In this document: piece by piece, positions 1 through 64,000 of the stretch | Layout: each line of letters begins with the position of its first letter | Position numbering within the stretch: the first letter of the stretch is position 1 | Origin: an uncultured bacterium | Lineage (GTDB): Bacteria > Patescibacteriota > Minisyncoccia > Phycocordibacterales > PALSA-1337 | Reading direction: 5' to 3' | Assembly: GCA_903839725.1 (NCBI GenBank) | Contig: CAIMDG010000001.1 | Location: 235,315 to 299,314 of the forward strand | DNA: 64,000 nt | Translations under genes and position numbers: made by a program | Notes under the pieces: model-generated | Database searches by the model: none | What the model saw: only the letters and a program-made list of their open reading frames with translations | What the model was told of the DNA's origin: nothing

Positions 1-93
1 CTTCTACAATGGAACTCCGGCCCCTCACCGAGAAATAAGCTGGGATAACATCGTCCTCACTCGCGCGCACCCTTGAAAGGTTCGCGCGATTTT

Positions 94-711
94 TTATTTG
101 TACCTCTTTTTGATCTCTTCAAAAATCTCCGGAAATTCTAATTCATTGAAATGGTTTTGGTCTTTAAAGGTATGCGCCACAGCACTTGGAAAGAGTTCTT
201 TGTATGTTTCGAAATCACTAAATGGAACGACGACATCATCGGTACTGTGGAATAATACAATATCTTTAACTTGATTCGTGACACCACTTATATCATTTCC
301 AAAAATAAAGTTGGTATTGTACGTATGTTTCTTATTCTTACCATCATACGGCACAGCGACGAGAATAAGAGCTTTGATCTTCTTGGGAACAACATTCTCA
401 GAGAGATATTTGATCAAGAATAAACCACCCAATGAATGACCAACGAACGTAGCATCATCTTTCAAAAAAGGAATCATCCGTTCAAACCACGCTTTCCATT
501 CTTCATAACGAGCGTTCTCTTTGTTCGGCATGCGTGGTGCAAATACTTCGAAGTGTGGTCCGAGCTTTTCTTGGAGTGTATCAGTCCATTTGTGAGATGG
601 TTTGAAATTGGAAACTATAACCGCCTTTGTTTTGAGACGATTCAAAAAGTCCTCGCGAGTATCGAGTGCATGACCGCCGTGAATGAGGATGATTTGGTGA
701 GGCATAGCCAT
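94..711 (-). CDS. alpha/beta serine hydrolase, YdeN/RBBP9-like
   Basis: VGHSLGG nucleophile-elbow motif and an IILIHGG start. It is a paralog of the 53827..54393 product. The ORF-track 5' extension to 951 runs through a 46-bp palindrome and is judged non-coding, so the start was placed at MAMPHQ. Confidence 0.6.
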   Translation of the reverse strand: MAMPHQIILIHGGHALDTREDFLNRLKTKAVIVSNFKPSHKWTDTLQEKLGPHFEVFAPRMPNKENARYEEWKAWFERMIPFLKDDATFVGHSLGGLFLIKYLSENVVPKKIKALILVAVPYDGKNKKHTYNTNFIFGNDISGVTNQVKDIVLFHSTDDVVVPFSDFETYKELFPSAVAHTFKDQNHFNELEFPEIFEEIKKRYK

Positions 712-906
712 ATTATGACATTTTCTAGATGTATTTGCTTGAATTAAAAACTTTTTATCTCGCCTATTTGATAATTTTGTGATATAATTTAGTAACAACT
801 TTATGTTTTCTAATAAATCATTCGGATCAAGACCCTCCACATTTTTAACATTAGTTAGATTTATTCTTGCAGTACAAATTATGGCCCTATCATTGACTTT
901 CGTGTT

Positions 907-952
907 CATGAGGAATACAATAGTCCCAATTGGGACTATTGTATTCCTCATG
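907..952. repeat. 46-bp perfect palindrome catgaggaatacaatagtcccaattgggactattgtattcctcatg
   Basis: Read directly from the sequence. It is intergenic, upstream of the hydrolase gene. Confidence 0.9.
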
Positions 953-1005
953 AAGTGTGGATAACTTGCTAAATTAACTTTCTTAGTCTATACTATTTAT
1001 GTACC

Positions 1006-1045
1006 GAAAAAGGGCGTCGACCGATAGGACGATCGCCCTTTTTCA
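1006..1045. terminator. bidirectional rho-independent terminator hairpin (aaagggcg..cgcccttttt)
   Basis: 8-bp GC stem flanked by an A-run and a T-run. It lies downstream of the minus-strand gene ending at 1055. Confidence 0.6.
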
Positions 1046-1054
1046 TATGTCCTA

Positions 1055-1804
1055 TTAAGAACCCTTCTCTACGAAAATATTAAAATTCCGATTTCGAAAT
1101 CCATCACTAAGCTTATTTACTCCTAAGTTTTTCTTTAAAAAATCCACAAGTTCAATTTTATAGGTAGACCCAGAAACAATTTTTTGAGATAGCTTTAAAT
1201 CATAAGTAATAGCACCTATCAATAAATCGACAACTTGAAGTAAATCATTTGACCTAGAATCAAATCGACAGACTCCGACAAGAGCCAGTCGTTTTTTGGA
1301 AAGATTAAAATTTTTTCTAGTATTTACCTCAAACTTGATTTCTTTAGGAACCGTTACGTGATCAGCAATCAGCACAAGAATCTCTTTTTCCGCCAACGCA
1401 ACTCCTAGTAATTTGAGAGTTATTTTTTCATATGCATTCCATTGATCAGAGTTAAAATGAAGCTTAAAATAATCACTATCTTTTTTAGTAGTGTAAGAGT
1501 AAAAATTAATGCTCTTAGTATCAAATAAGGCACCAATAGCAAACTTAGCAAATTCAATATTATGTTTTGTCAGCTGATTAAATTTCATTTCGTCATGAAA
1601 ATTACGCTTATTACGCTCATACATAATTCTACTTTGTAAATAATATGGCTGACTCATTTTTAAGATACCGACTGTGAAAAAGGGATCTTTTGGATCACTT
1701 AAATTGCCAGTCTCATCAAGAAAACAAAATTTTGTCCAAATATTATCGTAATCTGAGAGTTTAAGATCTTCTGTCCTCACTACTTTGTTATTCTTGAAAA
1801 ACAT
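1055..1804 (-). CDS. DUF3800-like protein with a conserved DE motif near the N-terminus
   Basis: N-terminal CFLDETGN motif and C-terminal LQVVDLLIGAI, in the 249-aa size class of DUF3800. The assignment is from memory and was not searched. Confidence 0.4.
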   Translation of the reverse strand: MFFKNNKVVRTEDLKLSDYDNIWTKFCFLDETGNLSDPKDPFFTVGILKMSQPYYLQSRIMYERNKRNFHDEMKFNQLTKHNIEFAKFAIGALFDTKSINFYSYTTKKDSDYFKLHFNSDQWNAYEKITLKLLGVALAEKEILVLIADHVTVPKEIKFEVNTRKNFNLSKKRLALVGVCRFDSRSNDLLQVVDLLIGAITYDLKLSQKIVSGSTYKIELVDFLKKNLGVNKLSDGFRNRNFNIFVEKGS

Positions 1805-1817
1805 AATGTATACTTGA

Positions 1818-3899
1818 TTATACTACTTTTTTCTTTCTTTTACCTTTCTTCCCCGTCACATCAACCCCATATTTCTCCTCCAACTTAAACAACTCATCTC
1901 GTATCAGCGCCGCAGTCTCAAAATCTAAAGCCTGCACAGCCTGCGCCATAGCTTCTTCCTTCTGCTTCATCAGTAACTTTGGGTTGGACTTCGCGAGATC
2001 TTCATCAAGCTTCACGAGTTCATACACAGCTTTATCGTGCTCACTGCGCAACTGATCAGTGATGTCATGAATTGCCTTTTTGATAGTTTGTGGAGTAATA
2101 CCGTGCTTGGTATTGTACGCAACCTGGATTGCACGACGACGATCGGTCTCGCGAATGGCATTACTCATAGAGCCGGTCATATTGTCAGCATAGAGGATAA
2201 CGCGACCAGCTGAGTTACGAGCCGCACGACCAATGGTCTGAATGAGTGATGTCTCTGAACGTAAAAATCCTTCTTTATCAGCATCGAGAATACCGATGAG
2301 TGATACTTCTGGCAGATCGAGACCTTCACGGAGGAGGTTAACACCAACAAGAATATCATACTTCCCTTTGCGGAAATCAGTAAGAATAGTAATGCGTTCA
2401 ATGGTTTTAATATCACTGTGGAGATATGCAGCCTTTATTTTCTTTCCTGCCTGCGCAGGCAGGTCCTTTATAAAATCTGTCAGGTCTTCCGCCATCTTCT
2501 TGGTCAATGTTGTAGCAATCACACGATCACCGATCTTGATTGTCTTCTCAGCTTCTTCGATGAAATCGAAAATCTGACCCTTATAGCCCTTACTCTCACG
2601 AATCGGACGAATATCAACCACTGGATCAATCAACCCTGTTGGACGAATGACCTGTTCAACAACCTGCTCACTATTGGCAGCTTCATATTTTCCTGGGGTT
2701 GCCGAGGTATATATCATCGGACCGATGCGCGCCAAGAATTCATCGAACTTCAACGGACGATTGTCTTTGGCTGAAGGCAAACGAAAACCGTGTTCAACCA
2801 GAGTCTCTTTACGTGAAGCATCACCGGCAAACATGCCGTTTAACTGAGGAATAGTTACGTGTGATTCATCGACAACGGTCAGGAAGTCAGGCTTACCATT
2901 CTTGTCCTTAGGAAAATATGCGAGAAGTGAATCGGGTGCTTCACCAGGCATTTTGCCAGAGAAATGGCGTGAATAGTTTTCAATACCATTGGTGTAGCCA
3001 ATTTCTTTAATCATCGAGAGATCGTACTTCACACGACGCTTCAGACGTTCAGCTTCGAGATTCTTGCCAGCTTTTTCGAGAACTTTGAGACGATCAGCGA
3101 GTTCAGCTTGAATAGTCTTCACGGCCTTTTCACTTTGCTCATCACTTGAAATGAAGTGCTTTGCAGGAAATATAAAAATATCTTTGTGATCATTGCGCAC
3201 AGACCTTGAAACGGGATCAAGTTCAACGATGTGACTAATCATGCCGCCTTCATATTCGATACGATACACAGTTTTTTCATTCACCGGCATAACTTCGAGC
3301 ATATTACCGAGTGCACGGAAATTACCAGACTTCAGATCAGCATTAGTACGTTCAAAATGAATATCGATAAGTTTACGAATGAGTTCAGCACGCGACAATT
3401 CCATGCCAACTGAAAGTTTAAGATTCACCTTCTGATATTCTTCAGGACTTCCTAAACCATATATACAAGAAACAGATGCAACAATGATCACATCTTTACG
3501 AGTGAGCAATGCTTGTGTCGAAGCGTGACGAAGACGCTCGATCTCTTCATTGATCATCGCTTCCTTCTCAATATAGGTATCAGTCGCTGGCATATACGCT
3601 TCTGGCTGATAGTAGTCGTAATACGAAACGAAATAGTGCACAGCATTATTCGGAAAAAATTCACGATACTCTTGAGCAAGCTGAGCGGCGAGTGTTTTGT
3701 TATGAGCAATAACCAAGGTTGGCTTATTGTAGTTTTTGATCACATTGGCCATAGTAAAGGTCTTTCCTGAGCCAGTGACTCCAAGTAGAGTTTGACGTTT
3801 GAAACCCTTTTTAAGGCCTTCATTCAGGCCTGAAATAGCCTTTGGTTGATCACCGGCTGGAGGAAATGGTGTGGCAAGCTTGAACATAGATTCAGACAT
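1818..3899 (-). CDS. uvrB: excinuclease ABC subunit B UvrB
   Basis: GVTGSGKTFT Walker A, helicase motifs and a C-terminal UvrB/UvrC-interaction coiled coil. Full-length at 693 aa. Confidence 0.95.
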   Translation of the reverse strand: MSESMFKLATPFPPAGDQPKAISGLNEGLKKGFKRQTLLGVTGSGKTFTMANVIKNYNKPTLVIAHNKTLAAQLAQEYREFFPNNAVHYFVSYYDYYQPEAYMPATDTYIEKEAMINEEIERLRHASTQALLTRKDVIIVASVSCIYGLGSPEEYQKVNLKLSVGMELSRAELIRKLIDIHFERTNADLKSGNFRALGNMLEVMPVNEKTVYRIEYEGGMISHIVELDPVSRSVRNDHKDIFIFPAKHFISSDEQSEKAVKTIQAELADRLKVLEKAGKNLEAERLKRRVKYDLSMIKEIGYTNGIENYSRHFSGKMPGEAPDSLLAYFPKDKNGKPDFLTVVDESHVTIPQLNGMFAGDASRKETLVEHGFRLPSAKDNRPLKFDEFLARIGPMIYTSATPGKYEAANSEQVVEQVIRPTGLIDPVVDIRPIRESKGYKGQIFDFIEEAEKTIKIGDRVIATTLTKKMAEDLTDFIKDLPAQAGKKIKAAYLHSDIKTIERITILTDFRKGKYDILVGVNLLREGLDLPEVSLIGILDADKEGFLRSETSLIQTIGRAARNSAGRVILYADNMTGSMSNAIRETDRRRAIQVAYNTKHGITPQTIKKAIHDITDQLRSEHDKAVYELVKLDEDLAKSNPKLLMKQKEEAMAQAVQALDFETAALIRDELFKLEEKYGVDVTGKKGKRKKKVV
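2446..2463. repeat. 18-bp perfect GC-rich palindrome CCTGCCTGCGCAGGCAGG inserted in frame in uvrB (encodes LPAQAG)
   Basis: Identical copy at 8389..8406 in rpiB. The AT-rich context makes it stand out. Confidence 0.9.
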
Positions 3900-4675
3900 G
3901 TGAATACTATAGCGTGTTTTCGGAACTTATGGAATTTGAAAATAAAAACCGCGGAATCTATATTGCAGATTCCGCGGTGCATTGCTCAAACCAACTATGC
4001 TCATAGTTCGCACACGTGCGACAAATTAATCGCTCGGACCACCAAACCCTTCACCCGAATGCTCGGTGGTGTTGATACCCGCTTCCGCAGAAACAAATAA
4101 GGGAACCTTGGCTTCAAGAGCCACAGGAGGAGGAAAGAAAATTGCCCTGATTTCCGCCCTCGTCAAGCTATTCTTGACCCAAGCATTGTGGATACGACGA
4201 TAGTCTGTCCCGTAATACCACCCGACGATGCCACGCTTCTGACGAGCCATGACATTGCTACCAGTGGTTGAACCGATCCTTGTCCGACATGGCCGCACGC
4301 CTTCTGGCAATACAGCCGGTGATGTATCTAGTTGCATAATGGTATGTATTTGTCCAAAGAACCAACTTCACTTTGTATTTCTTTCCGCACTCACGGTAGA
4401 AAAAGCGAACGGACCCCTTTGTTTGGGGCCCGTATCTGTAATCAAGAGATGATATTAATTACACAGACTGGACCCAAACAAGCATATCCTTTGCAAAGGA
4501 ATGCTTATAAGTTGAGACCACGTGTGTAATCCATATATTCATGTAAAAAGTATACATCAGCGTATATTGAATGCAAGTGGATTACAAAATATTCATTTTA
4601 GCAATAATGGACTTCAAATATTGACTAAATATAATGATTATAGTATGGTTCAGTAAATCAAAAGAAAGACATTGA

Positions 4676-4861
4676 ATGAAAAAATCTTGTCCAATAATTG
4701 AGGTTGGTAAAATTAATGCATCGGTAGCTCAAAGACGTGGCGGTCATGTGAATATAATAACAAGGCCATTAAAAGAAGCTCTGAAAGGAGCGGCTCGCCT
4801 GGCAAAACATCAATATGGTGAAACTTCACAAACTTTCAAATCAATCGCCTGTCGAATGTAA
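4676..4861 (+). CDS. small hypothetical protein (61 aa)
   Basis: ORF followed by a plus-oriented intrinsic terminator at 4888..4915. No recognisable domain. Confidence 0.25.
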   Translation: MKKSCPIIEVGKINASVAQRRGGHVNIITRPLKEALKGAARLAKHQYGETSQTFKSIACRM

Positions 4862-4887
4862 ATACACCTTATTCTCTATCATTACAC

Positions 4888-4915
4888 GCCGAGTCTAACT
4901 CGGCCTTTTATTTGA
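4888..4915 (+). terminator. rho-independent terminator (gccgagt-cta-actcggc + TTTTATTT)
   Basis: Stem-loop followed by a T-run on the plus strand only. Confidence 0.5.
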
Positions 4916-4921
4916 AAATAA

Positions 4922-5917
4922 TTATTTCCTCAGCATAACCTTACATGCAGCAGCATATATATCTTTTTCACCCATACCATAGTGTTCAATGAGTTCATCT
5001 GGTGTGCCTGACTGACCAAATTGGTCTATGACGCCAATGAATTCGATCGGTACTGGTTTGTGTGATGCGAGACATTCCGCAACAGCAGAACCCATACCTC
5101 CAGCGATCTGATGTTCTTCGACGGTAACAATTGCGCCGGTCTGATTTGCAAGCTGAACAATAGCATCAACATCAAGTGGTTTGATTGTTGCCAAATTTAA
5201 AACAATAACAGCCTTACCTTCTGCTTCCAATTTCTGCGCAACCTTAAGTGCTCGATGAAGTAATGCGCCCGTAGCAATAATCCCCACATTGAAACTTGAT
5301 CCTTGAGACTTGAACATTACTTCCGCTTTTCCTATCTCAAATGGTGTATCTTCAGTCGTGATGATCGGTGTCTTCTCGCGAGCAAGACGAATATACGTTG
5401 GCTCTTGTGTTTGTGCTGCAGCAATGGTTGCCTTACGTGCTTCGATAGCATCACAAGGTGAAATCACTACCATACGAGGAATAACACGCATGAGGGCAAT
5501 ATCTTCAATGGCTTGATGTGTTCCACCATCAGGACCAACAGAAACACCCGCATGTGAACCTGCAATTTTTACTGGTACATTATTGTAGGCAATCGTTGTA
5601 CGGATTTGTTCCCAATTCCTGCCCGGACTGAACATTGCATACGATGTCATGAATGGAATCTTGCCCATAGCAGCCATACCTGAAGCAACTCCTGCGAGAT
5701 TTTGTTCTGCAATACCCATCTCGATGAATCGATCTGAAAACTTCTGCTTGAATCCAGTCATCATCGTCGAATCAACAAGGTCCGCACATAATCCTACAAC
5801 ATTTCTATTCATCTCAGCAGCCTTCAATAACCCTTCACCAAAACCTTTGCGAATAGGAACTTGTTCGACATCTGTGTCGAAGATTTTTGAATTGAGTTGT
5901 TGAGATGGATTGATCAT
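4922..5917 (-). CDS. tkt: transketolase, C-terminal (pyrimidine-binding) subunit
   Basis: Transketolase Pyr and C-terminal domains (GSHAGVSVGPDGGTHQ...). Split-gene arrangement with the N-terminal subunit upstream. Confidence 0.9.
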   Translation of the reverse strand: MINPSQQLNSKIFDTDVEQVPIRKGFGEGLLKAAEMNRNVVGLCADLVDSTMMTGFKQKFSDRFIEMGIAEQNLAGVASGMAAMGKIPFMTSYAMFSPGRNWEQIRTTIAYNNVPVKIAGSHAGVSVGPDGGTHQAIEDIALMRVIPRMVVISPCDAIEARKATIAAAQTQEPTYIRLAREKTPIITTEDTPFEIGKAEVMFKSQGSSFNVGIIATGALLHRALKVAQKLEAEGKAVIVLNLATIKPLDVDAIVQLANQTGAIVTVEEHQIAGGMGSAVAECLASHKPVPIEFIGVIDQFGQSGTPDELIEHYGMGEKDIYAAACKVMLRK

Positions 5918-5923
5918 GTAAAA

Positions 5924-6184
5924 TTAGAGTGTATTCAAGAAACCGAGACTTATCAAAGAAAATATAACGAGAAGAGCACCTTCGATTTTTCGTATTCTAA
6001 AATCACTTTTTGCATTGGCACCTTTGTAACTTGGCTTTTTATTCAAGGTGAGAACGACTCCAAGGGCAAAACTTACGACCAAGAATGTCCACAAACCAAC
6101 ATTGATTACATTACTTGTAGAAATAAGAACGACTGCAAGAATAAGGAAACAAAACTTGAGAGTGATTTCAATTGGTCTCATCAT
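5924..6184 (-). CDS. small membrane protein (2-3 TM) between the two transketolase subunit genes
   Basis: Hydrophobic ORF of 86 aa, tightly packed between 4922..5917 and 6210..7082. Confidence 0.4.
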   Translation of the reverse strand: MMRPIEITLKFCFLILAVVLISTSNVINVGLWTFLVVSFALGVVLTLNKKPSYKGANAKSDFRIRKIEGALLVIFSLISLGFLNTL

Positions 6185-6209
6185 ATATGTAATAAATTTA
6201 TATTAATAA

Positions 6210-7082
6210 TTAACTATGGTCCGAATTACTAACTCTTCCACCAAGCGTCCTCACCGCATCCAATGCCGTCTTGATTTCTTCGGGCGTTGTCGGAGGCTTC
6301 CCGTGCCATTCAAACTTACGTTCAAATGCTGGAATACCCTTTGATGGAATAGTATAGGCAATGATCACTGAAGGCTTATCAAATACTGCTTGAGCCTCTC
6401 CAATTGCACGATCAATGTCGCGGAAATCATGACCATTAATCTCTTGTACATGCCAATTGAATGATCTCCACTTGTCAACGAGTGGATTGAGTGGCATCAC
6501 ATCTTCGGTAAAACCATCTATCTGAATATTGTTACGATCGACAATAACTGTAAGATTTTGTATCTTCTCTTTTCCTGCAAGCATGATAGCTTCCCAGTTA
6601 TTTCCTTCATCAAGTTCACCGTCCCCCACCAAACAATAGAATTGTTTTGTGGAAGAACGTCCATTGTCGAGACGGTCTGCGAGTGTCATGCCAACTGTCT
6701 GTGAAATGCCACAACCGAGAGGGCCTGAAGAAGTTTCGAGCATTGGTAACCATTCACGATGCGGATGACCCTGAAGACGTGAGCCGAACTTACGTAGGGT
6801 CATCAATTCTTCAACCGGAAAATATCCAGCATGTGCCATTGTTGCATATAGAACTGGACAAATATGTCCATTGGAAAGTATAAGACGATCACGATATTCC
6901 CATGAAGGATTCTTCGGGTCGTGTTTGAGTGCATGAAAATACAAATACGCAAAGATATCAGCCATATCGAGTGGACCAGCGGTGTGGCCGGACTTTGCTT
7001 CAATCAACATTTCAACAATAGAACGACGAATGTCGCGGGCTTTTGATTCAAGTTGCGTAACTTTTTCAGAGGTAAGTGCCAT
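6210..7082 (-). CDS. tkt: transketolase, N-terminal (TPP-binding) subunit
   Basis: GHTAGPLDMADIF and CLVGDGELDEG TPP-binding motifs. Start set at MALTSEK; the longer ORF-track extension covers a palindromic repeat. Confidence 0.9.
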   Translation of the reverse strand: MALTSEKVTQLESKARDIRRSIVEMLIEAKSGHTAGPLDMADIFAYLYFHALKHDPKNPSWEYRDRLILSNGHICPVLYATMAHAGYFPVEELMTLRKFGSRLQGHPHREWLPMLETSSGPLGCGISQTVGMTLADRLDNGRSSTKQFYCLVGDGELDEGNNWEAIMLAGKEKIQNLTVIVDRNNIQIDGFTEDVMPLNPLVDKWRSFNWHVQEINGHDFRDIDRAIGEAQAVFDKPSVIIAYTIPSKGIPAFERKFEWHGKPPTTPEEIKTALDAVRTLGGRVSNSDHS

Positions 7083-7111
7083 GTCGGGTATATTATACCA
7101 TGGAAGCGATA

Positions 7112-7209
7112 CAAATCCGCAAATGCATGCGAATGACGCAAATAAGCGCACCAAAATCTAAAATAGAGTGTGATTCATTCGCATTATTCGCATGCATTTG
7201 CGGATTTGC
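7112..7209. promoter_or_regulatory. long inverted repeat (caaatccgcaaatgcatgcgaat ... attcgcatgcatttgcggatttg) upstream of tkt; member of the AATGCGAAT palindrome family
   Basis: 23-bp perfect arms with a ~50-bp spacer, read from the sequence. Related sites at 7913..8001 and 41737..41797. Confidence 0.6.
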
Positions 7210-7216
7210 ATCGCAA

Positions 7217-7900
7217 TCATTCCTGTAAATATGGCAATTTCTTAAATTGATCGATAGCTTCAACAAAATTGTCACTATTGAATATAGCTGAACCGACAAT
7301 CAAACGATCAACACCTGCTTTGATCAGGAGTGGACCGGTTTCAAGAGAAACTCCCCCATCAACAGAAACAGTGAGAGATGGATACATAGCTTTTACCGCT
7401 TTAACTTTTTCTATAACACGCTCATCAAAATCCTGACCTTGAAAACCGACATGTGTAATTCCCATACATTGCACGAATTGAATCTTCTCTTTGTAGTGTT
7501 CAATAACATCTATTGGCGTATCGATATTCAAAGCCAAACCAACTTCAACACGTCCAGTGAGCATATCAACTGCTTCGGTGACACTACCTGTTGCCTCGAC
7601 GTGAATGATGATACGAGTTGCGCCAGCACGCACCCAGTCTTCAACAACTGTTTCTGGCTTATTTGCCATGAGATCAATTTCAAAATTTAATTTCTCCCAA
7701 CCAGGCAAACCTTCTTCTTCAGTCAGCATCTTTTCGAAGGTGTCATCACGCTTCTTATACGGCCATGATGGCGCAGGAGTAAATTGTCCGTCACATACAT
7801 CGATCTGAACAGTCTTCACAAAATCTCTAACCAAACCGATTTTTTCTTCGAGTTCAGCGAAGTCTTTAGGGAGTATTGCGGGGATGATTTCTACTTTCAT
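7217..7900 (-). CDS. rpe: ribulose-phosphate 3-epimerase
   Basis: Typical Rpe TIM-barrel sequence (VDGGV near the C-terminus), 227 aa. Confidence 0.9.
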   Translation of the reverse strand: MKVEIIPAILPKDFAELEEKIGLVRDFVKTVQIDVCDGQFTPAPSWPYKKRDDTFEKMLTEEEGLPGWEKLNFEIDLMANKPETVVEDWVRAGATRIIIHVEATGSVTEAVDMLTGRVEVGLALNIDTPIDVIEHYKEKIQFVQCMGITHVGFQGQDFDERVIEKVKAVKAMYPSLTVSVDGGVSLETGPLLIKAGVDRLIVGSAIFNSDNFVEAIDQFKKLPYLQE

Positions 7901-7912
7901 GTGTGTATTTAA

Positions 7913-8001
7913 TACGAATCTACGAATAATGCGAATCTACAAATTATTAATATGCGAATTGTTTGCGTTATTTGTGGCATTCGCATCATTTGTAGATTCG
8001 T
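7913..8001. promoter_or_regulatory. palindromic motif pair acgaatctacgaataatgcgaatctacaaat / atttgtggcattcgcatcatttgtagattcgt upstream of rpe
   Basis: Near-identical to the pair at 41737..41797 upstream of prfA. Confidence 0.6.
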
Positions 8002-8006
8002 TGAGA

Positions 8007-8495
8007 CTACTCAATATTATCTATCTGCTCAATTCTTCTCTGGTGTCTCTCATCTCCACTAAATGGAGTTTCTAGCCATGATTCAACTGCATCACATGCT
8101 GCATCTTGCTCAACATATAATGCTCCAATTGAAAGAATATTTGCATCATTGTCATTTCGAGTATGTCTCAAGACCTCTTGATTACCCCCGTACCATACTG
8201 CTGTGCGTACTCCAGGAAAACGATTTGCGACAATAGCTTCACCTTCTCCTGAAGCGCCAAAGATAATAGCCTTGGTCTCACCCTTCAAATCCTGTGCAAC
8301 CTTCATCGCGGCTGCTGACATAAAAATAGGATAATCATCACCAGGAACGAGTTCATGAGCACCTACATCAAGTACTGTATACTTTTTGCCTGCCTGCGCA
8401 GGCAGGGCTTGCAAGAATGATTTAACAGCTTCTTTGAGAGCAAAGCCAGCATGGTCAGAAGCGAGGATGATAGTTGGGGTTTTTGAAGAATTCAT
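8007..8495 (-). CDS. rpiB: ribose-5-phosphate isomerase B (RpiB/LacAB family)
   Basis: ILASDHAGF ... GALYVE ... RHQRRI motifs. Carries the in-frame 18-bp palindrome insertion LPAQAGKK. Confidence 0.9.
   Translation of the reverse strand: MNSSKTPTIILASDHAGFALKEAVKSFLQALPAQAGKKYTVLDVGAHELVPGDDYPIFMSAAAMKVAQDLKGETKAIIFGASGEGEAIVANRFPGVRTAVWYGGNQEVLRHTRNDNDANILSIGALYVEQDAACDAVESWLETPFSGDERHQRRIEQIDNIE
8389..8406. repeat. second copy of the 18-bp palindrome CCTGCCTGCGCAGGCAGG, in frame in rpiB
   Basis: Identical to 2446..2463. Confidence 0.9.
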
Positions 8496-8533
8496 ATGTA
8501 GAAGTAATATAGCACCTATTTAAATAATATGGG

Positions 8534-8812
8534 TTATTTTAGAAAATGAAGATACATTATAATAATCACAGGAACAATAAAACCAATTAAAGAAGATACT
8601 GCAAATTTATTACTTACAGGTGTTTTTATTGAGACACCAAGACTTATAGCACTAATAACTGTACCCAAAAATGAAAGGGTCAGTGCTATCAAATTTGAAT
8701 TAGAAGCAGCTCCGCCGAGACCTGAAGATAATAGAATGATAACAAAAGTCACTCCAATATATATAAAAGCGAACATATTTACTAAGACACCTAAAACTTT
8801 TAATGGATTCAT
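8534..8812 (-). CDS. small membrane protein
   Basis: Three hydrophobic segments. No recognisable domain. Confidence 0.4.
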   Translation of the reverse strand: MNPLKVLGVLVNMFAFIYIGVTFVIILLSSGLGGAASNSNLIALTLSFLGTVISAISLGVSIKTPVSNKFAVSSLIGFIVPVIIIMYLHFLK

Positions 8813-8824
8813 AAATTTGAATGA

Positions 8825-8908
8825 TTATACCAACCTCCCCGCCTTAATCACATGCTCCACGAGGGTATACGTATAACATAGTTCATTATCGTACCACCTC
8901 AGCATCAT
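8825..8908 (-). pseudogene. remnant of a GAPDH C-terminus (WYDNELCYTYTLVEHVIKAGRLV*)
   Basis: The translated minus strand closely matches the last 24 codons of the intact gap gene at 9432..10463 (WYDNEMGYTYTLVEHVIAAGRLI*). The nucleotides are also similar. Confidence 0.7.
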
Positions 8909-9081
8909 GGACATATTTTATCACAATTTTAGAAAAAACTCCCCACGCTCACCTCTTGAAGATCCGAGGATTCAGATACTCAAGAGGTGGCGTGTTGGTG
9001 TTCTTATTTCGTTATCAAAGTACATTTAAATCATAAGACTATTCCTGATGAATAGCAAGAATACTCGGTACAAGAGTGAGG

Positions 9082-9423
9082 TTAAACAAAAAACTGAAAT
9101 CCGTAAGCTAATATTATCAATATATAGAATATTATCCTCACGATCGACCAGATCAAGCGATAGTTAGAGAAATTCTTTTTTGCAATCACAAGATAGGTTC
9201 CACAAATGAGAAGTATTATTGCAACCCCAACTATGTATAAATTGCTAGCACTTGCAGAAGATGCATGCCTATCGACTAGACCCAGATTTGCCAGCACAAA
9301 CATGAAGGGTACTTGTATTGCAGTTCCAACAAAAGGAATAGGAATAAGAGAAAGTATGATAAAAAAAGTACCAAATACTTTTTCTATTAAGAGAAATGGT
9401 GAATATAGTTTATTTTCATTCAT
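9082..9423 (-). CDS. membrane protein, hypothetical
   Basis: Four predicted TM segments. Confidence 0.4.
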   Translation of the reverse strand: MNENKLYSPFLLIEKVFGTFFIILSLIPIPFVGTAIQVPFMFVLANLGLVDRHASSASASNLYIVGVAIILLICGTYLVIAKKNFSNYRLIWSIVRIIFYILIILAYGFQFFV

Positions 9424-9431
9424 AGTATTAA

Positions 9432-10463
9432 TTAAATTAATCTACCTGCAGCAATAACATGTTCCACCAACGTATACGTATACCCCATCTCATTGTCATA
9501 CCACGCCAACACCTTGACCAAATTACCACCAACCACACGAGTCATTTCCAAATCAGCAATAGATGCGTGACGATTGCCAATGATATCATGTGAGACCAAT
9601 GGTTCTTCAGTAACTGTAAAAATATTTCTCCAACGATCCTGAGCTGCGGCTTTTTTGAGAAGAGTGTTAACTTCTTCTGCAGTTGTATCCTTCTTGGAAA
9701 TAAAGGTGATATCAACGATAGAACCGGTAATTACAGGAACTCGGATAGAAATACCATCAAACTTACCTTCGAGTTTCGGCATGATCTTGGTTACCGCTAT
9801 AGCGGCCCCTGTTGATGAAGGCACCATATTTTGTGCTGCAGCACGTCCTTCACGGAGATCTTTCTTCGATGGACCATCAACCAAAGCTTGCGAAGCAGTA
9901 TACGCATGAACCGTATTCAAGAGTGCTTTTTCGATACCAAGTGTCTCATCAAGAATAGCAATGAGTGGACTACCTGCATTCGTAGTACAAGAAGCATTTG
10001 AAGACACTTTGCATGTTTCGAGCTTGTCTTCATTCATAGACATGAGGATAGTCTCACTCTTTACCACAGCATCCGGAGCATCCTTGGTTGGAGCTGAAAC
10101 AACGACACGCTTTGCACCAGCGGTAATGTGAGCTTGAGCTTTATCTCCAGAAGTAAATAAACCAGTTGACTCGACTACAACATCAATGTCCATAGCTTTC
10201 CATGGAAGTTTGGTTGGATCCTTTTCACTCGTGAATTGAACTTCTGCCCCATCGATAATAAGAGAATGATTCTTTTCATTGATTGAAATATCAAATGAGC
10301 TCACACCATATGCAGTATCGTATTTGAGCAAATATGCCAAACTTTCGAGGCTTCCGAGGTCATTCACTGCAACGATCTCTATTTCATTACGCTGACGAGC
10401 AACTTTAAGGAATGCGCGACCGATACGACCAAACCCATTGATTGCTACACGTGTTTTTTTCAT
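9432..10463 (-). CDS. gap: glyceraldehyde-3-phosphate dehydrogenase, type I
   Basis: NGFGRIGR NAD-binding motif and SCTTN catalytic Cys. Confidence 0.95.
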   Translation of the reverse strand: MKKTRVAINGFGRIGRAFLKVARQRNEIEIVAVNDLGSLESLAYLLKYDTAYGVSSFDISINEKNHSLIIDGAEVQFTSEKDPTKLPWKAMDIDVVVESTGLFTSGDKAQAHITAGAKRVVVSAPTKDAPDAVVKSETILMSMNEDKLETCKVSSNASCTTNAGSPLIAILDETLGIEKALLNTVHAYTASQALVDGPSKKDLREGRAAAQNMVPSSTGAAIAVTKIMPKLEGKFDGISIRVPVITGSIVDITFISKKDTTAEEVNTLLKKAAAQDRWRNIFTVTEEPLVSHDIIGNRHASIADLEMTRVVGGNLVKVLAWYDNEMGYTYTLVEHVIAAGRLI

Positions 10464-10626
10464 ATAAAGATAATATTAGGCTAGTGGGTATATTTTAGCA
10501 TATGATTGCGACAAATAGCGCATCCTCAGTTATAGACAGTCTGCCCCTATATTTCTATAAGAAAGGTGCTAGACTAGATTTCGGATCGGTCTGGAATGGT
10601 TCCAGTACCAATACTCTTCAAAATCT

Positions 10627-11067
10627 ATGTCAAAAAAGTTTGTCTCTCACCAAACGGACATTGTTGAAACGGTGCTCAAAAGACTCAAAAATATTTGGGC
10701 ACAGAGTAAATCTCTTCGACTGGTTCATTACCAACGAATTTCCAACAAAACAGTTGGGCTCGAAGGTATCAATCGAGCATTCGACATCAAACTTGCCGGT
10801 GGACAAAGGCTCAAACTTGCTGTTCTTGATTCCTGGAATCAACACGACGATTTATTGAGACAATGCAAGGCGCGTGACGAATTTATTCCGCTCCTCGTTG
10901 ACACGGGTCACGAAAAAGAAGAGACGCTAATTGAGATGCTACTCGCTTTGTTTCGCAGTGCGGCCAAATTCATCAAACGCCACATTCGTAAGCATCGCCA
11001 CGTTCGTCCAGGACGTTCGACGGACAACTACATCCAACAGAATCATGCGCCATGCATGGCACACTGA
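10627..11067 (+). CDS. hypothetical protein
   Basis: ORF with an intrinsic terminator hairpin at about 11087..11120. No domain recognised. Overlapping alternative ORFs exist. Confidence 0.3.
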   Translation: MSKKFVSHQTDIVETVLKRLKNIWAQSKSLRLVHYQRISNKTVGLEGINRAFDIKLAGGQRLKLAVLDSWNQHDDLLRQCKARDEFIPLLVDTGHEKEETLIEMLLALFRSAAKFIKRHIRKHRHVRPGRSTDNYIQQNHAPCMAH

Positions 11068-11136
11068 CACTTTCACCAAAAACCAAAGCGGGCCCTTCAC
11101 AGAGTGCGCTTTTTCATATCAATAGTTATATAAAAT

Positions 11137-12192
11137 CTACTTTTTTTTCGAATAACTCTGCGCCAATTTCTTCACCAATCCTGGACCTTCGAAGATCATT
11201 CCTGAAATAAGCTGTACCAGATCAGCGCCAGCATCAAACTTTTCTTTGGCGGTTTCTGGCGACATCACACCACCGACTCCAATAATAGTGAGGGATTTTC
11301 CATATACTTCACGAGTCTTGTAAATCAAATCTGTTGAAAGGTGCGTACAAGGCTTACCAGAAAGACCACCCTTATATGCAACGGGTGCTTCTTCGCGAAC
11401 ATCGAGCCATGAATAATCTTTATTGAGATTTCCAATCACTACCCCTTTCAATTTGTGAGCAACAATCACTTTTAGTAGAGCATTGAAATTATCCCACGGT
11501 AAATTGATCGGCATTTTTATATATACCGGCTTCGAACATGGAATGGTTGCAAGTGCGGATAGCAAACGCTCCAATAATTGAGGTTCAGAAAATGATTCAC
11601 CACCAAATGCATTTGGGCATGAAATATTGATCGTATAATAATCTCCGACTCCCTCTTCATTCAAGCGCTTGAATGAATATACGTAATCCTCTATACCAGC
11701 TTGAATCGGCACAGATTGTGCATCATTGGTGCGAGCAATCGAAACTCCTACAACAAAACTTCGTTTCTTTGTGCTATGTACACCTCTACGCTTGAGTCTT
11801 GCAATAATTGCATCAACACCTTCATTTCTTAATCCCTTATTCACCAAAATACTTTTTGATTCAAGTAATCGAGTCAAACGTGGCTTGGCATTACCTTCGC
11901 ATGCACGTGCAGTAACGGAACCAACCTCTTCACCGCCGAAACCGATATGTGACAATATGCGACTCAATCGGCCGTTATAATCAAAGCCAGCAGAAAGTAA
12001 GAATGGCGTGCGATATGTAATACCATCAATTGTCTTCGAAATATCACGGCCATGATACCCATATACGAAACCGATCAAGCCCCGAGTTACTGGGTTAGTA
12101 CCAAAAAATTCACCACACGAAACAAAAAAATCATGTACAACCTCTGGGTCAAATTTAAATAGAAGCGGTTTGAGGAAATGTGTATACAACAT
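11137..12192 (-). CDS. pyrD: dihydroorotate dehydrogenase (quinone), class 2
   Basis: N-terminal membrane-association helix and the class-2 DHODH TIM-barrel sequence. Confidence 0.85.
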   Translation of the reverse strand: MLYTHFLKPLLFKFDPEVVHDFFVSCGEFFGTNPVTRGLIGFVYGYHGRDISKTIDGITYRTPFLLSAGFDYNGRLSRILSHIGFGGEEVGSVTARACEGNAKPRLTRLLESKSILVNKGLRNEGVDAIIARLKRRGVHSTKKRSFVVGVSIARTNDAQSVPIQAGIEDYVYSFKRLNEEGVGDYYTINISCPNAFGGESFSEPQLLERLLSALATIPCSKPVYIKMPINLPWDNFNALLKVIVAHKLKGVVIGNLNKDYSWLDVREEAPVAYKGGLSGKPCTHLSTDLIYKTREVYGKSLTIIGVGGVMSPETAKEKFDAGADLVQLISGMIFEGPGLVKKLAQSYSKKK

Positions 12193-12249
12193 ATGTCGAT
12201 ATAATATATCATATAAATGCGTTATACTATGTCACATATCTACTAATTT

Positions 12250-12861
12250 ATGGATCAACTGCCTAACATCGCCAATTGGATTATTCATTTTGGAACAGCT
12301 CATGAATACCTCGTCTATCTCCTCATAGTTGTTGTGGCCTGTGCCGAAGGACCATGGATCTCATTGATTCTCGGTGTTTTGCTTCGACTAGGATTCTTCT
12401 ACTTCTGGCCAATATACATAGCACTCATGCTTGGTGATCTTATCGGTGATGTTATCTGGTATTACATTGGGAGAAGATACGGACATTCATTTATTGGTAA
12501 ACATGGGCATCGTTTCAGTATTACGGAAGCAGGAGTTGAACGTATGACTCATTTGTTCCACAAACACAAAGATGTTGTATTATTCCTCTCAAAGATTTCA
12601 AACGGTCTTGGTTTTGCTATTGTCACTCTCATGACTGCAGGAATGATCAAAGTACCTTTTGGTAGATATATTCTGGTCAACATGATTGGACAACTCGCTT
12701 GGACCGGATTCTTACTCGGTGCTGGTTACTTCTTTAGTAATCTATACATAACGATTGACAATGTACTTGGTAAAATATCAATTACCGCGGTTATTATAAT
12801 TCTCGTCTATTTCGGCTATAAATACTTCAAAACACTTAAAGCTAAAGCTCAAAATTTGTAA
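12250..12861 (+). CDS. DedA/VTT-domain membrane protein
   Basis: GDLIGDVIWYYIGRRYG and LSKISNGLGFAIVTL motifs typical of DedA. Confidence 0.6.
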   Translation: MDQLPNIANWIIHFGTAHEYLVYLLIVVVACAEGPWISLILGVLLRLGFFYFWPIYIALMLGDLIGDVIWYYIGRRYGHSFIGKHGHRFSITEAGVERMTHLFHKHKDVVLFLSKISNGLGFAIVTLMTAGMIKVPFGRYILVNMIGQLAWTGFLLGAGYFFSNLYITIDNVLGKISITAVIIILVYFGYKYFKTLKAKAQNL

Positions 12862-12870
12862 TTCACTTAT

Positions 12871-13584
12871 ATGATCTCTATTATTATTCCTACATATAAC
12901 GAAGAGAAGTACATTGAAAAAAGTCTTGCGTGCTTTAAAGAAAAAATGACTATTCCTCATGAAATAATTATTTGTGATGATAGAAGTACAGACGCAACAG
13001 CTGAAATTGCGAGAGAATATACTGACAAAGTCATTGTAGCTGACATAAAACATCCAACAATAGCCGCGAATCGAAACGCTGGAGCAACATCTGCTCGTGG
13101 TGACATATTCGTCTTCATGGACGGAGATAGCTTCATCGAAAACCCTGATGTATTTTTCACACGTGCACTTCATCATTTTGATGATCCTAAAATTGTGGCT
13201 GTAACTGGGGCACTCAACATTTTTCCACACGTAAAAACATCGAGTGACATTGTTATGTATGCAATTTTTAATTTTGTACACTACGTAAAAAATAATATAT
13301 TACATAGTGGTGAATCATCTGGAAAATTTCAAATGATACGTAAAAGTGCTTTTGAAAAAGTAGGAGGCTTTCCTGACCTAGTTACTCGTGAAGATGCTCT
13401 TATGTTCAAAAAATTAGCAAAAATTGGCCGAACAGTGTATGACAATAATCTTGTAATTCTTCACAACGGAAGACGTGCACACAAGTATGGATGGCCAAAA
13501 TTATTGAGTATTTGGGTAGTGGAAACTCTCTGGGTAGCGTTCTTCAAGAAAACCTTAATTAAAGAATGGACCGCAGTCCGATAA
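12871..13584 (+). CDS. glycosyltransferase family 2
   Basis: IIIPTYNEE start and a DxD-containing GT-A fold. Confidence 0.75.
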   Translation: MISIIIPTYNEEKYIEKSLACFKEKMTIPHEIIICDDRSTDATAEIAREYTDKVIVADIKHPTIAANRNAGATSARGDIFVFMDGDSFIENPDVFFTRALHHFDDPKIVAVTGALNIFPHVKTSSDIVMYAIFNFVHYVKNNILHSGESSGKFQMIRKSAFEKVGGFPDLVTREDALMFKKLAKIGRTVYDNNLVILHNGRRAHKYGWPKLLSIWVVETLWVAFFKKTLIKEWTAVR

Positions 13585-13591
13585 TACATAT

Positions 13592-14290
13592 ATGAAAGCC
13601 TCTGTCGTCATTCCTGCACATAATGAAGAACAAAATCTAGCTCACACTATTCGAGCAGTTTTGGCACAAGACTACCCAAACTTTGAGGTTATTGTAGTAA
13701 ACAATGCAAGTATAGATGCAACTGAATCAATTGCACGTTCATTCCCTGTCATCGTAGTAAATGAGACTCGAAAAGGCTTGCTATGGGCACGTGAAGCAGG
13801 CCGAATAGCTGCCACGGGAGATATTATCATCAATATTGATGCGGACTGTCTCCCTGAAACAGATTGGCTCTCTCGAGGAATGGCACATTTCAAGAAAGAT
13901 CACATTGTCGCAGTAACTGGGCCATACGACTATCATGATGGCGGATTCTTTTTCAGGAATAGTTCACTGATCACTCAAAAATACATATATAAATTGATGA
14001 GTCTTGCATTGCAAGCTCCTGGTATCAAAAAAGGTGCAGTACTTATTGGTGGCAATAATTTCATACGCTCACATGTCTTGAACAAAGCTGGTGGCTATAC
14101 CACATCGATCCTTTTCTATGGAGAAGATACTGACACTGCAAAGAAGATCGCAGAGCACGGTAAAGTTGTATTCAATCCATCACTTCACATGAAGACCTCG
14201 GCTCGAAGATTCAAATCAGAAGGTACTATCCATCTGATGCTCAAATATTGGTATCATTTCTTCAAAACAATATTTGGTAACAAAAAATAA
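13592..14290 (+). CDS. glycosyltransferase family 2
   Basis: VVIPAHNEE start and IDADC DxD motif. Tandem with the previous GT2. Confidence 0.75.
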   Translation: MKASVVIPAHNEEQNLAHTIRAVLAQDYPNFEVIVVNNASIDATESIARSFPVIVVNETRKGLLWAREAGRIAATGDIIINIDADCLPETDWLSRGMAHFKKDHIVAVTGPYDYHDGGFFFRNSSLITQKYIYKLMSLALQAPGIKKGAVLIGGNNFIRSHVLNKAGGYTTSILFYGEDTDTAKKIAEHGKVVFNPSLHMKTSARRFKSEGTIHLMLKYWYHFFKTIFGNKK

Positions 14291-14312
14291 AACCGCTTTC
14301 CGCGGTTTTATT
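14290..14312. terminator. bidirectional terminator aaaaccgc-tttcc-gcggtttt
   Basis: Perfect 8-bp stem with flanking A- and T-runs. Confidence 0.6.
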
Positions 14313-14329
14313 TACTATATGTAGACTAT

Positions 14330-15139
14330 CTATTTTTTTGTTGAAGAAGCCATGCTTGTTGATTCAACTGGAGCAGTAATTCCTTTCAGATTATTCTTGA
14401 TGATCTCAATATCTTTGCGTGCGGCGACCAAATCTTGTTGTGCGGCTTGGATCTTTGTTCTTGCATCCTGCAATGCCGTCTTATTTGCATACAATGTACC
14501 TCTATCCTTTATTTCGGAGGTGAGTTTCGTAACAATATCAGTTGCCGCATTCGCTTGAGTTGTTGCATCAGCCAATTTTGCTTTGAAATCAGAAAGGGTT
14601 GATTGCAAACTACTCTTACCAGCAATGCGACTTTCAAGTTTTACTCCTATAGCATTCATCATTGAGACAACTGTTCCTACACGATCAGCTGCGGCGAGAA
14701 CTTGAATCTTGGGAACAACGAGAGCAAAAATTCGAGTTGAAATGAGTGATTCTGACGCATCTTGATTTGATGTGGAAGTCGAAGTTGTAGTGGACATCTT
14801 CGTCTTGAATGAATCAAGAACAGTCATGTCATTCTGCAATTCAGTGATCAAAGAGGTTCTATTGGCATCAGAAATATTTTTCATATTCTGAATGCGTAAA
14901 ATGAGTGCCTGTATGCCCGCTTTACGAGCATCAACAGTGCTCGCTTCACGTTCCTGTGTTTTCTCGATACGCTGTATAGTAGTTGTTGCCACTACTGACC
15001 GTTCACTATTACTTACATTTACTGATTCGGACTTCATCCCTTTGACAGGCGTTGCGGCTTGAGAAAATGCAGGAATCAATATTGATGCAATGGCGACACT
15101 GGTAACTATTGTTGTAACACTTTTTGTATAGAATTTCAT
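14330..15139 (-). CDS. secreted coiled-coil protein with signal peptide
   Basis: N-terminal signal peptide (ASILIPAFSQA), Ser/Thr-rich linker and long heptad-like repeats. Confidence 0.5.
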   Translation of the reverse strand: MKFYTKSVTTIVTSVAIASILIPAFSQAATPVKGMKSESVNVSNSERSVVATTTIQRIEKTQEREASTVDARKAGIQALILRIQNMKNISDANRTSLITELQNDMTVLDSFKTKMSTTTSTSTSNQDASESLISTRIFALVVPKIQVLAAADRVGTVVSMMNAIGVKLESRIAGKSSLQSTLSDFKAKLADATTQANAATDIVTKLTSEIKDRGTLYANKTALQDARTKIQAAQQDLVAARKDIEIIKNNLKGITAPVESTSMASSTKK

Positions 15140-15161
15140 AGAATGTGTATTAGACTGATAA

Positions 15162-15422
15162 TTATTGGATGGCCTGACTTACATTCGAAGCATCAATATT
15201 GAGACGATTTAGCTGAGCATCGATAGCAGTCGTATCTTGATCAAGTCCTTGATTTGATGAATTCGCCGCTGAACTCATAGCAGGTACATCTTTATCAAAT
15301 GTATTCTGATGGTTTGAAATTGCAGGAACAACATTACTTGGACTCATGAAAGCGATGATTGCGAGAACGATTACAATCACAACTACTACAACACTTATGA
15401 TTATTTTTGTATTTTTAGACAT
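15162..15422 (-). CDS. small membrane-anchored protein
   Basis: One TM segment (IIISVVVVVIVIVLAIIAF). Confidence 0.4.
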   Translation of the reverse strand: MSKNTKIIISVVVVVIVIVLAIIAFMSPSNVVPAISNHQNTFDKDVPAMSSAANSSNQGLDQDTTAIDAQLNRLNIDASNVSQAIQ

Positions 15423-15541
15423 AGAGATATGTAAACTACTAATAAATTATGTAGGATAATTATATCACCTATAGAGAATCTCGACTATACAACAAAAAAG
15501 GCATTGAAATGCCTTTTTTGTACAATGTTTGAATAATTGTA

Positions 15542-16963
15542 TTAAACGAATGTAAGTGCCTTACCTGTCTTATTCGCACGGCCGGTACGACCAATACGGT
15601 GAACATAGTCATCATATGTCGCAGGAAGATCATAGTTGATCACATGACTCACACCTGAAATATCGAGACCGCGAGCAGCCACATCTGTAGCCACAAGAAT
15701 CTTTGAATGATGGTCTTTGAAAAGCTTCAATGCTTTCTGGCGTTGACCATGACTCTTATTACCGTGAATGGATTCAGCAGCAAACCCACGTGAACGAAGT
15801 GTCTCTGAGAGACGCTCCACGCCGTGTTTTGTTTTACCAAAAATGATAACTTTGTCGAATTCTGGTTTTGCGAGAAGTTCATACAACACATCATTCTTGG
15901 TCTTTCCGCCAGGGACGCGAATAATATCTTGATCGATACGATCAGATGTATCCTGTGTTTTTACAGAAATAGATACTGGAGTTTTCAAGAATTCAGAAAT
16001 CAATGTTTTGATCTCATCTGACATTGTCGCTGAGAAAAAGAGTGTGTGCTTTTCCTTTGGCATACGAGATACCATGTAACGAATATCTGCAATGAATCCC
16101 ATATCAAGCATACGATCAGCTTCATCGAGAACGATGGTGCTGTATTCTGCAAGACGGATCTTATTGCGCTCTATAAGGTCACGCAAACGACCCGGAGTTC
16201 CAATTACTACATTGAATGAACGTGAAAGAGCGGCCATTTGAGGACCAATACTTGCACCACCGACACAACAGACTGCCCACATACCGAGATGAGGAGCAAA
16301 GCCCTTGAATTCTGTTTCAATCTGGATTGCCAATTCACGAGTAGGAACAACAACGATAATCTTTTGTTTTGGGTTCGCAAGTAATTTGTTTATAAGTGGA
16401 ATGAGAAATGCTGCTGTCTTACCTGTTCCAGTATTTGCAATGCCAACAACATCTGATCCGCGGAGAATGTGAGGAATGATCTTATCTTGAATCGGTGTTG
16501 GTACGAGATATCCACGACCAAGAATATTTTTCTTGAGACGTTCATCGATCATGAAATCTGTAAATTTGTGTTCAGGTACGAATACTTCTGACTGTTCAGT
16601 AATAACAGCTTTCTTGATAAATTTAGAAATATCAATACGTTGAGAGAAGCCTCCACGACCTCCGCGCGAACCTCCTCCACGACCACCACTAAAACCACCA
16701 CGATTGTATGATGGCTTTGAATGAGATGCGCCTTTATATCCACTTGAAGATGGACGATCTCCATGAGATCCGGTACTGCTACGACCCTTATAGCCACCTG
16801 TATGAGGCTTAGAAAAACGACTTGGGGCTGAAGCTCCAGGGGTTGATATAGAATTGAATTTTCGTGCTGCGAATGGGCGTGAATGAGCGGAGCTACGAGC
16901 TACGGTATTTTTATGCCCAAGATACTTACCGCCAGAAACTGGCTTATGGTGTTTGTGTTCCAT
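15542..16963 (-). CDS. DEAD-box ATP-dependent RNA helicase with N-terminal RGG/low-complexity region
   Basis: Q-motif, GTGKT Walker A, VLDEAD, SAT and HRIGRTGR motifs. Confidence 0.9.
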   Translation of the reverse strand: MEHKHHKPVSGGKYLGHKNTVARSSAHSRPFAARKFNSISTPGASAPSRFSKPHTGGYKGRSSTGSHGDRPSSSGYKGASHSKPSYNRGGFSGGRGGGSRGGRGGFSQRIDISKFIKKAVITEQSEVFVPEHKFTDFMIDERLKKNILGRGYLVPTPIQDKIIPHILRGSDVVGIANTGTGKTAAFLIPLINKLLANPKQKIIVVVPTRELAIQIETEFKGFAPHLGMWAVCCVGGASIGPQMAALSRSFNVVIGTPGRLRDLIERNKIRLAEYSTIVLDEADRMLDMGFIADIRYMVSRMPKEKHTLFFSATMSDEIKTLISEFLKTPVSISVKTQDTSDRIDQDIIRVPGGKTKNDVLYELLAKPEFDKVIIFGKTKHGVERLSETLRSRGFAAESIHGNKSHGQRQKALKLFKDHHSKILVATDVAARGLDISGVSHVINYDLPATYDDYVHRIGRTGRANKTGKALTFV

Positions 16964-17190
16964 TATATTATTGTAGGGCGCATATAGCGGCCCAATTACT
17001 GTCTTTATCCCCCGAGACGGCCTATTTCAAAGACAGTAAGGAGATTCTTATTAAGACTAGAATTATATACTATCTGTTTGAAAAAGTCAAATATGATATC
17101 TGCATGGTATTCAAAATTATGCTTGACATACAGCACTACTCGCTATACATTTCTAAATGACAGCACAAACCCTTAACCACATATTTAGAT

Positions 17191-17358
17191 ATGAATACAG
17201 AAGACCACGAAGATCAGATGCGTAAACGTCGTTTTTACCTCTTCATCGCCACCATTATTTTGATGTTTATTTTGGCGACAACGATTAGCAACATCGGCAA
17301 AAAAGGCAACTTCAATGACGGCGTGAGCACTGTTCAAACCAACGCGCCGGCCAAATAA
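17191..17358 (+). CDS. small membrane protein (55 aa), not in the ORF track
   Basis: ATG ... TAA ORF encoding a basic N-terminus plus one TM helix (FYLFIATIILMFILATT). A strong terminator follows at 17380..17409. Confidence 0.4.
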   Translation: MNTEDHEDQMRKRRFYLFIATIILMFILATTISNIGKKGNFNDGVSTVQTNAPAK

Positions 17359-17379
17359 TTCTAGCCACCATCAACCCCT

Positions 17380-17409
17380 GCACTCCGCCCTTCGCGGAGC
17401 GCTTTTTTT
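17380..17409 (+). terminator. rho-independent terminator gcactccgc-ccttc-gcggagcgc + TTTTTTT
   Basis: 9-bp stem with one mismatch, followed by T7. Confidence 0.7.
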
Positions 17410-17453
17410 CTACAAACTAGATAATCAACAAACTTATAGGATATAATTCACAC

Positions 17454-18179
17454 ATGATTGACCTTATATCCTGTACAAGCAAGCAAGAAGCTTCATTTCT
17501 AGCTAGTATGGAATTAAGTTCCCTACTTGGTGAACTGAAGAAAAATCAACAACCAACCTTACTACTTCTATCTGGAGGATCAGCTTTTTCACTCACTGAA
17601 ACTATAGATGGAAGTGCGCTTGGAAATCACATGACAATCGGTGTCCTGGATGAACGCTATAGTGCAGATCCAGCGATAAACAATTTTAGCCAACTCATCA
17701 CAACAAAACTCTACACGGCAGGAGTTGCTACTGGTTGCTCTTTTATTGATACTCGAATACAACACAACGAATCGCAACAAGAACTATCAGTACGATTCGG
17801 CACAGCTCTCAAAGAATGGAGAAAAGCATATCCACAAGGAACAATACTTATTACACAAGGCATTGGACCAGATGGTCATACTTCAGGAGTACTTCCATTC
17901 CCTGAAAATCCCGTCCTATTCAAGACATTGTTTGAAAATTCTGATTCATGGACCGCTGCATATGATGCGACTGGAAAGAACCAGTACGCACTGCGTGTGA
18001 CGACCACACTTTCATTTCTCAAAGAAGTTACTGCTTCAATTGTATTTGTATGTGGAACAGACAAGACCGAGGCTCTCAAAAAGGCTCTCAACCCAGAAAG
18101 TGTACCCGAAATTACTCCCGCACGAATCATTCAGGACATGAAGCACGTCTCTATCTTTACAGATATCAAACTTCAATAG
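17454..18179 (+). CDS. pgl: 6-phosphogluconolactonase
   Basis: GIGPDGHTSGVLP motif of the 6PGL/NagB fold. It converges on a 6PGDH-like gene. Confidence 0.75.
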   Translation: MIDLISCTSKQEASFLASMELSSLLGELKKNQQPTLLLLSGGSAFSLTETIDGSALGNHMTIGVLDERYSADPAINNFSQLITTKLYTAGVATGCSFIDTRIQHNESQQELSVRFGTALKEWRKAYPQGTILITQGIGPDGHTSGVLPFPENPVLFKTLFENSDSWTAAYDATGKNQYALRVTTTLSFLKEVTASIVFVCGTDKTEALKKALNPESVPEITPARIIQDMKHVSIFTDIKLQ

Positions 18180-18209
18180 ATACTAAATTTGAGAGTGGAA
18201 GTTTTCTAA

Positions 18210-19169
18210 CTACTTTTTACTTGTACCTTTTACCTTTTTACTTGACCCTCCGTGAATCGCATGTCCCCCAAACTGCTTGCGAAGAAGTGCAACTATTTTA
18301 TTTGAATATTTTTGCTGATTCTTTGGATCCACTGATTCAGTTCTTACTTTGAGAGAATCTTCGATGACACGAACATCAATACCAAATTCTTTGGCAGTTT
18401 TAATAGTCCACTCAGCTTCCCCATTTGAATCAATTTTTCCTGATGTATTCTTGATATCTTCGTCAGCAAAAATATTTGCACAGAGGTCTATAAGCCATGA
18501 ACGTACAACAGATCCCTTTTGATAGACACGTGTTACATCAGCCAAGTTGAGCTTGAATGGACTCGCTTCGAGTACCGCATATCCTTCACCAATAGCTTCC
18601 ATCATGCCGTATTCGATACCATTGTGGACCATCTTGGTGAAGTGACCGGCACCCGTTGTACCAAGATATGCGTAGTTATCACCTGCAGAAAGCGCCTTGA
18701 ATATTGGCTCAACGATAGGCCACTTTGCTTTGGGGCCGCCGATCATCAGTGCAAAACCATTCTTCTCACCCCATACGCCGCCTGATGTACCAGAATCAAA
18801 GAAATGAATACCTCTCTTGGCGAGAAGTGCTCCACGACGAACTGACTCCTTGTAATATGAATTACCTCCATCAATCACAATGTCACCTTTCTTGAGATAT
18901 TTACCGAGATATTCTTTTCCAAAGATAAATTCCTCAGTGAAAGCATGTGGAAGCATAACCCAGAATATTCGTGGACTCTGTGAGTGCATCTTCACCGCTT
19001 CATCCAAATCTGACGTTGCCCAAATTCCTAACTTTTTCATTTCAGTCACAGGTTCAGCCGAACGATTCCAAGCATGAACTGCAAAATCAGCTTTATGTAA
19101 TCTGCGAGCAATCTGTGCGCCCATGCGACCAAGACCAAAAATGGTAATTGAAGGGTGTGTGTTTTTCAT
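18210..19169 (-). CDS. gnd: 6-phosphogluconate dehydrogenase, decarboxylating, short (YqeC-type) form
   Basis: IFGLGRMG Rossmann start and the 6PGDH NAD-binding and C-terminal domains. 319 aa. Confidence 0.8.
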   Translation of the reverse strand: MKNTHPSITIFGLGRMGAQIARRLHKADFAVHAWNRSAEPVTEMKKLGIWATSDLDEAVKMHSQSPRIFWVMLPHAFTEEFIFGKEYLGKYLKKGDIVIDGGNSYYKESVRRGALLAKRGIHFFDSGTSGGVWGEKNGFALMIGGPKAKWPIVEPIFKALSAGDNYAYLGTTGAGHFTKMVHNGIEYGMMEAIGEGYAVLEASPFKLNLADVTRVYQKGSVVRSWLIDLCANIFADEDIKNTSGKIDSNGEAEWTIKTAKEFGIDVRVIEDSLKVRTESVDPKNQQKYSNKIVALLRKQFGGHAIHGGSSKKVKGTSKK

Positions 19170-19197
19170 GAGATTTAGTATATATCATTATGTCTAT

Positions 19198-19347
19198 TTA
19201 TCCACCATTTTCAAAATTATCAATACATTCTGGATACACGCAATTAGAGCTCGGAATTACTTTATTATAGTTATAGTAATAGACAGCAATAATAGAGATT
19301 ATCACAACAAAAATTACGATCCCTAATATTATTTTTTTGAATTTCAT
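19198..19347 (-). CDS. small signal-anchor protein (49 aa)
   Basis: MKFKKIILGIVIFVVIISIIAVYYY... reads directly upstream of gnd. Below the ORF-track threshold. Confidence 0.25.
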   Translation of the reverse strand: MKFKKIILGIVIFVVIISIIAVYYYNYNKVIPSSNCVYPECIDNFENGG

Positions 19348-19403
19348 ACATATATTATACTACTAACAAAAAAGCTCGTCACCCAATGAGTGACGAGCAC
19401 GAA

Positions 19404-19994
19404 CTATGAACCCTGATACTTCCGCCAATATGGCAACCAATCAGACTTGAAGAGACCGAGAATGATCTCGTCCCAATATCGACCATTTACGAAACGATGA
19501 CGACGAAGTCGGCCTTCGACACGATATCCGCAGTGGAGACTATACGCCAAACTGCGTTCATTGAATGCATAGACGTGCGACACCAACTTACGGAGATTGA
19601 GATCATTGAATGCATAGTTGAGAAGTGCCATCTTGGCATCTGTCCCGAATCCTTTGCCCCAATATTCTTTTTCTCCGATGATAGCCCCTGTCGTGGCAAT
19701 GCGATGTTTCCAATCAATACGATGTAACCCAATATTACCAATTAGTTTTCCTTTGACTTCGATGCCGAGCACAATATCGGTTTGAGACCTCTTTTCCAGA
19801 GATTGAACCCAATTGCGCTCAGCACTCTCATTCAAGGGAACTGAGTTTTTGATGAACTGACGAACTTGCGGATCATTGATCCAACGAGTTAGTTGCGACA
19901 CATCATTTTCTGAAAGAGGCCTGAGAATGACTCTCTTGCCTTTCAGAAATATGACTGGCTGTTGCGGTTGAACTGCAGGCTTGTGTGTTTTCAT
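19404..19994 (-). CDS. GNAT family N-acetyltransferase (RimJ/RimL-like)
   Basis: GNAT acetyl-CoA-binding motif (EYWGKGFGTDA). Start set at MKTHKP. Confidence 0.7.
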   Translation of the reverse strand: MKTHKPAVQPQQPVIFLKGKRVILRPLSENDVSQLTRWINDPQVRQFIKNSVPLNESAERNWVQSLEKRSQTDIVLGIEVKGKLIGNIGLHRIDWKHRIATTGAIIGEKEYWGKGFGTDAKMALLNYAFNDLNLRKLVSHVYAFNERSLAYSLHCGYRVEGRLRRHRFVNGRYWDEIILGLFKSDWLPYWRKYQGS

Positions 19995-20283
19995 AGGTGT
20001 ATGTGGCTGTAATGAACTAATTATTTTGCTGGTTATATCCAGACTGTTTGAAAATATGGGAAACAAAAATCCCGACTTCCATCCAGTCGGGATTTTTCTA
20101 AAGGAGGAATTGGATTTATACCAACGTGTACATAGAAATATCACGACTAGAAGCAAGCATCTGCGTATCGGCAGACACGAGGATATAACCGGTGTTGAAT
20201 ACCGGGTTACATCTCTTATTCATGATATGAATATGTTTATTCATAGATATAATCGTACATTGGCAAGATACTTGTGTCAATAT

Positions 20284-20850
20284 CTAATATTTCCTCACGA
20301 CACCCTTCACCACCGCACCAATCTTGAGGTCATATTCTGGGTATATATTCTTGAAATTTTTGTTGGCAGGCTCCAACCACACCTTGTTTCCTGTTTTACG
20401 ATAATATTTCATCGTCCACCCACCATCCACCTCAGCAATGACGATGTCACCATCTTTTGCGACAGTAGAACGCATAGCAATAACCAAGTCACCTTCTTGG
20501 ATACCTGCATCTATCATAGATTCACCTTTGACTTCGAGCATATATGAAGTTGACTTATCACTGATCAAATAGTCATCGAGACTAATCATATCGAGATCTT
20601 GTTCTTCAGCAGTAGTCGGAATACCCGCTTCAACCAAACCAAGAAGAGGTAATTCACCGATCATGCGCAATGGAGAAAGTCGCCCACTAGAATCTTTGGT
20701 CACAATGCCCTGTTCAACCAATTTGTTGATGAGCTTGTAGACCGCATTCTTGGACTTGAAACCGAGAATCTTCATAATCTCTGAGTACGTCGGCATACGA
20801 CGATTGTCTCGGTAGAATGAAAGTATTTTGTTCTGGTGTGATGAAGGCAT
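20284..20850 (-). CDS. lexA: LexA repressor (S24 peptidase)
   Basis: N-terminal winged HTH and C-terminal S24 domain with GESM and the catalytic Ser/Lys region. Confidence 0.85.
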   Translation of the reverse strand: MPSSHQNKILSFYRDNRRMPTYSEIMKILGFKSKNAVYKLINKLVEQGIVTKDSSGRLSPLRMIGELPLLGLVEAGIPTTAEEQDLDMISLDDYLISDKSTSYMLEVKGESMIDAGIQEGDLVIAMRSTVAKDGDIVIAEVDGGWTMKYYRKTGNKVWLEPANKNFKNIYPEYDLKIGAVVKGVVRKY

Positions 20851-20858
20851 ATATACTA

Positions 20859-21058
20859 TTAAAACATGAATGTGTGCATGAAGCTAAATGATCCAAACAT
20901 AGTTCTTTGTGGTGAAAGACGCTTGAGCTGAGCAATGAGGAACTTGTGACGACGAGCTTCACGGGCATATGATATCCCACGAATGATGCGGAGGTCTATT
21001 TCTTGGTTCAACTTATCGAGTTCACGACGAATGGTTTTGATTGTTTGGTGTTTGCTCA
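20859..21058 (-). CDS. small basic protein upstream of and co-oriented with lexA
   Basis: 66-aa ORF starting MSKHQTIKTIRR. No recognised domain. Confidence 0.3.
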
Positions 21059-21094
21059 TATGTGTAGGCTTAATTACTATGTGTATAGTATAGG

Positions 21095-21110
21095 TGAACA
21101 ATCGTTCACC
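21095..21110. promoter_or_regulatory. Cheo-box type SOS operator GTGAAC-AATC-GTTCAC
   Basis: Perfect GAAC-N4-GTTC palindrome about 40 bp upstream of the small-ORF/lexA operon. It matches the Gram-positive LexA box consensus CGAACnnnnGTTCG. Confidence 0.55.
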
Positions 21111-21331
21111 TGCAAGAGGTCAGGTGTGGATAACTCAAGAATACACTTGCATTCACACATAAATGTGTTATCATGGTTCCAGTAGCTCTTCACTTTCTGC
21201 CAACTGTAGGTCATCATAATGACCGAATAACGAGGCGCAGATGCCGCGCCTACAATGCCTTCCAAGGCAAGAGAAGTTGGTGGCAATCCAAACCACCCAG
21301 CACGAAGTCGTGCGGGTGGTTTTCTCTTATA

Positions 21332-22504
21332 TTAAAACAGTACCTTCTTTATAGCTTTGATAGTCGCATCAATGTCCCCTTTCTTTGACCATCTACCAAA
21401 TGAGAAACGAACCGAGGTAAGACTATCGGCACCTATAGATTTCAAAACATACGATTCATCCTCATCGCGTAGACAAGAACTTTTTGTAGAACAAGCGATT
21501 CCTTGAACATTGAGCTGAATAACAAAAAATTCATTGTCGATACGAGGAATAGAAACGTTCACGATATGCATTCCTGCACCGTTCACTTTCACTCCTTCAC
21601 GAACTGTTTGAATCTGCTTAATAAAATATTCACGTAGTTTACCAATACGAACTACTTCTGATTCACGCTCTACCGCCGCAATAGTAAGTGCTTTCGCAAA
21701 ACCCATAATTGCAGGAATATTTTCTGTACCTGGCCTCATTCCTGCCTCCTGACCTCCGCCATGAGTAACGTTCGCGATCGGTGTATTGCGCTTGATATAG
21801 AGAGCGCCAATCCCGCGTGGACCATATATTTTACTACTATCAAGTGTAAGGAGATCCACACCGAGTTTTTCTACATTCAATTCTTCATAGAGTGGTGCTT
21901 GTGCGGCATCAGTGTGAAAAATAGGATATTGGCATAACTGGAAATTGAATGGACTTTGTTCAGCATATTGCTTACGCGCGTTACGAACAATCTTGGCAAT
22001 CTCCCGAATCGGTTGTACAGAACCAATTTCATTGTTTACTGTCATGACCGAAACAATAACAGTATTCTTTTGTATCTTATTTTTGAGATCAGCGAGATCA
22101 ACAACGCCATGAGCATCAACGGCAACAACATCAAAAGATACATCGTACTCATTCAAGAAATTTGCACATTCACGCACTGACGAATGTTCAATAGCGCTAA
22201 TGACTACATGCATCGCTTCATATGGTACACCTTGAGCGCGCAGAGCTTGAATAGTACCAATGATGGCAATGTTATTTGCTTCAGTACCCCCAGAGGTAAA
22301 TGTTATTTCATCACTATGCGCATGAATGAAATCAGCGACTATGTTACGTGCATCTTGCAATGCTTTCTTTGCAGCAACACCTTCTGAATACAAAGATGAT
22401 GGATTGGCATACTTGTCCGAAGAATACAAAGTCACCTCGCGAATAACACGAGGATCTATAGGCGTTAATGAGGCGTAATCGAGATATATTCTGCGCTTGA
22501 TCAT
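21332..22504 (-). CDS. cysteine desulfurase (class V aminotransferase, NifS/IscS-like)
   Basis: PLP-fold sequence with SGGTEANN and a C-terminal active-site Cys region. Start set at MIKRRIYLDYAS. Confidence 0.8.
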   Translation of the reverse strand: MIKRRIYLDYASLTPIDPRVIREVTLYSSDKYANPSSLYSEGVAAKKALQDARNIVADFIHAHSDEITFTSGGTEANNIAIIGTIQALRAQGVPYEAMHVVISAIEHSSVRECANFLNEYDVSFDVVAVDAHGVVDLADLKNKIQKNTVIVSVMTVNNEIGSVQPIREIAKIVRNARKQYAEQSPFNFQLCQYPIFHTDAAQAPLYEELNVEKLGVDLLTLDSSKIYGPRGIGALYIKRNTPIANVTHGGGQEAGMRPGTENIPAIMGFAKALTIAAVERESEVVRIGKLREYFIKQIQTVREGVKVNGAGMHIVNVSIPRIDNEFFVIQLNVQGIACSTKSSCLRDEDESYVLKSIGADSLTSVRFSFGRWSKKGDIDATIKAIKKVLF

Positions 22505-22539
22505 ATAAATAAAATGTAGCATTAATTGAAAGAAGAACC

Positions 22540-22648
22540 AATAGGGGCACATGTACTTATTTTCTGCACAAGTTTAGAGACATGTACATTACATCGCGTA
22601 CCTCAATGTTTACAAACTTGTGCAGAAAATAAGTACATGTGCCCCTAT
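22540..22648. repeat. hairpin module E1: 36-bp perfect inverted arms around a 38-nt loop
   Basis: aataggggcacatgtacttattttctgcacaagttt - loop - aaacttgtgcagaaaataagtacatgtgcccctatt. Confidence 0.9.
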
Positions 22649-23046
22649 TGGTTTTTGATGTGGTATATGAAAACGCCACCACTTCTGGCAAGTGGCGGCG
22701 TGGTCCAAGGTTGATTCGTCCTCGCGGACGAATTATACATCAGATAGGTTGGGTTTGATTGCCAACCTCGTTTTTGATTGAAACTCAACGTATCAATGTG
22801 CGCCAGGGCACACGCCAGAATCATCCGGAAGTGCTCATGCATGGCCGCCGTGAATTCACGGGGTCTTGCAGAATTCCAACGGAAAGAGTGATACGTTGCA
22901 CCGATGCTCTGGGTAAACCAGAGTGTGCAAGCAGCTCCTACATACAGGAGCGGAAGAACATCAGTTGTGAAGATATTCATACCTAAAAAAAGTCTATAAC
23001 AAGGAGCATGTAATTGCAAGATGATGTAATACATAGCGACTAAGAA
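22649..23046. other. GC-rich (about 50 %) non-coding core with multiple stable hairpins between modules E1 and E2
   Basis: Contains a hairpin plus T-run at about 22746..22778, a ccgtgaattcacgg palindrome and a gctcctacatacaggagc hairpin. ORFs here have no protein-like features. Confidence 0.5.
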
Positions 23047-23156
23047 AACGGGGATGTATACACACTTTTTCTGTACAAGTTTGTAAACATTGAGGTACGC
23101 TGTGTAATGTAAGTGTCTCTAAACTTGTACAGAAAAAGTGTGTATGCACCCCCGTT
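23047..23156. repeat. hairpin module E2, an inverted copy of E1 with the loop conserved and arms diverged compensatorily
   Basis: The E2 loop is the reverse complement of the E1 loop (2-3 mismatches). The arms differ from E1 at many positions but remain self-complementary. Confidence 0.9.
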
Positions 23157-23202
23157 CTCTCCAACGATTCCTCAAAACAAAAATATATCGTATACTGGTG
23201 AT

Positions 23203-23688
23203 ATGAATTTTCAAACATTACTCAACAACCCACTTCTCATTGCCGTTATCATTCTTGCGATTGTAACCGTCATACTACTTGTATTACTTATCCTCATTCA
23301 TCTGAAACTCAAAAGATTTCTCGTCGGCGTTGATGCGCAACATATCGGAGATTCACTCGTAAATGTGTCTTCTGATGTTCGTGAATTGCAAGAATTCAGA
23401 ACTGAGCTCGAAAAGTATCTCACAGAGGTAGAACGTCGACTTAAAAAGAGTATTCAATCAGTGCACACAGTTCGTTTCAATCCATTCAAAGGTACTGGTG
23501 GTGGAGGCAATCAAAGCTTTGCTACCGCGTTTATCAACGAAGAAGGTGATGGTGTTGTTGTATCGAGTCTCTATTCTCGTGATCATGTAAGTGTATTTTC
23601 AAAGCCAGTCAAGAAACATGCTTCTGAATACGAATTGTCAGATGAAGAACGTGAAGTATTGGATGGTGCAAAGAAAGGATTGAAATAA
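23203..23688 (+). CDS. membrane protein, DUF4446-like
   Basis: N-terminal TM helix then VRFNPFKGTGGGGNQSFATAFINEEGDGVVVSSLYSRD, resembling DUF4446. From memory. Confidence 0.45.
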   Translation: MNFQTLLNNPLLIAVIILAIVTVILLVLLILIHLKLKRFLVGVDAQHIGDSLVNVSSDVRELQEFRTELEKYLTEVERRLKKSIQSVHTVRFNPFKGTGGGGNQSFATAFINEEGDGVVVSSLYSRDHVSVFSKPVKKHASEYELSDEEREVLDGAKKGLK

Positions 23689-23756
23689 ATATTATAGATT
23701 TGGCAACAAAAAAGAGGGTACTTAGTTCCCCTCTCGTGTTTCGAGTAACTACTGAA

Positions 23757-24104
23757 TTACGACAATTCTTCAAAAAAATTCGCGAGCAAACTTACTGGTT
23801 TCTGCTTATGTGCATTGCGAGGTATCTTCACGGGCACAGCCGGACATGTGATCGAGCTGGTCATGGGGACTTTCTGCAGAACACCAAATTCATTCTTGAG
23901 CCGATTAATGAATGAGCGAATCTTGTAGATGTCGCGCTCTTCGGTATCCTTGAATTCAATCGAAGGTTGCTTGCTAAACGAGTATCCAAAACTGATATTG
24001 ACGCGCTGCGACAAGCGAAACGATCGACGAAGGACCATTTCCCGGATTTGTTCAGCAATCTGTTTACCACGACGTTGACCGAAGCCGACGACAAGAATCT
24101 TCAT
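23757..24104 (-). CDS. hypothetical protein
   Basis: ORF of 115 aa starting MKILVVGFG. No assignable domain. Confidence 0.3.
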   Translation of the reverse strand: MKILVVGFGQRRGKQIAEQIREMVLRRSFRLSQRVNISFGYSFSKQPSIEFKDTEERDIYKIRSFINRLKNEFGVLQKVPMTSSITCPAVPVKIPRNAHKQKPVSLLANFFEELS

Positions 24105-24211
24105 AAATTTTATGTGTATGTTGTAGGTGAACTGCGTTGTTTAGTTAAAAATTACTATCTAAATAGTGAATTGTCAATAATAGCCTTTTCTGGTATGATG
24201 AATTTTCTATT

Positions 24212-25786
24212 ATGCCTAACAAAGATCAGCACAACCTGATTAGCCAGCCTGCGCGTGCAGGTCGCCCTCCTGTGGTTGTTATCATGGGTCACATTGACCA
24301 TGGTAAATCTACCCTTCTTGACTATGTACGCAAATCACACATCGTTGATGGTGAAGCAGGCGGTATCACACAACACGTTGGCGCGTATCAAGCAGAGCAT
24401 GTTGGAGCTGAAGGAAAAAAACATCTCATTACATTCTTGGATACACCCGGTCACGCAGCATTTTGTTCTATCCGTGAACGTGGTGCGCACGCAGCTGATG
24501 TGGCTATTCTCGTCGTATCAGCAGAAGATGGTGTCAAACCTCAAACTATCGAAGCGTACAAAAATATTAAAGCTGAGAAAATTCCCTACATTGTTGCTAT
24601 CAACAAGATCGACAAGCCAAACGCTGACATAGATCGCACAAAACAAAGTCTTGGTGAAAATGAAATATATGTTGAAGGTTGGGGTGGCGATATTCCCTGC
24701 GTTCCTATTTCTGCCTTGAATGGAACAGGTGTTTCAGAACTTCTCGATATGGTTATGCTTGTCGCAGAACTTGCTGACCTTTCTACTGATGCAAATGCAT
24801 CTGCATGTGGTTCGATCATCGAATCAGAACTTGATACACGCAAAGGTATTTCAGCAACACTTCTTATTAAGGATGGTACGTTAACCACAGGAACGGTAGT
24901 TGTTGCCGGTGGAGCATATGCACCAGTAAGATTTATTGAAAATTTCAAAGGTGAAAAGATTACTTCAGGTATTGCTTCAATGCCAGTTCGTATTCTCGGT
25001 TGGAATACTATACCTGCATGTGGAACAGACTTCATAACCGTAAAGACAAAGAAAGAGGCTGAGAAGATGGTTAGTGAATTTGAGGCTGAAGCTCGTCGCT
25101 CATCTTCAAAGACAGCTATCAATGTATCTGCGAAGAAGACTGAACAAGTTGGAGATGACAAGACTCCTCAGATTGTTATTATTCCTTTTGTTATCAAAAC
25201 TGACGTGATCGGTTCTCTCGAAGGTATCAAACATGAGCTCGCAAAAATCAAACAGGACAAAGTTGTCATCAAAATAGTTTCTGAAGGTATTGGCGAAATC
25301 AATGAAAATGATGTGAAGATTGCTGCTGGTGATCCAAACCTGATGCTTATTGGTTTCAATGCTGCACCTGACAAAAAAGCCGCAACTATGATCGAACGTT
25401 CTCCTACACCAATCCAGATCAAAAATTTCTCAATTATCTATGAGTTAACGAACTTTATTCAAGAACTTGTTACTTCAAAAATTCCAAAGGAATATATCGA
25501 AGAAGTCACTGGTCGTGCAAAAATCATGGCAGTATTCTCAAAGGACAAAGATAAACAAGTCGTTGGGGGTAAAGTTGAGACAGGTACGATTGAAATAGGT
25601 AGCGATGTCCGTATCATGCGTCGTGAGACCGAGATAGGTCGCGGAAGAATCCGTGAATTACAACAGCAAAAAAAGAAAGCTTCTGAAGTTCGTGAAGGAT
25701 ATGAATTTGGTACGCTCATTGATGCCAAGATTGAAATCGCGCCAGGAGATAGAGTTGAAGCCGTAAAAACAGTAGAGAAGAAATAA
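24212..25786 (+). CDS. infB: translation initiation factor IF-2, lacking the long N-terminal region
   Basis: G domain starts 20 aa from the N-terminus (GHIDHGKSTLLD, DTPGH, NKID). C-terminal domains are present. 524 aa. Confidence 0.9.
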   Translation: MPNKDQHNLISQPARAGRPPVVVIMGHIDHGKSTLLDYVRKSHIVDGEAGGITQHVGAYQAEHVGAEGKKHLITFLDTPGHAAFCSIRERGAHAADVAILVVSAEDGVKPQTIEAYKNIKAEKIPYIVAINKIDKPNADIDRTKQSLGENEIYVEGWGGDIPCVPISALNGTGVSELLDMVMLVAELADLSTDANASACGSIIESELDTRKGISATLLIKDGTLTTGTVVVAGGAYAPVRFIENFKGEKITSGIASMPVRILGWNTIPACGTDFITVKTKKEAEKMVSEFEAEARRSSSKTAINVSAKKTEQVGDDKTPQIVIIPFVIKTDVIGSLEGIKHELAKIKQDKVVIKIVSEGIGEINENDVKIAAGDPNLMLIGFNAAPDKKAATMIERSPTPIQIKNFSIIYELTNFIQELVTSKIPKEYIEEVTGRAKIMAVFSKDKDKQVVGGKVETGTIEIGSDVRIMRRETEIGRGRIRELQQQKKKASEVREGYEFGTLIDAKIEIAPGDRVEAVKTVEKK

Positions 25787-25791
25787 ACTAT

Positions 25792-26115
25792 ATGAATCAA
25801 AAAGATGAAAAAATAAAAGAGATTATCCGTGAATTGGCAGCCACATATTTTTCGCGTGAATCAAATCGCCAATCACTCATCACTATTACCGATGTTGAAA
25901 TGCATAGTTGGGGTAGTAGAGCGGTGATACTCATGACGGTCCTACCTGAAGAAAAATCTCAGATCGCTCTTGAATTTGCACATCGTCAGCTCAATGACTT
26001 CCGTCAATACGTAAAAGATAATTCACGTCTCGGTAGAATCCCCTTCTTTGATGTTCAAATAGACATCGGCGAGAAGAATCGTCAAAAGATAGACGACTTA
26101 TCAAGAAATGTGTAG
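25792..26115 (+). CDS. rbfA: ribosome-binding factor A
   Basis: RbfA KH-like fold sequence. Position after infB is conserved synteny. Confidence 0.85.
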   Translation: MNQKDEKIKEIIRELAATYFSRESNRQSLITITDVEMHSWGSRAVILMTVLPEEKSQIALEFAHRQLNDFRQYVKDNSRLGRIPFFDVQIDIGEKNRQKIDDLSRNV

Positions 26116-26199
26116 TATAATCGTAAATATTAAAAATTAAATCTCAAATCTAGCCTCTTATATTTGAGATTTAAGATTTGATATTTGAGATTGCTCTAG

Positions 26200-26271
26200 G
26201 GCCACGTAGAAAAGTGGTAATTCGGAAGTCTGCAAAACTTCTATGCGCGAGTTCGATTCTCGCCGTGGCCT
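26200..26271 (+). tRNA. tRNA-Cys (GCA)
   Basis: Manual fold: acceptor ggccacg/cgtggcc, anticodon loop ctGCAaa, T-arm gcgag-ttcgatt-ctcgc. Confidence 0.8.
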
Positions 26272-26355
26272 CAAATCAGTAGAAAAAATTGGAATATAGA
26301 TTTATAAAAATCTGTATTTTTTAGTATCTGCAATTATTCATCTAACATAATATTA

Positions 26356-26877
26356 ATGCGAAAAAGAAGTTGGACAAAAGAAGATCTCGTAAAAGCGGTA
26401 ATAGAATCGAAGAGCGTGAGACAGACTATATCAAGGCTAAACCTTGTTGAAGCTGGTGGCAATTATAATCAAGTTAAGAAGTATATTAAATTATACAACT
26501 TAGATACATCACATTTTACTGGCTACACATGGAACAAAGGTATGTGTGGACGATATATGCCACTTATACCACTATCAAACATCTTAATAAGACATAGTGA
26601 ATTTCAAAGTTATAAACTTAAGAAACGTCTCTTCATCGAAAAAATCAAAACTCCCCAATGTGAAAACTGCGGTTGGGCAAAGAAATCAGAAGATGGTAGA
26701 ATCCCTCTTGAGCTTGACCATATCAATGGAGACAAGTACGATAATCGTATTGAGAACCTACGGGTTCTTTGTCCAAATTGTCATAGCTTACAACCTACAC
26801 ATCGAGGTAGAAATAAACACAAACGCCCGGGTGGTGAAATTGGTAAACACGTAACACTTAAAATGTTATCTTCGTAA
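26356..26877 (+). CDS. HNH endonuclease, homing-endonuclease-like freestanding type
   Basis: N-terminal SWTKEDLVKAV...GGNYNQVKKYI...DTSHF module and C-terminal HNH (LELDHINGDKYDNRIENLRVLCPNCH). The last ~53 nt of the ORF overlap tRNA-Leu. Confidence 0.8.
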   Translation: MRKRSWTKEDLVKAVIESKSVRQTISRLNLVEAGGNYNQVKKYIKLYNLDTSHFTGYTWNKGMCGRYMPLIPLSNILIRHSEFQSYKLKKRLFIEKIKTPQCENCGWAKKSEDGRIPLELDHINGDKYDNRIENLRVLCPNCHSLQPTHRGRNKHKRPGGEIGKHVTLKMLSS

Positions 26878-26908
26878 GGAGTTGTGGGTTCGATTCCCAC
26901 CCCGGGCA
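26825..26908 (+). tRNA. tRNA-Leu (TAA), type II with long variable arm
   Basis: Acceptor gcccggg/cccgggc, anticodon loop ctTAAaa, long variable arm, T-arm gtggg-ttcgatt-cccac. Confidence 0.8.
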
Positions 26909-26976
26909 CTCTGAATTTCATATATATTGTGAATATCTTTATAAACATTCCATTCTAAATTTGATATAATTTTTAT

Positions 26977-27213
26977 ATGAATAAAAAATCTTGTGAAAGT
27001 TGCTCTATGCCTTTTTCAAAAGATGTGGGCATGCGAGAGTCAGATCGATATTGTAGTCACTGTTTTAATCATGGCAAACTATGTTATGAAGGTAATGATT
27101 TGAAAGAGTTTCAAAGAGCATGTTACGAAAATATGGTCAAAGGAGGAATGAATACATGGAAAGCAAGATTATTTACTTTTCTGATTCGTTTTGCACCTCG
27201 TTGGAAGAAATAG
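26977..27213 (+). CDS. zinc-ribbon domain protein
   Basis: CESC ... CSHC pairs. 78 aa. Confidence 0.5.
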   Translation: MNKKSCESCSMPFSKDVGMRESDRYCSHCFNHGKLCYEGNDLKEFQRACYENMVKGGMNTWKARLFTFLIRFAPRWKK

Positions 27214-27651
27214 AAGAGGGTCAGGAGTTTCCTCCTGACCCAATCGACAGTTAAGTGGCCAATCCACTCATGTTTTTACGAGACTTTGTCCAGTTCTCAC
27301 CGGTTTTAGATGCAACTCATTTTCGATTACTGGTGTAACCGATCTCGAGGGGGTCATTCGGCTATTTTGGGTTGTCTGTCGGACAACACGTCTTATGGCC
27401 AACATAATTCTTCATAAATGACTACTGCCATAGTCATGTAATACGTCCAGAAGAATACTTGTGCCTGCGTCTTCCCCCGCCTGTTCCTGAGGGTTATCAT
27501 CTAACCCAAATCTAGATGTAATTATACACATAGCTACTATTTTTGCAATTACTTTTTAAGCGTCATATATGCATATACTCCTCAATTGACATTTCCTACA
27601 AAAGGAATAGATTTTAGGTAGCACACATGTGCTCATTGAAAAAGGAATCTT

Positions 27652-28215
27652 ATGTTTACACTCAAAGTCGGTGACTGGGTTATTCCCACAGCAGGACTCT
27701 TACCTATCGATTCGGAACAGCAACACAGGACGAAAGAACGGCGTAGTATCACTACGACGGAGCCGCTGCAGATCGAGTCAATTCCAGTCACGAAAAAAGA
27801 CGAAGAACAGTTAAAATTTCAGGGCATCAGAGGTCAGTTTTTGGCTTGCTTTTTCCAGCCGGTAAACAAGACTGCGATCACTATGCAGGGTAATGATCAA
27901 GGAAAACAAAATATCCTGTCACTTATCAAGGCGCATGGGGTGCAGAAAAAATCACCGACAATAGAAGTTGAGGTTGTGGTGAATGGCCGAACCTTTACAT
28001 TGTTAGGTTCGAAAGAACAAATAGTGGACATGGGCCTGACGTCGGTTGTATTGCTCTCCCCTGAAAGCACTCCAGATAATTTTATTTCTGCGACAACGGC
28101 CCCCAAGGAATTCGAGCTGGCGTTAGGTAAACTCGTCACTGGCGGCACTAAATTTTATACAGTGCTCCAGTCATCATGGGCTTTACCGGCGTTCATATGG
28201 GAGATTTGCCCATAA
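27652..28215 (+). CDS. hypothetical protein
   Basis: 187-aa ORF in a locally GC-elevated segment. No recognised domain. Confidence 0.4.
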   Translation: MFTLKVGDWVIPTAGLLPIDSEQQHRTKERRSITTTEPLQIESIPVTKKDEEQLKFQGIRGQFLACFFQPVNKTAITMQGNDQGKQNILSLIKAHGVQKKSPTIEVEVVVNGRTFTLLGSKEQIVDMGLTSVVLLSPESTPDNFISATTAPKEFELALGKLVTGGTKFYTVLQSSWALPAFIWEICP

Positions 28216-28394
28216 CGCCGAGGTCGTGATAGACTGCGTTTTCGACCAAATCCCTTTGTGATAAAACAGGACCATGGCATGAATCAGTTGGTAGTTGCAT
28301 AGAAGTAATGGCCTGAGAAACCATTACGTCACAAACAAGGTTTGGTAAGGAGTCCAGCGGGAGATTGATTTCCATCAATCTTCCGCTTTCTTAT

Positions 28395-28985
28395 TTATTT
28401 AAAGAAACTTTTTCGATGAATAGGAAGCTGTCCGTATTTTTTTATTGAAGCATAATGCCTTTTTGTTCCATACCCTTTATGTAGTTCAAAACCATATTCT
28501 GGATGTTTCTTACTAAGTGAATTCATTTTCCTATCGCGTAATACTTTTGCACAGATTGAAGCGAGTGCAATAACCATCTCTTTTTCATCTCCCTTAATAA
28601 TTGTCTTTTGGTTAATATATTCCACAGGTGCTTTGAGACCACCGTCGAGTAATACTTTTGCTTGAATAGGTCGAATTCCTAAACCATTCAATGATGTACA
28701 TAATGCTTTTTTTATCGCGTACGACAATCCTTTTACATCAATGATCTTTTCACTTTGAAATGTAACGTGAAAATCGACAAGGCCTACCCTTGTCGCTTCT
28801 TGAATAATCTTAAACCATTTCCCTCTTTGTTCTTCAGATAATTGTTTTGATTCCTTGACGCCACGAAACAATTTCTTCGCTTCAGGTTTCAAAAATACAA
28901 AAGCACCAACAGCAACTGGTCCTGCAATAGGGCCACGGCCAACTTCATCAATACCAATCGTATATCTAGGTTTATTCTGTAACAT
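28395..28985 (-). CDS. rnhB: ribonuclease HII
   Basis: GIDEVGRGPIAGPVAVGA catalytic motif. Confidence 0.9.
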   Translation of the reverse strand: MLQNKPRYTIGIDEVGRGPIAGPVAVGAFVFLKPEAKKLFRGVKESKQLSEEQRGKWFKIIQEATRVGLVDFHVTFQSEKIIDVKGLSYAIKKALCTSLNGLGIRPIQAKVLLDGGLKAPVEYINQKTIIKGDEKEMVIALASICAKVLRDRKMNSLSKKHPEYGFELHKGYGTKRHYASIKKYGQLPIHRKSFFK

Positions 28986-29055
28986 ATATTATATGTAAGC
29001 ATACTACAGATTCGTCAAACTTTTCACTTTTCACTTTTCACTGTAAACTGTTCCT

Positions 29056-32000
29056 ATGTCCCGCTTCAGCCACCTCCACGTCCACTCCCACTATTCTTTG
29101 CTTGCGGCACTACCAAAAGTTGATGATTTGGTAGATGAAGCCAAGAAACTCGGCATGAAGGCATTAGCACTTACTGACAATGGTAACCTCTATGGTGCTA
29201 TTGAATTCTATAAAGCCTGCACGAAAAAAGAGATCAAACCTATCATTGGTGTCGACTTTTTTGTCGCCATCCGTTCACGCACAGATCAACAGGCAGGAAT
29301 AGACAACCGTCGCAGTCGTCTCGTCCTTCTTGCTATGAATGAAAAGGGGTATCAAAATCTCATCCAACTCGTTACACTCTCACACCTCGAAGGTTTCTAT
29401 TACAAGCCTCGTATCGACCGCGAACTTATCGAAAAATACAGTGAAGGTCTTATCTGTATTTCGCCTTCATTCGGAGGGGAAATATCACAATCCCTCAAAA
29501 GCAGAAATCAAGACAAGGCCATAGAAGTAGCCACGTTCTATAAAAAAGTATTTGGTGACAGGCTATATATCGAAATAAGTCGACATCCTGAAATCGATGA
29601 TCATGAAGGAAATATGAAAACCTTGGCCACCTTCGCAAAAAGCCAACAGATTCCAGTATGCGCCGCACATGATGTGTACTATCTCAAACCAGAAGATCGT
29701 TTTGCTCGTGAGACACTTGTACGCGTGAATTCTCACAGTGATTCATCTGATCGTATTTCTGACAGTGATGAAGATGATTTTTCCTTTATTTCACCTGAGC
29801 GAGCTGAAGAACTATTCAGGGACATGCCTGAAGCTCTCGACAATACCCAGAAAATAGTTGATTTATGTAATCTCACCATGGAACTGGGTAAATGGGTCTT
29901 CCCTGCATTCACCGTAGAAAGTGGACGAACACCAGATGATGAATTGCGTCATGTGGTATTCGAAGGATTTGCTCGACGTGGTATCGAAAAAACAGATGAA
30001 CTCGTGAAGCGTGCGGAGTATGAACTCAAAGTCATCAAAGACAAAGGGTATTCTCCATACTTCCTTGTGGTGGCGGACATGCTTCGGTTTGCCAGAGAAA
30101 ATGGCATATTGAGTAATATCCGCGGATCAGTTTCTGGATCGATGGTCACGTATCTCGCAGGTATCACCAACATAAACCCGATTGAATATGAAATTCCCTT
30201 TGAACGCTTCCTGAATCCTGAACGTCCATCTGCTCCTGATATCGACATGGACTATGCTGACGATCGTCGCGATGACATGATTACCTATGTCCGTGGAAAA
30301 TACGGCAAGGATCACGTCGCTCAAATCGGAACATTCGGTACCATGGCTGCTCGTGGTTCAGTTCGTGACGTCGCTCGTGCTATGGGATTCCCCTACGATG
30401 TTGCTGATCGTATTTCAAAGATGATTCCTATGGGTGCACAAGGATTTCCCATGACTATTGATCGTGCCTTGAATGAAGTACCTGAGCTCAAAGAAATCTA
30501 CAATTCTGAACAGGATACTCGACGTATTATTGATATGGCAAGAAAGATCGAAGGTTGTGCGCGTCACATCGGTGTGCACGCTGCTGGTGTGGTTATTTCT
30601 CCGACTGCACTTACCGATTACACCGCACTTCAGTTTGATCCAAAAGGTGAAGGCAAAATCATCACCCAATACGATATGTACTCGATCGAAGAAGCTGGTC
30701 TTCTCAAGTTCGACTTCCTTGGGCTCAAAAACTTAACTATTATTGCCGACAGTATTGATCGCATCGAAAAGCTCACCGGTATCAAAGTTGATTACGATAC
30801 TATTCCCGTCGATGATACAAAAACATTCGAAATGCTTGCTCGCGGAGAAACTGCCGATCTCTTCCAGTTGAACGGTGACGGTATGACTAGATTCCTGAAA
30901 GACTTGAAACCAACAACCATTCACGACATCAACGCTATGGTGGCACTGTATCGTCCAGGTCCTATTCAGTTCATCCCGGAATATATTGCCCGCAAACACG
31001 ATCGATCACTCATCAAATATCTTGACCCTGCACTCGAGACAATTCTCGACAAAACATATGGCATTCTCGTGTATCAAGACGACCTCTTGATGATGGCTCA
31101 CAAGCTCGCTGGATATAGTTGGGGTGAAGTGGACAAGTTCCGTAAAGCCGTTGGTAAAAAAATTCCTGAAGAAATGGCGAAGCAAAAAGAGAAATTCATC
31201 GAAGGTTGTGTGAAGCACAGCAAATGGTCAGAGAAAAAAGCTAAAGAAGTCTGGAAATGGATTGAGCCATTTGCAGCGTACGGTTTCAACAAAGCTCACT
31301 CAGTATCATATGGTCGCGTCGCATATATTACTGCATACCTCAAAGCGCATTTTCCTGAAATATATTTGTCGGCTGTCCTTACATCTGAACAAGGTGAAAC
31401 TGAAAAAGTTGCTGAAACTATCGCTGAATGTAAGCGCATGAATATTCCTGTTCTTCCTCCTGACGTGAATGAAAGTTTCAGTCAATTCACTGTGGTCAAG
31501 ACTCTTGCAGAGGTCTCTCCAGAGCGGGCGCCAACTCCAAACCAACCGGCACAACATGTGCATGTGGGACGACCTTCGGAAGGAGCGAAGGCGAATCAGC
31601 AGATTCGTGCTTGGCCGACTGAGAATGAGGTGCTGGCCGAGCACGGCCAGACACCGTTCGTCCCACATGCACATGTTGTGCCGGTTGGTTCTTATCGCAT
31701 TCGTTTCGGTTTGGTAACGATCAAAAACTTCGGCCAAGGAATATCAACCGGCATCACCGATGAACGCAAGCGAGCTGGAAAATTCAAGTCATTGAATGAC
31801 TTCCTCGATCGCGTCAAAGACAAAAACCTCAATAAAAAATCTCTCGAAGCCCTCATCAAATCTGGAGCCATGGATTGCTTCGGTATTGATCGCGGTGTCA
31901 TGATGGCGAACCTCGATCTCATTCTTGATTACAACAAAGAAAATGCAAATCAGCACAGTGATCAAACATCCCTCTTCGGCATGTTCACCAATGCCTCTGA

Positions 32001-32418
32001 TGTACCAACTCTTCGTCTCATCGATGCGCCTCATGCCACAATGCGCGCCAAACTCGCATGGGAAAAGGAATTGCTTGGCTTGTATGTTTCAGGACATCCC
32101 CTTGAAGAATACCGCGAAATAATCACCAAAAGAGATATCGACATCAAACGAGCTCTTGAAACCGGCAAAGAAGGTGGCACTGTGGTATTGGCAGCCATGA
32201 TCAATGATGTGCGCCTCATTCAAACAAAAAAGAATGAAACTATGGCATTCATTACTATTGCTGATTTTTCCGGAGAATCAGAGGCCGTTGTATTCCCTCG
32301 CGTCTACAATGAATTCAAAGCACTTATTGCTCCTGATATTTGTCTCGCAATCAAAGCAACAATTAATTCAAGAAATGGAGAAAAAGGATTTATTCTGGAA
32401 CGATTAAAAAAACTATAA
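29056..32418 (+). CDS. dnaE: DNA polymerase III alpha subunit
   Basis: PHP domain (HLHVHSHYS), palm, fingers and OB domains. It contains an about 55-aa in-frame insertion encoded by a GC-rich palindromic element at 31540..31690. Confidence 0.95.
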   Translation: MSRFSHLHVHSHYSLLAALPKVDDLVDEAKKLGMKALALTDNGNLYGAIEFYKACTKKEIKPIIGVDFFVAIRSRTDQQAGIDNRRSRLVLLAMNEKGYQNLIQLVTLSHLEGFYYKPRIDRELIEKYSEGLICISPSFGGEISQSLKSRNQDKAIEVATFYKKVFGDRLYIEISRHPEIDDHEGNMKTLATFAKSQQIPVCAAHDVYYLKPEDRFARETLVRVNSHSDSSDRISDSDEDDFSFISPERAEELFRDMPEALDNTQKIVDLCNLTMELGKWVFPAFTVESGRTPDDELRHVVFEGFARRGIEKTDELVKRAEYELKVIKDKGYSPYFLVVADMLRFARENGILSNIRGSVSGSMVTYLAGITNINPIEYEIPFERFLNPERPSAPDIDMDYADDRRDDMITYVRGKYGKDHVAQIGTFGTMAARGSVRDVARAMGFPYDVADRISKMIPMGAQGFPMTIDRALNEVPELKEIYNSEQDTRRIIDMARKIEGCARHIGVHAAGVVISPTALTDYTALQFDPKGEGKIITQYDMYSIEEAGLLKFDFLGLKNLTIIADSIDRIEKLTGIKVDYDTIPVDDTKTFEMLARGETADLFQLNGDGMTRFLKDLKPTTIHDINAMVALYRPGPIQFIPEYIARKHDRSLIKYLDPALETILDKTYGILVYQDDLLMMAHKLAGYSWGEVDKFRKAVGKKIPEEMAKQKEKFIEGCVKHSKWSEKKAKEVWKWIEPFAAYGFNKAHSVSYGRVAYITAYLKAHFPEIYLSAVLTSEQGETEKVAETIAECKRMNIPVLPPDVNESFSQFTVVKTLAEVSPERAPTPNQPAQHVHVGRPSEGAKANQQIRAWPTENEVLAEHGQTPFVPHAHVVPVGSYRIRFGLVTIKNFGQGISTGITDERKRAGKFKSLNDFLDRVKDKNLNKKSLEALIKSGAMDCFGIDRGVMMANLDLILDYNKENANQHSDQTSLFGMFTNASDVPTLRLIDAPHATMRAKLAWEKELLGLYVSGHPLEEYREIITKRDIDIKRALETGKEGGTVVLAAMINDVRLIQTKKNETMAFITIADFSGESEAVVFPRVYNEFKALIAPDICLAIKATINSRNGEKGFILERLKKL
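31540..31690. repeat. ~150-bp GC-rich nested palindrome inserted in frame in dnaE
   Basis: 33-bp perfect inverted arms aaccaaccggcacaacatgtgcatgtgggacga / tcgtcccacatgcacatgttgtgccggttggtt with inner palindromes. About 58 % GC against about 38 % for the gene. Confidence 0.85.
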
Positions 32419-32427
32419 AGGCATAAT

Positions 32428-32458
32428 AAAATCCCGAGAAGTGCATCTCGGGATTTTG
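32428..32458. terminator. terminator aaatcccgaga-agtgca-tctcgggatttt
   Basis: 11-bp perfect stem plus T-run. Downstream of dnaE. Confidence 0.7.
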
Positions 32459-32471
32459 ATTTTAAGCACAA

Positions 32472-32756
32472 TTATTTTGTGAGCTCTTTGATAAGACTGC
32501 CTGCGTAGCGGTCTTCTATGCTCGAATAGTAGATACCCATGGGGTTGTGTATCGTCAGCTCACCTACGGTAATGATACCGGTGACATTTCCTGTAAAAAT
32601 AACATTGCTCAAAAAAAGCTTACTGACAAAAATGTTGTTGAAGTCAATATCACCAGTAACTTCGACATTCTTGAACTCAAACAGATGCATATGCTCTGAA
32701 TCCTGACCAGCCCGACACATCATAGCCATAAAGGCTTCTGCGGTCATAGTTTTCAT
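32472..32756 (-). CDS. hypothetical protein, possibly bactofilin-like beta-helical
   Basis: Repetitive V/I-x-G-x-V/I pattern. Weak. Confidence 0.3.
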   Translation of the reverse strand: MKTMTAEAFMAMMCRAGQDSEHMHLFEFKNVEVTGDIDFNNIFVSKLFLSNVIFTGNVTGIITVGELTIHNPMGIYYSSIEDRYAGSLIKELTK

Positions 32757-32805
32757 ATATTCCTACTTTCAAGCTACTTCATGCAGACATATTTTGCAAA
32801 TACAA

Positions 32806-32835
32806 AAAACAGTGCCTCTTTCAAGACACTGTTTG
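32806..32835 (-). terminator. terminator for the ABC transporter gene (aaacagtg..cactgttttttg on the minus strand)
   Basis: 8-bp stem plus T-run on the minus strand. Confidence 0.5.
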
Positions 32836-32853
32836 CGAATAGGCGACGAGTAT

Positions 32854-34728
32854 TTAGCCGATGCGATGCTTATCTTCAGTATACATTCTTGCAAATGCAC
32901 CTTGTTTCGCCATAAGCTCGGCAGGGGTTCCTTGCTCAACGATTTCGCCCTTACCCATCATGATGACTTTGTCACAACGTTCAGCGCGTGAGACGTGGTG
33001 CGTGATCATGACGACGGTTACATTCTTGAGCTTGAATACCTGGTCAATGACTTTCTTTGCCGAATCAGGATCCAAATTGGAGTCCGGTTCATCGAGAATC
33101 AAGATCGGTGTCCGACGATAGTGCACACGCGCCAATGCCAATCGCTTTCGTTCTCCGCCGGAGAATTCAAGACCATCGAACTGCGTGCCGATTTGAGCGT
33201 CATATCCCTTCGGGTTGTCACTCACCACTTCGTCAAAATGCGCGAAGCGTGCAGAGTTCGTAACGTCTTCAGGATTGATCGTTTGACCAAGTCTCGACGA
33301 AGCGATTTCACCAGCTATCGAACGTTCAAGCACGGTAAAGTCTTGGGTCAAAGCGGAGATGACTTCATTCCAATCTCTTGGTTTGATATTCCGCAGATTG
33401 ATTCCGTTTGCAGTTATCGAGCCAGACGATGCATCGTAATATCTACACAACAATGCTTGAAGCGTAGACTTACCATTACCACTTCCTCCGACGATGGCCA
33501 CCTTACTTCCCGGCTCGATCGTAAAGCTTACATCCTTGATCGCCAGTGTGTCTGACGTTGGATACGCGAAGCTCACATGGTCGAATACGATACGAGGGAT
33601 GCCTTCTAGACCAGGACGTCCAATGAATGGCGGAATGACCGGCGACTCCGTGACAATACTTGATTTCATGCCAAAGAATTCCTTCTCGATCATGATGACA
33701 CCTTTGGCATTGTTCCACTGGTCAGCCACCATACCGACGATTGATTCGAGGCTGACCTGGAATGTGCGCGCGGCAGCAATAATAATCGTAAGCGTTCCGA
33801 TTCCAAGATCATACGCAGCAGTGGACCATATTGCATAGACGATAACTCCACCAAGCCCAAGAAACATCACCAAATTGGCGAGTAGTTTTTTCTTGAGACA
33901 CGTCATACGAATATGATCGTATTCATCGAGAATACCACCGACATTGATGTCGACTTCCTTGCGAAGAGCCGGCATCTGGTTGAACATGAGCGCCTGCATG
34001 AATGCAGTTGGCTGATTGTATGCTCTTTCGAGAACATATCGTCTCTTGTGTTTGGGCACAAAACCACGGAACAAGTCCCACCACATCTGCACCAAGCGGA
34101 ATTCGATGAATACCGCCGGCAATGTTGCGATAACGAGCACCAGTGCAAAAAGCGGCTGATACACAACGAGAGTTGCACCGAAAAGTGCAAATGATATGAG
34201 TGTCGTGAAGAGGTCGAACATCTGGTCCGAGTATACAATTCTCGTTTGCCATGATGAAGGAAGCTCTTCAATATTCTTCGTTAGATCATCAAACTCTTTG
34301 CTTTTGAACCGAGCAATGTCGAGGGTCGAACGATGCTCGTTGAGTTCACGACGATTGAAGAAATGTAACTCAATCTTCCACAAATTGGCGTAATACCATT
34401 TGATGCGACCGAGCACAACACCAACCAAGATAACAGTAAGCATAAATACACTTGGCCACAGGAGATCACTGTGAATGAAATCCGTGAATGAGTGTACAGA
34501 CTGATGAGATGCTGCGACACGCTGGGCAGCGTTGATGATCCAACCAGTTGCCTGAACAACCAAATACACCACGATGGTGTTAAAAAATGAAACGCCAATC
34601 AGGACCTTGGTAGCTTTTTTACTGTTCTTCCAACAAAACGCGAACGAATACCTTGTCGCCAAGAGTATCGTCGCTATGGTTTCTCGTATCTTATTCATAA
34701 GAATGAAGGGTTTATTGTTAAACTGCAA
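32854..34728 (-). CDS. ABC exporter, fused permease-ATPase (MsbA-like)
   Basis: Six-TM N-terminal domain. C-terminal NBD with GGSGNGKST Walker A, LSGGERKR signature and ILILDEPDS Walker B. Confidence 0.9.
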   Translation of the reverse strand: MQFNNKPFILMNKIRETIATILLATRYSFAFCWKNSKKATKVLIGVSFFNTIVVYLVVQATGWIINAAQRVAASHQSVHSFTDFIHSDLLWPSVFMLTVILVGVVLGRIKWYYANLWKIELHFFNRRELNEHRSTLDIARFKSKEFDDLTKNIEELPSSWQTRIVYSDQMFDLFTTLISFALFGATLVVYQPLFALVLVIATLPAVFIEFRLVQMWWDLFRGFVPKHKRRYVLERAYNQPTAFMQALMFNQMPALRKEVDINVGGILDEYDHIRMTCLKKKLLANLVMFLGLGGVIVYAIWSTAAYDLGIGTLTIIIAAARTFQVSLESIVGMVADQWNNAKGVIMIEKEFFGMKSSIVTESPVIPPFIGRPGLEGIPRIVFDHVSFAYPTSDTLAIKDVSFTIEPGSKVAIVGGSGNGKSTLQALLCRYYDASSGSITANGINLRNIKPRDWNEVISALTQDFTVLERSIAGEIASSRLGQTINPEDVTNSARFAHFDEVVSDNPKGYDAQIGTQFDGLEFSGGERKRLALARVHYRRTPILILDEPDSNLDPDSAKKVIDQVFKLKNVTVVMITHHVSRAERCDKVIMMGKGEIVEQGTPAELMAKQGAFARMYTEDKHRIG

Positions 34729-34952
34729 TAAATTCTATAATATACAATATCAGGAAACTAGACTTGATGTCAAACTAGTTTTATAGTGTAATTCACAATT
34801 TCTTGCATAAAATGACACATTCTGGTATAGTATATCTACTGACGAGAAATGACCTTCCCAAAGGCCATTTTTTGTTTTCTAAATTTTAAGACAAACTTTT
34901 TATATGCAATGATGGCGCCCTGTTGTTACAAGGCGCCATTCGCGATTGAGCT

Positions 34953-35414
34953 TTAATTAAAATATCTATCAAAGATCAGCTCACAGATCTTGATTTCCGA
35001 CTCGTTCTGCGGAATGTGAACATAGTTGGGGATGTAAACATATTCCCCTTCGAGCCATATCGGAACACTTGGAACGATTTGGGAAACTTCCCGACGAAGT
35101 GTTTCCGGTTCACAGAGCACCGGATTGATGTGTGATCCACGGAGCAGTGCGATACGGTTCACGATGTTCGCACTCTCTAGCTCAGCAGTGAACCTGATGA
35201 CCGTAAGTCTCTTGGTCATCTCCTCTATCGTTTGCTCGAGGATAGGCTCGGGCGAATCCGGATACAGCAAGCGAATCTGTTCTGGAGAGATCCAGATATT
35301 CACGTTAGTGTTCCGAGAAACCCGATCAAGGCGAAGCCTTTGAACTCTGTCGATAATGTGTGCACTTCCCGCGATTTTGGCGGAAGGCTTTATCACAATG
35401 TATTGTTTTTTCAT
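34953..35414 (-). CDS. hypothetical protein
   Basis: ORF. Start set at MKKQYIVIKPS. Confidence 0.35.
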   Translation of the reverse strand: MKKQYIVIKPSAKIAGSAHIIDRVQRLRLDRVSRNTNVNIWISPEQIRLLYPDSPEPILEQTIEEMTKRLTVIRFTAELESANIVNRIALLRGSHINPVLCEPETLRREVSQIVPSVPIWLEGEYVYIPNYVHIPQNESEIKICELIFDRYFN

Positions 35415-35539
35415 GTAGTATTCAGTTGTAACCGAGCGAACGGCGCTCAGTAGGTGCAGTTTGTTTGTGAGTATAATAACATTATTTTTATAGATAGTCA
35501 ATCCTCTTTACACTCCTATTCTATCTAGTATTATTATGA

Positions 35540-35760
35540 CTACAGAAGTTGTTGCAGCCACCATCTGCAATTGATCCGCCAACCGGCGAACAAGCCTAGA
35601 AGCCTAATCTGCAATACATAAAGAGTGCTCGTCATAGTGGCGAGAAACTCGGTGGAACCACGAGGTTTATATTAGATTCCCCGTCCGAGTATGTACGTGA
35701 ATTTTTTCGCGCACATACTCGGCCGTTTTTTGAATCTCAAAAATTAAAAATAAAATCTTA
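35540..35760 (+). promoter_or_regulatory. putative T-box leader upstream of thrS
   Basis: Contains aactcggtggaaccacgagg, resembling the T-box AGGGTGGNACCGCG. A terminator hairpin (gagtatgtacg..cgcacatactc + TTTTTT) follows immediately before thrS. Confidence 0.45.
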
Positions 35761-35772
35761 AAAATAAACACA

Positions 35773-37539
35773 ATGAACCAACCTAACGAACAACTCCAAC
35801 ATCTTCGTCACACGCTTGCTCATCTTCTTGCAGCGGCCGTATTAGAATTATACCCAGATACAAAACCAACTATTGGTCCAGCGATCGATACTGGATTCTA
35901 TTATGACTTTGAATTCAAGACACCCATCACCGACAAAGACCTGAAAGACATAGAAAAGAAGATGCGTAAACTTCTTCCTTCATGGAAAGACATGTCTGGT
36001 AAAGAAGTTTCAGCCGATGAGGCTCGTTCCACATTCAAGGACAATCAATACAAGATTGAACTCATCAATGATATTCTTGCCAAGAATGAAAAAATAACTC
36101 TCTACACTGCCGGAAAGTTCACTGACCTGTGTCGTGGTGGACACAATGAGAATCCAGCAAAAGACATTCCTTCTGATTGTTTCAAACTTTCGAGACTTGC
36201 AGGTGCATATTGGAGAGGTGATGAAAAAAATATACAGCTGACTCGTATCTATGGAATTGCATACGCAAACAAAACTGACCTTGAAGTGTATGAAAATCTC
36301 GTGAAAGAAGCTGAAAAGAGAGATCACAAAAAACTCGGTAGAGAGCTCGACTTATTTACACTTTCTCCCCTTGTTGGTCCCGGTCTCCCTCTCCTCAAAC
36401 CAAAAGGTATGGCGATTCGCAGACAGATAGAGGCATACCTTTGGGAGTTACATCGTGACAAAGGCTATGAATGGGTCTGGACTCCACATATCGCAAAAGA
36501 AGAACTGTATGTCACCTCTGGTCATGCGGCAAAATTTGGAAATGAACTTTTCCGTGTTACAGGAAAAGAAGAAAAGTTTATTTTAAAACCTATGAATTGT
36601 CCGCACCATATGCAAATCTTTGCTGACAATCAATTCTCATATCGAGATATGCCTGTACGCTATTTTGAACCAGCAACTGTATATCGTGATGAAAAAAGTG
36701 GTCAGCTCGGCGGGCTCACTCGAGTTCGCGCTATCACCCAAGACGATGGTCACCTCTTCTGTCGTGTATCTCAAATTCAACAAGAAGTGAGTACTATCGT
36801 GGCTATCATCCGTCAATTCTATACAACAATGAACCTGATGAATGAATATTGGGTAAGTTTATCCGTACGCGGAGAAGATCGTAGCAAATATCTCGGTACA
36901 GATGAAGCATGGGAAAAAGCTGAAGGCGCACTCGAACAAGCAGCTATCGCAAATAATCTTAACTATAAAAAAGTTATCGGGGAAGCTGCATTCTACGGAC
37001 CTAAACTGGATTTTATGTTCAAGGATGCAATTGGTCGTGAATGGCAACTCGCTACAATTCAGTGTGACTTCAACCTCCCTGAACGCTTTGATCTTTTCTT
37101 CACCAATGAAAAAAGCGAGAAGGAACGTCCTGTTGTTATCCATCGTGCAATATCAGGATCCCTTGAAAGATTCATGGGTATACTTATAGAACATTACAGT
37201 GGCAATTTCCCTCTCTGGCTCGCACCATCTCAAGTTGCCGTTATTCCTGTCGGTGAAGCTCATTTTACTGAGGCACAAAAAGTTCATGATCTACTCCGTG
37301 GCGTAATGATTCGTTCTGAGATCGACCTCTCGAACAATGGCTTCGGCAAGAAGATTCGTAATGCCAAGAATGCTCGCACCCCATACACCATCATTATTGG
37401 CGACAAGGATATGGAGGCAAAGAAAGTAACCCTTGAAAGTCGAGATCTAGCTGCGCAGACAGGCAAAGGTCAGATCGGTCAACTCGACGCGAGTGAGGTG
37501 CTGAAGAAATTGGTTGAGGAAATTAACGAAAGAAAATAA
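35773..37539 (+). CDS. thrS: threonyl-tRNA synthetase
   Basis: Class II aaRS motifs, ThrRS catalytic core and C-terminal anticodon-binding domain. Confidence 0.9.
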   Translation: MNQPNEQLQHLRHTLAHLLAAAVLELYPDTKPTIGPAIDTGFYYDFEFKTPITDKDLKDIEKKMRKLLPSWKDMSGKEVSADEARSTFKDNQYKIELINDILAKNEKITLYTAGKFTDLCRGGHNENPAKDIPSDCFKLSRLAGAYWRGDEKNIQLTRIYGIAYANKTDLEVYENLVKEAEKRDHKKLGRELDLFTLSPLVGPGLPLLKPKGMAIRRQIEAYLWELHRDKGYEWVWTPHIAKEELYVTSGHAAKFGNELFRVTGKEEKFILKPMNCPHHMQIFADNQFSYRDMPVRYFEPATVYRDEKSGQLGGLTRVRAITQDDGHLFCRVSQIQQEVSTIVAIIRQFYTTMNLMNEYWVSLSVRGEDRSKYLGTDEAWEKAEGALEQAAIANNLNYKKVIGEAAFYGPKLDFMFKDAIGREWQLATIQCDFNLPERFDLFFTNEKSEKERPVVIHRAISGSLERFMGILIEHYSGNFPLWLAPSQVAVIPVGEAHFTEAQKVHDLLRGVMIRSEIDLSNNGFGKKIRNAKNARTPYTIIIGDKDMEAKKVTLESRDLAAQTGKGQIGQLDASEVLKKLVEEINERK

Positions 37540-37550
37540 TACGTAGACAT

Positions 37551-37583
37551 AAAAACACCCGACGAATATTGTCGGGTGTTTTT
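37551..37583. terminator. terminator aaaaacacccgac-gaatatt-gtcgggtgttttt
   Basis: Perfect stem with flanking A- and T-runs. Confidence 0.7.
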
Positions 37584-37599
37584 ATGTAATTCAAGATAT

Positions 37600-38220
37600 T
37601 TAGATATGCTCTGGAATATTGTGTCCAGTAATAAACCACGTACTTGGTGTTTCAACCTTGGCACCTGTTTCGTCAATGATTGGTGTTTCAATAACTTTTC
37701 GATTTGACTCAGATAATTCTTGAAATTCTTTTGTACTTACAAAGCCTTTAAATACAAGGTATCTCAATGAATCCTTTGCCATTTCTCCTGTAATCTTATT
37801 GAATGTTGATTCAGGGTCGATCTTGGCAAGCTTATCGGCGAGTCCTCTGAACAATGTAATGTGGTCAATTCTTCCTTCACCGTAAAAAGCTTGTTTTGTG
37901 AGAGAATCAATAAGAACAAAGAAGGCTCGAAGTGCTCGTTGGTGACCGTCACCAGGGCCTCTGTAAAGATATACGTGTTCGTCATCAAGAGGGACACCAA
38001 AAGATTCACATACATCCTTTCGTACTTCCAAAAATTCAACAGCTTCTTTTGTAGCATCAATTCTTTTCTTTTCATGAACTTCATCGTGGAAGCCCTTGTT
38101 CAACTCAACAGATCTAACTTTTATACTGACATCATTAATAATATGCAATAACTTATCGTGATAATTAGAAGGCACTTCTGATGAAGAAGGTTGTAACAAT
38201 TCATATTTTTTCATAGTCAC
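37600..38220 (-). CDS. hypothetical protein
   Basis: 206-aa ORF. No domain recognised. Confidence 0.4.
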   Translation of the reverse strand: MTMKKYELLQPSSSEVPSNYHDKLLHIINDVSIKVRSVELNKGFHDEVHEKKRIDATKEAVEFLEVRKDVCESFGVPLDDEHVYLYRGPGDGHQRALRAFFVLIDSLTKQAFYGEGRIDHITLFRGLADKLAKIDPESTFNKITGEMAKDSLRYLVFKGFVSTKEFQELSESNRKVIETPIIDETGAKVETPSTWFITGHNIPEHI

Positions 38221-38265
38221 ATTATACCCTTATGAATCGGTGTAATCAAACCAATTTGAGTACAA

Positions 38266-38294
38266 CAAAAATCACCTCTTTCGAGGTGATTTTT
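38266..38294. terminator. terminator aaaaatcacctc-tttcg-aggtgattttt
   Basis: Perfect stem and T-run on both strands. Confidence 0.6.
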
Positions 38295-38341
38295 GTATAA
38301 ACATTTATTTTTGGAGGCTCACACTCGCTCAGTCTCTTGGA

Positions 38342-39382
38342 TTATATCTTCGACTTATTGAAGACGAGATAGAGAACTGTAGCAAAGAGAAGGAGGATAA
38401 TGAGTATCGCGATCCAACCCCATGGAACATTTCCAAGTGAGAACAAAGATGCGGCAGAGAGTGAGTTTCCAGCAGTAGTTGTATTTGAACTAACTGTTGT
38501 CTTTGTATTTGATGAAGCAATGTTTGAACCTGCTCCTGTACCACGAACTGCGAGTGTATTAGTACATGAACGAGTACCTGTCTTACCATCAGCTGATGTA
38601 ACGGTAACGATGGCATTCTTTTCACCAGTTGTACTATATGTTTTGATGACAGATTTCGCTGTACCAGTCAAAGCATCAGAACCAGTCCATGAATATGTGT
38701 ATGGAGCAACACCACCAGTAACTTCTACCAACCATGTAATAGGCTGATTAACTGTGATTGTTGCAGGATCTGAGTAACAACCGATCTGAAGATCTTGATT
38801 CGAGTTAGAAGTTGTAGTGTACTGATTTGAATATTGCTGGTACACAACAGGCTGTTGGTACTGATAATATGCGTAATTGTAATTGATACCTACACTTGTT
38901 CCACAACTCTGAGTAGTTGACTGTCCGTTTGAGTATACGGTAACAGTTCCATATTTCTGACCAGGATTTGAATAGGCATTCGTAACGTATTGACCTGACC
39001 CGTAGAGACCGTCAGTACCAGTCCATGAATATGTGTAATTTCCATTTCCGCCAGTAGCATACGCAGACCACGTTACAGAAGTTCCGACATAACCACTTGT
39101 TGTATTTGGGCTACATGAAACACTGAGGGCCTGATAATAGGTAGTTGGAGGATAATACACTGGTGGCTGTTGATAGACAGGTGGCTGATATACAGGATAC
39201 TGAGGACGTGTATTACATGAACCGAAACGGTCACAGTAATTGGAGTTATATTGATAACTTCCACATCCGCCATATGAGTCACACCCATGAGCCTGGGCAG
39301 GTGTAACTACCATGAACATGCCAAAGGCAAGCATGAATGCCACACTGAGGATGAGATATGTTTTATTGATTGTATAATTCAT
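38342..39382 (-). CDS. secreted repeat protein: signal peptide, Tyr/Gln/Pro-rich region, two PKD/Ig-like repeats, C-terminal TM anchor
   Basis: Signal peptide MNYTINKTYLILSVAFMLAFGMFMVVTPAQA. Two about 80-aa repeats (...TWSAYATGGNGNYTYSWTG... and ...TWLVEVTGGVAPYTYSWTG...). C-terminal hydrophobic anchor. Confidence 0.6.
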   Translation of the reverse strand: MNYTINKTYLILSVAFMLAFGMFMVVTPAQAHGCDSYGGCGSYQYNSNYCDRFGSCNTRPQYPVYQPPVYQQPPVYYPPTTYYQALSVSCSPNTTSGYVGTSVTWSAYATGGNGNYTYSWTGTDGLYGSGQYVTNAYSNPGQKYGTVTVYSNGQSTTQSCGTSVGINYNYAYYQYQQPVVYQQYSNQYTTTSNSNQDLQIGCYSDPATITVNQPITWLVEVTGGVAPYTYSWTGSDALTGTAKSVIKTYSTTGEKNAIVTVTSADGKTGTRSCTNTLAVRGTGAGSNIASSNTKTTVSSNTTTAGNSLSAASLFSLGNVPWGWIAILIILLLFATVLYLVFNKSKI

Positions 39383-39517
39383 GGTTTTAGGCGACATCCC
39401 TATTATTCTCTGGCCATATGGCTTAACAGAGGCGTACAATAGGAATATTCAGCGATTAAATATTGTAATACCAGTATTGTATACTATATTAGATAAAAAG
39501 TCAAGCCCCCCTCTATA

Positions 39518-39541
39518 TTGGTGCCAAGGACCAGGGTCGAA
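39518..39541 (-). repeat. partial duplicate of the tRNA-Phe 3' end (ttggtgccaaggaccagggtcgaa)
   Basis: 23/24 identical to the tRNA-Phe 3' end at 39588..39611, lying 45 bp downstream of the tRNA. Confidence 0.8.
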
Positions 39542-39588
39542 TGTCTCCCCTTTCGTATTGAATCACAAGACTATTCTAAAAGACGATT

Positions 39589-39664
39589 TGGTGCCAAGGA
39601 CCGGGGTCGAACCGGTGACCCTTCCCTCTTCAGGGGAATGCTCTACCAACTGAGCTACCTTGGC
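39589..39664 (-). tRNA. tRNA-Phe (GAA), CCA encoded
   Basis: Reverse-complement fold: gccaagg-ta-gctcagttggtagagc-attccc ctGAAga gggaa-g-gtcaccggttcgaccccgg-tccttggc-a-cca. Confidence 0.85.
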
Positions 39665-39674
39665 GTATAGAAAA

Positions 39675-39941
39675 CTATTTTAACAAACCTTGCAGTGAAC
39701 TAATTGCACTATGAGTTGTCGCTGCATCACCTTGAATCTTGCCATACAATGTGAAGATCATCTCTATATATGGTTGGATCACGTAGTATGCACCGAAACT
39801 CACTCCTATAATAATCACCCAGTAACATACGGTCATCAGAGTCGCAAATCTATTTGCGCGACGCAATGAATGAAGTATTTTATTGTTCTCTTCCGCGAGT
39901 TTATGTGTCCTCTCGAGAAGTGATCGCTCTTCTGGGGTCAT
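39675..39941 (-). CDS. small membrane protein
   Basis: Start at MTPEERSLL. One or two TM helices. Confidence 0.35.
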   Translation of the reverse strand: MTPEERSLLERTHKLAEENNKILHSLRRANRFATLMTVCYWVIIIGVSFGAYYVIQPYIEMIFTLYGKIQGDAATTHSAISSLQGLLK

Positions 39942-40080
39942 GGGAAATACTTTAACAGATATTGAGCCTTTGAGCAAAGATTTTACCGATAGCTCGAGCC
40001 TAAAAAATAGTGTACAGTTTATCTTGCAAAGTCTAGACTCAATCATATTTCGTCTTTAGACTTTAATTTTTTACTCATTC

Positions 40081-40152
40081 GCCCTTGTAGTTCAATGGAT
40101 AGAATCGTCCCGTCCTAAGGGATTGATGCAGGTTCGATTCCTGCCAAGGGCA
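40081..40152 (+). tRNA. tRNA-Arg (CCT)
   Basis: Acceptor gcccttg/caagggc, anticodon loop gtCCTaa, T-arm gcagg-ttcgatt-cctgc. Confidence 0.7.
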
Positions 40153-40262
40153 CATGTTACATAACCACTAGCGAGCTAACTGCTTGACTCGCGCTAAGGA
40201 ATCGAATTTTGACATATATTTACCGAAAGAGTAACCTTTCAATAGAATAAAACTACATATGT

Positions 40263-40670
40263 ATGAACACATCTCTTTCTGATCCAATCAGACACATTGT
40301 TGAAAAACGAGAAAAAATTGATGCAATCGACCGCCAGATTGCAGAGCTTATTTGCAAACGGTTTAAACTTGTCAAAGACATCGGCTCAATCAAACACGAA
40401 CACAAGCTTACTATTCACGACCCTTCACGAGAATCACGACAAATGAGTATTCTCGGAGGAATAGCTCGTGAACATAATGTTCCCCATGGTGTCGTTGTAT
40501 TCCCCTTCAAAATGGTGACGATCATGTCACGTCAGACACAGGGTGAAAAACGCACCGAACACATCACCCCTCGGTATTGTTGGTCCTGCGAATGGAGAAC
40601 GTGTGGACTCGATGATCCAGGCGGTAGTAGTTTCCGAATTTGCCCACGCTGTAGCATGCCCTTACTCTGA
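40263..40670 (+). CDS. chorismate mutase (AroQ class) with Cys-rich C-terminal extension
   Basis: IDAIDRQIAELICKRFKLVKDIGSIKHEHKLTIHDPSRESRQMSIL matches the AroQ helical domain. The tail holds CWSC ... CPRC pairs. Confidence 0.55.
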   Translation: MNTSLSDPIRHIVEKREKIDAIDRQIAELICKRFKLVKDIGSIKHEHKLTIHDPSRESRQMSILGGIAREHNVPHGVVVFPFKMVTIMSRQTQGEKRTEHITPRYCWSCEWRTCGLDDPGGSSFRICPRCSMPLL

Positions 40671-40688
40671 CTACTATTCACTTTCGTT

Positions 40689-40715
40689 ATACACGTCCTC
40701 GAGGCGTGTATTTTT
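40689..40715. terminator. terminator tacacg-tcctcgagg-cgtgta + TTTTT
   Basis: Hairpin and T-run between two convergent genes. Confidence 0.5.
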
Positions 40716-40726
40716 GTATACATTAT

Positions 40727-41719
40727 TTATTCCTCGTCATCAACATCCTCACCACCAGTTGTCTCTCCCCCGTTTTTCTCAAATTCCATCAATGCTTCAG
40801 TAATAGGATCAAATTTACCTAACAAAATTGCAGGAAGGTTGTGCCATGATTGCTTGATACGGTGATCTGTTACGCGATCTTGTGGGAAGTTATACGTACG
40901 AATCTTTTCTGAACGTGAACCGGTACCAATCTGACCCTTGCGGTTAGCTGCGAACTTCTGTGATTCTTGCTCTTCTTGCAAAGCCTCGAGCTTGGCAGTC
41001 AAAATAGAAAGTGCCAATTCACGGTTTGCACCCTGACTACGTTCTGCAGTCGAACGAACATCGATACCTGTTGGCTTGTGGATCAAACGCACAGCTGATT
41101 CCACCTTGTTCACGTTTTGACCGCCCTTGCCTCCAGCACGTGAGAATTCCATTTCAAGGTCAGCTGGATTGATGACAAACTTTGATTTCTTGCGAATCGG
41201 CATAATAGCAATCGTCACGGTCGAAGTATGTGTACGTCCCATCTTCTCTGTTTCTGGCACACGTTGCACACGATGCACACCTGTTTCCCAGCGAAGATTT
41301 TCAAATACATCCTTACCCTTTATTTCGAGTGAGGCTTCTTTGTATCCACCAAGATCATTTTTTGATTCATCGATAACTTTTGTTTTCCATCCTTTACTTT
41401 CAGAATATCTCTTGTACATGTCAAAAAGCTCTGCAGCAAAGAGTGCTGCCTCATCTCCTCCAGCACCAGCACGAACTTCGAGAATAATCTCTTTTGGTTT
41501 TTCATCTTCAACTTGATCAGATGCGATAATAGCCATCATCTCAGTTTCGAGAGACTTTTTTTGTTCGAGTATTGATGCAAGTTCATGTTCAGCCATTTCC
41601 TTGAATGAAGGGTCAGCTTCCAACATCGTACGTACTTCAGACTCATCTTTACTGAGCTTCTCGTACATTCCGGCCATGAATGCGGTCTTTGGGTTATTTT
41701 TGCAGATTTCTAAGTCCAT
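40727..41719 (-). CDS. prfA: peptide chain release factor 1
   Basis: GGQ motif and a PET tripeptide at the RF1 PxT position. Confidence 0.85.
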
Positions 41720-41736
41720 AGTGGTTTAAATATAAT

Positions 41737-41797
41737 ACGAATCAACGAATAATGCGAATGCAACAAATTTGTAGCATTCGCATTATTTGTAGATTCG
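41737..41797. promoter_or_regulatory. palindromic motif pair acgaatcaacgaataatgcgaatgcaacaaat / atttgtagcattcgcattatttgtagattcg upstream of prfA
   Basis: Nearly identical to 7913..8001. Confidence 0.6.
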
Positions 41798-41804
41798 AAT
41801 CTCC

Positions 41805-42059
41805 CTACTTCTTTGACTTTGCGAGACGATTCTTGAACTTTTCAACACGACCAGCAGTATCGATAGTCTTTTCCTGATTTGTGTAGAATGGGTGAGATGC
41901 ACTTGAGATTTCGAGATTGTAGACAGGATATTCTTTTCCATCAGTCCACTTTGCAGTTTCCTTGGTGTGAGCTGTTGAAGAAATCAAAAACTTAGCGCCG
42001 CTAGAATTGTCGGCGAAGATGACTGGGCGATAATTTTCTGGGTGTATATCCTTTTTCAT
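41805..42059 (-). CDS. rpmE: 50S ribosomal protein L31
   Basis: [10 protein letters not shown] start and typical L31 length. Confidence 0.85.
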
Positions 42060-42187
42060 AGTCATCATAAATTATCACAACTTGAGGTAAAGTGCAACTT
42101 TTCTTGTCCAAGGCCTGACTTCGGGCAGATTACTATAGGTATTATGGTCATTGTATGGTACTTTTAAGACACATATATCCTTCTCCT

Positions 42188-42691
42188 ATGCTTCATATCA
42201 AAGAAAAAAGCGTTCATGAAATATTCATCGCGAGTCTCGTTCTCAAAGGAATTGGTTCCGTATTGGAAATACTTGGTGGTGTACTTTTCATATTCACAGG
42301 GAAAATAACTGATTTTTTGACCAATCTTGCACAAACAGAATTACTCGAGGATCCCAATGATTTCATTTCGACTCAAATACAACACTGGGTTCCCTATTTC
42401 AATGGTCATCTACAGACATTTGGAGCAATGTATCTCCTTTCCCACGGTATCGTGAAGACATTCTTGGTCATCGGTCTGCTCCGCAATAAATTGTGGGCAT
42501 ATCCTGCGAGTATCACTGTGCTCTGTCTCTTCATCGTATATCAACTCTATCGTCTCACCTTCGGATATTCACTCTTCTTGATATGGCTCACCGTATTCGA
42601 TATATTCCTCATCTTCCTTACCTGGCATGAATACAAGCTTGTCAGTAAGCATCTTCCGCTTGATAAGGGGTACGTGAAGGAACTTCCATAA
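42188..42691 (+). CDS. membrane protein, DUF2127-like
   Basis: Four TM segments. The MLHIKEKSVHEIFIASLVLKGIGSVLEILGG start resembles DUF2127. From memory. Confidence 0.4.
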   Translation: MLHIKEKSVHEIFIASLVLKGIGSVLEILGGVLFIFTGKITDFLTNLAQTELLEDPNDFISTQIQHWVPYFNGHLQTFGAMYLLSHGIVKTFLVIGLLRNKLWAYPASITVLCLFIVYQLYRLTFGYSLFLIWLTVFDIFLIFLTWHEYKLVSKHLPLDKGYVKELP

Positions 42692-42758
42692 GGAGGGATT
42701 TTAGGGTAGTATATTTTAATTCCCTTCTGTGGTAATAAACTTCGCAGGAATAGGATAT

Positions 42759-42829
42759 TGCGGGATCGTCTAATGGTAGGACACGAGCCTTTGAAGCTTG
42801 TTATCTTGGTTCGAATCCAAGTCCCGCAG
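42759..42829 (+). tRNA. tRNA-Gln (TTG) with U1:A72 and G73
   Basis: Acceptor tgcggga/tcccgca, anticodon loop ctTTGaa, T-arm cttgg-ttcgaat-ccaag. Confidence 0.8.
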
Positions 42830-42934
42830 CAGTCATGTGGTAGGTTCGGGAGACCGAGACCTGTCAGTTAATTATGTTTTTGACAAAGCGTTAATTCGTG
42901 GCGTTTTTCGGCTTTTTGTGAGAAGATAGGCTTT

Positions 42935-43936
42935 ATGAAACCTGAGGAAAAATTTATCAATATCACTGATAATAAGACAAAGATCAAACAGCTAATCGAA
43001 GAATTAGTTTTGGCCCCTCGACTGAATGCCATTAAATGGTCTCAAATTACGAAGCAAACTCCAAATATCAAGATTGGATATCCTGGACAGCATTTAGCCT
43101 CATTGATTACTGGAATGCCAGGCGAAAGAACTGGTGCGCGTGGCAATGATCTAATTGACGGTTCAGAAGTTAAATCGTGTTCTCGTGTTGATCAACTTGA
43201 TGTCTGTAAGGCATGTAAGTCACCTGTATCAAGATCCGAGGAAATATGTCCTGCCTGTAACTCAAAGGATGTATCTAGAAAAGAAGATTCAAAGTGGTTA
43301 TTTACGATTAGAAACGAGAACGATCTTAAGGTTCTTATAAATGATGTTAAAAGAGTTGTTCTCCTGATCGCTGATTATCCAAATTTTGAATCAAATGATT
43401 TCAATACTCTTCGTTTTCAGGCCTACGAAATTTGGACTCAAAGTCCAAGAAATAAAAGATTTAGTGAGTTGATGGATAACTACTATCATAAGATATACCT
43501 AGGACATAAGACAAAAGATGCCTCAAAGAACCCTGCACCAAAGAATTTTTGGCCATACTCATATCAATTTTTCCTCTGTAACCCAATCCTAACTTTCTCT
43601 TGTATAGTTAAAGACGCTAATACTAAACCAAAAATTGATATTCAGCATTATATAGAACCGAACCAAGATCGATCAAAATTGGAGTCTGTACTTATGCCAC
43701 CGAATCTTCTTGGTGATCTTGAATTTGATATTCTCTTAAATAATGCAAAAAAGTCAGAGATAATTGATATGCTTAATATCGATAAAATACCAGATTTTAA
43801 ATCTATGAAGTTACCAGAGAAGAGAAAGGTCTTTAAGGGTATTGATGAGAAGCTAAGATTCTATCTCCCATTAAGAGATACTGATAAGATTTCTGAATCT
43901 AAATCTGCTTACGCTCGTAGAAAATTAGTCGAATAG
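42935..43936 (+). CDS. putative type II restriction endonuclease
   Basis: Convergent with, and overlapping by 12 bp, a DPPY DNA methyltransferase. Has a Cys4 cluster (CKACK ... CPACN) and acidic/Lys residues (GNDLIDGSEVK) that could form a PD-(D/E)xK site. Called mainly from context. Confidence 0.35.
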   Translation: MKPEEKFINITDNKTKIKQLIEELVLAPRLNAIKWSQITKQTPNIKIGYPGQHLASLITGMPGERTGARGNDLIDGSEVKSCSRVDQLDVCKACKSPVSRSEEICPACNSKDVSRKEDSKWLFTIRNENDLKVLINDVKRVVLLIADYPNFESNDFNTLRFQAYEIWTQSPRNKRFSELMDNYYHKIYLGHKTKDASKNPAPKNFWPYSYQFFLCNPILTFSCIVKDANTKPKIDIQHYIEPNQDRSKLESVLMPPNLLGDLEFDILLNNAKKSEIIDMLNIDKIPDFKSMKLPEKRKVFKGIDEKLRFYLPLRDTDKISESKSAYARRKLVE

Positions 43937-44884
43937 TTTTTTCTGACTCTGTAAAAATTTAATTCTTTCTTTTGCTTTTTTGACGTAATCTGGATCAATT
44001 TCTATACCTATAAATTTTCTATTTAATTCTATTGCAGCCAAGGCGGTTGAACCTGCACCTAAAAACGGGTCAAGGACTATCATGCCCTCATTTGTACTAG
44101 CTTTGATGATTCGCTTGATTAAATCAACTGGTTTTTGAGTCGGATGATATCTTTCTTCTTTGTAAAATTTGATATCTGTCCAAACATCGGTGACTCCCAT
44201 CTCTATATTAAAGGTCTGCCCAATTTCCTCGTAAGGCAACTTAAATTCAAGGGCTTTCTCAAGTTTTTCCCACATCTCCCTTGTAGGGACTTGTGCAAGT
44301 ATATTTTCTCCTGTGTATAGCGACCAGACACCGCCACCATTGATCTTAACCCCAAGTCGTTTGTTTATATCTAAAGCAGTAAGCCCAAGTTCCTTCTGTC
44401 TCTTTTTTAGGAAGTCTTTAATAAACGGCTTACTATCGTAGATAAAAAATAGAAGGCTCTCGGTTACATTTGGAAACATTTTATATCCTTTCGTTGCTCT
44501 TCCCCCAAGAGCCTGCATACCTTTATCAATTACAAGTTGTTGTCTAAAAGTAAATCCTAAGTCTAGTATGTCTTTGTATAAATATACTAGGTTTCTCATA
44601 TATCCAAATAGGTAAAGACTACCAGAAATTTTAATTATTCTTGATAGTTCAGTGAACCATTCGAAGCACCACTTAGCGTAGTCACTTTCAGTTCTCCATT
44701 GATAATCCCAATGCTCGTTTATGACTTTCCAGTAAGGAGGATCGAGAACTATTAAATCAACACTTCTACTCGGCATTTTTTTTAGTTCTTCAATACAGTC
44801 GCCACAAATAATAGAATTAACCTCTAATTGGTTAACTAATTTACTTTTTTCTTTCTTTATCTTCTTATTCGTTTTTGTTGGCAT
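43925..44884 (-). CDS. DNA methyltransferase, beta-class (N6-adenine or N4-cytosine)
   Basis: DPPY motif IV near the N-terminus and FLGAGST motif I near the C-terminus. Confidence 0.8.
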   Translation of the reverse strand: MPTKTNKKIKKEKSKLVNQLEVNSIICGDCIEELKKMPSRSVDLIVLDPPYWKVINEHWDYQWRTESDYAKWCFEWFTELSRIIKISGSLYLFGYMRNLVYLYKDILDLGFTFRQQLVIDKGMQALGGRATKGYKMFPNVTESLLFFIYDSKPFIKDFLKKRQKELGLTALDINKRLGVKINGGGVWSLYTGENILAQVPTREMWEKLEKALEFKLPYEEIGQTFNIEMGVTDVWTDIKFYKEERYHPTQKPVDLIKRIIKASTNEGMIVLDPFLGAGSTALAAIELNRKFIGIEIDPDYVKKAKERIKFLQSQKKLFD

Positions 44885-44924
44885 TGTTGTTGATATTATG
44901 GCTTATTTCTAAGGTTTATACAAT

Positions 44925-46250
44925 TTAGACTTCATTCAAATATAATGTTTTATTATTAAGTTTAATTTTACTTTTTAAACAACTGAGCAACTCGCGTTTT
45001 TCAAAACTTGTACCTTCTCTTAGGATATATTTTGCATAGTTTCTGATTTCTATGTCCGCAACCTTTATCTTCTCGGTTTTACCAAGAACACCCGACTGAA
45101 ACTTCTTGTATCTCTCAACCTCAGCTTTTATATGCTCCTTCATACCGATCTCATCTAGATTAAGGGTGTCAATCATTTCCTCAAATTGTTTGATAAGATC
45201 TTCTTCTCGGATATACCCACACTTACAATCTTTATCTGCAAACCTGCTACATCCGTAGTACACATATCGATGCACATTTCCGTTAGCTTGTTTCTTGAAT
45301 TTCTCATCAGCAGTTATACCTGATCCACATAATCCACACTTGATGAGTTTCGTGAAGGCAAATTCCTTATTTTCAACTCGTATAATCGACCGTTGCATTT
45401 TCTCTTGCACGATATCAAATAGTTCCTTGGTGATGATCGGTTCATGTTTTCCCGTATACCATCGACCACTATTCTTTGGGTACTCGAAGCTACCGTAGTA
45501 GAAGTGATTTTTGAGGAGAATGTACACGTTGCTTAGGGTAAGTGGTTTACCTGACTTCGCTTTGAATTTGATTTCGTCCCGAAGCCAATAAAATATCTTT
45601 TTCCCACTCACGCCCTCATATGCCACTCGTTCGAACATCTTCTTCATGATCGGTGCTCGTTGATGATCTATATAGACGACCCCTTTCTCATTCACGTTGG
45701 TGCTATTAATGTAGCCTGTAGTTGCTACAGAAGGCCATAGACCCATCTCACACTTCGTTTTCAATCCTCGCTTCACATTGATGCTCTTGTTGTCGTTCTC
45801 GAGCTTAGCTTGGGATCCAAGGATCATGAGTAGGAACTTCTCATTTGGATTGTTCGTAAATTTCTGACTGTGCGTTCGTATCTCTATGAGGAGCTTCTGG
45901 TCAAGCAGATCGACAAGCGCTCCAAGATCTCCGGCATTTCTGCTCAGGCGATCAGGGTGCCATGTAATAATGCCGTTGAACTTTCCGCTCCGTATGTCTT
46001 GAAGAAGTTGATTGTACACAGGCCGTTGCCCGCAATCCTTTGCTGAATGGGACTCGCGATATACTTCAACAATATCGAGTTCGTCCCTTTGGGCAGTAGT
46101 GATCATTTCTTTGATCTGCGAGTCGATTGAAAGCGCTTGCCTTTCCTCCGCCTCACTCGATTTTCGAGCATAGAGGCAGTAACGTATTGGTAACGGCTTT
46201 ACCTCAAGATTGCCCATATTACTCCTCAGACCTATTGTTTTTGTTTCCAT
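44925..46250 (-). CDS. large serine recombinase (resolvase catalytic domain plus recombinase domain plus zinc ribbon)
   Basis: YARKSS catalytic Ser region, recombinase domain and C-terminal CxxC ... CxC cluster. Confidence 0.8.
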   Translation of the reverse strand: METKTIGLRSNMGNLEVKPLPIRYCLYARKSSEAEERQALSIDSQIKEMITTAQRDELDIVEVYRESHSAKDCGQRPVYNQLLQDIRSGKFNGIITWHPDRLSRNAGDLGALVDLLDQKLLIEIRTHSQKFTNNPNEKFLLMILGSQAKLENDNKSINVKRGLKTKCEMGLWPSVATTGYINSTNVNEKGVVYIDHQRAPIMKKMFERVAYEGVSGKKIFYWLRDEIKFKAKSGKPLTLSNVYILLKNHFYYGSFEYPKNSGRWYTGKHEPIITKELFDIVQEKMQRSIIRVENKEFAFTKLIKCGLCGSGITADEKFKKQANGNVHRYVYYGCSRFADKDCKCGYIREEDLIKQFEEMIDTLNLDEIGMKEHIKAEVERYKKFQSGVLGKTEKIKVADIEIRNYAKYILREGTSFEKRELLSCLKSKIKLNNKTLYLNEV

Positions 46251-46364
46251 ACTTACATTGATGACGCAGCCCCTCTTGAGAGTCTAGGACGCATCTGTTG
46301 GTAACTTATTCAGGCTATAATAATTAGCTTTTAAAATTAGTATTTTTGTGCTATAACTGGCCTA

Positions 46365-48125
46365 ATGAAACTTAAGAAAGTCAACATATCGGGTTTCCGA
46401 TCAATAAAGAAAACTGAGATACTTCTTGTTGAAGAGAAGATGACTATTCTAATCGGTGCAAACGATCACGGAAAGACTAATATTTTGAGTGCAATTGAAT
46501 TTTTGAATGAGGAAAAAACTTTTGTTCCAGATGATATTAACTGGGATCTTGAGACTGATCCAGATATAACAATAGAATGGCATTTTACACCATCGAGCGC
46601 TGCACTTGAGAAACTTGCATCACTTGAACATCAAACTGTTGAAGGTGAAGAGAGGCCGCCAATGATTGAAACCAATAAAGAGAATGAAATAGTTTATTAC
46701 CGAAAACATAGCGATAATAAAATAAAGGTTAAAAGTGTTCCTGGTATAATCCCTGTAGCAAAAGAGGTAGATGTTTTACAGTTGAGACCACGTATTGAAT
46801 TATTTGCGCCTCCAACTGCGAACTTGAGAGATCAAGTAAACCTAGGTCAACTTGAAACTTTGGAATTTGAATTTATGCAAGGAATATTTAGACTTGCTGG
46901 TATTTGGGATGTAAGGAAGGATATTTTTGTACAAAATGATAAGACTTCAAAATTGCTTGATGAGGCGTCATTGAAACTTACTGAAGTCCTAAATACTAAA
47001 TGGAATCAAGGCAGAGATCTAAAATGGAAAATAGAGCACACAGGAACAAACGGTGATCATATAGCCATAAAGATTCAAGATCCCGCTATTGGGACAAGGT
47101 ATACACGACCCTCTCTTAGGTCGTCTGGTTTTCGTACCTATTTCTTGCTTTCAATGATTACTTATGCTCGAACTGAAAATAAGGTTGCAGATTCGTATGT
47201 GTATCTCTTTGATGAACCAGGCACATATTTGCATCCTCATGCTCAATTGGATCTACAACGTAGCTTTGAATCAATATCTGGAAAGACGCAGATTATATAT
47301 ACAACACATTCACTTTTTCTTATCAATAAAAACTATCCTGGTAGAAATCGTGTAATAAGCAAAGCGAAAGACGGCACTAAAATTGACCAAAAGCCTTTTG
47401 TAAAAAATTGGAAATCTGTCCGAGAGTCACTTGGTATACTACTTAGTAATAATTTTCTTATTGCTGAAAAAACTCTTCTTGTTGAAGGCCCTTCTGATGT
47501 GATTTATATTCTTCATGCAATTAAGAAACTTAAAGCGGCGGATGAAATAGACATCGATCTCAATGATCTAAGCGTTGTTGATGCTGGGACATCTGAAAAC
47601 TATCTTGCTATGGCAAAGTTGATGGTTGCTGAAGGTCGTGAGGTTGTCGCGCTTTTGGATGGTGATAAGAAAGGTGAAGAAATAGAGAAACAATTGAAAA
47701 AAGTTTGCGAAAAAGAAATTAAGGATGGGAAACTCCAGATTCTCAAACTCCCTAAGGATAAATCAATAGAAGATATATTCACTGATGTGTCTGTTACCAA
47801 AAAAGCAATTGAGGCACTTGCTACTGATCTTATTGGAATGGGTATTCGTAAGTTGAAAAACGGAATTAACCTTGCTGGCGAAGTTGCCAAAATCGCGCCA
47901 ACTACTACTTTAACACTCGGAAGAATCATAGATGAAAAAACAACTTCAATGTTTGATCCAGAAGAGAAGCTTTCAAAACTTTCTATCGCACTAAAATATG
48001 AGGATATTATGTCGGACTCGGTTGCACTACCAGATAATGCTAAAGAGCAGATAGAAAAAATTAAAGACAAACTTTCTCTTAAAAATGAGAGAAATGATGA
48101 AAAATCTATTTTTGAAGAGGTCTAA
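46365..48125 (+). CDS. OLD-family nuclease: ABC-type ATPase plus C-terminal TOPRIM (class 1 OLD / GajA / fused PARIS-like architecture)
   Basis: Walker A GANDHGKTN, Walker B YLFDEPGTYLHP. TOPRIM region with LLVEGPSDVIYI and LLDGDKKGEE. 586 aa. Confidence 0.75.
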   Translation: MKLKKVNISGFRSIKKTEILLVEEKMTILIGANDHGKTNILSAIEFLNEEKTFVPDDINWDLETDPDITIEWHFTPSSAALEKLASLEHQTVEGEERPPMIETNKENEIVYYRKHSDNKIKVKSVPGIIPVAKEVDVLQLRPRIELFAPPTANLRDQVNLGQLETLEFEFMQGIFRLAGIWDVRKDIFVQNDKTSKLLDEASLKLTEVLNTKWNQGRDLKWKIEHTGTNGDHIAIKIQDPAIGTRYTRPSLRSSGFRTYFLLSMITYARTENKVADSYVYLFDEPGTYLHPHAQLDLQRSFESISGKTQIIYTTHSLFLINKNYPGRNRVISKAKDGTKIDQKPFVKNWKSVRESLGILLSNNFLIAEKTLLVEGPSDVIYILHAIKKLKAADEIDIDLNDLSVVDAGTSENYLAMAKLMVAEGREVVALLDGDKKGEEIEKQLKKVCEKEIKDGKLQILKLPKDKSIEDIFTDVSVTKKAIEALATDLIGMGIRKLKNGINLAGEVAKIAPTTTLTLGRIIDEKTTSMFDPEEKLSKLSIALKYEDIMSDSVALPDNAKEQIEKIKDKLSLKNERNDEKSIFEEV

Positions 48126-48425
48126 ACATGACTGTTGGTAACTCGACTTCGCAACCCCTCTAATCTAAGCTAAGGTACAGGACAGATTTTGATATTTCTG
48201 GTATTATTATTTTACAACTGAATAAGTGACCTAACCCCTAAATAACCCTTTGTTTTCTAGGATATGGTCGAAAAGCCGTCCAAAGTAAAGAACTCCTAAT
48301 CAGAGCTACTTTGGACGGTCACATCTCGAAAGAGGTGTGGGCACTCCCTGCGGGGTTTGTCGGCCTGGTTAGGAGCTTTTTGCTATCTAGTTCTCGGTCA
48401 TTATTAGTAAAACCGTCCAAATTTT

Positions 48426-48884
48426 ATGAGTATATTTGAATTTGTCATACCTGTAGTTACTCTAGTTGTACTGACTGCCATCGTCGTATTAGCTGTTAAA
48501 GAAATTAGAATAAATAAGAAAGTTAAAATTCTTCTTAAAAGTTTGACTGTTAAGTATCAAGAAAGTCCTGCTTTGTACATTCAGGATCTAATTTCTTTAG
48601 AGACATACAAAAATAAACAGAAAGATATTGTTCTGATAAAAGCATTGGATATGCTAAAAAAGCAGAAAGAGTTTGCTGAACTAGCGCAGAAGAAGCAAAA
48701 TTATAAATCAGATTACACCTCTTTGATTTTAATATCAGTGTTGGTACTTATTTCTGCAATAGTTGCTGTTCTTTTATATATGCTTACATTGATTATCCCA
48801 GGATTGGTATTTAGTTGGATCTTCGTTGCTCTTGTTGTGTTAGTGATTGCGGTGGTATTTATTATTACGGCTTTCGTTTCTTAA
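48426..48884 (+). CDS. small membrane protein (N-terminal TM plus C-terminal double TM) downstream of the OLD nuclease
   Basis: Hydrophobic N- and C-termini with a charged middle. 152 aa. Confidence 0.45.
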   Translation: MSIFEFVIPVVTLVVLTAIVVLAVKEIRINKKVKILLKSLTVKYQESPALYIQDLISLETYKNKQKDIVLIKALDMLKKQKEFAELAQKKQNYKSDYTSLILISVLVLISAIVAVLLYMLTLIIPGLVFSWIFVALVVLVIAVVFIITAFVS

Positions 48885-49383
48885 TCTTCTCCCATATTTT
48901 TCTTTGCTTAGGTGTCTTGCTGAAGAATTCCTTTAGGTATTTCTGATGCATTTCTTCGGTATATTCATCTTGAGAGAATGCCTTGTGGAATTGTTTTGCC
49001 TCATCAAAATTATGAGGTGCAGGTGATCTGTAACCACACTCGCTACATACATCACCAGGTTCAAAGTTGTGTTTATGCTCCTTTGGGATAATGTACGCGG
49101 TTCGTTTCGGCATATATCTCGGATCATTGTTGTTGAGATAATACTGAATAGCTCGAAAATCACCCTCGTTCACGAGCTTGAGTAATTTCGATTCAGCAAT
49201 CTCCCCAGCATTCGCTCTTCCATGTTTAAGAGCCTCGTCAATCGCTTGGCGAAATTCTGGGATATCTTTGATCCATCTGTAGACTGTCGCTCTGGCAATA
49301 CCTGCTTTTTTACATGCGTAATTGATGAAGGGCTTTTCGGAAAGTATTTCTACAATTTGGTTTCTAGTAAAATTACTTTTCAT
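48865..49383 (-). CDS. HTH protein, phage terminase small-subunit-like
   Basis: ACKKAGIARATVYRWIKDIPEFRQAIDEA helix-turn-helix typical of terminase small subunits and phage regulators. Confidence 0.4.
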   Translation of the reverse strand: MKSNFTRNQIVEILSEKPFINYACKKAGIARATVYRWIKDIPEFRQAIDEALKHGRANAGEIAESKLLKLVNEGDFRAIQYYLNNNDPRYMPKRTAYIIPKEHKHNFEPGDVCSECGYRSPAPHNFDEAKQFHKAFSQDEYTEEMHQKYLKEFFSKTPKQRKIWEKIKKRKP

Positions 49384-50743
49384 CGACTTTACGTCGTTTC
49401 TTACCTGTTAGCTTCTCCCATCGATTGAGTGCCACTTCAGCATACACAGGAGACTTCTCCATGATGAAGCATCGACGCTTTAGCTTCGTACACGCAATAA
49501 GTGTTGATCCGCTCCCACAGAATGGTTCAAGAACCAGCTGGTCACGCTTAGTGAGTACTTTGATGTATGGAATCAGTATTTCAATTGGCTTAGTGCCGAA
49601 GATAATTCCTTGTCCTGATGATTTCTCATCCGCTGCATTGTAGTCAACAAAATCAGTCGGGCAATACTTCTTACCTTTACCATACGACTCCCAGTGAGGC
49701 TTACCCTGAATAGCGAAGAGGGCTGTCTCGTATTCATTTTGAAGCAATTCATCTGCCTCTACTTCAGGATCTACACCCCCACGTTCATTACTTGTACCAA
49801 CCATGGCAATATCATGCTTCGAGAAGAACTTATGAGCACCTGCGTATCCTTGATTACGGTTCGGAAGGTGCCAAACAATCATATTGCGTACCTTCCAATG
49901 TTTTTCCATTTCACCCCAGATAGTGCGGATATTTTTCCAGTTCTCGTAACAGATGATTGAGAAATTTGAAGCTTGTACTTTTGCGACATTTGCCATCCAA
50001 AGTTCAGTGAAGTTCTCAGGTAATGATTCAGTCTCAAGATATCGACGATTTTTCTTTGCGCCGAATCCTGTGGTTGCTTCACCATGTTTTGTTTTTCCAT
50101 GAAGATAGTCCAATATATAAGGTGGGTCAGTCATGACCATATCTATCTTGTTGTCTCCACAGAGCTTGAGTATATCCGCTTCAACAGTTGAGTCACCACA
50201 CATCAGTTTTGATCCATCAAGATCGTACACGTCACCTTTCTGTACTGTTATTGTTCCTATTTCAAGTTTGTCGAGTTCTTTTTGGAGATCGAATTGTTCC
50301 TCAACCGAGTCTTCTTCGAATATTGAATCGAGTTCTTCTGAAGCGAAGCCTATATCAGAAAGGAATGTCTCATCAAATTGAGCGAGCAAGTCAAAATCCC
50401 ATTCGCCCTGGTTTTTATTGAGGCGAATACAGAGTTCCTTTTCTTTCTCCAGATCAGGAATATTTATGTATACAACAGGTACAGTTTCAAAGTTAAGCTC
50501 TCGAAGAACTTTCGCTCTAAAGTTGCCTCCGATGATAATTCCTTTTCTTGTTTCGGCTGAGTTTACGAGCAATGGATCGACTACTCCATACTGTTCGATA
50601 CTTTGTTTGAGTTGAGCAGTTGCTTCTTCATCCCAGACACGAGGGTTGTAATCTGGAGAAGTGAGGGTTGATAATGGAACATACTCGATTTTAAGGTCAC
50701 GTTCGTGTGAACGTGCAGAGCTACCTACGTTTGTATTTTGCAT
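49373..50743 (-). CDS. ParB-like nuclease domain fused to a DNA methyltransferase
   Basis: N-terminal ParB/Srx fold (VVDPLLVN ... GNFRAKV). C-terminal beta-class MTase (MTDPPY, PFCGSGST). This architecture is common in phage orphan MTases. Confidence 0.75.
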   Translation of the reverse strand: MQNTNVGSSARSHERDLKIEYVPLSTLTSPDYNPRVWDEEATAQLKQSIEQYGVVDPLLVNSAETRKGIIIGGNFRAKVLRELNFETVPVVYINIPDLEKEKELCIRLNKNQGEWDFDLLAQFDETFLSDIGFASEELDSIFEEDSVEEQFDLQKELDKLEIGTITVQKGDVYDLDGSKLMCGDSTVEADILKLCGDNKIDMVMTDPPYILDYLHGKTKHGEATTGFGAKKNRRYLETESLPENFTELWMANVAKVQASNFSIICYENWKNIRTIWGEMEKHWKVRNMIVWHLPNRNQGYAGAHKFFSKHDIAMVGTSNERGGVDPEVEADELLQNEYETALFAIQGKPHWESYGKGKKYCPTDFVDYNAADEKSSGQGIIFGTKPIEILIPYIKVLTKRDQLVLEPFCGSGSTLIACTKLKRRCFIMEKSPVYAEVALNRWEKLTGKKRRKVDEK

Positions 50744-51151
50744 ACTAAAAGATGAAATTATTTAATAATTTCTCTGTAGTGGAATAAAAATATAGGGTGT
50801 ACCTTCCAGAGGGAGGAGATACGTATCGTGAAGTCTGTAAAGATGTTGCGGCTTTTGTTCCCGTACAACACTTTAGACTGATAAAACCTTATAACCCCTA
50901 AGGTACAGAACGTAGACGGAGACCGATACCACTATGGTCAGGAGCACACGTTACTGTTTGCTAGAATTATTCGAGATATTGTTCCTCGAGGTGTTACTAC
51001 GAATTCTTTGCTTAGAGTAAGTATATCAAGTAGATAATTTTGTAAAATAGGTACCTGTGGACAACTTTTCGCATGTGTGTTGTCGTATACACAGTGTATA
51101 AGGAGATGTTTTTATGCTCGCTTATAGCACCAAAAGGAATATAATTACCAT

Positions 51152-51460
51152 ATGAATACATATGATAAAAAACCTAAGCAAGTAGATACTGAGTTTGTTT
51201 TAACTGAACTCAACAAGATAAAACAAGCCATGAGCGAGCTCGATGAGAGAATGGATTTTCTTTATGCGAGTGTGTTGTTTCAAGAGTCGATAAAAATTAT
51301 CCAAACATACAAAACAGTTACAGCTTCAAAGCTTCAGCGTAAATTTAATATTGGATATTCAAGATCTTGTTATTTGATTGATATTCTCGAAAAAGAGGGA
51401 TATCTCAAATTGGATAAAAAGAATAAAGAGTCTAGGACGTATGTAGTCCAGACTAAATAA
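51152..51460 (+). CDS. stand-alone FtsK-gamma winged-helix domain protein
   Basis: VTASKLQRKFNIGYSRSCYLIDILEKEGYL matches the FtsK gamma KOPS-binding wHTH consensus. Confidence 0.6.
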   Translation: MNTYDKKPKQVDTEFVLTELNKIKQAMSELDERMDFLYASVLFQESIKIIQTYKTVTASKLQRKFNIGYSRSCYLIDILEKEGYLKLDKKNKESRTYVVQTK

Positions 51461-51552
51461 AAAGACACTATTTTATAACATGCCCGCACAGTGTCTCATT
51501 TGTCTCATTTTATCATTTCATATTTGTATTTATCTAGATTTTTGCTAGCGTA

Positions 51553-51987
51553 TTGATTATGGATATCAGTACCACATCACCGCTTGGAATAGACTTTCCA
51601 AAGCAGGTTGTAAACCTTCTTCTGAAGGGTTTTGACGACGGTAAAAAGCATGCCGCCCATGTATTGTGGGATACGGGTATGTCGATTCTTGGTCAGCATT
51701 GGATCGCTATAGTCCTAGTACTAGTTGTTGTGCTTTTCCTCTCAGGATTACAGGCTTTTACCACAAGGTGGTGGGGGTGGTTCGGAAGCGTGCTATATCA
51801 CTATTTCTATTTTGGAACTTTGTTTATTATTGGTCTGATCTGGGGTCCAGAAGTCTTCGTTAGCGATCTCTTTGGTGTGCTTGCTGTAATTCTCTATATT
51901 GTCTGCTTTTTGCTCGTTGGCAAGATATTGAGCGAGACTGGAATTCACAGAGGCCTACCAAGACGTGTCAGAAAAGGGCGACGCTAA
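51553..51987 (+). CDS. membrane protein (3-4 TM)
   Basis: Hydrophobic segments and a basic C-terminus. Confidence 0.45.
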   Translation: MIMDISTTSPLGIDFPKQVVNLLLKGFDDGKKHAAHVLWDTGMSILGQHWIAIVLVLVVVLFLSGLQAFTTRWWGWFGSVLYHYFYFGTLFIIGLIWGPEVFVSDLFGVLAVILYIVCFLLVGKILSETGIHRGLPRRVRKGRR

Positions 51988-52093
51988 ATGCTACAATATG
52001 CTTACGGTGTCTCACCCTCAAAGGTCCTATACCGGAGCGTCCAGCTAAGTTGAGCGCAGTTCGAGCGCTCAAGTCGTATTAAGATATATTATA

Positions 52094-52933
52094 ATGATCG
52101 TCCCAGAAGAAATTAAAAAATGTATTGCATTTATTTGCGAAGACTCTAAAGACGGACCTATTCCTAGAGCGACAGGTTTTTTCGTTTCAGTACCATCGGA
52201 AAAGTTTCCCGAGAAATACAATTGGCTATATTTTATAACGGCGAGACATGCTAGTGCAAAATTGAATGGAAACTTGTTGCTTCGATTGAATGGACTAGAC
52301 AACAAAGCAAAATATATAAAGATATCTGACGTGGCTTGGCACTTTCATCCAAATCATTCAAATGATCCTGTGGATGTTGCAGTTATATCCATTTCACCGA
52401 TACCAGATATTGACATGAAATGGTTTCCGGTAGAAGGGATTATGACCCCAGAACTTTTTGAAAAAGAAGGTGTGGGAATTGGTAGTGAAGTATTTATAAC
52501 AGGATTATTTAGTAAAGTCTCTGGAGAAAATAAGAATTCACCTATTGTTAGAATTGGAAATCTTGCAATGTATCCAGAAGAAAAGATTAAAACAAAAGAT
52601 TTTGGGGACATGAAGGCCTATCTAATAGAAGCAAGGTCAATAGGTGGTGTTAGTGGTTCCCCTGTATTTTTTTGTGCTGATCCATTTGCACACATACCGA
52701 AAGGCTCAATACTTTATGCTACAGGTAATAGTCGACCAAGATTTTTTCTGGGTGGATTAATACATGGTCACTGGGATATATCTGATGAGCAGGTTGATTT
52801 TGATACCTCTGTAGACAAAAATATAAACATAGGTGTGGCTAGTGTTGTGCCAGGTTATAAGATTAAGGAAACATTATTTTCTGATGAATTAATTCAAGAT
52901 CGAAAAAAGAAAGATGAAACATTAAAAGACTAA
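52094..52933 (+). CDS. trypsin-like serine peptidase (chymotrypsin fold), no signal peptide
   Basis: Catalytic triad candidates ITARHAS (His), DVAVI (Asp) and IGGVSGSPVF (GxSGxPv Ser motif). Confidence 0.6.
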   Translation: MIVPEEIKKCIAFICEDSKDGPIPRATGFFVSVPSEKFPEKYNWLYFITARHASAKLNGNLLLRLNGLDNKAKYIKISDVAWHFHPNHSNDPVDVAVISISPIPDIDMKWFPVEGIMTPELFEKEGVGIGSEVFITGLFSKVSGENKNSPIVRIGNLAMYPEEKIKTKDFGDMKAYLIEARSIGGVSGSPVFFCADPFAHIPKGSILYATGNSRPRFFLGGLIHGHWDISDEQVDFDTSVDKNINIGVASVVPGYKIKETLFSDELIQDRKKKDETLKD

Positions 52934-53043
52934 AAAATTGCGCTCAACTCGCGTCGATATGGTAAACTGAAACTACTTAAATCCGCCAATCTGGGCTTGA
53001 CCGACGACGGTTCTGGCTCGAGTCGGCCAGCCAAGCAAATTTT

Positions 53044-53784
53044 ATGAAATTATTATGTCTCAATACTTGGGGCTGTAGAGTTGATACTATATTTGATTAT
53101 ATTCAGAAAAATTCTGATGCTGAGATTATTTGTCTTCAAGAAGTCATAGAAGGAGGAGAAAAAGAAACAGAACGCCATGAAAAGACAAATTCATTTGAAA
53201 TGATCAGTAAACTATTACCTCATCATTCCGGATATTTTGCTAAGTACATACATGGATCACACTATGGTGAGGAACCGAAAAATTTTTCGTTTGGAATATC
53301 GACTTTCGTTAAGACTTCAATTAAACATAGTCTTTACAAGAACATTGAGCTATTAGATGCAGATAAAAAATGGAATGATTATTCAGGAAGATTTGCAGGA
53401 GGAGTTGCACAGGCTGTTACTGTTGGAGATTTTACGATTATCAATGTTCATGGACTATGGCAAGATCTCGTTATTGAAGACACTGAGGCAAAGATTGAAG
53501 AAAGCCACACGATACTCAGGCTTGCTAATGAAACAGCTGGAAAAAAGATAATTTGTGGCGACTTCAACTTGACCCAGAACACACGGCCGATAAAAGTTTT
53601 AAATGATGCATTCACAAATTTGATTGATGCCCGTAGTATTTCTGATACAAGGGGCCCATTATATAAGGGTACAAATAGATTCGCTGATTATGTTTTTGTT
53701 GATTCTCAGATTGAAGTAAAATTATTCGAAGTTCCAAATGTTTCAATTTCAGATCATTTACCATTAGTATTAGAATTCAAATAA
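53044..53784 (+). CDS. endonuclease/exonuclease/phosphatase (EEP) family protein
   Basis: LNTWG...ICLQEV N-terminal motif and C-terminal SDHLP. Paralog of 61209..61904. Confidence 0.7.
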   Translation: MKLLCLNTWGCRVDTIFDYIQKNSDAEIICLQEVIEGGEKETERHEKTNSFEMISKLLPHHSGYFAKYIHGSHYGEEPKNFSFGISTFVKTSIKHSLYKNIELLDADKKWNDYSGRFAGGVAQAVTVGDFTIINVHGLWQDLVIEDTEAKIEESHTILRLANETAGKKIICGDFNLTQNTRPIKVLNDAFTNLIDARSISDTRGPLYKGTNRFADYVFVDSQIEVKLFEVPNVSISDHLPLVLEFK

Positions 53785-53826
53785 GTTGTTAGGCTTGAAT
53801 CGCGTCGAAATGTTATAATACCAATT

Positions 53827-54393
53827 ATGAAAAGTGCAATAATAATTCATGGATATAATGATAAGACTGAATTTCTAGATGCGAGTCGCCCATCAGCATC
53901 TAATGACCATTGGATACCATGGCTTCAGAGAAAGCTATTATTAAATGGTATCGAGACTCAAACTCCTGAAATGCCTGGTTTTTACGAACCAAATTATGAG
54001 AAATGGAAAGATCTACTGGATAGATTACATCCTGATGAAAATACAATGTTAGTTGGTCATAGTTGTGGAGGAGGATTTCTTGTAAGATGGTTAAGTGAAA
54101 ATAATAAGAAAGTTGGCAAGGTTGTTCTTGTTGCTCCTTGGTTGGACCCAGAAAGCGAAATCGATCCAAACTTTTTTAAATTCAATATCGATTCAAATCT
54201 CGTCTCTAAGACTACTGGTCTAATAGTGATGTATTCAACTGACGATGCTTCAACTGTACTCAAAAGTATTGAAATACTCAGAGCGAAAATAAATGATGCT
54301 CAATTTAAGGAATTTGAAGGAAAAGGACATTTTGTGTTGAGTAGTCTGAACACGGAGAAGTTTCCTGAACTTTTGTCTATACTCTTAAATTAA
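53827..54393 (+). CDS. serine hydrolase, YdeN/RBBP9 family
   Basis: IIIHGY ... LVGHSCGG nucleophile elbow. 188 aa. Confidence 0.7.
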   Translation: MKSAIIIHGYNDKTEFLDASRPSASNDHWIPWLQRKLLLNGIETQTPEMPGFYEPNYEKWKDLLDRLHPDENTMLVGHSCGGGFLVRWLSENNKKVGKVVLVAPWLDPESEIDPNFFKFNIDSNLVSKTTGLIVMYSTDDASTVLKSIEILRAKINDAQFKEFEGKGHFVLSSLNTEKFPELLSILLN

Positions 54394-54495
54394 TCTAGCA
54401 CCCTACAATCTATTCAAATTAACAACCATTGCCAAAAGGTGAAAAATGTGTAGTATTAATTTTTAGACAAACAAAACAATAGAAGCAAATTAATT

Positions 54496-55416
54496 ATGCA
54501 CCTAAACATCTTTGCGGGTAAAGGTGGTGTTGGAAAAACCAACTGCGCTGTCTCACTTGCGCTTCACCTCTCCGGCTCAATGGATATCAAAACGGCTGTC
54601 ATCGACTATGATGGCGGTCACAGTGTTGCGAATACACTCGGCACAACCACACTTCTCTCGAGAAATATGGTGTGTCCGATGAAAAAGAACTTCGCGATTG
54701 CAATCGTTGAAAATACAGATTTTGTTGGAATCGCTGAGGCAATTACCAAAAAGTGGACCTTGAAAGAATACTTGGCACAGTTCCCTGGCGAGTTCGGCCT
54801 CATTCCACTTACGGACATGGTGAACGCTTTCTTTGGTGTTCTAACCGATACTGTGACATTGCAAAAGTTTGCGACTCTTATAACGCTTCTTGCTCAGCTT
54901 GAGCAGCGAGGCTATGAACGAGTAATCATTGACGTTGAACCGACTGCGGGAATGGAGCGTTTGCTCCTCAATGTGCAATCGACTGCACGAAGCCTGACAA
55001 ATCTGCAGAATCAAGGCATCATCTCTCTGTCAATGATTGGCGCGAAATGGCCCCACATTGCTGGTTACCTCAAAGGTGATTACATCAAACATGCCGATAA
55101 ACACGCGGCAAATATCCAGCATGTGGCGACATTACTTACAAACGCCAAATATATGATCGTTTCGACCCCTGAAGCAAGTCCGATCAACCAAACATTCGAA
55201 GTGCGCCGAATCATCGAAAAGTTTGGGGGCAAGGTTCATGGTTACGTGGTTAACAATCTACGCGGGGAGGCTCATGAAGCTTCGAATATTTCCCGCCTCG
55301 ATGCAGAAGGTCTTCCCGTTGTGAAGATTGGACGGCAAGCTGGACTTCATTCCGGCAAGGAACGCACTCCAATTCTTCTGAATATGGGCGCACTCATCGC
55401 TCGAGAGTTAGTCTAG
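54496..55416 (+). CDS. ArsA/GET3-family P-loop ATPase
   Basis: Deviant Walker A AGKGGVGKTN at the N-terminus. Confidence 0.5.
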   Translation: MHLNIFAGKGGVGKTNCAVSLALHLSGSMDIKTAVIDYDGGHSVANTLGTTTLLSRNMVCPMKKNFAIAIVENTDFVGIAEAITKKWTLKEYLAQFPGEFGLIPLTDMVNAFFGVLTDTVTLQKFATLITLLAQLEQRGYERVIIDVEPTAGMERLLLNVQSTARSLTNLQNQGIISLSMIGAKWPHIAGYLKGDYIKHADKHAANIQHVATLLTNAKYMIVSTPEASPINQTFEVRRIIEKFGGKVHGYVVNNLRGEAHEASNISRLDAEGLPVVKIGRQAGLHSGKERTPILLNMGALIARELV

Positions 55417-55507
55417 CGAGCGCGACAGTATCAAATTCCAAGGATGACAACGTCCTTGGTTTTTTATTTTATACCATCAAGTCGCGTCAATCTGCTATAC
55501 TACATAC

Positions 55508-56140
55508 ATGCAAGAACTCATCGAAGTATACAAACTAGACGGCACATTCATCGGAACTCAAGATAGAGACGATTTTTATACTGAAGCCAAAAAAGAATTT
55601 GCTCAAAGTGGTGCTATTTCTAAAAAAATAAAAACTATCAGAGTACTCCTGATGAATTCACGTGGAAGAATATACCTGCAAAAAAGAAGTGAATTAAAAA
55701 AGGAGAACTCAGGTTTATATGACAAAACTGTTGGCGGTCACGTTATTTTCAACAACACCCCAGAATTAACTGTGGTTAAGGAATGCGCTGAAGAATTGGG
55801 TTTTCCAGCAACAATTATCAATAATAATGAATTTGAACAGGCCGTTAAGTCGATTGATCTCAAAATAGTTGGGATATTAAAGAAAATTGATCACATTGAT
55901 AATTTTGAATCAACAAGACTTTTGAATGATGGACAGAGTTTTGTTCAACCCTATATTACTGATATTTATATCGGATATTACGATGGTGCTATACGATTTG
56001 CTGACGGAGAAAGTTCTGGAGTTGAGACATTTTCGATTAGTCAACTCAAGAATAATATAGCGAATCAACCTGGTAAATTTACTGAGGATTTGAAGTATAT
56101 GGTGGAAAAATATTCAGATGTACTCGTACCATTAATTTAA
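55508..56140 (+). CDS. NUDIX hydrolase
   Basis: Nudix box GGHVIFNNTPELTVVKECAEELG. Confidence 0.6.
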   Translation: MQELIEVYKLDGTFIGTQDRDDFYTEAKKEFAQSGAISKKIKTIRVLLMNSRGRIYLQKRSELKKENSGLYDKTVGGHVIFNNTPELTVVKECAEELGFPATIINNNEFEQAVKSIDLKIVGILKKIDHIDNFESTRLLNDGQSFVQPYITDIYIGYYDGAIRFADGESSGVETFSISQLKNNIANQPGKFTEDLKYMVEKYSDVLVPLI

Positions 56141-56147
56141 TAACCCC

Positions 56148-56573
56148 ATGCTTTACAGTGATTTATTGAAGACCCCACGATCCTGCCCATTTTGTGAATT
56201 CACACATAACAGAATTATCGATCACAATGATGACGTGTTCATGACCTACGCACTTGCTCCATACCACAAACATCATTTACTCGTTGTTCCCTATCGTCAC
56301 ATAGATGATTTCGAGAATTTAAGTCAGACAGAATTAGTATCAATCAATACACTATTACATAAAGGTATTAATTTGCTGAAAAAACTCAACTATCAGGATT
56401 ACACCATCGTTGTTCGTAATGGCAAGAAAACAGGCAAAACGATTGAGCACTTGCACTATCACATTATCCCTGTTGATGTCATCGGTGACCTCAATCACGT
56501 CGGTGAAGAAAGAAAAGTATTGTCTGAAGCTGAAATAGAAGAAATTCTTCGTGATTTTGATATAAAGCAATAA
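56148..56573 (+). CDS. HIT family protein
   Basis: Histidine triad HLHYHIIP. Confidence 0.7.
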   Translation: MLYSDLLKTPRSCPFCEFTHNRIIDHNDDVFMTYALAPYHKHHLLVVPYRHIDDFENLSQTELVSINTLLHKGINLLKKLNYQDYTIVVRNGKKTGKTIEHLHYHIIPVDVIGDLNHVGEERKVLSEAEIEEILRDFDIKQ

Positions 56574-56767
56574 CAATCTTGAGAGAAAAATCTAAGGGAC
56601 ATATTACGCAATGTCATATAGACACTTCATCATTGCTGTGGTAATTTCGATATAGAAAGCTTTTTACATATCGAGCATCACTGTTCGTGGCTTTCTACGC
56701 GGAAAAATACACAACGCATATGAAAACACCAAACCAACGTAAAAAACGGGTCTACTCGGAGGCGGAT

Positions 56768-57763
56768 ATGTCTCCTGTCAGTCCCCTTGCAAAGAAACAA
56801 CTCGCAGTGTTGGGCTTCGGCTCGCAAGGCCACGCCCATGCCCTCAACCTCAAGGATTCAGGTCACAATGTGATCATCGGCCTCTATCCGGGCAGCAAAT
56901 CCATCCAGGTGGCGGAGAGCAAAGGTTTTACTGTGCTTCCGGTTGAATCAGCGGTTTGTCAAGCCGACGTCATTTTCGTCGCACTGCCCGACACGAAGCA
57001 AGCCCGCGTGTTCGTGGAAAACATTTTGCCTCATCTGACGAAGGGCAAAACACTTTTGTTTTCTCACGGCTTCTCGATTCACTTCAAGACAATCATTCCG
57101 CCGAAGGGCGTCAATATTGTCATGGTGGCACCGAAAGGCCCGGGCCACGTCGTCCGCAGCCAATATGTGGAAGGCAAAGGAGTGCCGAGTCTCATTGCGG
57201 TTTACCAAGGCGGCACCAAAGCGAAGAACATCGCACTTGGATGGGCCCACGGCATCGGCGCCACTCGCGCAGGTGTTTTGGAAACCTCGTTCAAAGAGGA
57301 AACCGAAACTGATTTATTCGGCGAACAAACCGTCCTGTGCGGCGGCCTGAGTTCCCTCGTCATGGCCGGCTTCGAAACGCTGGTTGAAGCGGGATATTCT
57401 CCCGAAATGGCCTACTTCGAATGTCTGCATGAAGTGAAACTGATCGCCGACCTCATGAACGAATCCGGCATCGCTGGTATGCGGTTCTCAATTTCCGAAA
57501 CCGCGAAGTGGGGAGATGTATCCGTCGGCCCCAAGATCATCAATGCCGGCGTGAAGAAACGCATGGCGGTTGCTCTCAAGAACATCCAATCGGGCAAGTT
57601 TGCTCGTGACTGGATCAAGGAATACAACGGTGGCTACAAACGCTACGACGCATTACTTGCACGCGACGCAGGACACCTGATTGAGAAGACCGGCGCCCGT
57701 CTTCGCGGACTCATGCCGTGGATGAAAAAGCGTGCGATCAAGGGCGCCCAAGCGTCGTATTGA
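56768..57763 (+). CDS. ilvC: ketol-acid reductoisomerase, class I
   Basis: [14 protein letters not shown] Rossmann motif and KARI C-terminal knotted domain. GC about 55 %, far above the window average. Start chosen at MSPVSP; the ORF extends upstream to 56687. Confidence 0.85.
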
Positions 57764-57875
57764 TCACTACGGTTCCAAGATCGAATATGCAATTCCGCAA
57801 GGAATTGCATATTTTTATTTGTATTAAAAAAGCCGATCCTATTTCTAGAATCGGCTTCGAGTCATCTGATCTTGA

Positions 57876-58772
57876 TCAGTATGACGAGCTGTGTTCAGGT
57901 TCACTGGTGAACCCACTTCGATCTGAACCCGCCGGCGGTTCCGCAGGCGATTCAACTTCCGTTGACGACGGAGGTTGATTTGTTCCCCCATCGTTGACGA
58001 ACGGATCAACGATAACAGGTGGAGGTGCAACACCGACGTCAGCAGTAGCCGTAGCAGCTTCGGTGCTCGGAGGCGCGCTGTGCTGCGCCGCAACACCGAC
58101 AGTGTCGAGGCTTGCGTCTGCACCGCCACCGCCAGACCGACCTTCTCCGGGATGAAATCCTGGGACGTCTTGGTAGGCGTGATGATTGCTGCTGGACATG
58201 GAGTCATAGACCCATAACCAGAACCAGGGGTTAAACCCTGAGCTCGAGGTGTGATTACTCCAAGGAGTTGGAGTCGGAGCAATGAATACCTCCTTACTTG
58301 CCCTCACTGCCACGAGCGGTGCAACCGCACGAGCGAGCATTCCCCACTTTCTTTCTTCGATGTCCAACGACACGATTTTGTCGCGGCCGATGTAGTTGAG
58401 CAAATCAACCATGTCACCATTGCTGATGCGAATGCTCCCATTCGTGGGAAGCAAGTTGTCATCATCGTCCGTTTCCCCGGCATGAATGGCCAGGATGTTA
58501 CGGTCGTCGGGCGTATTCGAGACGCGGGTGGCTTCACCACTGACCGCTTCGAAGACCAGAACAGCCGGGCCATAGGCAGCAAAGAGCTCCTCATTGGTTG
58601 CCTGCTTGTTCAGGTTGATTTGTTTCAGTTTATAGGAGCCGAGCTTGGGTTCGTGCCCTTCAAAATCCGAGTCGCATGTGCCGACAGCGGTTATTGGGGC
58701 GGAGCCATCTCCAATGCTCAGTGTTCCTGCATACTGCCGATTACTGGGCAGTTGTAGTATTAGGGTTTTCAT
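57876..58772 (-). CDS. L,D-transpeptidase-like (YkuD fold) protein with Ser at the catalytic Cys position, Pro/Ser/Thr-rich C-terminal tail
   Basis: IHAGETDDDDNLLPTNGSIRISNGDMVDL aligns to the YkuD IHGT...GCIRM motif with C->S. Confidence 0.45.
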   Translation of the reverse strand: MKTLILQLPSNRQYAGTLSIGDGSAPITAVGTCDSDFEGHEPKLGSYKLKQINLNKQATNEELFAAYGPAVLVFEAVSGEATRVSNTPDDRNILAIHAGETDDDDNLLPTNGSIRISNGDMVDLLNYIGRDKIVSLDIEERKWGMLARAVAPLVAVRASKEVFIAPTPTPWSNHTSSSGFNPWFWLWVYDSMSSSNHHAYQDVPGFHPGEGRSGGGGADASLDTVGVAAQHSAPPSTEAATATADVGVAPPPVIVDPFVNDGGTNQPPSSTEVESPAEPPAGSDRSGFTSEPEHSSSY

Positions 58773-61041
58773 AATCTAGGATTTTCTTTTGGTTCACTGC
58801 AGTTGTTGTGACGCTCTTCCACATACGGGAGAGCTTTGAAACAAGACTTTCCAGGAAGCTTTCACTCCTGAGAAGTTTGAAGTATGTTTGCACCATGCAA
58901 TCCATACCAAATGATTGCTCGATATGAGCTCGACCATTCTGCCCGAGCTCACGTGCCAAGTCGCGGTCGATGAGGACTCTAACAATGGCTTCGGCAAGCA
59001 TGTTCGGTGATTCGTTTTCCAGGAGCAGACCAGTTTCACCATGAATGATCTGCTCGCGAGTTCCACCATCATCGTTTGCAATGCACGGTAGTCCTGCTGA
59101 GAGAGCCTCAAGCAGAGCATTCGGGCACCCTTGATGTTTTCCGAGAACAACGAAGACGTCGAATTCGGGAAGCTGTTGTACCGTATCGAATGAAGGGCCA
59201 TGAAAGAAGATCCGGCGTGCCGGCGCTTCCTTCGAGACTTTCTCCACCGATGCGGCATACGTTTCGAATCGCGGTTCTGCCGCGCCGAACACGTGAAGCT
59301 CCACATCAGGTATGCGCTCACGCACGATCTTCATAGCCTCGAGAATTTCGAGGAAAAATTTCGTGGGAGCTATGCGCCCGTTTACCACAACGCGGGGATT
59401 GCCCCGAATCGTATAATCCATTTTCGGCGCCGAATGAACCGGAATGCCGTTGGGGATGACCACTGTCTTGCGCGCGCAGGCTATCGGGCTTTCGCCGTCA
59501 TATTTAAGGACCATATTGTCCAGCCGAGCGTGGAATCTATTCTCGTCAAAGCAAATCATACGCTGGAATTCAGCCACGATCTGCAATTCTTCGAACGAAG
59601 ACCTGCCTGGGCTAACGTCCACAAAACGAACGGACGTGAACTCAAGCGATTTCATCACGAGGAGCTTTACCTTCGGATCAAGGTTCCAGAAGCACACGGT
59701 GCCGATCTGGTCGTTGGATATCTTCTGAACCAGTGCCTCGGCATGGTCGAATGGATCACGAGTTGCCGCCGTCCTCCGCACAATCACTCCGGAACCCGAA
59801 AGTTCCTTGAAGAAATGTGAGGCAGTGGAGTTTCCCGTAACCGCTACTTCGAGCCGTAACTTTTTATTGAGGCGCGTAACCAGATTAACGAGTGAGCGTT
59901 GTGCTCCGCCCGAATTCAGGTTTGCTGTCACAAACAAGACTTTGCCAGTCGTGAGGACCGGCCGTGCCAAGCTTGCGAGCGTCCAGAGACGATACGAAGG
60001 AAAGTTAGACCACGACGGCGCCGGAAACACAGACGACAGGGATCTTGCGATCTCCGTAGCCCACACTTCTGCAGACGCTTTCGGATCCATCAATGTCAAA
60101 CCTTCGTGACCAATCTCACCTTGTCCGCCAACTTTGCTCGCCACTACCGGTAGGCGCTGCATGAGCGCTTCCAAGGTAGCGACACTGAGACCTTCATAGT
60201 GGCTCGTGTTCAGAAACAAATCGAAGACTGAGAGGCATTGCGAGGCGTCGGGAATGAACCCGGGCATCGCCACGCGACTACGCAGTCCGAGCCGGTCAAT
60301 TTCCGCAATGAGTGCTTCCCATGAAGAACGTCCATCGCGACCGATTGGTCCGCCCACAATAACCAGATACGTATCCTTCATTCCCTGTAGTGCGTGAAGC
60401 ACGTTGAGGGCGAACGGATAGTTCTTTTGTGGTTTGACCGCACCGATCATGCCAATGACTGTTGCATCTTGGGGAATATTCCATGCCTTGCGGAACCGCT
60501 CCCGATTGCCAGGAACAGAACGAAGACGAGGAATGTGGCGAATAACCGAAACAGGAAGAACAGATCCGCATGCGCGGAGGTCTGCCTGACAAGCTTCGGA
60601 TACAGTGATCGCATAAGGTGAACTTTCGAGGCGTGAAGCCTCTTCGATCCACCCATCACGAGCATTTTGGAGCACGGGGACGATAGTCGCCCCATGAGCT
60701 GACAATGCATCGCGTTCATCTTTTTTCAGCAGGTGGCAGAGGCAAACAGAGCTACTGCTTGCCGCAAGCTTCTTGCCGAGTGATGTAAGCTTTGCACGAA
60801 TATCTGTTCCATGAAGTCGAGTGACTTCGATGAAGGATGGCACGCGCCATTCCTTTTCTTGATCTCGAAGGACGATGATGTGAACGTTCCAGCCGAGTGG
60901 ATGGATGCGGATAGCCCAATCAAGGACCATCTGCTCAGCACCACCGATCGCCAACGTGGCTATTGCCACAGTAAGCTGACGAGAAGCAGAAACAGCAAGT
61001 AATGGCTGCTCTGCTTGGGTATTTGCAATATGCAGTTTCAT
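58741..61041 (-). CDS. tandem double GT4 (GT-B fold) glycosyltransferase
   Basis: Two group-1 glycosyltransferase C-terminal motifs (...EGLSVATLEALMQRLPVVAS... and ...QGCPNALLEALSAGLPCIAND...). GC-rich. Confidence 0.75.
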   Translation of the reverse strand: MKLHIANTQAEQPLLAVSASRQLTVAIATLAIGGAEQMVLDWAIRIHPLGWNVHIIVLRDQEKEWRVPSFIEVTRLHGTDIRAKLTSLGKKLAASSSSVCLCHLLKKDERDALSAHGATIVPVLQNARDGWIEEASRLESSPYAITVSEACQADLRACGSVLPVSVIRHIPRLRSVPGNRERFRKAWNIPQDATVIGMIGAVKPQKNYPFALNVLHALQGMKDTYLVIVGGPIGRDGRSSWEALIAEIDRLGLRSRVAMPGFIPDASQCLSVFDLFLNTSHYEGLSVATLEALMQRLPVVASKVGGQGEIGHEGLTLMDPKASAEVWATEIARSLSSVFPAPSWSNFPSYRLWTLASLARPVLTTGKVLFVTANLNSGGAQRSLVNLVTRLNKKLRLEVAVTGNSTASHFFKELSGSGVIVRRTAATRDPFDHAEALVQKISNDQIGTVCFWNLDPKVKLLVMKSLEFTSVRFVDVSPGRSSFEELQIVAEFQRMICFDENRFHARLDNMVLKYDGESPIACARKTVVIPNGIPVHSAPKMDYTIRGNPRVVVNGRIAPTKFFLEILEAMKIVRERIPDVELHVFGAAEPRFETYAASVEKVSKEAPARRIFFHGPSFDTVQQLPEFDVFVVLGKHQGCPNALLEALSAGLPCIANDDGGTREQIIHGETGLLLENESPNMLAEAIVRVLIDRDLARELGQNGRAHIEQSFGMDCMVQTYFKLLRSESFLESLVSKLSRMWKSVTTTAVNQKKILDYENPNTTTAQ

Positions 61042-61208
61042 AAATCCTATGGGTTTTTGGGTTTCAAAGAGTCTGCCCGTAATTTGAGCATATTATAGCA
61101 CTAATGTCAACACTTGTACTACCTATAAAAAATGGTGGTTGAGCCACACCATACACATTCTTTTGGATAAAAATTATTCAATAAAAGTGGTACTATACTG
61201 ATACAAAT

Positions 61209-61904
61209 ATGAATATAAAAATCCTCTCATGGAATATATGGTGTGACTGTCATTTCGAGGCTGTTTCGGCCTTTCTCAGGGCATCACAAGCAGATATTAT
61301 CGGACTCCAAGAAGTCTCATTGATCGACCCTGAGCGTGACGTTGTTTCACTACTCAAGAATTTGGGATATGAATGCGTAACTGGACCTGCAGCTGAGTTT
61401 ACTGACAATAATAATCGTCATCATGTACTCAATACTGCCCTATTCAGCAAGTTCCCTATCATAGGATCGAAGATCCACCCTTTGAGAGCTGGCAAGAGAC
61501 CTTCAATCGTAGAAGCTCGTATACAAGTTGGTTCCAAAGAACTCGCCGTCTTTTCAGTACATCTTAAACATACGCACCAACAATTTGATGAGATACAAAA
61601 TGAACAAGTCAAAACTATTATGGGATTATTACCTCCGAAACAAGGCATCATCATGGGAGACTTCAATGCAATTCCAGACAGTACAAGCCTGAAGACTCTC
61701 ACTGAGAACTATGTACATACTGACCCAACATTTTCTCCTACATGGAGTATGTACCCTGAAGGATGCCCTGTTTGTAAACCCAATAAATTAGATACTCGCC
61801 TAGATTATATTTTAGTTAGTCCAGATATTGCGTTCACTTCTCCAGAAGTTGGAGCATCAGATGGTTCAGATCATTTGCCGATTTCTATATCAATCAAAAT
61901 ATAA
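61209..61904 (+). CDS. endonuclease/exonuclease/phosphatase (EEP) family protein
   Basis: LSWNIW ... IIGLQEV and C-terminal SDHLP. Paralog of 53044..53784. Confidence 0.7.
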   Translation: MNIKILSWNIWCDCHFEAVSAFLRASQADIIGLQEVSLIDPERDVVSLLKNLGYECVTGPAAEFTDNNNRHHVLNTALFSKFPIIGSKIHPLRAGKRPSIVEARIQVGSKELAVFSVHLKHTHQQFDEIQNEQVKTIMGLLPPKQGIIMGDFNAIPDSTSLKTLTENYVHTDPTFSPTWSMYPEGCPVCKPNKLDTRLDYILVSPDIAFTSPEVGASDGSDHLPISISIKI

Positions 61905-61922
61905 TTCAATACGCTCTAGTTA

Positions 61923-62987
61923 CTATTCTGTTGCTTTACAAATTAATTGTCTTACACACATTGTAGCGTAACTACCAGTAGGTAAAAGGAAAGTTAACTT
62001 AATCTTCTTCTTGCCTTTATTCATTTCATCATCTGCAATATCCAATACATATACTGCCGTAGTTGTAATAGCGCATCTTGTATTATCTTTTTTTGAAATT
62101 TTTTGATCATTCTCCAATCTATGTCCTGCACATGAGACTATATTTGGTGCTTTGAATATATTCCCATAAGGAATAAAAAGGTCACCTACGTTTTCAAAGT
62201 AATCAATACTACCCTTACAGTTTTCTGCGAGTACTTTTGAGACTTCTCTATTCCATAGGTAACTATCATATGATGACAGGAAGAAATTCACTTTTTTGGG
62301 ATTAATTGTGAGGAAAAAATCTCTAAAATCATCTTGCGTACTTTTCTTTGATGGAATAGTGTTTTCTGACAATCCTTTATTTCCAGAAAGTTTAAATTGT
62401 TTATATGCCTCTTTCCAGTCTTGATCAATTATAGCTTTCCCTATCAAATGGGTATTGTATGGACCCCCAGGCATACCGAATCTCTGAGAATCATAATAAT
62501 TTATAAAACTTACAAATTTATTATTTTTACAAAACTTCAAGACCTGTTCCGCAATTGTCTCATGTACATTTCTAACAACCAAATTAAATGAATTAGCATG
62601 TAGCATTTTTTCAGCTACAGGTGTATCCCCATAACCCATGATACGCTCAATCTTTATATATGAAGAAGGTGTTAAATTTTTTTTGTTAAATAAGGCGACT
62701 TGTGAACTATTCAAAACTTTTTTAAGTGACAAAATTTGCGCAGTAATTCCATCCTCATCTTTCAAGCCTTCTACATTTATATCTTCATTTTTTAATTTAA
62801 AAAAATCTCTAATTATATCTTGAGCATCAAAAGTCGAGAATCCACTCTTTTGAATCCATATATATGTATACTTGCCAGTCTTAGAAAAACGTGGGAGCAG
62901 AGGCACCTCAGTCACTTCAAAATCTTCATTTATAGTCTTTAGTCTATAATCTAGATTTTTTGCATTTTTTGATTTGTGTTGTCTCAT
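61923..62987 (-). CDS. truD: tRNA pseudouridine synthase TruD/Pus7 family
   Basis: NYYDSQRFG matches the TruD NYFGxQRFG catalytic motif. N-terminal EDFEVTEVP. Confidence 0.7.
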   Translation of the reverse strand: MRQHKSKNAKNLDYRLKTINEDFEVTEVPLLPRFSKTGKYTYIWIQKSGFSTFDAQDIIRDFFKLKNEDINVEGLKDEDGITAQILSLKKVLNSSQVALFNKKNLTPSSYIKIERIMGYGDTPVAEKMLHANSFNLVVRNVHETIAEQVLKFCKNNKFVSFINYYDSQRFGMPGGPYNTHLIGKAIIDQDWKEAYKQFKLSGNKGLSENTIPSKKSTQDDFRDFFLTINPKKVNFFLSSYDSYLWNREVSKVLAENCKGSIDYFENVGDLFIPYGNIFKAPNIVSCAGHRLENDQKISKKDNTRCAITTTAVYVLDIADDEMNKGKKKIKLTFLLPTGSYATMCVRQLICKATE

Positions 62988-63158
62988 AAGATTTCTAAAT
63001 GAAATCTAGCAAATGTTATAAATATTACCACACATATTCTAAATGGCAATAGGATACAAGACTATTTACATATAACACTTTTTATGTCCAATTACGCAAA
63101 TTTAAATACGTCTAAATCACACAAAAAATATATATTACTTACGAAGTAAAAGTTCACC

Positions 63159-63773
63159 CTATACTCCGTATTTCTTCTTAAAATCCCCCGCTACATATTC
63201 ATCGAACTCAAACACCCCATTCGCCTCTTTGTTAAGTATCGCTATATATTCAAAAAAACCTTTTTTATCATAAACAGTAAGGTCGAGTGATTCGCATATC
63301 TTTGTCAATTCCTCAGTAATTTTCTGTGCATCTTCGTTACCATGAGCCATCTTCTCAGCTTCAAAATAATAACTATGATTGGGTACTTCTACCAAAGCAA
63401 ACTCTACGTCTTTATATTCATAGACACGACTCTTTCTGTGAGCTAGTACACCTTTTCCAAAACCAAGATGACCAAATATCTCCACAAGAGTATCGAACTC
63501 TCCTGGTTTTCCGAGAACAGAAAGCTCTTTTCTTTGTTCCGATCCACCCCACTCTCCAATTTTAACAATAATTTCAGGTATTCCATTTGTCACACGAAGA
63601 CGTATATCTTTTTTTCTACTCTCAATTCCCCCAGGCAAAAAAGTTGAATAGTCAATCAGAATCCTATCTTTCTTCTCTTTAACTTTCCCATTTTTAGTAA
63701 AAAATGTAATAAGAGATTCGTATTGAGCCTTCGAAAGAGGACCGCGAATTTCAATTTCGATATTTTTTTGCAT
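63159..63773 (-). CDS. CYTH-domain protein (class IV adenylyl cyclase / triphosphatase fold)
   Basis: N-terminal IEIEIRG (ExExK-type) motif. Start set at MQKNIEIEIRG. Confidence 0.55.
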   Translation of the reverse strand: MQKNIEIEIRGPLSKAQYESLITFFTKNGKVKEKKDRILIDYSTFLPGGIESRKKDIRLRVTNGIPEIIVKIGEWGGSEQRKELSVLGKPGEFDTLVEIFGHLGFGKGVLAHRKSRVYEYKDVEFALVEVPNHSYYFEAEKMAHGNEDAQKITEELTKICESLDLTVYDKKGFFEYIAILNKEANGVFEFDEYVAGDFKKKYGV

Positions 63774-63860
63774 GAGAATAGTATAGTACAAATTTATATA
63801 AATAGCATATACAGAAAAAGGGCAAGCCGTAGGCTTGCCCTTTAGTGTATTTCGTCCTAC

Positions 63861-64000
63861 TTCTTGGGACAAAATCCTTTGACGAAAACCTTGCCACCAA
63901 TAATTTTATGAATTGGCCGATTGAATATCTGACCCGCTCGACAGAAAGGTGTTTTGCATTTGGGACAATTTAGATCCTTCTCAGTATGATCAGCAGTTAT
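63861..64000 (-). CDS. partial CDS (C-terminal 47 aa, ...NCPKCKTPFCRAGQIFNRPIHKIIGGKVFVKGFCPKK*), continues beyond the window
   Basis: Open frame to the window edge with a stop at 63858..63860. Cys-rich. Confidence 0.3.

Follow-up and report, generated by a model that had tools for sequence, protein, structure and literature searches.

To our knowledge, most of the free-standing homing endonucleases described so far come from phages, and the cases located in tRNA clusters (T4 SegB, T5 F-Tfl) are few. In the case of T4 segB and T5 F-Tfl, it has been proposed that the processing of the downstream tRNA removes the stop codon, thus lowering expression (PMC2330249). A different way of exploiting tRNA genes is represented by the homing endonuclease genes (HEGs) encoded by group I introns, HNH types included, that have been reported in tRNA genes of Patescibacteria and other bacteria; one of them is an HNH HEG embedded in the tRNA-Leu(UAA) intron of Bacteroidota (PMC13011429). 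Free-standing HNH genes adjoining tRNA-Leu are not mentioned in that work.

The locus described here belongs to a 64,000-nucleotide stretch of DNA (the window) of an uncultured member of the Patescibacteria, in which an HNH gene is embedded between tRNA-Cys and tRNA-Leu(UAA). Its organization recalls that of segB, a free-standing HEG that is located among tRNA genes and shares their transcript (as predicted also for the CPR family), whose ORF abuts the downstream tRNA and whose mRNA is proposed to lose its stop codon during tRNA maturation, through a cut right after the last sense codon. SegB targets a conserved element of tRNA genes and its homing carries the flanking tRNA genes along, and both features are proposed for the CPR family too. 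The two systems differ in the type of nuclease (GIY-YIG for SegB, HNH for the CPR family), in their residence (a phage genome, with homing shown in mixed infections, versus a chromosomal element known from its sequence), and in their range, in that SegB cuts many tRNA genes, whereas the CPR element is tied to a single tRNA species. The gene has the position between tRNAs and the 3′ end abutting or overlapping the downstream tRNA that are typical of the T4 SegB/T5 F-Tfl class, but neither the phage residence nor the spread in mixed infections, its neighbors being infB, rbfA, rnhB and dnaE. On the basis of these bacterial housekeeping neighbors, the window element can be considered a chromosomal variant of the phage tRNA-cluster HEG class.

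The endonucleases of the tRNA region of T5-like phages (F-TflI/II/IV, hegA-hegD, and that of Kenya-K16) share with the window protein the HNH fold and with its gene the overlap with a tRNA (7 nt in Kenya-K16; also in hegC and hegD); however, they are phage genes located by tRNA-Leu(UAG) or other tRNAs rather than tRNA-Leu(UAA), and their identity to the window protein is below 50%. The viral-contig endonucleases of the PHROG family phrog_10822 have the same two-module architecture over residues 1-159 and the same adjacency to tRNA-Leu(UAA), with the difference that the tRNA is mostly upstream of the viral gene and downstream of the CPR one. Lastly, the intron-encoded HEGs exploit tRNA genes in the same phylum, but the window tRNA-Leu is contiguous, scores as a whole tRNA, and matches no intron model. 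A search of the full-text literature for this CPR HNH family at tRNA-Leu(UAA) retrieved no description of it; the family, as found in CPR bacteria and phages, is not described in the papers searched, and tRNA-overlapping HEGs as such are already known from T4 SegB and T5 F-Tfl.

Structure and Organization of the Locus

The original prediction placed an HNH homing-endonuclease ORF between tRNA-Cys and tRNA-Leu, with an overlap of about 53 nt and a stop codon lying within the variable arm of tRNA-Leu. The coordinates of Table 1 bear this out: both tRNAs score well above the Rfam gathering score of 29, the overlap is of exactly 53 nt on the same strand, and the TAA stop codon (26875-26877) falls inside the variable arm. 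The conserved HNH core stops at about residue 156 (nt 26823), residues 157-173 being a translation of the tRNA; this tail, PGGEIGKHVTLKMLSS followed by the stop codon, is encoded by the acceptor, D, and anticodon arms of tRNA-Leu. An ORF of the same length (173 aa) has been recovered with 99% identity in a separate assembly (P0001) and with 98% identity in contig L179, so a sequencing error hiding an earlier stop codon can be dismissed.

Table 1. Features identified in and around the tRNA-Cys/tRNA-Leu(UAA) spacer, in window positions.
Feature	Position	Strand	Basis
AT-rich long hairpin between the rbfA stop codon and tRNA-Cys	26113..26199	+	Inverted repeat I1, 34-nt arms
tRNA-Cys(GCA)	26200-26272	+	ARAGORN; Rfam 65.0 bits
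13-bp tight hairpin GGAAUAUAGAUUU / AAAUCUGUAUUUU, then U-run	26291..26327	+	Terminator-like
CATAAT, a weak -10-like hexamer separated from the ATG by 4 nt	26346..26351	+	Family comparison
HNH homing-endonuclease ORF, 173 aa	26356-26877	+	Pfam HNH_3/HNH, phrog_10822
Stretch common to the ORF and tRNA-Leu, 53 nt	26825-26877	+	Sequence
tRNA-Leu(UAA)	26825-26909	+	ARAGORN; Rfam 64.8 bits
Zinc-ribbon protein gene, 78 aa	26977..27213	+	Pfam Zn_ribbon_2, E = 4.3e-8
Hypothetical two-domain protein gene, 187 aa	27652..28215	+	Homologue search

The long hairpin preceding tRNA-Cys (-28.4 kcal/mol, z = -6.6) occurs only once in the window and is the left border of the exchanged block (see below); it probably lies outside the cassette, since it is missing from L179, where about 15 nt are found instead. 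The spacer between tRNA-Cys and the start codon (26273-26355) also folds stably (-15.1 kcal/mol, z = -3.4). The consensus promoter scan of this spacer found no promoter, and hence the assignment of a promoter relies on the comparison of the family and not on the window copy. Moreover, of the D-arm dyad found in the family (see below), which is degenerate here, the window keeps just AAATTGG together with the terminator-like hairpin, which takes up the position that the dyad has in other members. A degenerate promoter, a degenerate dyad, and a terminator-like hairpin ahead of the gene make the expression of the window copy uncertain.

The HNH Protein

Over residues 102-144, the window protein exceeds the cut-offs of the Pfam families HNH_3 (24.8) and HNH (21.4), with scores of 32.4 and 26.4 bits, respectively. 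The match with phrog_10822 ("HNH endonuclease"; E = 1.5e-45) aligns residues 1-159 with profile positions 3-160 of 245, thus embedding the N-terminal DNA-binding module as well as the nuclease, which agrees with the earlier proposal that this module is typical of phage HNH endonucleases. In the protein, a DNA-binding module of three helices, at about residues 8-46, is joined by a linker to a zinc-ribbon HNH nuclease spanning about residues 100-150. In an alignment of 30 sequences (A1), residues C102, C105, H122, N124, N130, N134, C139, C142 and H143 are invariant, and the conserved residues correspond to the catalytic His/Asn and to the CxxC...CxxC zinc site. Profile scores above threshold and conserved residues concur in assigning the protein to the HNH (His-Me finger) endonuclease superfamily. 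The AlphaFold2 model (mean pLDDT 77.5, with residues 153-173 below 50) has a core formed by two strands (119-122 and 135-138) and a helix (140-144). A specific homing-endonuclease structure was also sought as a relative, and rejected: sequence and fold searches gave generic HNH domains, those of McrA and Gme being the best PDB fold matches, with weak scores.

No group I or group II intron was found with Rfam, at either the gathering or the E ≤ 1 thresholds, in which the ORF might be embedded. Within the family, dN/dS ranges from 0.04 to 0.13, with dS up to 1.8, and between the window and L179 it is 0.26, on few changes; the HNH gene is under strong purifying selection.

Association of the HNH Family with tRNA-Leu(UAA)

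The protein search performed with the window HNH sequence retrieved 4911 clusters of homologous proteins, and at least 570 loci in species-representative genomes of CPR/Patescibacteria encode a relative. Among the 80 best of these genome loci, tRNA-Leu(UAA) is the next gene downstream on the same strand in 79, mostly 2-34 nt after the conserved HRGxN motif. The pair formed by HNH and tRNA-Leu is kept also where the upstream context differs or is inverted; tRNA-Leu(UAA) is the constant right-hand partner of the family. The infB-rbfA-tRNA-Cys synteny is frequent.

The overlap is not peculiar to the window. In 59 of 120 members, the ORF ends inside tRNA-Leu, by 1-128 nt and in all three frames (47 nt in 15 members, 53 nt in 4), and the C-terminal tails are tRNA-Leu translated in three frames; in the other 61, the stop codon lies just before the tRNA, within 12 nt in 56 of them. 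The overlap is, thus, a family-wide trait and neither a one-off nor an error. Room at the site is so scarce that half of the members lack their own stop codon and terminate within the tRNA.

In the family, a -10-like box (TGnTATAAT) lies upstream of the gene, its end being 6-7 nt from the ATG. The base frequencies calculated upstream of 70 starts (T-12 0.64, A-11 0.79, T-7 0.73, with TG at -15/-14) describe the same element, whose hexamer begins at -12 in 28 loci; such a position would give a leaderless mRNA. In 20 of 117 loci (z > 3), a decayed copy of tRNA-Leu from position 1 to about 26-46 is found upstream of the gene, as in L106 (24/26). An origin of the cassette from a tRNA-Leu(UAA) group I intron was considered and discarded, as these fragments end variably (from about 26 to 46), off the intron site, and there is no ribozyme. 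Finally, the dyad GG[ACT]ANAC...GTNT[AGT]CC, with a spacing of 30-32 nt, is present in 45 of 119 loci versus 0.085 expected, and its sequence is best accounted for by a derivation from the tRNA D-arm. Beyond the fixed motif, its arms exhibit a modest covariation (positions 4, 7, and 8), which fits a hairpin or a protein operator alike.

A similar association is found in phages. Among the 80 best of 483 relatives encoded by viral contigs, 56 have tRNA-Leu(UAA) within 150 nt; in 41 of the 80, the tRNA precedes the gene by 13-87 nt (44-65 nt in most of them). Some viral loci overlap tRNA-Leu(UAA) exactly as in CPR bacteria (L201, L220-L224, L237, L254, L256, L274). Identities are 40-53% for the viral relatives and 60-76% within the CPR clade. 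The homologues of T5-like and T4-like phages are located in tRNA clusters. The annotated homing endonuclease of the T5-like Salmonella phage Kenya-K16, which aligns over residues 6-153 with 37% identity, is encoded between tRNA-Ala and the tRNA-Leu(UAG) that it overlaps; in Erwinia phage Cronus, the order is tRNA-Leu, HNH, and tRNA-Tyr, with gaps of 2-3 nt. T5 hegA is 48% identical over the HNH half, and T5 hegC and hegD overlap the tRNA genes downstream of them. The match extending over both modules, the phage homologues in tRNA clusters, and the lack of an intron or intein context agree with the suggestion that this is a free-standing, phage-type HNH endonuclease gene.

Distribution and Transfer of the Cassette

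The scan of tRNA-Leu(UAA) sites was seeded on the anticodon arm of the tRNA and hence did not select for HNH. Of the sites disclosed, 39 contain a full copy, 4 a partial copy, and 65 are empty, the occupancy being about 40%. tRNA-Cys, the likely left homology arm for the transfer, is the upstream neighbor of the cassette at most occupied sites; at most empty ones, it is next to tRNA-Leu, 0-98 nt upstream of it. Occupied and empty sites are interleaved on the IF2 tree. In the five closest relatives of the window according to RbfA and IF2 (L285-L289; IF2 identity 87, 80, 70, 67, and 66%), tRNA-Cys is followed by tRNA-Leu after 45-203 nt without any HNH gene, so that the bare tRNA pair is found in five out of five and the gene is not a conserved resident of this site. 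L094, a former candidate for a close empty relative, was replaced by these five, its RbfA alignment covering 23 aa only. Signs of decay and competition are also seen: locus L156 harbors an internally deleted, 58-aa relic of HNH, and L112 a LAGLIDADG gene in the same tRNA-Cys/tRNA-Leu spacer.

The comparison with L179 bears on transfer. The block from tRNA-Cys to tRNA-Leu is 98.9% identical in the two contigs, whereas infB and rbfA are about 90% identical. The differences are 8/552 in the window region 26273-26824 versus 31/321 in rbfA (Fisher p = 4e-8), and the high similarity ends at the two tRNAs. A second and weaker case is that of L070 and L165 (96.0% for the cassette versus 91.6% for the flanks). 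The suggestion that the segment was laterally acquired is thus upheld by the empty sites of the closest relatives and by the excess of similarity of the cassette over its flanks; the window genome appears to have gained its HNH copy recently, and the pattern indicates that lineages have exchanged the cassette as one block, with the two tRNAs at its borders. The GC content of the cassette is 0.33 versus 0.41 of the genome.

The tRNA genes themselves seem to keep a trace of this exchange. The tRNA-Cys of the window and that of L285, the closest HNH-less relative, are identical at 73/73 positions, and the two tRNA-Leu are alike at 63/85 aligned positions. The tRNA-Leu of L285, L287, and L288 are 0.92-0.94 alike among themselves, and the nearest ones to that of the window are HNH-linked (L004 at 0.87). 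The window tRNA-Leu is therefore atypical for its clade and was probably co-converted with the cassette. When tRNA-Leu was compared position by position between the 39 occupied and 65 empty sites, no significant difference was found; self-immunity would thus require a nickase that is tolerated or a recognition site extending across the insertion junction.

As far as the whole family is concerned, HNH and IF2 identities are discordant in some close pairs (e.g., IF2 0.86 and HNH 0.69), and in some others HNH diverges in step with the flanks. Pairwise identities are weakly correlated (Mantel p = 0.001) and reach a plateau near 0.62. This plateau cannot be taken as evidence of transfer, since saturation under constraint explains it equally well. 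Much of the history of the family looks vertical.

The Region Downstream of tRNA-Leu

Each close relative has a different content between tRNA-Leu and rnhB: L289 harbors a toxin-antitoxin pair, an HIT protein, and a sigma factor, L285 two ORFs without known function, and in L287 rnhB directly follows tRNA-Leu; downstream of tRNA-Leu, L179 has another RNA element and tRNA-Pro. In the window, the interval contains the zinc-ribbon gene, absent from L179 and from the five closest relatives, with a promoter-like TAAACA-17-TATAAT ending 6 nt before its ATG. The GC content of this region (0.30) makes it AT-richer than the genome, like the HNH cassette; the zinc-ribbon gene is outside the cassette, in the variable region 3′ of tRNA-Leu.

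The following 1.2 kb (27214..28390) had been described as non-coding or hypothetical, with a locally elevated GC content. The region is not simply non-coding, inasmuch as it holds the 187-aa ORF, which is better regarded as a real gene on the basis of its 68 homologues (E ≤ 1e-3), one of them full-length (56% identity) and the others including many of about 105 aa aligned on residues 85-187 and some of about 75 aa aligned on residues 3-74. The term hypothetical does hold for its product, which has no match in Pfam, PHROG, or NCBIfam. The gene has 85% nucleotide identity to L179 and is absent from L285-L289. The rise in GC is marginal: the non-coding part has 0.41 and the ORF 0.46, versus 0.408 in the window and 0.43 in rnhB-dnaE. 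In the search for non-coding RNAs in 27214-27651 and elsewhere in 26100-28500, Rfam at E ≤ 1 retrieved the two tRNAs and noise.

Origin and Possible Mode of Action of the Element

The whole body of data is probably best explained by assuming that the HNH gene is a free-standing HEG of a family living at tRNA-Leu(UAA). Three properties of HEGs are found here: an intergenic, non-intron location, the ORF lying between two intact tRNA genes; presence or absence at one fixed site; and horizontal copying with co-conversion of the flanks, as seen in the tract shared with L179, in the atypical tRNA-Leu, and in the L070/L165 pair. The cassette sits hard against the 5′ end of tRNA-Leu(UAA), in the short tRNA-Cys/tRNA-Leu spacer. 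According to this scenario, the nuclease would recognize the DNA of the tRNA-Leu(UAA) gene, with the N-terminal helices as the probable means of contact and the D-arm region as a possible target, and would nick or cut cassette-free alleles when foreign DNA meets the chromosome. Repair would then copy the cassette, with conserved tRNA sequences acting as homology arms: the left arm would be tRNA-Cys or the decayed 5′ fragment of tRNA-Leu, and the right arm tRNA-Leu itself.

In typical members, transcription might start from their own extended -10 promoter, giving a leaderless mRNA that reads through into tRNA-Leu, and the cleavage by RNase P at the 5′ end of the tRNA would remove the 3′ end of the mRNA. 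In the overlapping members, including that of the window, the same cleavage would leave a stop-less mRNA, so that the level of the nuclease would be kept low; the 17 C-terminal residues encoded by the tRNA would then be a functionless by-product. CPR promoters, RNase P processing, and tmRNA rescue are all steps that we infer for this locus. It is known that in mitochondria the excision of tRNAs defines mRNA ends without complete stop codons (tRNA punctuation), which may serve, by analogy, as a model for RNase P cutting the HNH mRNA. Similarly, I-TevI represses itself through an operator that is akin to its homing site and lies across its own promoter; again by analogy, such an autorepression might be at work at the D-arm-like dyad, whose arms flank the -35 region.

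Three other explanations can be taken into account. The gene might be a domesticated host gene, its formerly mobile product now acting, for instance, as a DNA-binding regulator or guardian of the tRNA-Leu(UAA) locus or as a defence nuclease, vertically inherited and often lost. This possibility, which we consider unlikely, would fit the low dN/dS maintained in spite of saturated synonymous sites, the conserved upstream promoter and dyad, the finding of about one relic among about 44 occupied sites, the widespread conserved synteny, and those close pairs in which HNH and IF2 identities are parallel; there is also a weak NCBIfam likeness to the HNH domain of the Zorya protein ZorE, but with 32.8 bits against a cut-off of 600. 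However, the gene is missing at about 60% of the sampled sites and in all five closest relatives, and the cassettes of the window and L179 are far more alike than their flanks. The LAGLIDADG gene of L112, an unrelated homing-endonuclease gene, occupies the same spacer, the nearest non-CPR relatives are phage genes in tRNA clusters, and no conserved partner genes lie alongside.

Even less probable, indeed very improbable, is that the HNH gene is the cargo of an integrase-type island or of a prophage remnant at tRNA-Leu, instead of an autonomous element. The variability of the tRNA-Leu-rnhB interval among close relatives and the uniqueness of the zinc-ribbon gene and of the 187-aa ORF to the window lineage would be in favor of it, but islands integrate at the 3′ end of tRNAs, whereas HNH is on the 5′ side. 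Moreover, no integrase was found among the ORFs of 26000-28400, and the only candidate for a direct repeat of the tRNA 3′ end in the same interval is a 12-nt imperfect match (D15) in the variable arm, at chance level. Elsewhere, the HNH/tRNA-Leu pair is joined to wholly different downstream DNA, and the block shared with L179 stops at tRNA-Leu. As for the overlap being an artefact, due to an error that removed the true stop codon or to the decay of a pseudogene, the tail past residue 156 is indeed not conserved as a protein and is predicted to be disordered, and the promoter region of the window is degenerate. Nevertheless, the recovery of the ORF in independent assemblies (98-99% identity), the abundance of overlapping members (59/120), the intact catalytic residues, and the dN/dS calculated with L179 on few changes make an artefact hardly conceivable.

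The homing scenario can be extended, though in a way that, taken as a whole, we regard as rather doubtful. The cassette would then be more than a selfish gene of a passive kind. It might have put its own copy in place of the 5′ portion of the resident tRNA-Leu(UAA), whose original 5′ end would be the fragment now found upstream. The tRNA would then be transcribed from the leaderless promoter of the cassette, and the host would depend on the element for this tRNA. The element might regulate itself through the dyad built from the D-arm, that is, the same sequence that the DNA-binding module would recognize in the target, and the cleavage of the common transcript by RNase P would decide between the production of tRNA and that of nuclease.

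Significance

If the homing scenario is correct, a single HEG family is spread across hundreds of species of Patescibacteria at the same tRNA gene, with phage relatives located by the same tRNA. The gene content of the tiny CPR genomes is thought to be tightly pruned. The family accounts for the recurrent ORFs running into tRNA-Leu; gene callers will shorten or discard such ORFs, or mark them as errors. It also leads to some predictions, namely that the target lies within the tRNA-Leu(UAA) gene, that the operator comes from the tRNA D-arm, and that the HNH mRNA is leaderless and loses its stop codon upon tRNA processing; a compact nuclease specific for a tRNA gene might also be of practical use. 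Should the more speculative extension prove true, it would represent a novel strategy by which a homing element becomes entrenched in streamlined genomes, and one tRNA gene would serve, throughout the phylum, as a route along which phages and CPR bacteria exchange DNA. The family may thus be a marker, and possibly a vehicle, of the exchange of DNA among CPR genomes.

The HNH gene and its overlap with tRNA-Leu(UAA)

The features identified in the window and in the comparison contigs are listed in the table. The neighbouring genes (a short IF2, RbfA, RNase HII and DnaE), the LOOT RNA and the names of the homologues assign the window to the Candidate Phyla Radiation (CPR)/Patescibacteria. The original prediction of an HNH ORF between tRNA-Cys and tRNA-Leu, overlapping the latter by about 53 nt and terminating inside its variable arm, agrees with ARAGORN, Rfam, Pfam and the sequence: the overlap is 53 nt, on the same strand, the stop codon (TAA, 26875-26877) lies in the variable arm, and both tRNAs score well in Rfam (gathering score 29).

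Positions of the features identified in the window and in the comparison contigs
Sequence	Feature	Position	Strand	Support
Window	AT-rich near-perfect hairpin, 87 nt	26113-26199		-28.4 kcal/mol, z=-6.6
Window	tRNA-Cys(GCA)	26200-26272	+	ARAGORN; Rfam tRNA 65.0 bits
Window	HNH ORF, 173 aa	26356-26877	+	Pfam HNH_3 and HNH cut-offs passed
Window	tRNA-Leu(UAA)	26825-26909	+	ARAGORN; Rfam tRNA 64.8 bits
Window	TAAACA-17-TATAAT	26942-26976		
Window	Zinc-ribbon protein gene	start 26977		Pfam search
Window	187-aa hypothetical protein	27652-28215		68 homologues
Window	LOOT RNA	48228-48357		Rfam RF03000, 68.8 bits (gathering 46.4)
L112	LAGLIDADG endonuclease gene, 217 aa	481-1131	-	Pfam LAGLIDADG_3, E=3.8e-13
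L286	Structured element, ~150-200 nt	3416-3618		
L287	Structured element, ~150-200 nt	3415-3579		
L179	Structured element, ~150-200 nt	about 1425-1575		
L179	Stretch compared with 26910-27650 of the window	1630-1708		

A protein search returned 4911 homologous clusters, typically 60-76% identical. In an alignment of 30 homologues the conserved part of the protein stops at ...CPNCHSLKPTHRGRNKKKR, and the tails beyond it are the translation of tRNA-Leu in one of three frames, reading 'PGGEIGKHATLKML', 'ARVVKLVNT'/'ARVA', or 'GQW'/'PRW'; in the window, disorder is predicted for this tail (pLDDT <50 from residue 153). HNH relatives were detected at at least 570 loci in a scan of one genome per species. 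Among the best 80 of these, tRNA-Leu(UAA) lies directly 3' of the HNH gene on the same strand in 79, the sole exception (L077) being cut off by a contig end, and the gap between the HRGxN motif and the tRNA is mostly 2-34 nt; in L048, where the tRNA is masked by Ns, it is detectable only through the ORF tail. The usual gene order is infB, rbfA, tRNA-Cys, HNH, tRNA-Leu(UAA), IF2 being detectable in 50 of the same 80 loci. Since HNH and tRNA-Leu remain paired where the surroundings differ or are inverted (e.g., L001, L004, L028, L290 and L292), the partner of the gene is tRNA-Leu(UAA), not tRNA-Cys.

When the stop positions of 120 members with an adjacent tRNA were counted, 61 ended before the tRNA (56 of them no more than 12 nt away) and 59 ended 1-128 nt within it, all three frames being used; the commonest overlap is 47 nt (15 cases), and the 53 nt of the window is found in four. 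The overlap is therefore a family trait. A sequencing error, which the original prediction had left open, is excluded as its cause by this count and because the same 173-aa ORF is found again in other assemblies at 98-99% identity.

The gene is under strong purifying selection, dN/dS being 0.04-0.13 between members with far-diverged synonymous sites, and the zinc-binding Cys and the catalytic His and Asn are invariant in the 30 aligned sequences; judging from selection and invariant residues, the gene is functional. In the structure model of the window protein, a flexible linker joins a three-helix module at the N terminus to a beta-beta-alpha nuclease, and its matches to solved structures are generic HNH domains only (McrA, Gme).

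Occupancy of the site

To make the sampling independent of HNH, the tRNA-Leu(UAA) anticodon arm, in its CPR-type form, was used to scan metagenome contigs. The evaluable sites comprised 39 with a full HNH gene, four partial and 65 empty, most of the latter having tRNA-Cys(GCA) 0-98 nt 5' of tRNA-Leu. Among the partial copies, L156 is an internally deleted 58-aa relic, two are cut by contig ends, and L125 is a divergent full-length member. Occupied and empty sites are interleaved in the IF2 tree. The five closest relatives of the window, retrieved via RbfA (IF2 identity 87, 80, 70, 67 and 66%), have 46, 203, 45, 165 and 70 nt, respectively, between tRNA-Cys and tRNA-Leu; all five lack HNH in this spacer, as the check proposed with the original prediction had sought, and neither the zinc-ribbon gene nor the 187-aa ORF was found in them. 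The nearest HNH proteins (74-76% identical) belong to genomes that share just 60-65% IF2 identity with the window. The presence of HNH is thus polymorphic at a fixed site, where both its decay and a rival occupant are seen: in L112, the spacer (666 nt) holds the LAGLIDADG gene in place of HNH, so that an unrelated homing endonuclease family uses the same landing site.

Other occupants were also observed. L109 and L124 share an identical 885-nt spacer (GC 0.51) that contains no long ORF; in L109 it was compared with Rfam, and nothing reached the gathering threshold. A structured element, absent from the window and without a match in Rfam, lies in the spacer of L286 and L287, two close HNH-less relatives, and 3' of tRNA-Leu in the related strain L179, where it is flanked by both halves of the tRNA-Leu acceptor stem; its copies share the blocks ATCGAAAAGG, GGAGCGGA, CCTGTAC and GCCTGTAAGGCGAGATTCCC, and a compensatory change is seen in its closing helix (GCGAGAATC/GATTCTCGC vs. 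GCGGGGATC/GATTCCCGC). The 87-nt hairpin between rbfA and tRNA-Cys is present once in the window, and L179 has just ~15 nt there; it could represent a terminator or a small palindromic element that has inserted there.

Transfer and vertical residence

The cassette has been transferred, apparently recently, as a block bounded by the two tRNAs. The window and L179 are 98.9% identical from tRNA-Cys through tRNA-Leu (26197-26909), against 90.9% in the infB 3' end, 90.3% in rbfA and 85% in the 187-aa ORF region; the block has eight differences, all among 552 non-tRNA bases, compared with 31/321 in rbfA (Fisher p=4e-8), and right outside both tRNAs the sequences are unalignable. A weaker pattern of the same kind is seen in L070/L165 (96.0% vs. 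91.6%). With respect to the closest relative, L285, tRNA-Cys is identical (73/73) and tRNA-Leu matches at just 63/85 aligned positions; the tRNA-Leu genes of L285, L287 and L288 are mutually 92-94% alike. Since the tRNA-Leu sequences nearest to that of the window are HNH-linked ones, these similarities suggest that it moved together with the cassette.

In other close pairs the cassette diverged in step with its flanks, and vertical residence over long times therefore occurs as well. The correlation between HNH and IF2 distances is weak (Pearson 0.23, Mantel p=0.001), and discordant close pairs exist (IF2 0.86, HNH 0.69-0.75); the plateau of HNH identity at ~0.62 can be explained by saturation under constraint, without transfer.

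On the 3' side of tRNA-Leu, the original prediction described 27214-28390 as non-coding or hypothetical with locally elevated GC. Both points need correcting: two real genes, encoding the zinc-ribbon and the 187-aa protein, are present, and GC is 0.41-0.46, where the window as a whole has 0.408 and rnhB-dnaE has 0.43; the HNH cassette, at 0.33, and the region of the next gene, at 0.30, are AT-rich. The 187-aa protein, for which Pfam, PHROGs and NCBIfam gave no family name, resembles a two-domain fusion, ~75-aa proteins matching residues 3-74 and many of ~105 aa matching 85-187. The stretch from tRNA-Leu to this ORF (26910-27650 in the window) is wholly different in L179, despite the near-identical cassette: the zinc-ribbon gene and ~440 non-coding nt in the former, tRNA-Pro(CGG) and the structured element in the latter. 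Close relatives hold other genes there (in L289, a toxin-antitoxin pair, a HIT protein and a sigma factor). This side is a separate variation hotspot.

Upstream anatomy of the cassette

The family has a conserved extended -10 box, TGnTATAAT (T-12 0.64, A-11 0.79, T-7 0.73), with TT at -35/-34. As its 3' end lies 6-7 nt before the ATG, the sequence implies a gene with its own promoter and a leaderless mRNA. The zinc-ribbon gene has a similar layout, its promoter-like TAAACA-17-TATAAT, with a TG in front, ending 6 nt before the ATG, and such a placement may therefore be a habit of the genome rather than specific to the cassette.

In many loci the 5' portion of tRNA-Leu is found a second time, 5' of the promoter. 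This fragment is well preserved in L106 (24/26 positions), L087, L195, L030 and L002, and its score exceeds that of shuffled sequences (z>3) in 20/117 loci. The fragment sits where the tRNA would be in an empty site and decays past positions ~26-46, and the 5' part of the tRNA is thus present as a direct repeat on either side of the cassette. One way to read this arrangement is that the element inserted into the tRNA gene and brought its own replacement for the 5' part, which would account for the ORF running into the tRNA. The D-arm segment of the fragment, GGTAnAC, forms a dyad with an inverted copy, GTnTACC, 30-32 nt 3', around the -35 region, in 45/119 loci (0.085 expected from shuffling); covariation in its arms is modest. 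The dyad may be a hairpin or, by analogy with the autorepression of I-TevI, a protein operator. In L157 and L084 the former anticodon loop of the decayed fragment (ACTTAAAATGT) has become AGTATAATGT, a -10-like box, which hints that promoter elements may have evolved from tRNA remnants. The upstream region of the window is degenerate: AAATTGG is all that remains, and besides it there are a weak -10-like hexamer, CATAAT, and a tight hairpin of 13 bp followed by a U-run (-15.1 kcal/mol, z=-3.4).

Relationship to phage genes

Residues 1-159 of the HNH protein match phrog_10822 (E=1.5e-45), and viral contigs harbor 483 relatives with 40-53% identity. Among the best 80 of these, tRNA-Leu(UAA) lies within 150 nt in 56; in 41 it precedes the gene on its own strand by 13-87 nt, mostly by 44-65 nt, and in nine it is directly 3' or overlapping, as in CPR. 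In the T5-like Salmonella phage Kenya-K16, an annotated homing endonuclease between tRNA-Ala and tRNA-Leu(UAG) overlaps the latter by 7 nt; Erwinia phage Cronus has the order tRNA-Leu(UAG), HNH, tRNA-Tyr with 2-3 nt gaps, and cyanophage S-CRM01 an HNH gene 3' of a tRNA-Leu. T5 hegA is 48% identical to the nuclease half of the window protein, and hegC and hegD overlap the tRNA genes 3' of them.

In the T5 annotation (NC_005859, 24000-40000), several CDS of the tRNA region extend into the tRNA gene that follows: hegC shares 14 nt with tRNA-Ser(GGA), hegD overlaps a pseudo-tRNA-Gln, and T5.069 (hypothetical, 172 aa), between tRNA-Cys and tRNA-Asn, overlaps the latter by 24 nt. Such overlap thus seems to be the general rule for genes that have inserted into tRNA clusters.

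Discussion

A phage-type HNH gene family is locked to tRNA-Leu(UAA). Both homing endonuclease genes in tRNA clusters and the loss of stop codons through tRNA processing are already known from T4 and T5. The free-standing T4 SegB, encoded between tRNA genes, recognises a conserved tRNA-gene element, and maturation of the downstream tRNA was proposed to sever the stop codon of the segB mRNA from its last codon, as also proposed for T5 F-TflI/II/IV (PMC2330249). In the literature searched, no description appears to exist of a chromosomal CPR family that is phylum-wide and fixed on tRNA-Leu(UAA), of its connection with phage genes next to that tRNA, or of the flanking tRNA 5' fragment and the D-arm dyad.

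The serious rival is a domesticated host function, which strong selection, conservation of the upstream elements and vertical residence over long times would all suit. It sits badly with HNH being missing from ~60% of sites and from every one of the closest relatives, and neither the transfer signal nor the LAGLIDADG substitute agrees well with it. There is no support for an integrase-type island at tRNA-Leu, since neither an integrase nor an att repeat was found in 26000-28400 and the HNH gene is 5' of the tRNA.

Under the homing interpretation, the nuclease would target the tRNA-Leu(UAA) gene, and the cassette would spread through break- or nick-induced repair with the tRNA sequences as homology arms. 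No difference between the tRNA-Leu of occupied and empty sites was found at any position; an occupied genome may escape its own enzyme through a nickase activity, a junction-spanning site or low expression. The HNH transcript would run on into tRNA-Leu, and RNase P cleavage would leave the overlapping members without a stop codon, which would limit the output of the nuclease.

Follow-up and report, generated by a model that had tools for sequence, protein, structure and literature searches.

A structured palindromic insert in dnaE of a patescibacterium and its apparent relatives in other genes and genomes

The dnaE gene in a 64,000-nt stretch of patescibacterial DNA (the window) contains a long palindrome through which the open reading frame continues. 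The locus raises the question of whether this palindrome is real, what it is, and how it came to lie in frame within the gene for DNA polymerase III alpha. In-frame palindromic selfish DNA in protein-coding genes is a curiosity seen mainly in Rickettsia. An earlier note, made from the sequence alone, had read the palindrome as an in-frame insertion of the Rickettsia (RPE) type. That reading holds in essence, on evidence from other genomes.

The palindrome and the composite insert in dnaE

Inverted-repeat detection in the window revealed two arms of 33 nt each, 100% complementary and separated by 85 nt, at the same coordinates that had been reported from inspection of the sequence. No such arm match occurred in 100 dinucleotide-preserving shuffles. 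The folding energy was -111.9 kcal/mol (z = -10.1) for the plus strand and -108.1 kcal/mol (z = -11.4) for the minus strand. The palindromic element comprises 151 bp and is able to form a long hairpin, and its size corresponds to that of RPE-like elements (100 to 150 bp). Mirrored ORFs described for the two strands, 31306..31737 (-) and 31469..31717 (+), are present in the ORF list, and the peptides TNRHNMCMWD and SSHMHMLCRLV were found in the translations of both strands. The GC content of the element had been put at about 58%, in agreement with the 0.58 to 0.59 determined here, but the accompanying figure of about 38% for the gene did not stand (about 0.37 to 0.54 for the gene and 0.41 for the window).

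Comparison with the closest empty allele, that of relative L002, revealed that the whole insert comprises 192 nt (64 codons) in place of 15 nt. The net gain is 59 amino acids (1,120 versus 1,061 aa) instead of the approximately 55 aa first estimated. The 151-bp hairpin, which had been taken for the insert itself, is real but makes up only part of this composite. The 192 nt also hold an extra internal hairpin and a 5' extension of 39 nt, which, judged by its resemblance to an arm at L004, probably survives from the 5' arm of an earlier family copy. The extra hairpin belongs to a 24-nt (8-codon) block that occurs only in the window and L001 copies and corresponds to a 24-column gap elsewhere in the family alignment. 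The ORF reads straight through the element, and this continuity is what points to its translation. Predicted tryptic peptides of the insert are ANQQIR and AWPTENEVLAEHGQTPFVPHAHVVPVGSYR.

Chimeras formed during amplification are known to leave long perfect inverted repeats, which favors an assembly artefact (a fold-back chimera or collapsed hairpin), to which a local product of template switching alone may be added. However, an independent assembly from another sample (L098) is identical over all 3,363 nt of dnaE, element included, and the exact DnaE protein is present on 13 contigs (NCBI and ENA). Samples with this population include ENA ERZ18632439; the sample for L001 is ERZ27300174. The collapsed hairpin and chimeric reads against which the earlier note had cautioned are excluded by these data. 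With respect to a local origin, the arms are not copied from adjacent dnaE sequence, and the core is common to copies in other genes and genomes. Artefact and purely local origin are effectively refuted.

Features of the window copy (coordinates are those of the window)
Feature	Coordinates	Strand	Basis
dnaE (DNA polymerase III alpha), host gene, 1120 aa	29056..32418	+	ORF list and translation
Whole insert; empty allele of closest relative L002 has TCTGAAGAAGGAACG (SEEGT) here	31501..31692	+	Comparison with L002 and L001
5' extension (putative older arm); GGTCTCTCCAGAGCGG resembles L004 arm GTGTCTCCAAAGCGA	31501..31539	+	Sequence reading, inference
Helix P1, 5' arm, 33 nt	31540..31572	+	Inverted-repeat detection, shuffles, folding
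P2a mini-hairpin CUU[CGG]AAG	31574..31582	+	Family alignment
P2b hairpin GAGC[GAAG]GCGA with tandem G.A/A.G	31583..31594	+	Family alignment
Extra P3-like hairpin CGAAUC[AGCA]GAUUCG	31592..31607	+	Family alignment
Conserved junction CUGAGAAUGAG	31619..31629	+	Near-invariant in family alignment
P3: GGUG/CACC, A bulge, 7-bp stem closing conserved loop AGCA	31629..31655	+	Family alignment
Helix P1, 3' arm, 33 nt	31658..31690	+	Inverted-repeat detection, shuffles, folding

Occupancy of the site and its place in DnaE

DnaE orthologues carry the domains PHP, DNA_pol3_alpha, finger, HHH_6, and OB and range from 1,059 to 1,197 aa in length, with the variation located at two hot spots. Alignment of the orthologues confirmed the insertion; the site is empty (5 residues) in L002, and others carry a homologous segment. 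About a third of 121 close orthologues have the element at the window site in either orientation. A regular-expression tally gave 14 in frame F1 and 18 in frame R1, so that the two orientations are about equally common. A short loop occupies the site in 68 of the 121 orthologues, and many others have truncated or decayed copies (e.g., P0003 and L006b). A homologous segment devoid of palindromic DNA had been named in advance as evidence against an insertion of this kind; in the orthologues, the segment has palindromic DNA in both orientations. Six-frame translation revealed that the two most frequent families of recurring insert peptides correspond to the two strands of a single element, the one described here. 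The remaining recurring families look separate, and other, unrelated palindrome families were found at the same hot spots.

The site maps to residues 883 to 885 of Taq Pol III alpha and forms a tight beta-turn at the tip of a beta-hairpin in the solved Pol III alpha structure. The suggestion that the insert might sit in a loop was borne out by the shortness of the site in relatives, namely, the 5 residues of L002 and about 1 residue in Thermus aquaticus. AlphaFold modeled the insert as coil (pLDDT about 25) between two strands; the model was generated from a 40-sequence alignment, has a poor mean pLDDT of 61, and was used only for local secondary structure. The insert is thus predicted to be a hydrophilic disordered loop.

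An adaptive loop selected at the protein level, with the palindromic DNA incidental, would be consistent with the single change among 43 amino acids in the 5' part of the insert between the window copy and L001. Over the same 43 codons, however, only 4 third positions differ, compared to about 35 to 45% in the flanks. In relatives, the same DNA at this site encodes entirely different peptides (F1 and R1), the loop is missing in most orthologues, and it is predicted to be disordered. An adaptive origin is therefore extremely unlikely.

A conserved core with divergent arms in several genes

A core 20-mer was scanned against 185,579 species genomes. The scan revealed six true loci, in dnaE, topA, tgt, and one intergenic site, with two topA sites in each of two genomes; the tgt copy lies in a Saccharibacteria MAG and the intergenic copy in Nomurabacteria. 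Covariance-model searches added mnmA and several gene 3' ends. Further sites of the element are accordingly a second dnaE site, two topA sites, tgt, mnmA, and intergenic gene 3' ends, and a near-identical core occurs in unrelated genes and in another CPR class. The frame is open through the element in dnaE, topA, and mnmA, and also in tgt apart from one TAG. Copy number is low: the 64-kb window has a single copy, related DNA has about one in every 100 kb, and genomes matched in the species-wide scan have one to two exact-core copies each, whereas RPEs have many dispersed copies per genome. The window copy belongs to a low-copy family of structured palindromes in Patescibacteria that appears not to have been described before. 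The proposal of a selfish palindrome family colonizing coding sequence is thus supported from other genomes but not from the single copy in the window, and an 18-bp element that had been invoked as kin showed no sequence link to it in the window. Two core patterns had no matches in viral contigs, with no sign of a phage vector. A profile of the element-encoded peptide (A2) retrieved only two tiny ORFs from a 5.8-billion-protein database, because significance is out of reach for a 42-aa profile against so large a database.

The family core consists of P2a, P2b, the junction CUGAGAAYGA, and P3 with the loop AGCA, closed by the long arms. The conserved part is this structured core and not the arms. 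Pairing in P1 and P3 was found in 89.2% of cells, compared to 61.3% in shuffles and 38 to 51% in slid controls, and 29 of 30 pairs have changes on both sides, in an alignment that was fitted to the model. In P3 alone, 97% of cells are paired and 11/11 pairs have changes on both sides. The closing pair of P2a is changed from C-G to G-C in L014, and P2a competes with an alternative 6-bp pairing, CCUUCG/CGAAGG. Compensatory changes in P2b were observed in L009b (C-G to U-A), in L013 (G.A/A.G to C-G/U-A), and also in L014. The arms differ at almost every locus yet remain complementary (about 45 to 60% diverged, 93% paired). G.U exceeded A.C in P1 (17 versus 2), which lends weak support to selection on a single strand; the asymmetry was down-weighted because most cases adjoin a conserved asymmetric internal loop.

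In at least three independent pairs, the cores are 3 to 8% diverged, compared to 35 to 68% at fourfold sites of the hosts. From P1i to the junction, 1 to 5 of 36 nt differ, and between the window copy and L001, 1 of 60. In the latter pair, divergence of about 35% at fourfold sites falls to 3.9% exactly at position 31501. Homing with co-conversion was rejected in two pairs because the sequence adjoining the insert has diverged to the same extent as the remainder of the gene. P3 does not vary within clades and is bimodal overall, being either identical or wholly different; one P3 is common to L007, L095, and L097, and another to L004 and L094. Similarity of P3 and the inner arm tracks host relatedness, and element similarity as a whole does so in part. 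Vertical descent with purifying selection on the nucleic acid in situ would also explain conserved cores, a point that counts against mobility.

The copies use two reading frames only, exactly those linked by a flip of the core between the arms, and such a flip reproduces the F1 and R1 frames with the arm peptides unchanged. Concerted changes of both arms distinguish L007 from L095 and site A from site B of L004, and the 63-nt 3' half of the L001 copy has been swapped.

These data bear on the question of whether the insert is removed or skipped before the final DnaE is made, through RNA-level excision, translational bypassing ("byp"-like), or protein splicing. GC-rich palindromic "byp" elements are associated with translational bypassing. 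The predicted RNA hairpin is extremely stable, and the tgt copy of L005 has an in-frame TAG in a frame that is otherwise kept; both speak for removal. All other coding copies examined, however, are open, have lengths that are multiples of three, and use two frames only, which argues against removal because a removed insert needs neither an open frame nor such a limit. The L005 TAG coincides with a broken P3 pair, which suggests either a sequencing error or a point mutation that arose recently. No ribozyme or intron family of Rfam was matched; a search of Rfam 15 with three copies returned only generic long-hairpin (miRNA-precursor) matches, all far below the gathering threshold. An intein spans some 130 aa or more and contains splicing blocks; it begins with Cys or Ser and ends with His-Asn, and the next residue is Cys, Ser, or Thr. 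The insert, in agreement with the earlier note, is no intein: it has 64 residues, starts with TLAE, ends with VGS before YR, and lacks intein blocks and junction residues; the orthologues have no intein domain on record. Taken together, removal or bypass is very unlikely. A hammerhead-like reading of CUGAGAA was rejected by eye because the junction after P3 is GU rather than GAAA. The LOOT RNA in the window was considered as a relative and rejected, its structure being unrelated to the element.

A more serious alternative is that the element functions as a structured nucleic acid, either DNA (hairpin or cruciform) or RNA, that is under purifying selection in situ, was inherited vertically from ancient insertions, and has a host-level or regulatory role in genes of DNA and tRNA metabolism. 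The contrast between cores and synonymous sites, the strong covariation in P1 and P3, and the parallel between host relatedness and P3 plus inner-arm similarity are consistent with it. So are the recurrence of the same sites in dnaE and topA and the position of intergenic copies at gene 3' ends, like REP-like stabilizers or terminators. On the other hand, the short loops in most orthologues and the decayed copies indicate that the element is dispensable. The near equality of the two orientations argues against a cis role in mRNA, and the near-identical core recurs in unrelated genes and a different CPR class. The bimodality of P3 points to swaps rather than slow constrained change, and unrelated palindrome families occupy the same hot spots. 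We therefore consider in situ function unlikely.

Proposed origin and comparison with known elements

With moderate confidence, we favor the explanation that the palindromes are a low-copy, GC-rich, structure-defined family of Patescibacteria, selfish DNA of the RPE/MITE kind that is read through as a disordered loop. The core would be recognized by trans-acting mobilizing machinery on one strand of the hairpin or cruciform, which would account for a sequence conserved between genes, between genomes, and even between CPR classes. The arms would matter as a helix only and would be kept complementary by arm-to-arm copying, in the form of quasipalindrome template switching or intra-element conversion. 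Such copying would let the arms drift at a roughly neutral rate while paired and would also account for the perfect 33/33 arms in the window. In E. coli, template switching at quasipalindromes is suppressed by ExoI, ExoVII, SbcCD, and RecJ. Recombination between the arms would flip the core and yield exactly the two reading frames seen, and gene conversion may exchange modules between copies, as in the swapped half of L001. The insert would persist because its translation product of about 59 aa is a hydrophilic, disordered loop and the turn is permissive. Rather unlikely is the broader reading that the family represents a novel kind of structure-specific element directed at particular loops in genes for replication, topology, and tRNA modification throughout Patescibacteria, with a core either recognized as single-stranded DNA or RNA by a host or element-encoded enzyme or selected in situ. 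Such recognition or selection would account for a core that is 5- to 15-fold more conserved than synonymous sites, with arms continuously rewritten by hairpin-templated copying and a core that flips between two coding frames.

The favored selfish family resembles RPEs, which are inserted in frame, add to the host protein a peptide that has a conserved element-encoded sequence and is predicted to fit the host fold, and number 44 insertions in the R. conorii genome (PMC10969869). The likeness is one of form and placement: palindromes of about 100 to 150 bp, in frame in unrelated housekeeping genes of reduced genomes and read through. In contrast to RPEs, the hosts are Patescibacteria rather than Alphaproteobacteria, copies are few rather than tens per Rickettsia genome, and insertions recur in the same small set of loops in different species. 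Furthermore, an internal multi-hairpin core is conserved while the arms are locus specific, and one site can have the element in either orientation, the two being linked by a flip. Rfam contains no RPE family.

Bacterial MITEs (e.g., Correia/NEMIS, ERIC, and Nezha) are likewise small, noncoding, and nonautonomous, with inverted terminal arms and intergenic as well as occasional in-frame intragenic insertions. Their terminal repeats, however, are conserved transposase sites that match a parent IS, whereas the termini here are the least conserved part (arms 45 to 60% diverged around a conserved core), the loci examined yielded no parent IS, and no target-site duplication was seen by eye in a few copies. 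REP/BIME sequences (RAYT, HUH Y1) and hairpin recognition in IS200/IS605 share with the element the weight of hairpin structure over sequence and some copies at gene 3' ends; they also lack target-site duplications, and none was seen by eye in a few copies here. By this analogy, machinery of the RAYT or IS200/IS605 type would be the most plausible kind to act on the element. REPs themselves differ in being high-copy extragenic palindromes of 20 to 40 nt with a conserved GTAG-type 5' tetranucleotide and a RAYT gene; the element has 100 to 150 nt and is often intragenic.

Mitochondrial genes of Nematomorpha contain coding palindromes of up to 284 bp (PMC6649704), which are also long perfect inverted repeats within genes, with both arms translated (here judged by ORF continuity). 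These are organellar and have no described conserved structured core, whereas a family-specific core spread across genomes is present here. Template switching at quasipalindromes, an established mutational mechanism (PMC7202029), turns imperfect into perfect inverted repeats and produces seemingly concerted multibase changes, which matches the behavior of the arms. Template switching is a process of mutation rather than an element, and covers the upkeep of the arms but not the origin or spread of the core.

The phenomenon known from Rickettsia is thus now seen in the candidate phyla radiation, within essential genes including dnaE and topA. The family provides a defined structural model with covariation, evidence for three dynamics (flipping, module swapping, and arm-to-arm copying), and a natural experiment in which a sequence constraint on the core stands against a pure pairing constraint on the arms. 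It makes testable how hairpin elements that lack their own transposase move, how perfect palindromes are maintained in reduced genomes, and what share of CPR protein length variation is mobile-element debris. In practice, the inserts inflate and fragment marker-gene alignments (dnaE and topA) in CPR phylogenomics.

With respect to mobilization, no transposase or other mobilizing gene was linked to the element, and no Y1 transposase was found among the Pfam-scanned neighbors. No parent IS with matching ends and no RAYT or TnpA gene was found in the loci examined. A 129-aa ORF at 22645-23034, flanked by two long palindromes, was considered as an IS200-like transposase and rejected; it had no Pfam hit, its PHROG matches were insignificant (E = 0.077 and 0.19), and its composition looks noncoding. 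No direct repeat was seen by eye at the ends of the window copy, both L004 copies (A and B), or the L007 and L049 copies, where extension of the palindromic arms could mask a short duplication. Sequence comparison of L007 with L095 is suggestive of outer arms that are inverted copies of the target flank. A CGCTTC repeat is present at site A of L093.

The palindrome in dnaE and its insertion site

Analysis of the dnaE gene confirmed the perfect palindrome where the earlier note had placed it, and a comparable arm match occurred in 0/100 dinucleotide-preserving shuffles of the window. The element was predicted to fold at -111.9 kcal/mol (z = -10.1) on the plus strand and at -108.1 kcal/mol (z = -11.4) on the minus strand. 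Its GC content is 0.58 to 0.59, compared with approximately 0.37 to 0.54 along dnaE and 0.41 in the window. The mirrored ORFs and the peptides common to both strands were verified in the ORF list and by translation; they arise because the element is palindromic. The earlier note had named an assembly artefact as grounds for rejection. The palindrome is no such artefact: 13 contigs (NCBI and ENA) record the identical DnaE protein, and L098, assembled independently from a different sample, is identical over 3363/3363 nt of dnaE, with 4 differences in 18.9 kb.

The nearest DnaE proteins belong to Patescibacteria (source names Paceibacteria, Taylorbacteria, and Parcubacteria), and orthologues at 70 to 96% identity are 1059 to 1197 aa long. 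Two hot spots of length variation emerged among the 120 orthologues inspected, site A (from FYKKVFG to RL(Y/F)IEITRHPE) and site B (from FTV(V/I)K to YRIRFGLVTIKNFG), the latter holding the window element. In L002, the closest relative with DNA at hand, site B is empty (AAA-TCTGAAGAAGGAACG-TATCGC, encoding SEEGT), and the bounds of the insert were therefore set from this allele. The DnaE proteins of L002 and the window share 88% identity across their full length, insert counted, and 94% across aligned residues. The insert flanks align to residues 883 and 885 of Thermus aquaticus Pol III alpha (solved structure) and to residues 845 and 850 of Mycobacterium tuberculosis DnaE1; the insertion site is a tight turn of Pol III alpha. 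An AlphaFold model of DnaE (40 orthologues), poor overall with a mean pLDDT of 61, places the insert as coil (pLDDT of about 25) between beta-strands 810-816 and 879-885. A protein-level function of the insert is unlikely, as is its removal or bypass.

Coordinates of the dnaE element, of other features of the window, and of related loci (window positions unless a locus is named)
Feature	Position	Strand	Description
dnaE host ORF	29056..32418	+	1120 aa, DNA polymerase III alpha; from ORF list and orthologues
Whole insert	31501-31692		192 nt, net +59 aa relative to L002 empty allele
Stretch preceding window copy	31501-31539		39 nt, resembles 5' arm of another family member
Inverted arms	31540-31572 and 31658-31690		33 nt each, 100% complementary, 85 nt between
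P3-like hairpin	31592-31607		in extra 24-nt block of window and L001 copies
Long hairpins	22533-22656 and 23043-23160		related, 51-nt and 47-nt arms, mutually inverted
Bracketed stretch	22657-23042		about 390 nt, relatively GC-rich (up to 0.57), between aminotransferase and DUF4446 genes
AT-rich palindromes	7106-7214, 7914-8001, 41735-41800		intergenic, arms 23-38 nt, 88-91% complementary
Perfect palindrome	905-954		50 nt (25 + 25 nt, no spacer), at start of minus-strand ORF 94..951
LOOT RNA	48228-48357	+	Rfam RF03000, 68.8 bits (gathering score 46.4)
HNH endonuclease ORF	26356-26877	+	Pfam HNH_3 and HNH; between tRNA genes 26200-26271 and 26825-26908
tgt copy	L005 1559-1670		Saccharibacteria MAG
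Different in-frame element	L093 4850-4960		dnaE site A, Pacebacteria MAG; 111 nt, 30-bp perfect arms
492-aa ORF	L097 4301-5779		directly downstream of element-bearing dnaE

Structure and distribution of the element family

Certain types recur among the insert peptides of the orthologues. When the window element was translated in six frames, the two commonest types, F1 (...RPSEGAKA..ENEV.AEH..TPF...) and R1 (...RTVSGSAEPAP.SQSPSLLPKV...), proved to come from opposite strands of a single DNA element. A regular-expression tally, which misses several more family copies recognizable by eye, assigned F1 to 14/121, R1 to 18/121, and a short loop to 68/121 orthologues at site B and found 5 family carriers at site A.

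A structural model was derived from an alignment of 22 copies. The long helix P1 is split into outer and inner parts by a conserved asymmetric internal loop (5' GAAA or GAGA versus 3' UGAGG). It is followed by P2a, a 3-bp hairpin (NUU[UCGG]AAN); P2b (GAGC[GAAG]GCGA), with tandem G.A/A.G pairs that are Watson-Crick in the L013 copy; the conserved junction CUGAGAAYGA; and P3, in which 4 bp, an A bulge, and then a 7-bp stem lead to the conserved loop AGCA. The return junction from P3 to P1 is 2 nt. Standard pairs occupy 89.2% of the alignment cells, compared with 61.3% in shuffles and 38 to 51% in slid controls, and 29/30 pairs have changes on both sides; these counts are favored by the alignment having been fitted to the model. 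P3 is 97% paired, with three or four pair types at most of its pairs. RNAalifold recovered the same P1 and P3 from an independent MAFFT alignment. The window insert is composite because it carries an extra 24-nt block and the preceding arm-like stretch. None of three tested copies matched an Rfam family.

A 20-mer of the core was scanned across one genome per species (185,579 species) and was found at 8 loci, 6 of them true. The true loci are in dnaE (two genomes, one with two copies), in topA (two genomes, both with the same two sites occupied, in opposite orientations between genomes), in tgt, and in an intergenic region of a Nomurabacteria MAG. The matches in Azospira fabI and Delongbacteria secA are chance and lack the element. 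Covariance models of the family (also named R1 and R2) gave 28 matches over 1.39 Mb of related DNA, including mnmA (L095) and several sites directly past stop codons, e.g., 3' of RNase R, in the nusB/rnhB gap, and 3' of dnaE. Outside dnaE, the density is about 1 per 100 kb of this DNA; a covariance search with filters off found no second family copy in the 64-kb window. That unrelated genes and different CPR classes share a near-identical core speaks for horizontal mobility, in which some machinery would recognize the core.

The same dnaE hot spots are also taken by unrelated palindrome families. The core peptide of the L093 element, SQSSRGLVASDQRPQ, recurs in orthologue P0031 with different arms, and the host sequence adjoining the L093 element contains a repeat of its arm end, CGCTTC. 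The IPAKAGIQ...LDSRLRGNDT inserts of P0065, P0072, and P0075, at sites A and B, seem to represent both strands of a further palindromic repeat. The L097 ORF has a weak Transposase_20 (IS110-type) match.

Orientation and divergence of the copies

Reverse-complementing a typical copy leaves the arm peptides unchanged and converts the F1 core peptide in frame into the R1 core peptide. Of the six frames, only F1 and R1 are in use, in roughly equal numbers. In the close relatives L007 and L095, the arms at the same site are homologous and the core orientation is opposite. Inversion by recombination between the arms would be the simplest account of the two orientations, and flipping combined with selection against harmful insertions would explain the restriction to two frames and to loop tips.

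Divergence between paired copies of the element and at fourfold sites of the host gene
Pair	Host fourfold	Core (P1i to junction)	P3	5' arm	3' arm
Window / L001	34.5%	1/60	14/27	1/22	11/27
L007 / L095	50%	1/36	0/27	10/22	9/27
L004 / L094	55%	3/36	2/27	12/22	12/27
L095 / L097	59%	5/36	0/27	13/22	11/27

Apart from window/L001, the pairs have arms that diverge at a roughly neutral rate and yet are about 93% paired. Selection on pairing would slow such change, as in P3, which favors arm-to-arm copying as the process that may keep the arms paired. Quasipalindrome template switching is an established process that yields exactly such concerted changes (PMC7202029) and would also account for the perfect 33/33 arms in the window. 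The two L004 copies are identical in core and inner arms and differ on both arms in one block (CAGG/CCTG versus AGCTAG/CTAGCT), and multi-base and indel differences between L007 and L095 are mirrored on both arms.

P3 divergence is bimodal, the helix being identical or wholly different. Within the insert, the window and L001 copies differ at 5 of the first 129 nt (3.9%; third positions, 4/43) and at 29 of the last 63 nt (46%), a stretch of equal length in which P3 is still complete and fully compensated and the 3' arm is of the family type; the sequences thus point to a module swap. The low divergence begins exactly at 31501, with 3 differences already in the 15 nt upstream and the usual 8 to 15 differences per 90 nt in flanking windows. 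Flank co-conversion was found neither in this pair nor in L007 versus L095. Third-position divergence lower than in the rest of dnaE was seen at 32251-32385 (window versus L001) and at DnaE residues 744-803 (L007 versus L095), a pattern suggestive of insert-independent mosaics formed by recombination between related lineages of Patescibacteria.

The main rival explanation, that purifying selection for a DNA- or RNA-level function keeps the core in place, is favored by the rate contrast between core and host fourfold sites and by P3 similarity following host relatedness. We consider it rather improbable, since the short-loop orthologues (68/121) show the element to be dispensable, decayed copies occur (truncated or degenerate P0003, L006b, and many unclassified inserts), both orientations are equally used, and P3 is bimodal. 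The tgt copy keeps its frame with one in-frame TAG at a mismatched P3 pair; recent nonsense mutation, pseudogenization, or an error in sequencing could account for it. Overall, the data agree with a selfish palindromic element that depends on its structure. The earlier note's interpretation was thus right in kind; several of its details are corrected here, and the support lies outside the window.

Known systems and other features of the window

The closest analogue is the Rickettsia palindromic element, an insertion of about 150 bp that sits in frame within housekeeping genes and codes for a conserved peptide (PMC10969869). In contrast to that element, the present family occurs in a different phylum (Patescibacteria), is low in copy number, reuses the same loops recurrently, joins locus-specific arms to an internal core that is conserved, and has dual coding related by a flip. 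It lacks the conserved termini of MITEs and does not qualify as REP. Reading by eye revealed no direct repeat at the ends of the window, L004, L007, and L049 copies, where palindromic arm extension could hide a short target-site duplication. A parallel at the level of the phenomenon is seen in the coding palindromes of nematomorph mitochondria (PMC6649704). Full-text literature searches, of incomplete coverage and hence no proof of novelty, returned nothing relevant on palindromic elements or MITEs in candidate phyla radiation/Patescibacteria.

The motifs ATTCGCAT and ACGAATCTACGAATAATGCGAAT are common to the AT-rich intergenic palindromes, which make up this genome's second family of palindromic repeats and have no sequence relationship to the dnaE element. 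The hairpin-bracketed stretch (22533-23160) may be an insertion in its own right, either mobile or bearing a non-coding RNA; the aminotransferase/DUF4446 spacer of L002 is only about 210 nt. A 129-aa ORF within it is odd in composition and gave no Pfam match and only insignificant PHROG matches. The LOOT RNA, a structured orphan RNA, has no relation to the palindromic element. The HNH ORF looks like a mobile homing-type gene, because an equivalent is present in L003 and absent from the otherwise collinear L002.

Follow-up and report, generated by a model that had tools for sequence, protein, structure and literature searches.

The tRNA-Phe(GAA) gene of the window, by which we mean the whole stretch of 64,000 nucleotides analysed here, is followed by a real partial copy of its own 3′ end (R′), and this copy belongs, as one unit, to a repeat that recurs at tRNA-Phe across a clade of Paceibacteria and is not a private scar of this genome. 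We read the unit as most probably a relic of recombination, rather than as a working gene or as the boundary of some large mobile element. In kind it is ordinary, a tRNA-gene fragment repeat; mildly unusual are its cargo-less length of ~70 nt, its sharing by a clade, its variable copy number and the way in which its 23-nt part tracks the resident tRNA. As to its origin, we favour, with slightly less than even confidence, an attR-type junction: R′ and the 28-nt block directly upstream of it (P) would form a CIME-like stub that dates from site-specific recombination at the tRNA-Phe T-loop in an ancestor of the clade.

The features of the locus are collected in Table 1. Read in the tRNA sense, the tRNA-Phe gene ends in ...GGTTCGACCCCGGTCCTTGGCACCA, and its last 23 nt (R) hold TTCGACC beginning at T54, the 3′ strand of the T-stem, the 3′ strand of the acceptor stem, A73 and CCA; on the plus strand, TGGTGCCAAGGACCGGGGTCGAA (39589-39611) is the reverse complement of these 23 nt from T54 to CCA. 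R′ has the same orientation as the gene (both on the minus strand), and its sole mismatch to R is an A at 39533 against a G at 39603 (plus strand). With the shared base after CCA, the two segments form a 24-mer that is identical at 23 of 24 positions (96%; 39518-39541 versus 39588-39611). A copy of this length and identity beside the intact tRNA had been proposed in a sequence-only reading, and both pattern matching and a repeat finder reproduced it. Its placement downstream of the gene is also borne out; the distance, given there as 45 bp, measures 47 nt from the CCA of tRNA-Phe to R′, which is close enough, and the start-to-start spacing of R and R′ is 70 nt. In the tRNA sense, the gene is followed by a non-coding 47-nt spacer (39588-39542), R′ (39541-39519), 14 nt, the promoter, and the PKD gene, whose ATG lies at 39382, 136 nt beyond R′. 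No match to the 23-mer was obtained in 100 dinucleotide shuffles, which gives the chance expectation for such a copy. Other samples yielded seven independent contigs of this species, all with the identical arrangement, and therefore R′ is not an assembly artefact. Partial copies of the other four tRNAs in the window (Cys, Leu, Arg and Gln) were not found. Among the five tRNA genes of the window (26200, 26825, 39589, 40081 and 42759), only tRNA-Phe encodes CCA.

Table 1. Features of the tRNA-Phe locus and of the island behind tRNA-Gln, in coordinates of the window
Feature	Coordinates	Strand	Basis or remark
tRNA-Phe(GAA), intact, CCA encoded	39589..39664	-	ARAGORN; Rfam RF00005, 69.8 bits
R, own last 23 nt of tRNA-Phe	39589..39611	-	Read from sequence, pattern match
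R′, partial copy of tRNA-Phe 3′ end, TTCGACCCTGGTCCTTGGCACCA	39519..39541	-	22/23 identical to R
F′, 19 nt directly 3′ of tRNA-Phe CCA, AATCGTCTTTTAGAATAGT	39570..39588	-	Hypervariable among relatives
P, 28-nt block CTTGTGATTCAATACGAAAGGGGAGACA directly upstream of R′	39542..39569	-	Conserved between lineages
Sigma-70-like promoter of surface-protein gene, TTGACT-17-TACAAT	39476..39504	-	Consensus scan, 10/12 matches
PKD-domain surface or membrane protein (signal peptide, C-terminal TM)	38342..39382	-	Pfam PKD_4
Small membrane protein, 88-aa core (ORF to 40046)	39675..39941	-	Conserved left neighbour of tRNA-Phe
Low-GC (0.34-0.38) island directly after tRNA-Gln (42759-42830)	42759-50743		
MamI restriction enzyme, tRNA-Gln island	42935-43936	+	
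N6/N4 methylase, tRNA-Gln island	43925-44884	-	
Large serine recombinase, tRNA-Gln island	44925-46250	-	Pfam
OLD-family ATPase/TOPRIM nuclease, tRNA-Gln island	46365-48125	+	
HTH/terminase-small-like protein, tRNA-Gln island	48865-49383	-	
ParB-N+methylase, tRNA-Gln island	49373-50743	-	

Relatives of its threonyl-tRNA synthetase place the window in a Paceibacteria (Patescibacteria) genome. Related loci were obtained by a metagenome scan for the 23-mer and by look-ups of homologues of the small membrane protein, of which there were 167; the cassette tRNA-Arg(CCT)/small membrane protein/tRNA-Phe(GAA) is widely conserved across Paceibacteria. The 76-nt tRNA-Phe sequence is identical in L007, L085, L086, L089 and L090. 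The closest syntenic relative, L007, shares this tRNA-Phe, a small protein 92% identical to that of the window, the promoter and the PKD gene, and carries a single 23-mer without an R′ copy, that is, an empty site. The unit is also absent in L085, L090, L093-96, L112 and L118. By comparison, four other lineages (L086/L087, L089, L099 and L092) bear a homologous unit of ~70 nt at tRNA-Phe, so that the comparison with related genomes suggested in the sequence-only reading yields both empty and occupied sites. In every unit-bearing lineage, a spacer of 44-49 nt precedes a copy of that lineage's own tRNA-Phe end. In L086/L087, whose small protein is 93% identical, at least two identical 72-nt units stand in tandem and the contigs break within the array; L089 (small protein 58% identical) has one unit and an extra TTGGCACCA 9-mer; the unit of L099 goes with a different tRNA-Phe allele; and the contig of L092 ends within the spacer. 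Copy number across the clade thus runs from zero (L007) through one (the window) to at least two (L086/L087). In a tree of the small protein, the unit-bearing loci fall in one part, with the unit-less L007 and L091 nested within it, and the other Paceibacteria clades have no units.

Comparison of the units reveals which parts are held and which drift. R′ is the resident tRNA's own end in L086 and L089 (23/23 each) and in L099 (26/26), where the tRNA-Phe end differs from the window type at five of 23 positions, lacks an encoded CCA and is copied together with 6 nt of flank. In the window, L086/L087, L089 and L099 the identity begins exactly at T54 and finishes at the gene end plus 0-3 nt, and the T54 edge is preceded by ACA in every lineage. 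Spacer homology is significant between the window and L086 (p<0.0005), L086 and L089 (p=0.0035), and L089 and L092 (p<0.0005). P of the window matches 27/28 positions in L086, 18/29 in L089 and 20/30 in L099. F′ is less conserved than P, with 12/21 between the window and L086; likewise, L089 and L099 agree at 25/29 positions in P and at 11/24 in F′. The window and L086 are 22/23 identical in R′, ~94% in the promoter region and 94-96% in neighbouring blocks, and their divergence is confined to the bases after each CCA, namely F′ and a 10-nt indel after R′.

The copy does not behave as a tRNA or a folded element. ARAGORN detected no tRNA-like structure at R′ and the spacer (39519-39588), Rfam at E<=10 returned the real tRNA only, and global alignment of the spacer to the first 53 nt of tRNA-Phe was no better than shuffles (p=0.2-0.6; p=0.5 for the window); a decayed full-length tRNA pseudogene was therefore rejected for the window. 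A terminator or a conserved regulatory hairpin was rejected as well: zero terminator-like sites were predicted at tRNA-Phe and R′, tRNA plus trailer folded no better than shuffles (single-sequence z=-0.98), the consensus fold of four diverged units reached -4.2 kcal/mol with eight pairs, one of them covarying, and the unit is absent in L007. Presence of the segment in all relatives as a conserved hairpin was the circumstance that the earlier reading had named as fatal to its proposal, and L007, with the same tRNA and downstream gene and one 23-mer only, contradicts it. In addition, a retro-copy of the mature tRNA is excluded by L099, in which the gene has no CCA and the copy consists of the gene end and 6 nt of flank, again without CCA.

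Traces of exchange were found at the tRNA-Phe end of other loci, and short-range copies also occur at other tRNA genes in these genomes. The loci L091 and L092 (tRNA-Phe at L091 1005-1080 and L092 680-753) agree at 99.7% of positions over 753 nt, beyond which, from inside the tRNA-Phe 3′ end onward, they diverge completely. The L091 gene pairs the 5′ strand GCCAAGG with the 3′ strand CCTCGGC, giving an A4·C69 mismatch in a hybrid acceptor stem; its flank resembles that of L118, whose tRNA bears the 3′ strand CCTCGGC. The tRNA-Phe gene of L092 lacks a full CCA. At L090 (673-900), a 21-nt copy of tRNA-Arg(CCT), from T54 to the end, lies 129 nt downstream of its gene; the spacer before this copy holds an inverted copy of the T-loop region. 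The reverse-strand tRNA-Ser GGA of L013 has a 51-nt copy of its 3′ half (anticodon loop to end) 34 nt downstream and a 35-nt copy of its 5′ half 115 nt upstream. Upstream of tRNA-Phe in L097 (920-1026) and L100 (5300-5387) stand tandem units of 37-42 nt, each formed by the first ~24 nt of tRNA-Phe and a copy of the upstream flank, the mirror image of the 3′ unit; L097 has at least three such 5′-type units, and both contigs end in or beside the array. Mini-repeats extend across the tRNA end in L089 and L107.

We found no donor element. Most long ORFs in the 17-61 kb part of the window were scanned with Pfam and gave no tyrosine integrase, and no integrase gene or pseudogene occurs between or beside R and R′, so that the integrase pseudogene anticipated by the sequence-only reading did not materialize. 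Nor was an integrase, excisionase or cargo seen at tRNA-Phe in ~15 related loci, and the flanking genes are syntenic with L007, L087 and L089, with no foreign cargo breaking synteny at R/R′. A second att copy elsewhere, likewise anticipated, did not appear either: there is no third copy of the 23-mer in the 64-kb window at <=3 mismatches, the 23-mer in either form and the P/R junction had zero matches in IMG/VR viral contigs, and BLAST of the spacer plus R′ against phage and plasmid records returned nothing meaningful. Among 120 tRNAs in all fetched loci, no tRNA-end repeat lay >500 nt from its tRNA. In a scan of JGI metagenomes, everything that the 23-mer retrieved was a chromosomal tRNA-Phe locus, apart from one phage-like tRNA array. 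The phage-like contig L088 carries 15 tRNA genes in 6 kb, and its tRNA-Phe (2387-2462) has exactly the window-type last 23 nt together with a 5′ acceptor strand, GCCTCGG, that mismatches at two positions; judged from these strands, this tRNA may be chimeric. It was considered as a possible attP or hybrid site, and no recombinase is present on L088.

The sole recombinase found is the large serine recombinase of the low-GC island with the MamI restriction-modification pair (Table 1), 5.3 kb away on the 5′ side of tRNA-Phe. No tie between R′ and this island emerged: the island lies beyond tRNA-Gln, core genes (RF1 and L31) stand between, and nowhere in the window does a stretch of >=10 nt from the tRNA-Gln 3′ end recur. 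Just after the OLD-family gene of the island, 48228-48357 (+) matches the LOOT RNA (RF03000, 68.8 bits; gathering score 46.4). What stands of the proposal that R′ is the att-like scar of a lost element is thus the anatomy, comprising a near-identical direct repeat, edges at the T-loop and the gene end, and an empty site in relatives such as L007; a recombinase between or beside the repeats, cargo that breaks synteny and a matching attP elsewhere were not found.

Elements that target tRNA and tmRNA genes use canonical crossover sublocations in the T-loop and the anticodon loop (PMC3146451, PMC9897764), and integration commonly leaves fragments of tRNA genes in prokaryotic genomes (PMC9897764). 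The edges from T54 to the gene end in four lineages fit such sublocations. From this fit and the conservation pattern, we infer the involvement of a recombinase and the following order of events. An element bearing its own copy of the tRNA 3′ end would have integrated at the T-loop of tRNA-Phe, rebuilding the gene and pushing the original 3′ end downstream, where it would now be R′, with the intact tRNA as attL. The interior of the element would then have been lost, leaving a cargo-less CIME-like stub with 47 nt between two 23-nt direct repeats; this stub would have no present function and would persist because it is tiny. Recombination between the repeats may at times delete the stub, as in L007 and L091, or amplify it into the two or more tandem units of L086/L087.

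Several observations accord with such a relic. P stands next to each copy and aligns poorly with the tRNA, and so reads as a conserved element end. If R′ is the displaced end of the host gene, it would match each host's tRNA for that reason, with no need of conversion, and the hypervariable bases 3′ of both CCA ends would be explained by repeated events at both repeats. Presence and absence among close relatives and the hybrid acceptor stem of L091 fit as well, and the tandem 72-nt units of L086/L087 are like arrays formed by accretion or unequal exchange at att repeats (PMC5704250). Counting against the relic are the missing recombinase and cargo at every tRNA-Phe locus, the missing long-range repeat and attP, and the near-constant spacer, which is awkward for independent decay of large elements.

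The closest described parallel to such a relic, by analogy of layout, is found in the ssrA islands of Dehalococcoides, which have 20-bp direct repeats and are made by a large serine recombinase (PMC3146451). Common to these islands, the archaeal PYG1 and the present unit are a 3′ repeat in the same orientation that starts in the T-loop and finishes at the gene end (PMC3146451, PMC9897764), a conserved motif just upstream that does not align, serial repeats, and presence or absence between strains. The known cases extend over 9-100 kb, many of them with an integration module, whereas here 47 nt separate the repeats and no relative shows a recombinase, cargo or a compositional break. CIMEs, as defined together with their tandem arrays formed by accretion (PMC5704250), resemble the unit in having two att-like repeats without genes, in tandem in one relative and lost in others; described CIMEs are kilobases long and excisable as circles, whereas ours is a 70-nt unit in which retained attL and attR with lost genes are likened at the level of sequence only. 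On length, a unit of 70 nt is too short for circularization on its own. The tandem units of L086/L087 would accord with descent from an ICE or IME that a related element's recombinase could excise or mobilize in cis, though they do not prove it. A different precedent is set by the tandem trnF(GAA) pseudogene arrays beside functional trnF in plastids of Brassicaceae and Solanaceae (PMC3786074), which likewise hold partial copies of the same tRNA species beside the functional gene, in a number that differs among related lineages; their head-to-tail units are some tens of bases long and combine tRNA domains with motifs of the flank and the promoter. The plastid copies lie upstream of trnF and retain mostly anticodon, T and D domains, usually without acceptor strands; unlike them, the Paceibacteria unit keeps the acceptor 3′ strand and T-loop perfectly and the rest unrecognizably, with sharp edges at recombinase sublocations.

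The plastid precedent favours the alternative to which we give most weight, a local partial tandem duplication in which no mobile element took part and in which conversion or unequal crossing-over kept the 23-nt end identical. Because the unit is clade-wide and varies in copy number, such an origin has a fair probability, somewhat below that of the relic. Slippage or unequal exchange in an ancestor would have doubled a segment of ~72 nt that starts near tRNA position 27 and reaches ~20 nt beyond the gene, and the redundant middle of the copy would have decayed. The unit length of 70-72 nt equals tRNA positions 27-76 plus ~20 nt of flank, and part of the spacer looks accordingly: in L099 (p=0.004) and L089 (p=0.04), its 3′ part (P) is similar to positions 29-53 of the resident tRNA, and in L086 (p=0.008) and L099 (p=0.08) its 5′ part is similar to the downstream flank of the same lineage. 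The likeness of P to the tRNA in L099 and L089, and that of F′ to the flank in L086, fit tandem duplication and speak against the relic, as do the 5′-type units of L097 and L100, which are not easily explained by integrases. The identical tandem units of L087, the arrays of 5′ end and flank in L097 and L100, the mini-repeats over the tRNA end in L089 and L107, and the want of any integrase, cargo or long-range repeat all agree with duplication; the confinement of units to one part of the tree built on the small protein agrees with one origin followed by losses, and head-to-tail partial-tRNA units of varying copy number, as in a tandem pseudogene array, are indeed present. Set against this, the window's own spacer has no significant likeness to tRNA-Phe or to its own flank, and the identity begins exactly at T54 everywhere, with the 5 nt before it the least tRNA-like, whereas conversion or neutral decay would leave edges that are ragged and differ by lineage. 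The end of the L099 unit is identical at 26/26 positions and the rest of the putative duplicate at 27/42 (Fisher p=0.0002), which excludes uniform decay and calls for an extra process, and P is kept far better than F′ between close relatives, as given above for the window and L086. The 129 nt before the tRNA-Arg copy of L090 also look, by eye, unrelated to tRNA or flank.

A further reading, which we hold to be rather improbable, takes P and R′ as a maintained, sequence-tracking module across the Paceibacteria clade, with analogous short copies at tRNA-Arg and tRNA-Ser. It may be a miniature non-autonomous integrative unit or spare landing site served by a recombinase in trans (for example a large serine recombinase such as that of the island 5 kb away), or it may be a cis element of the tRNA-Phe precursor; in either form the 23-nt part may be held identical by selection or by recurrent site-specific exchange. 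Selection on P plus R′ (~51 nt) as a functional element, whether a secondary landing site (attB or decoy) or a cis element in the tRNA-Phe precursor or downstream leader that must match the resident tRNA, seems quite improbable to us. R′ does track the resident tRNA through five substitutions, and P is conserved at 62-96% where F′ is not; a weak hairpin predicted between P and the R′ acceptor strand contains one covarying pair (A-U, A-U, G-U, G-C); and, as no terminator was predicted between tRNA-Phe and the unit, the two are probably co-transcribed. The length would suit a serine recombinase, whose att sites are ~51 nt in size. The folds are weak by both measures given above, the copy number varies, the distance from R′ to the downstream promoter ranges from 14 to ~150 nt among relatives, and the downstream gene is different in L099. 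Neither L007 nor most Paceibacteria with the same gene cassette have the unit, and function is little supported because the unit is dispensable in close relatives. Very improbable, finally, is a larger island that takes in the surface-protein gene and has R′ as its attR, or an element that ends at R′ and has its second att at another place. Geometry alone speaks for it, with the PKD gene 136 nt beyond R′ and a hypothetical 206-aa gene in the region. The PKD gene has syntenic homologues downstream of tRNA-Phe in L007, L087 and L089, where promoter and N-terminus are conserved too, and L007 has no copy; the PKD gene is therefore native and not inserted, which disposes of the suggestion that R′ marks the other end of an element holding it. 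The threonyl-tRNA synthetase (ThrRS) gene and a 204-aa gene are likewise syntenic, the GC content at 38-40 kb is unremarkable, and the window has no third 23-mer. The recombination relic, the tandem duplication, the functional element and the larger island together take up most of the probability that we assign, and the small rest is left to explanations outside these four.

Taken alone, the R′ unit is a small non-coding relic for which no effect on the cell is evident. It points to the 3′ end of tRNA-Phe as a hot spot of recombination in a little-studied group of ultra-small bacteria, in which, to our knowledge, mobile elements have seldom been described. The conserved 28-nt block followed by a copy from T54 to the gene end offers a search motif that could lead to an unseen element or recombinase. 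That a 23-nt pseudo-copy follows its functional neighbour while adjacent bases drift bears on the homogenization of short repeats, and annotators should be warned of such fragments within 50-130 nt of tRNA genes in these genomes.

Other parts of the window gave observations of their own. The ThrRS gene (35773-37539, +) is a mosaic when compared with that of L007 (9185-10957): identity is 84-100% over the first ~160 and the last ~110 residues and only 18-58% in the catalytic core, which suggests, from the alignment, that the middle of the gene was replaced by recombination. An HNH endonuclease ORF (26356-26877, +) lies between tRNA-Cys (26200-26272) and tRNA-Leu (26825-26909) and overlaps the start of the latter. 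Two adjacent blocks of ~30 nt occur at 7907-8000 and again, 93-94% identical, at 41730-41797, one copy standing just upstream of the RF1 gene.
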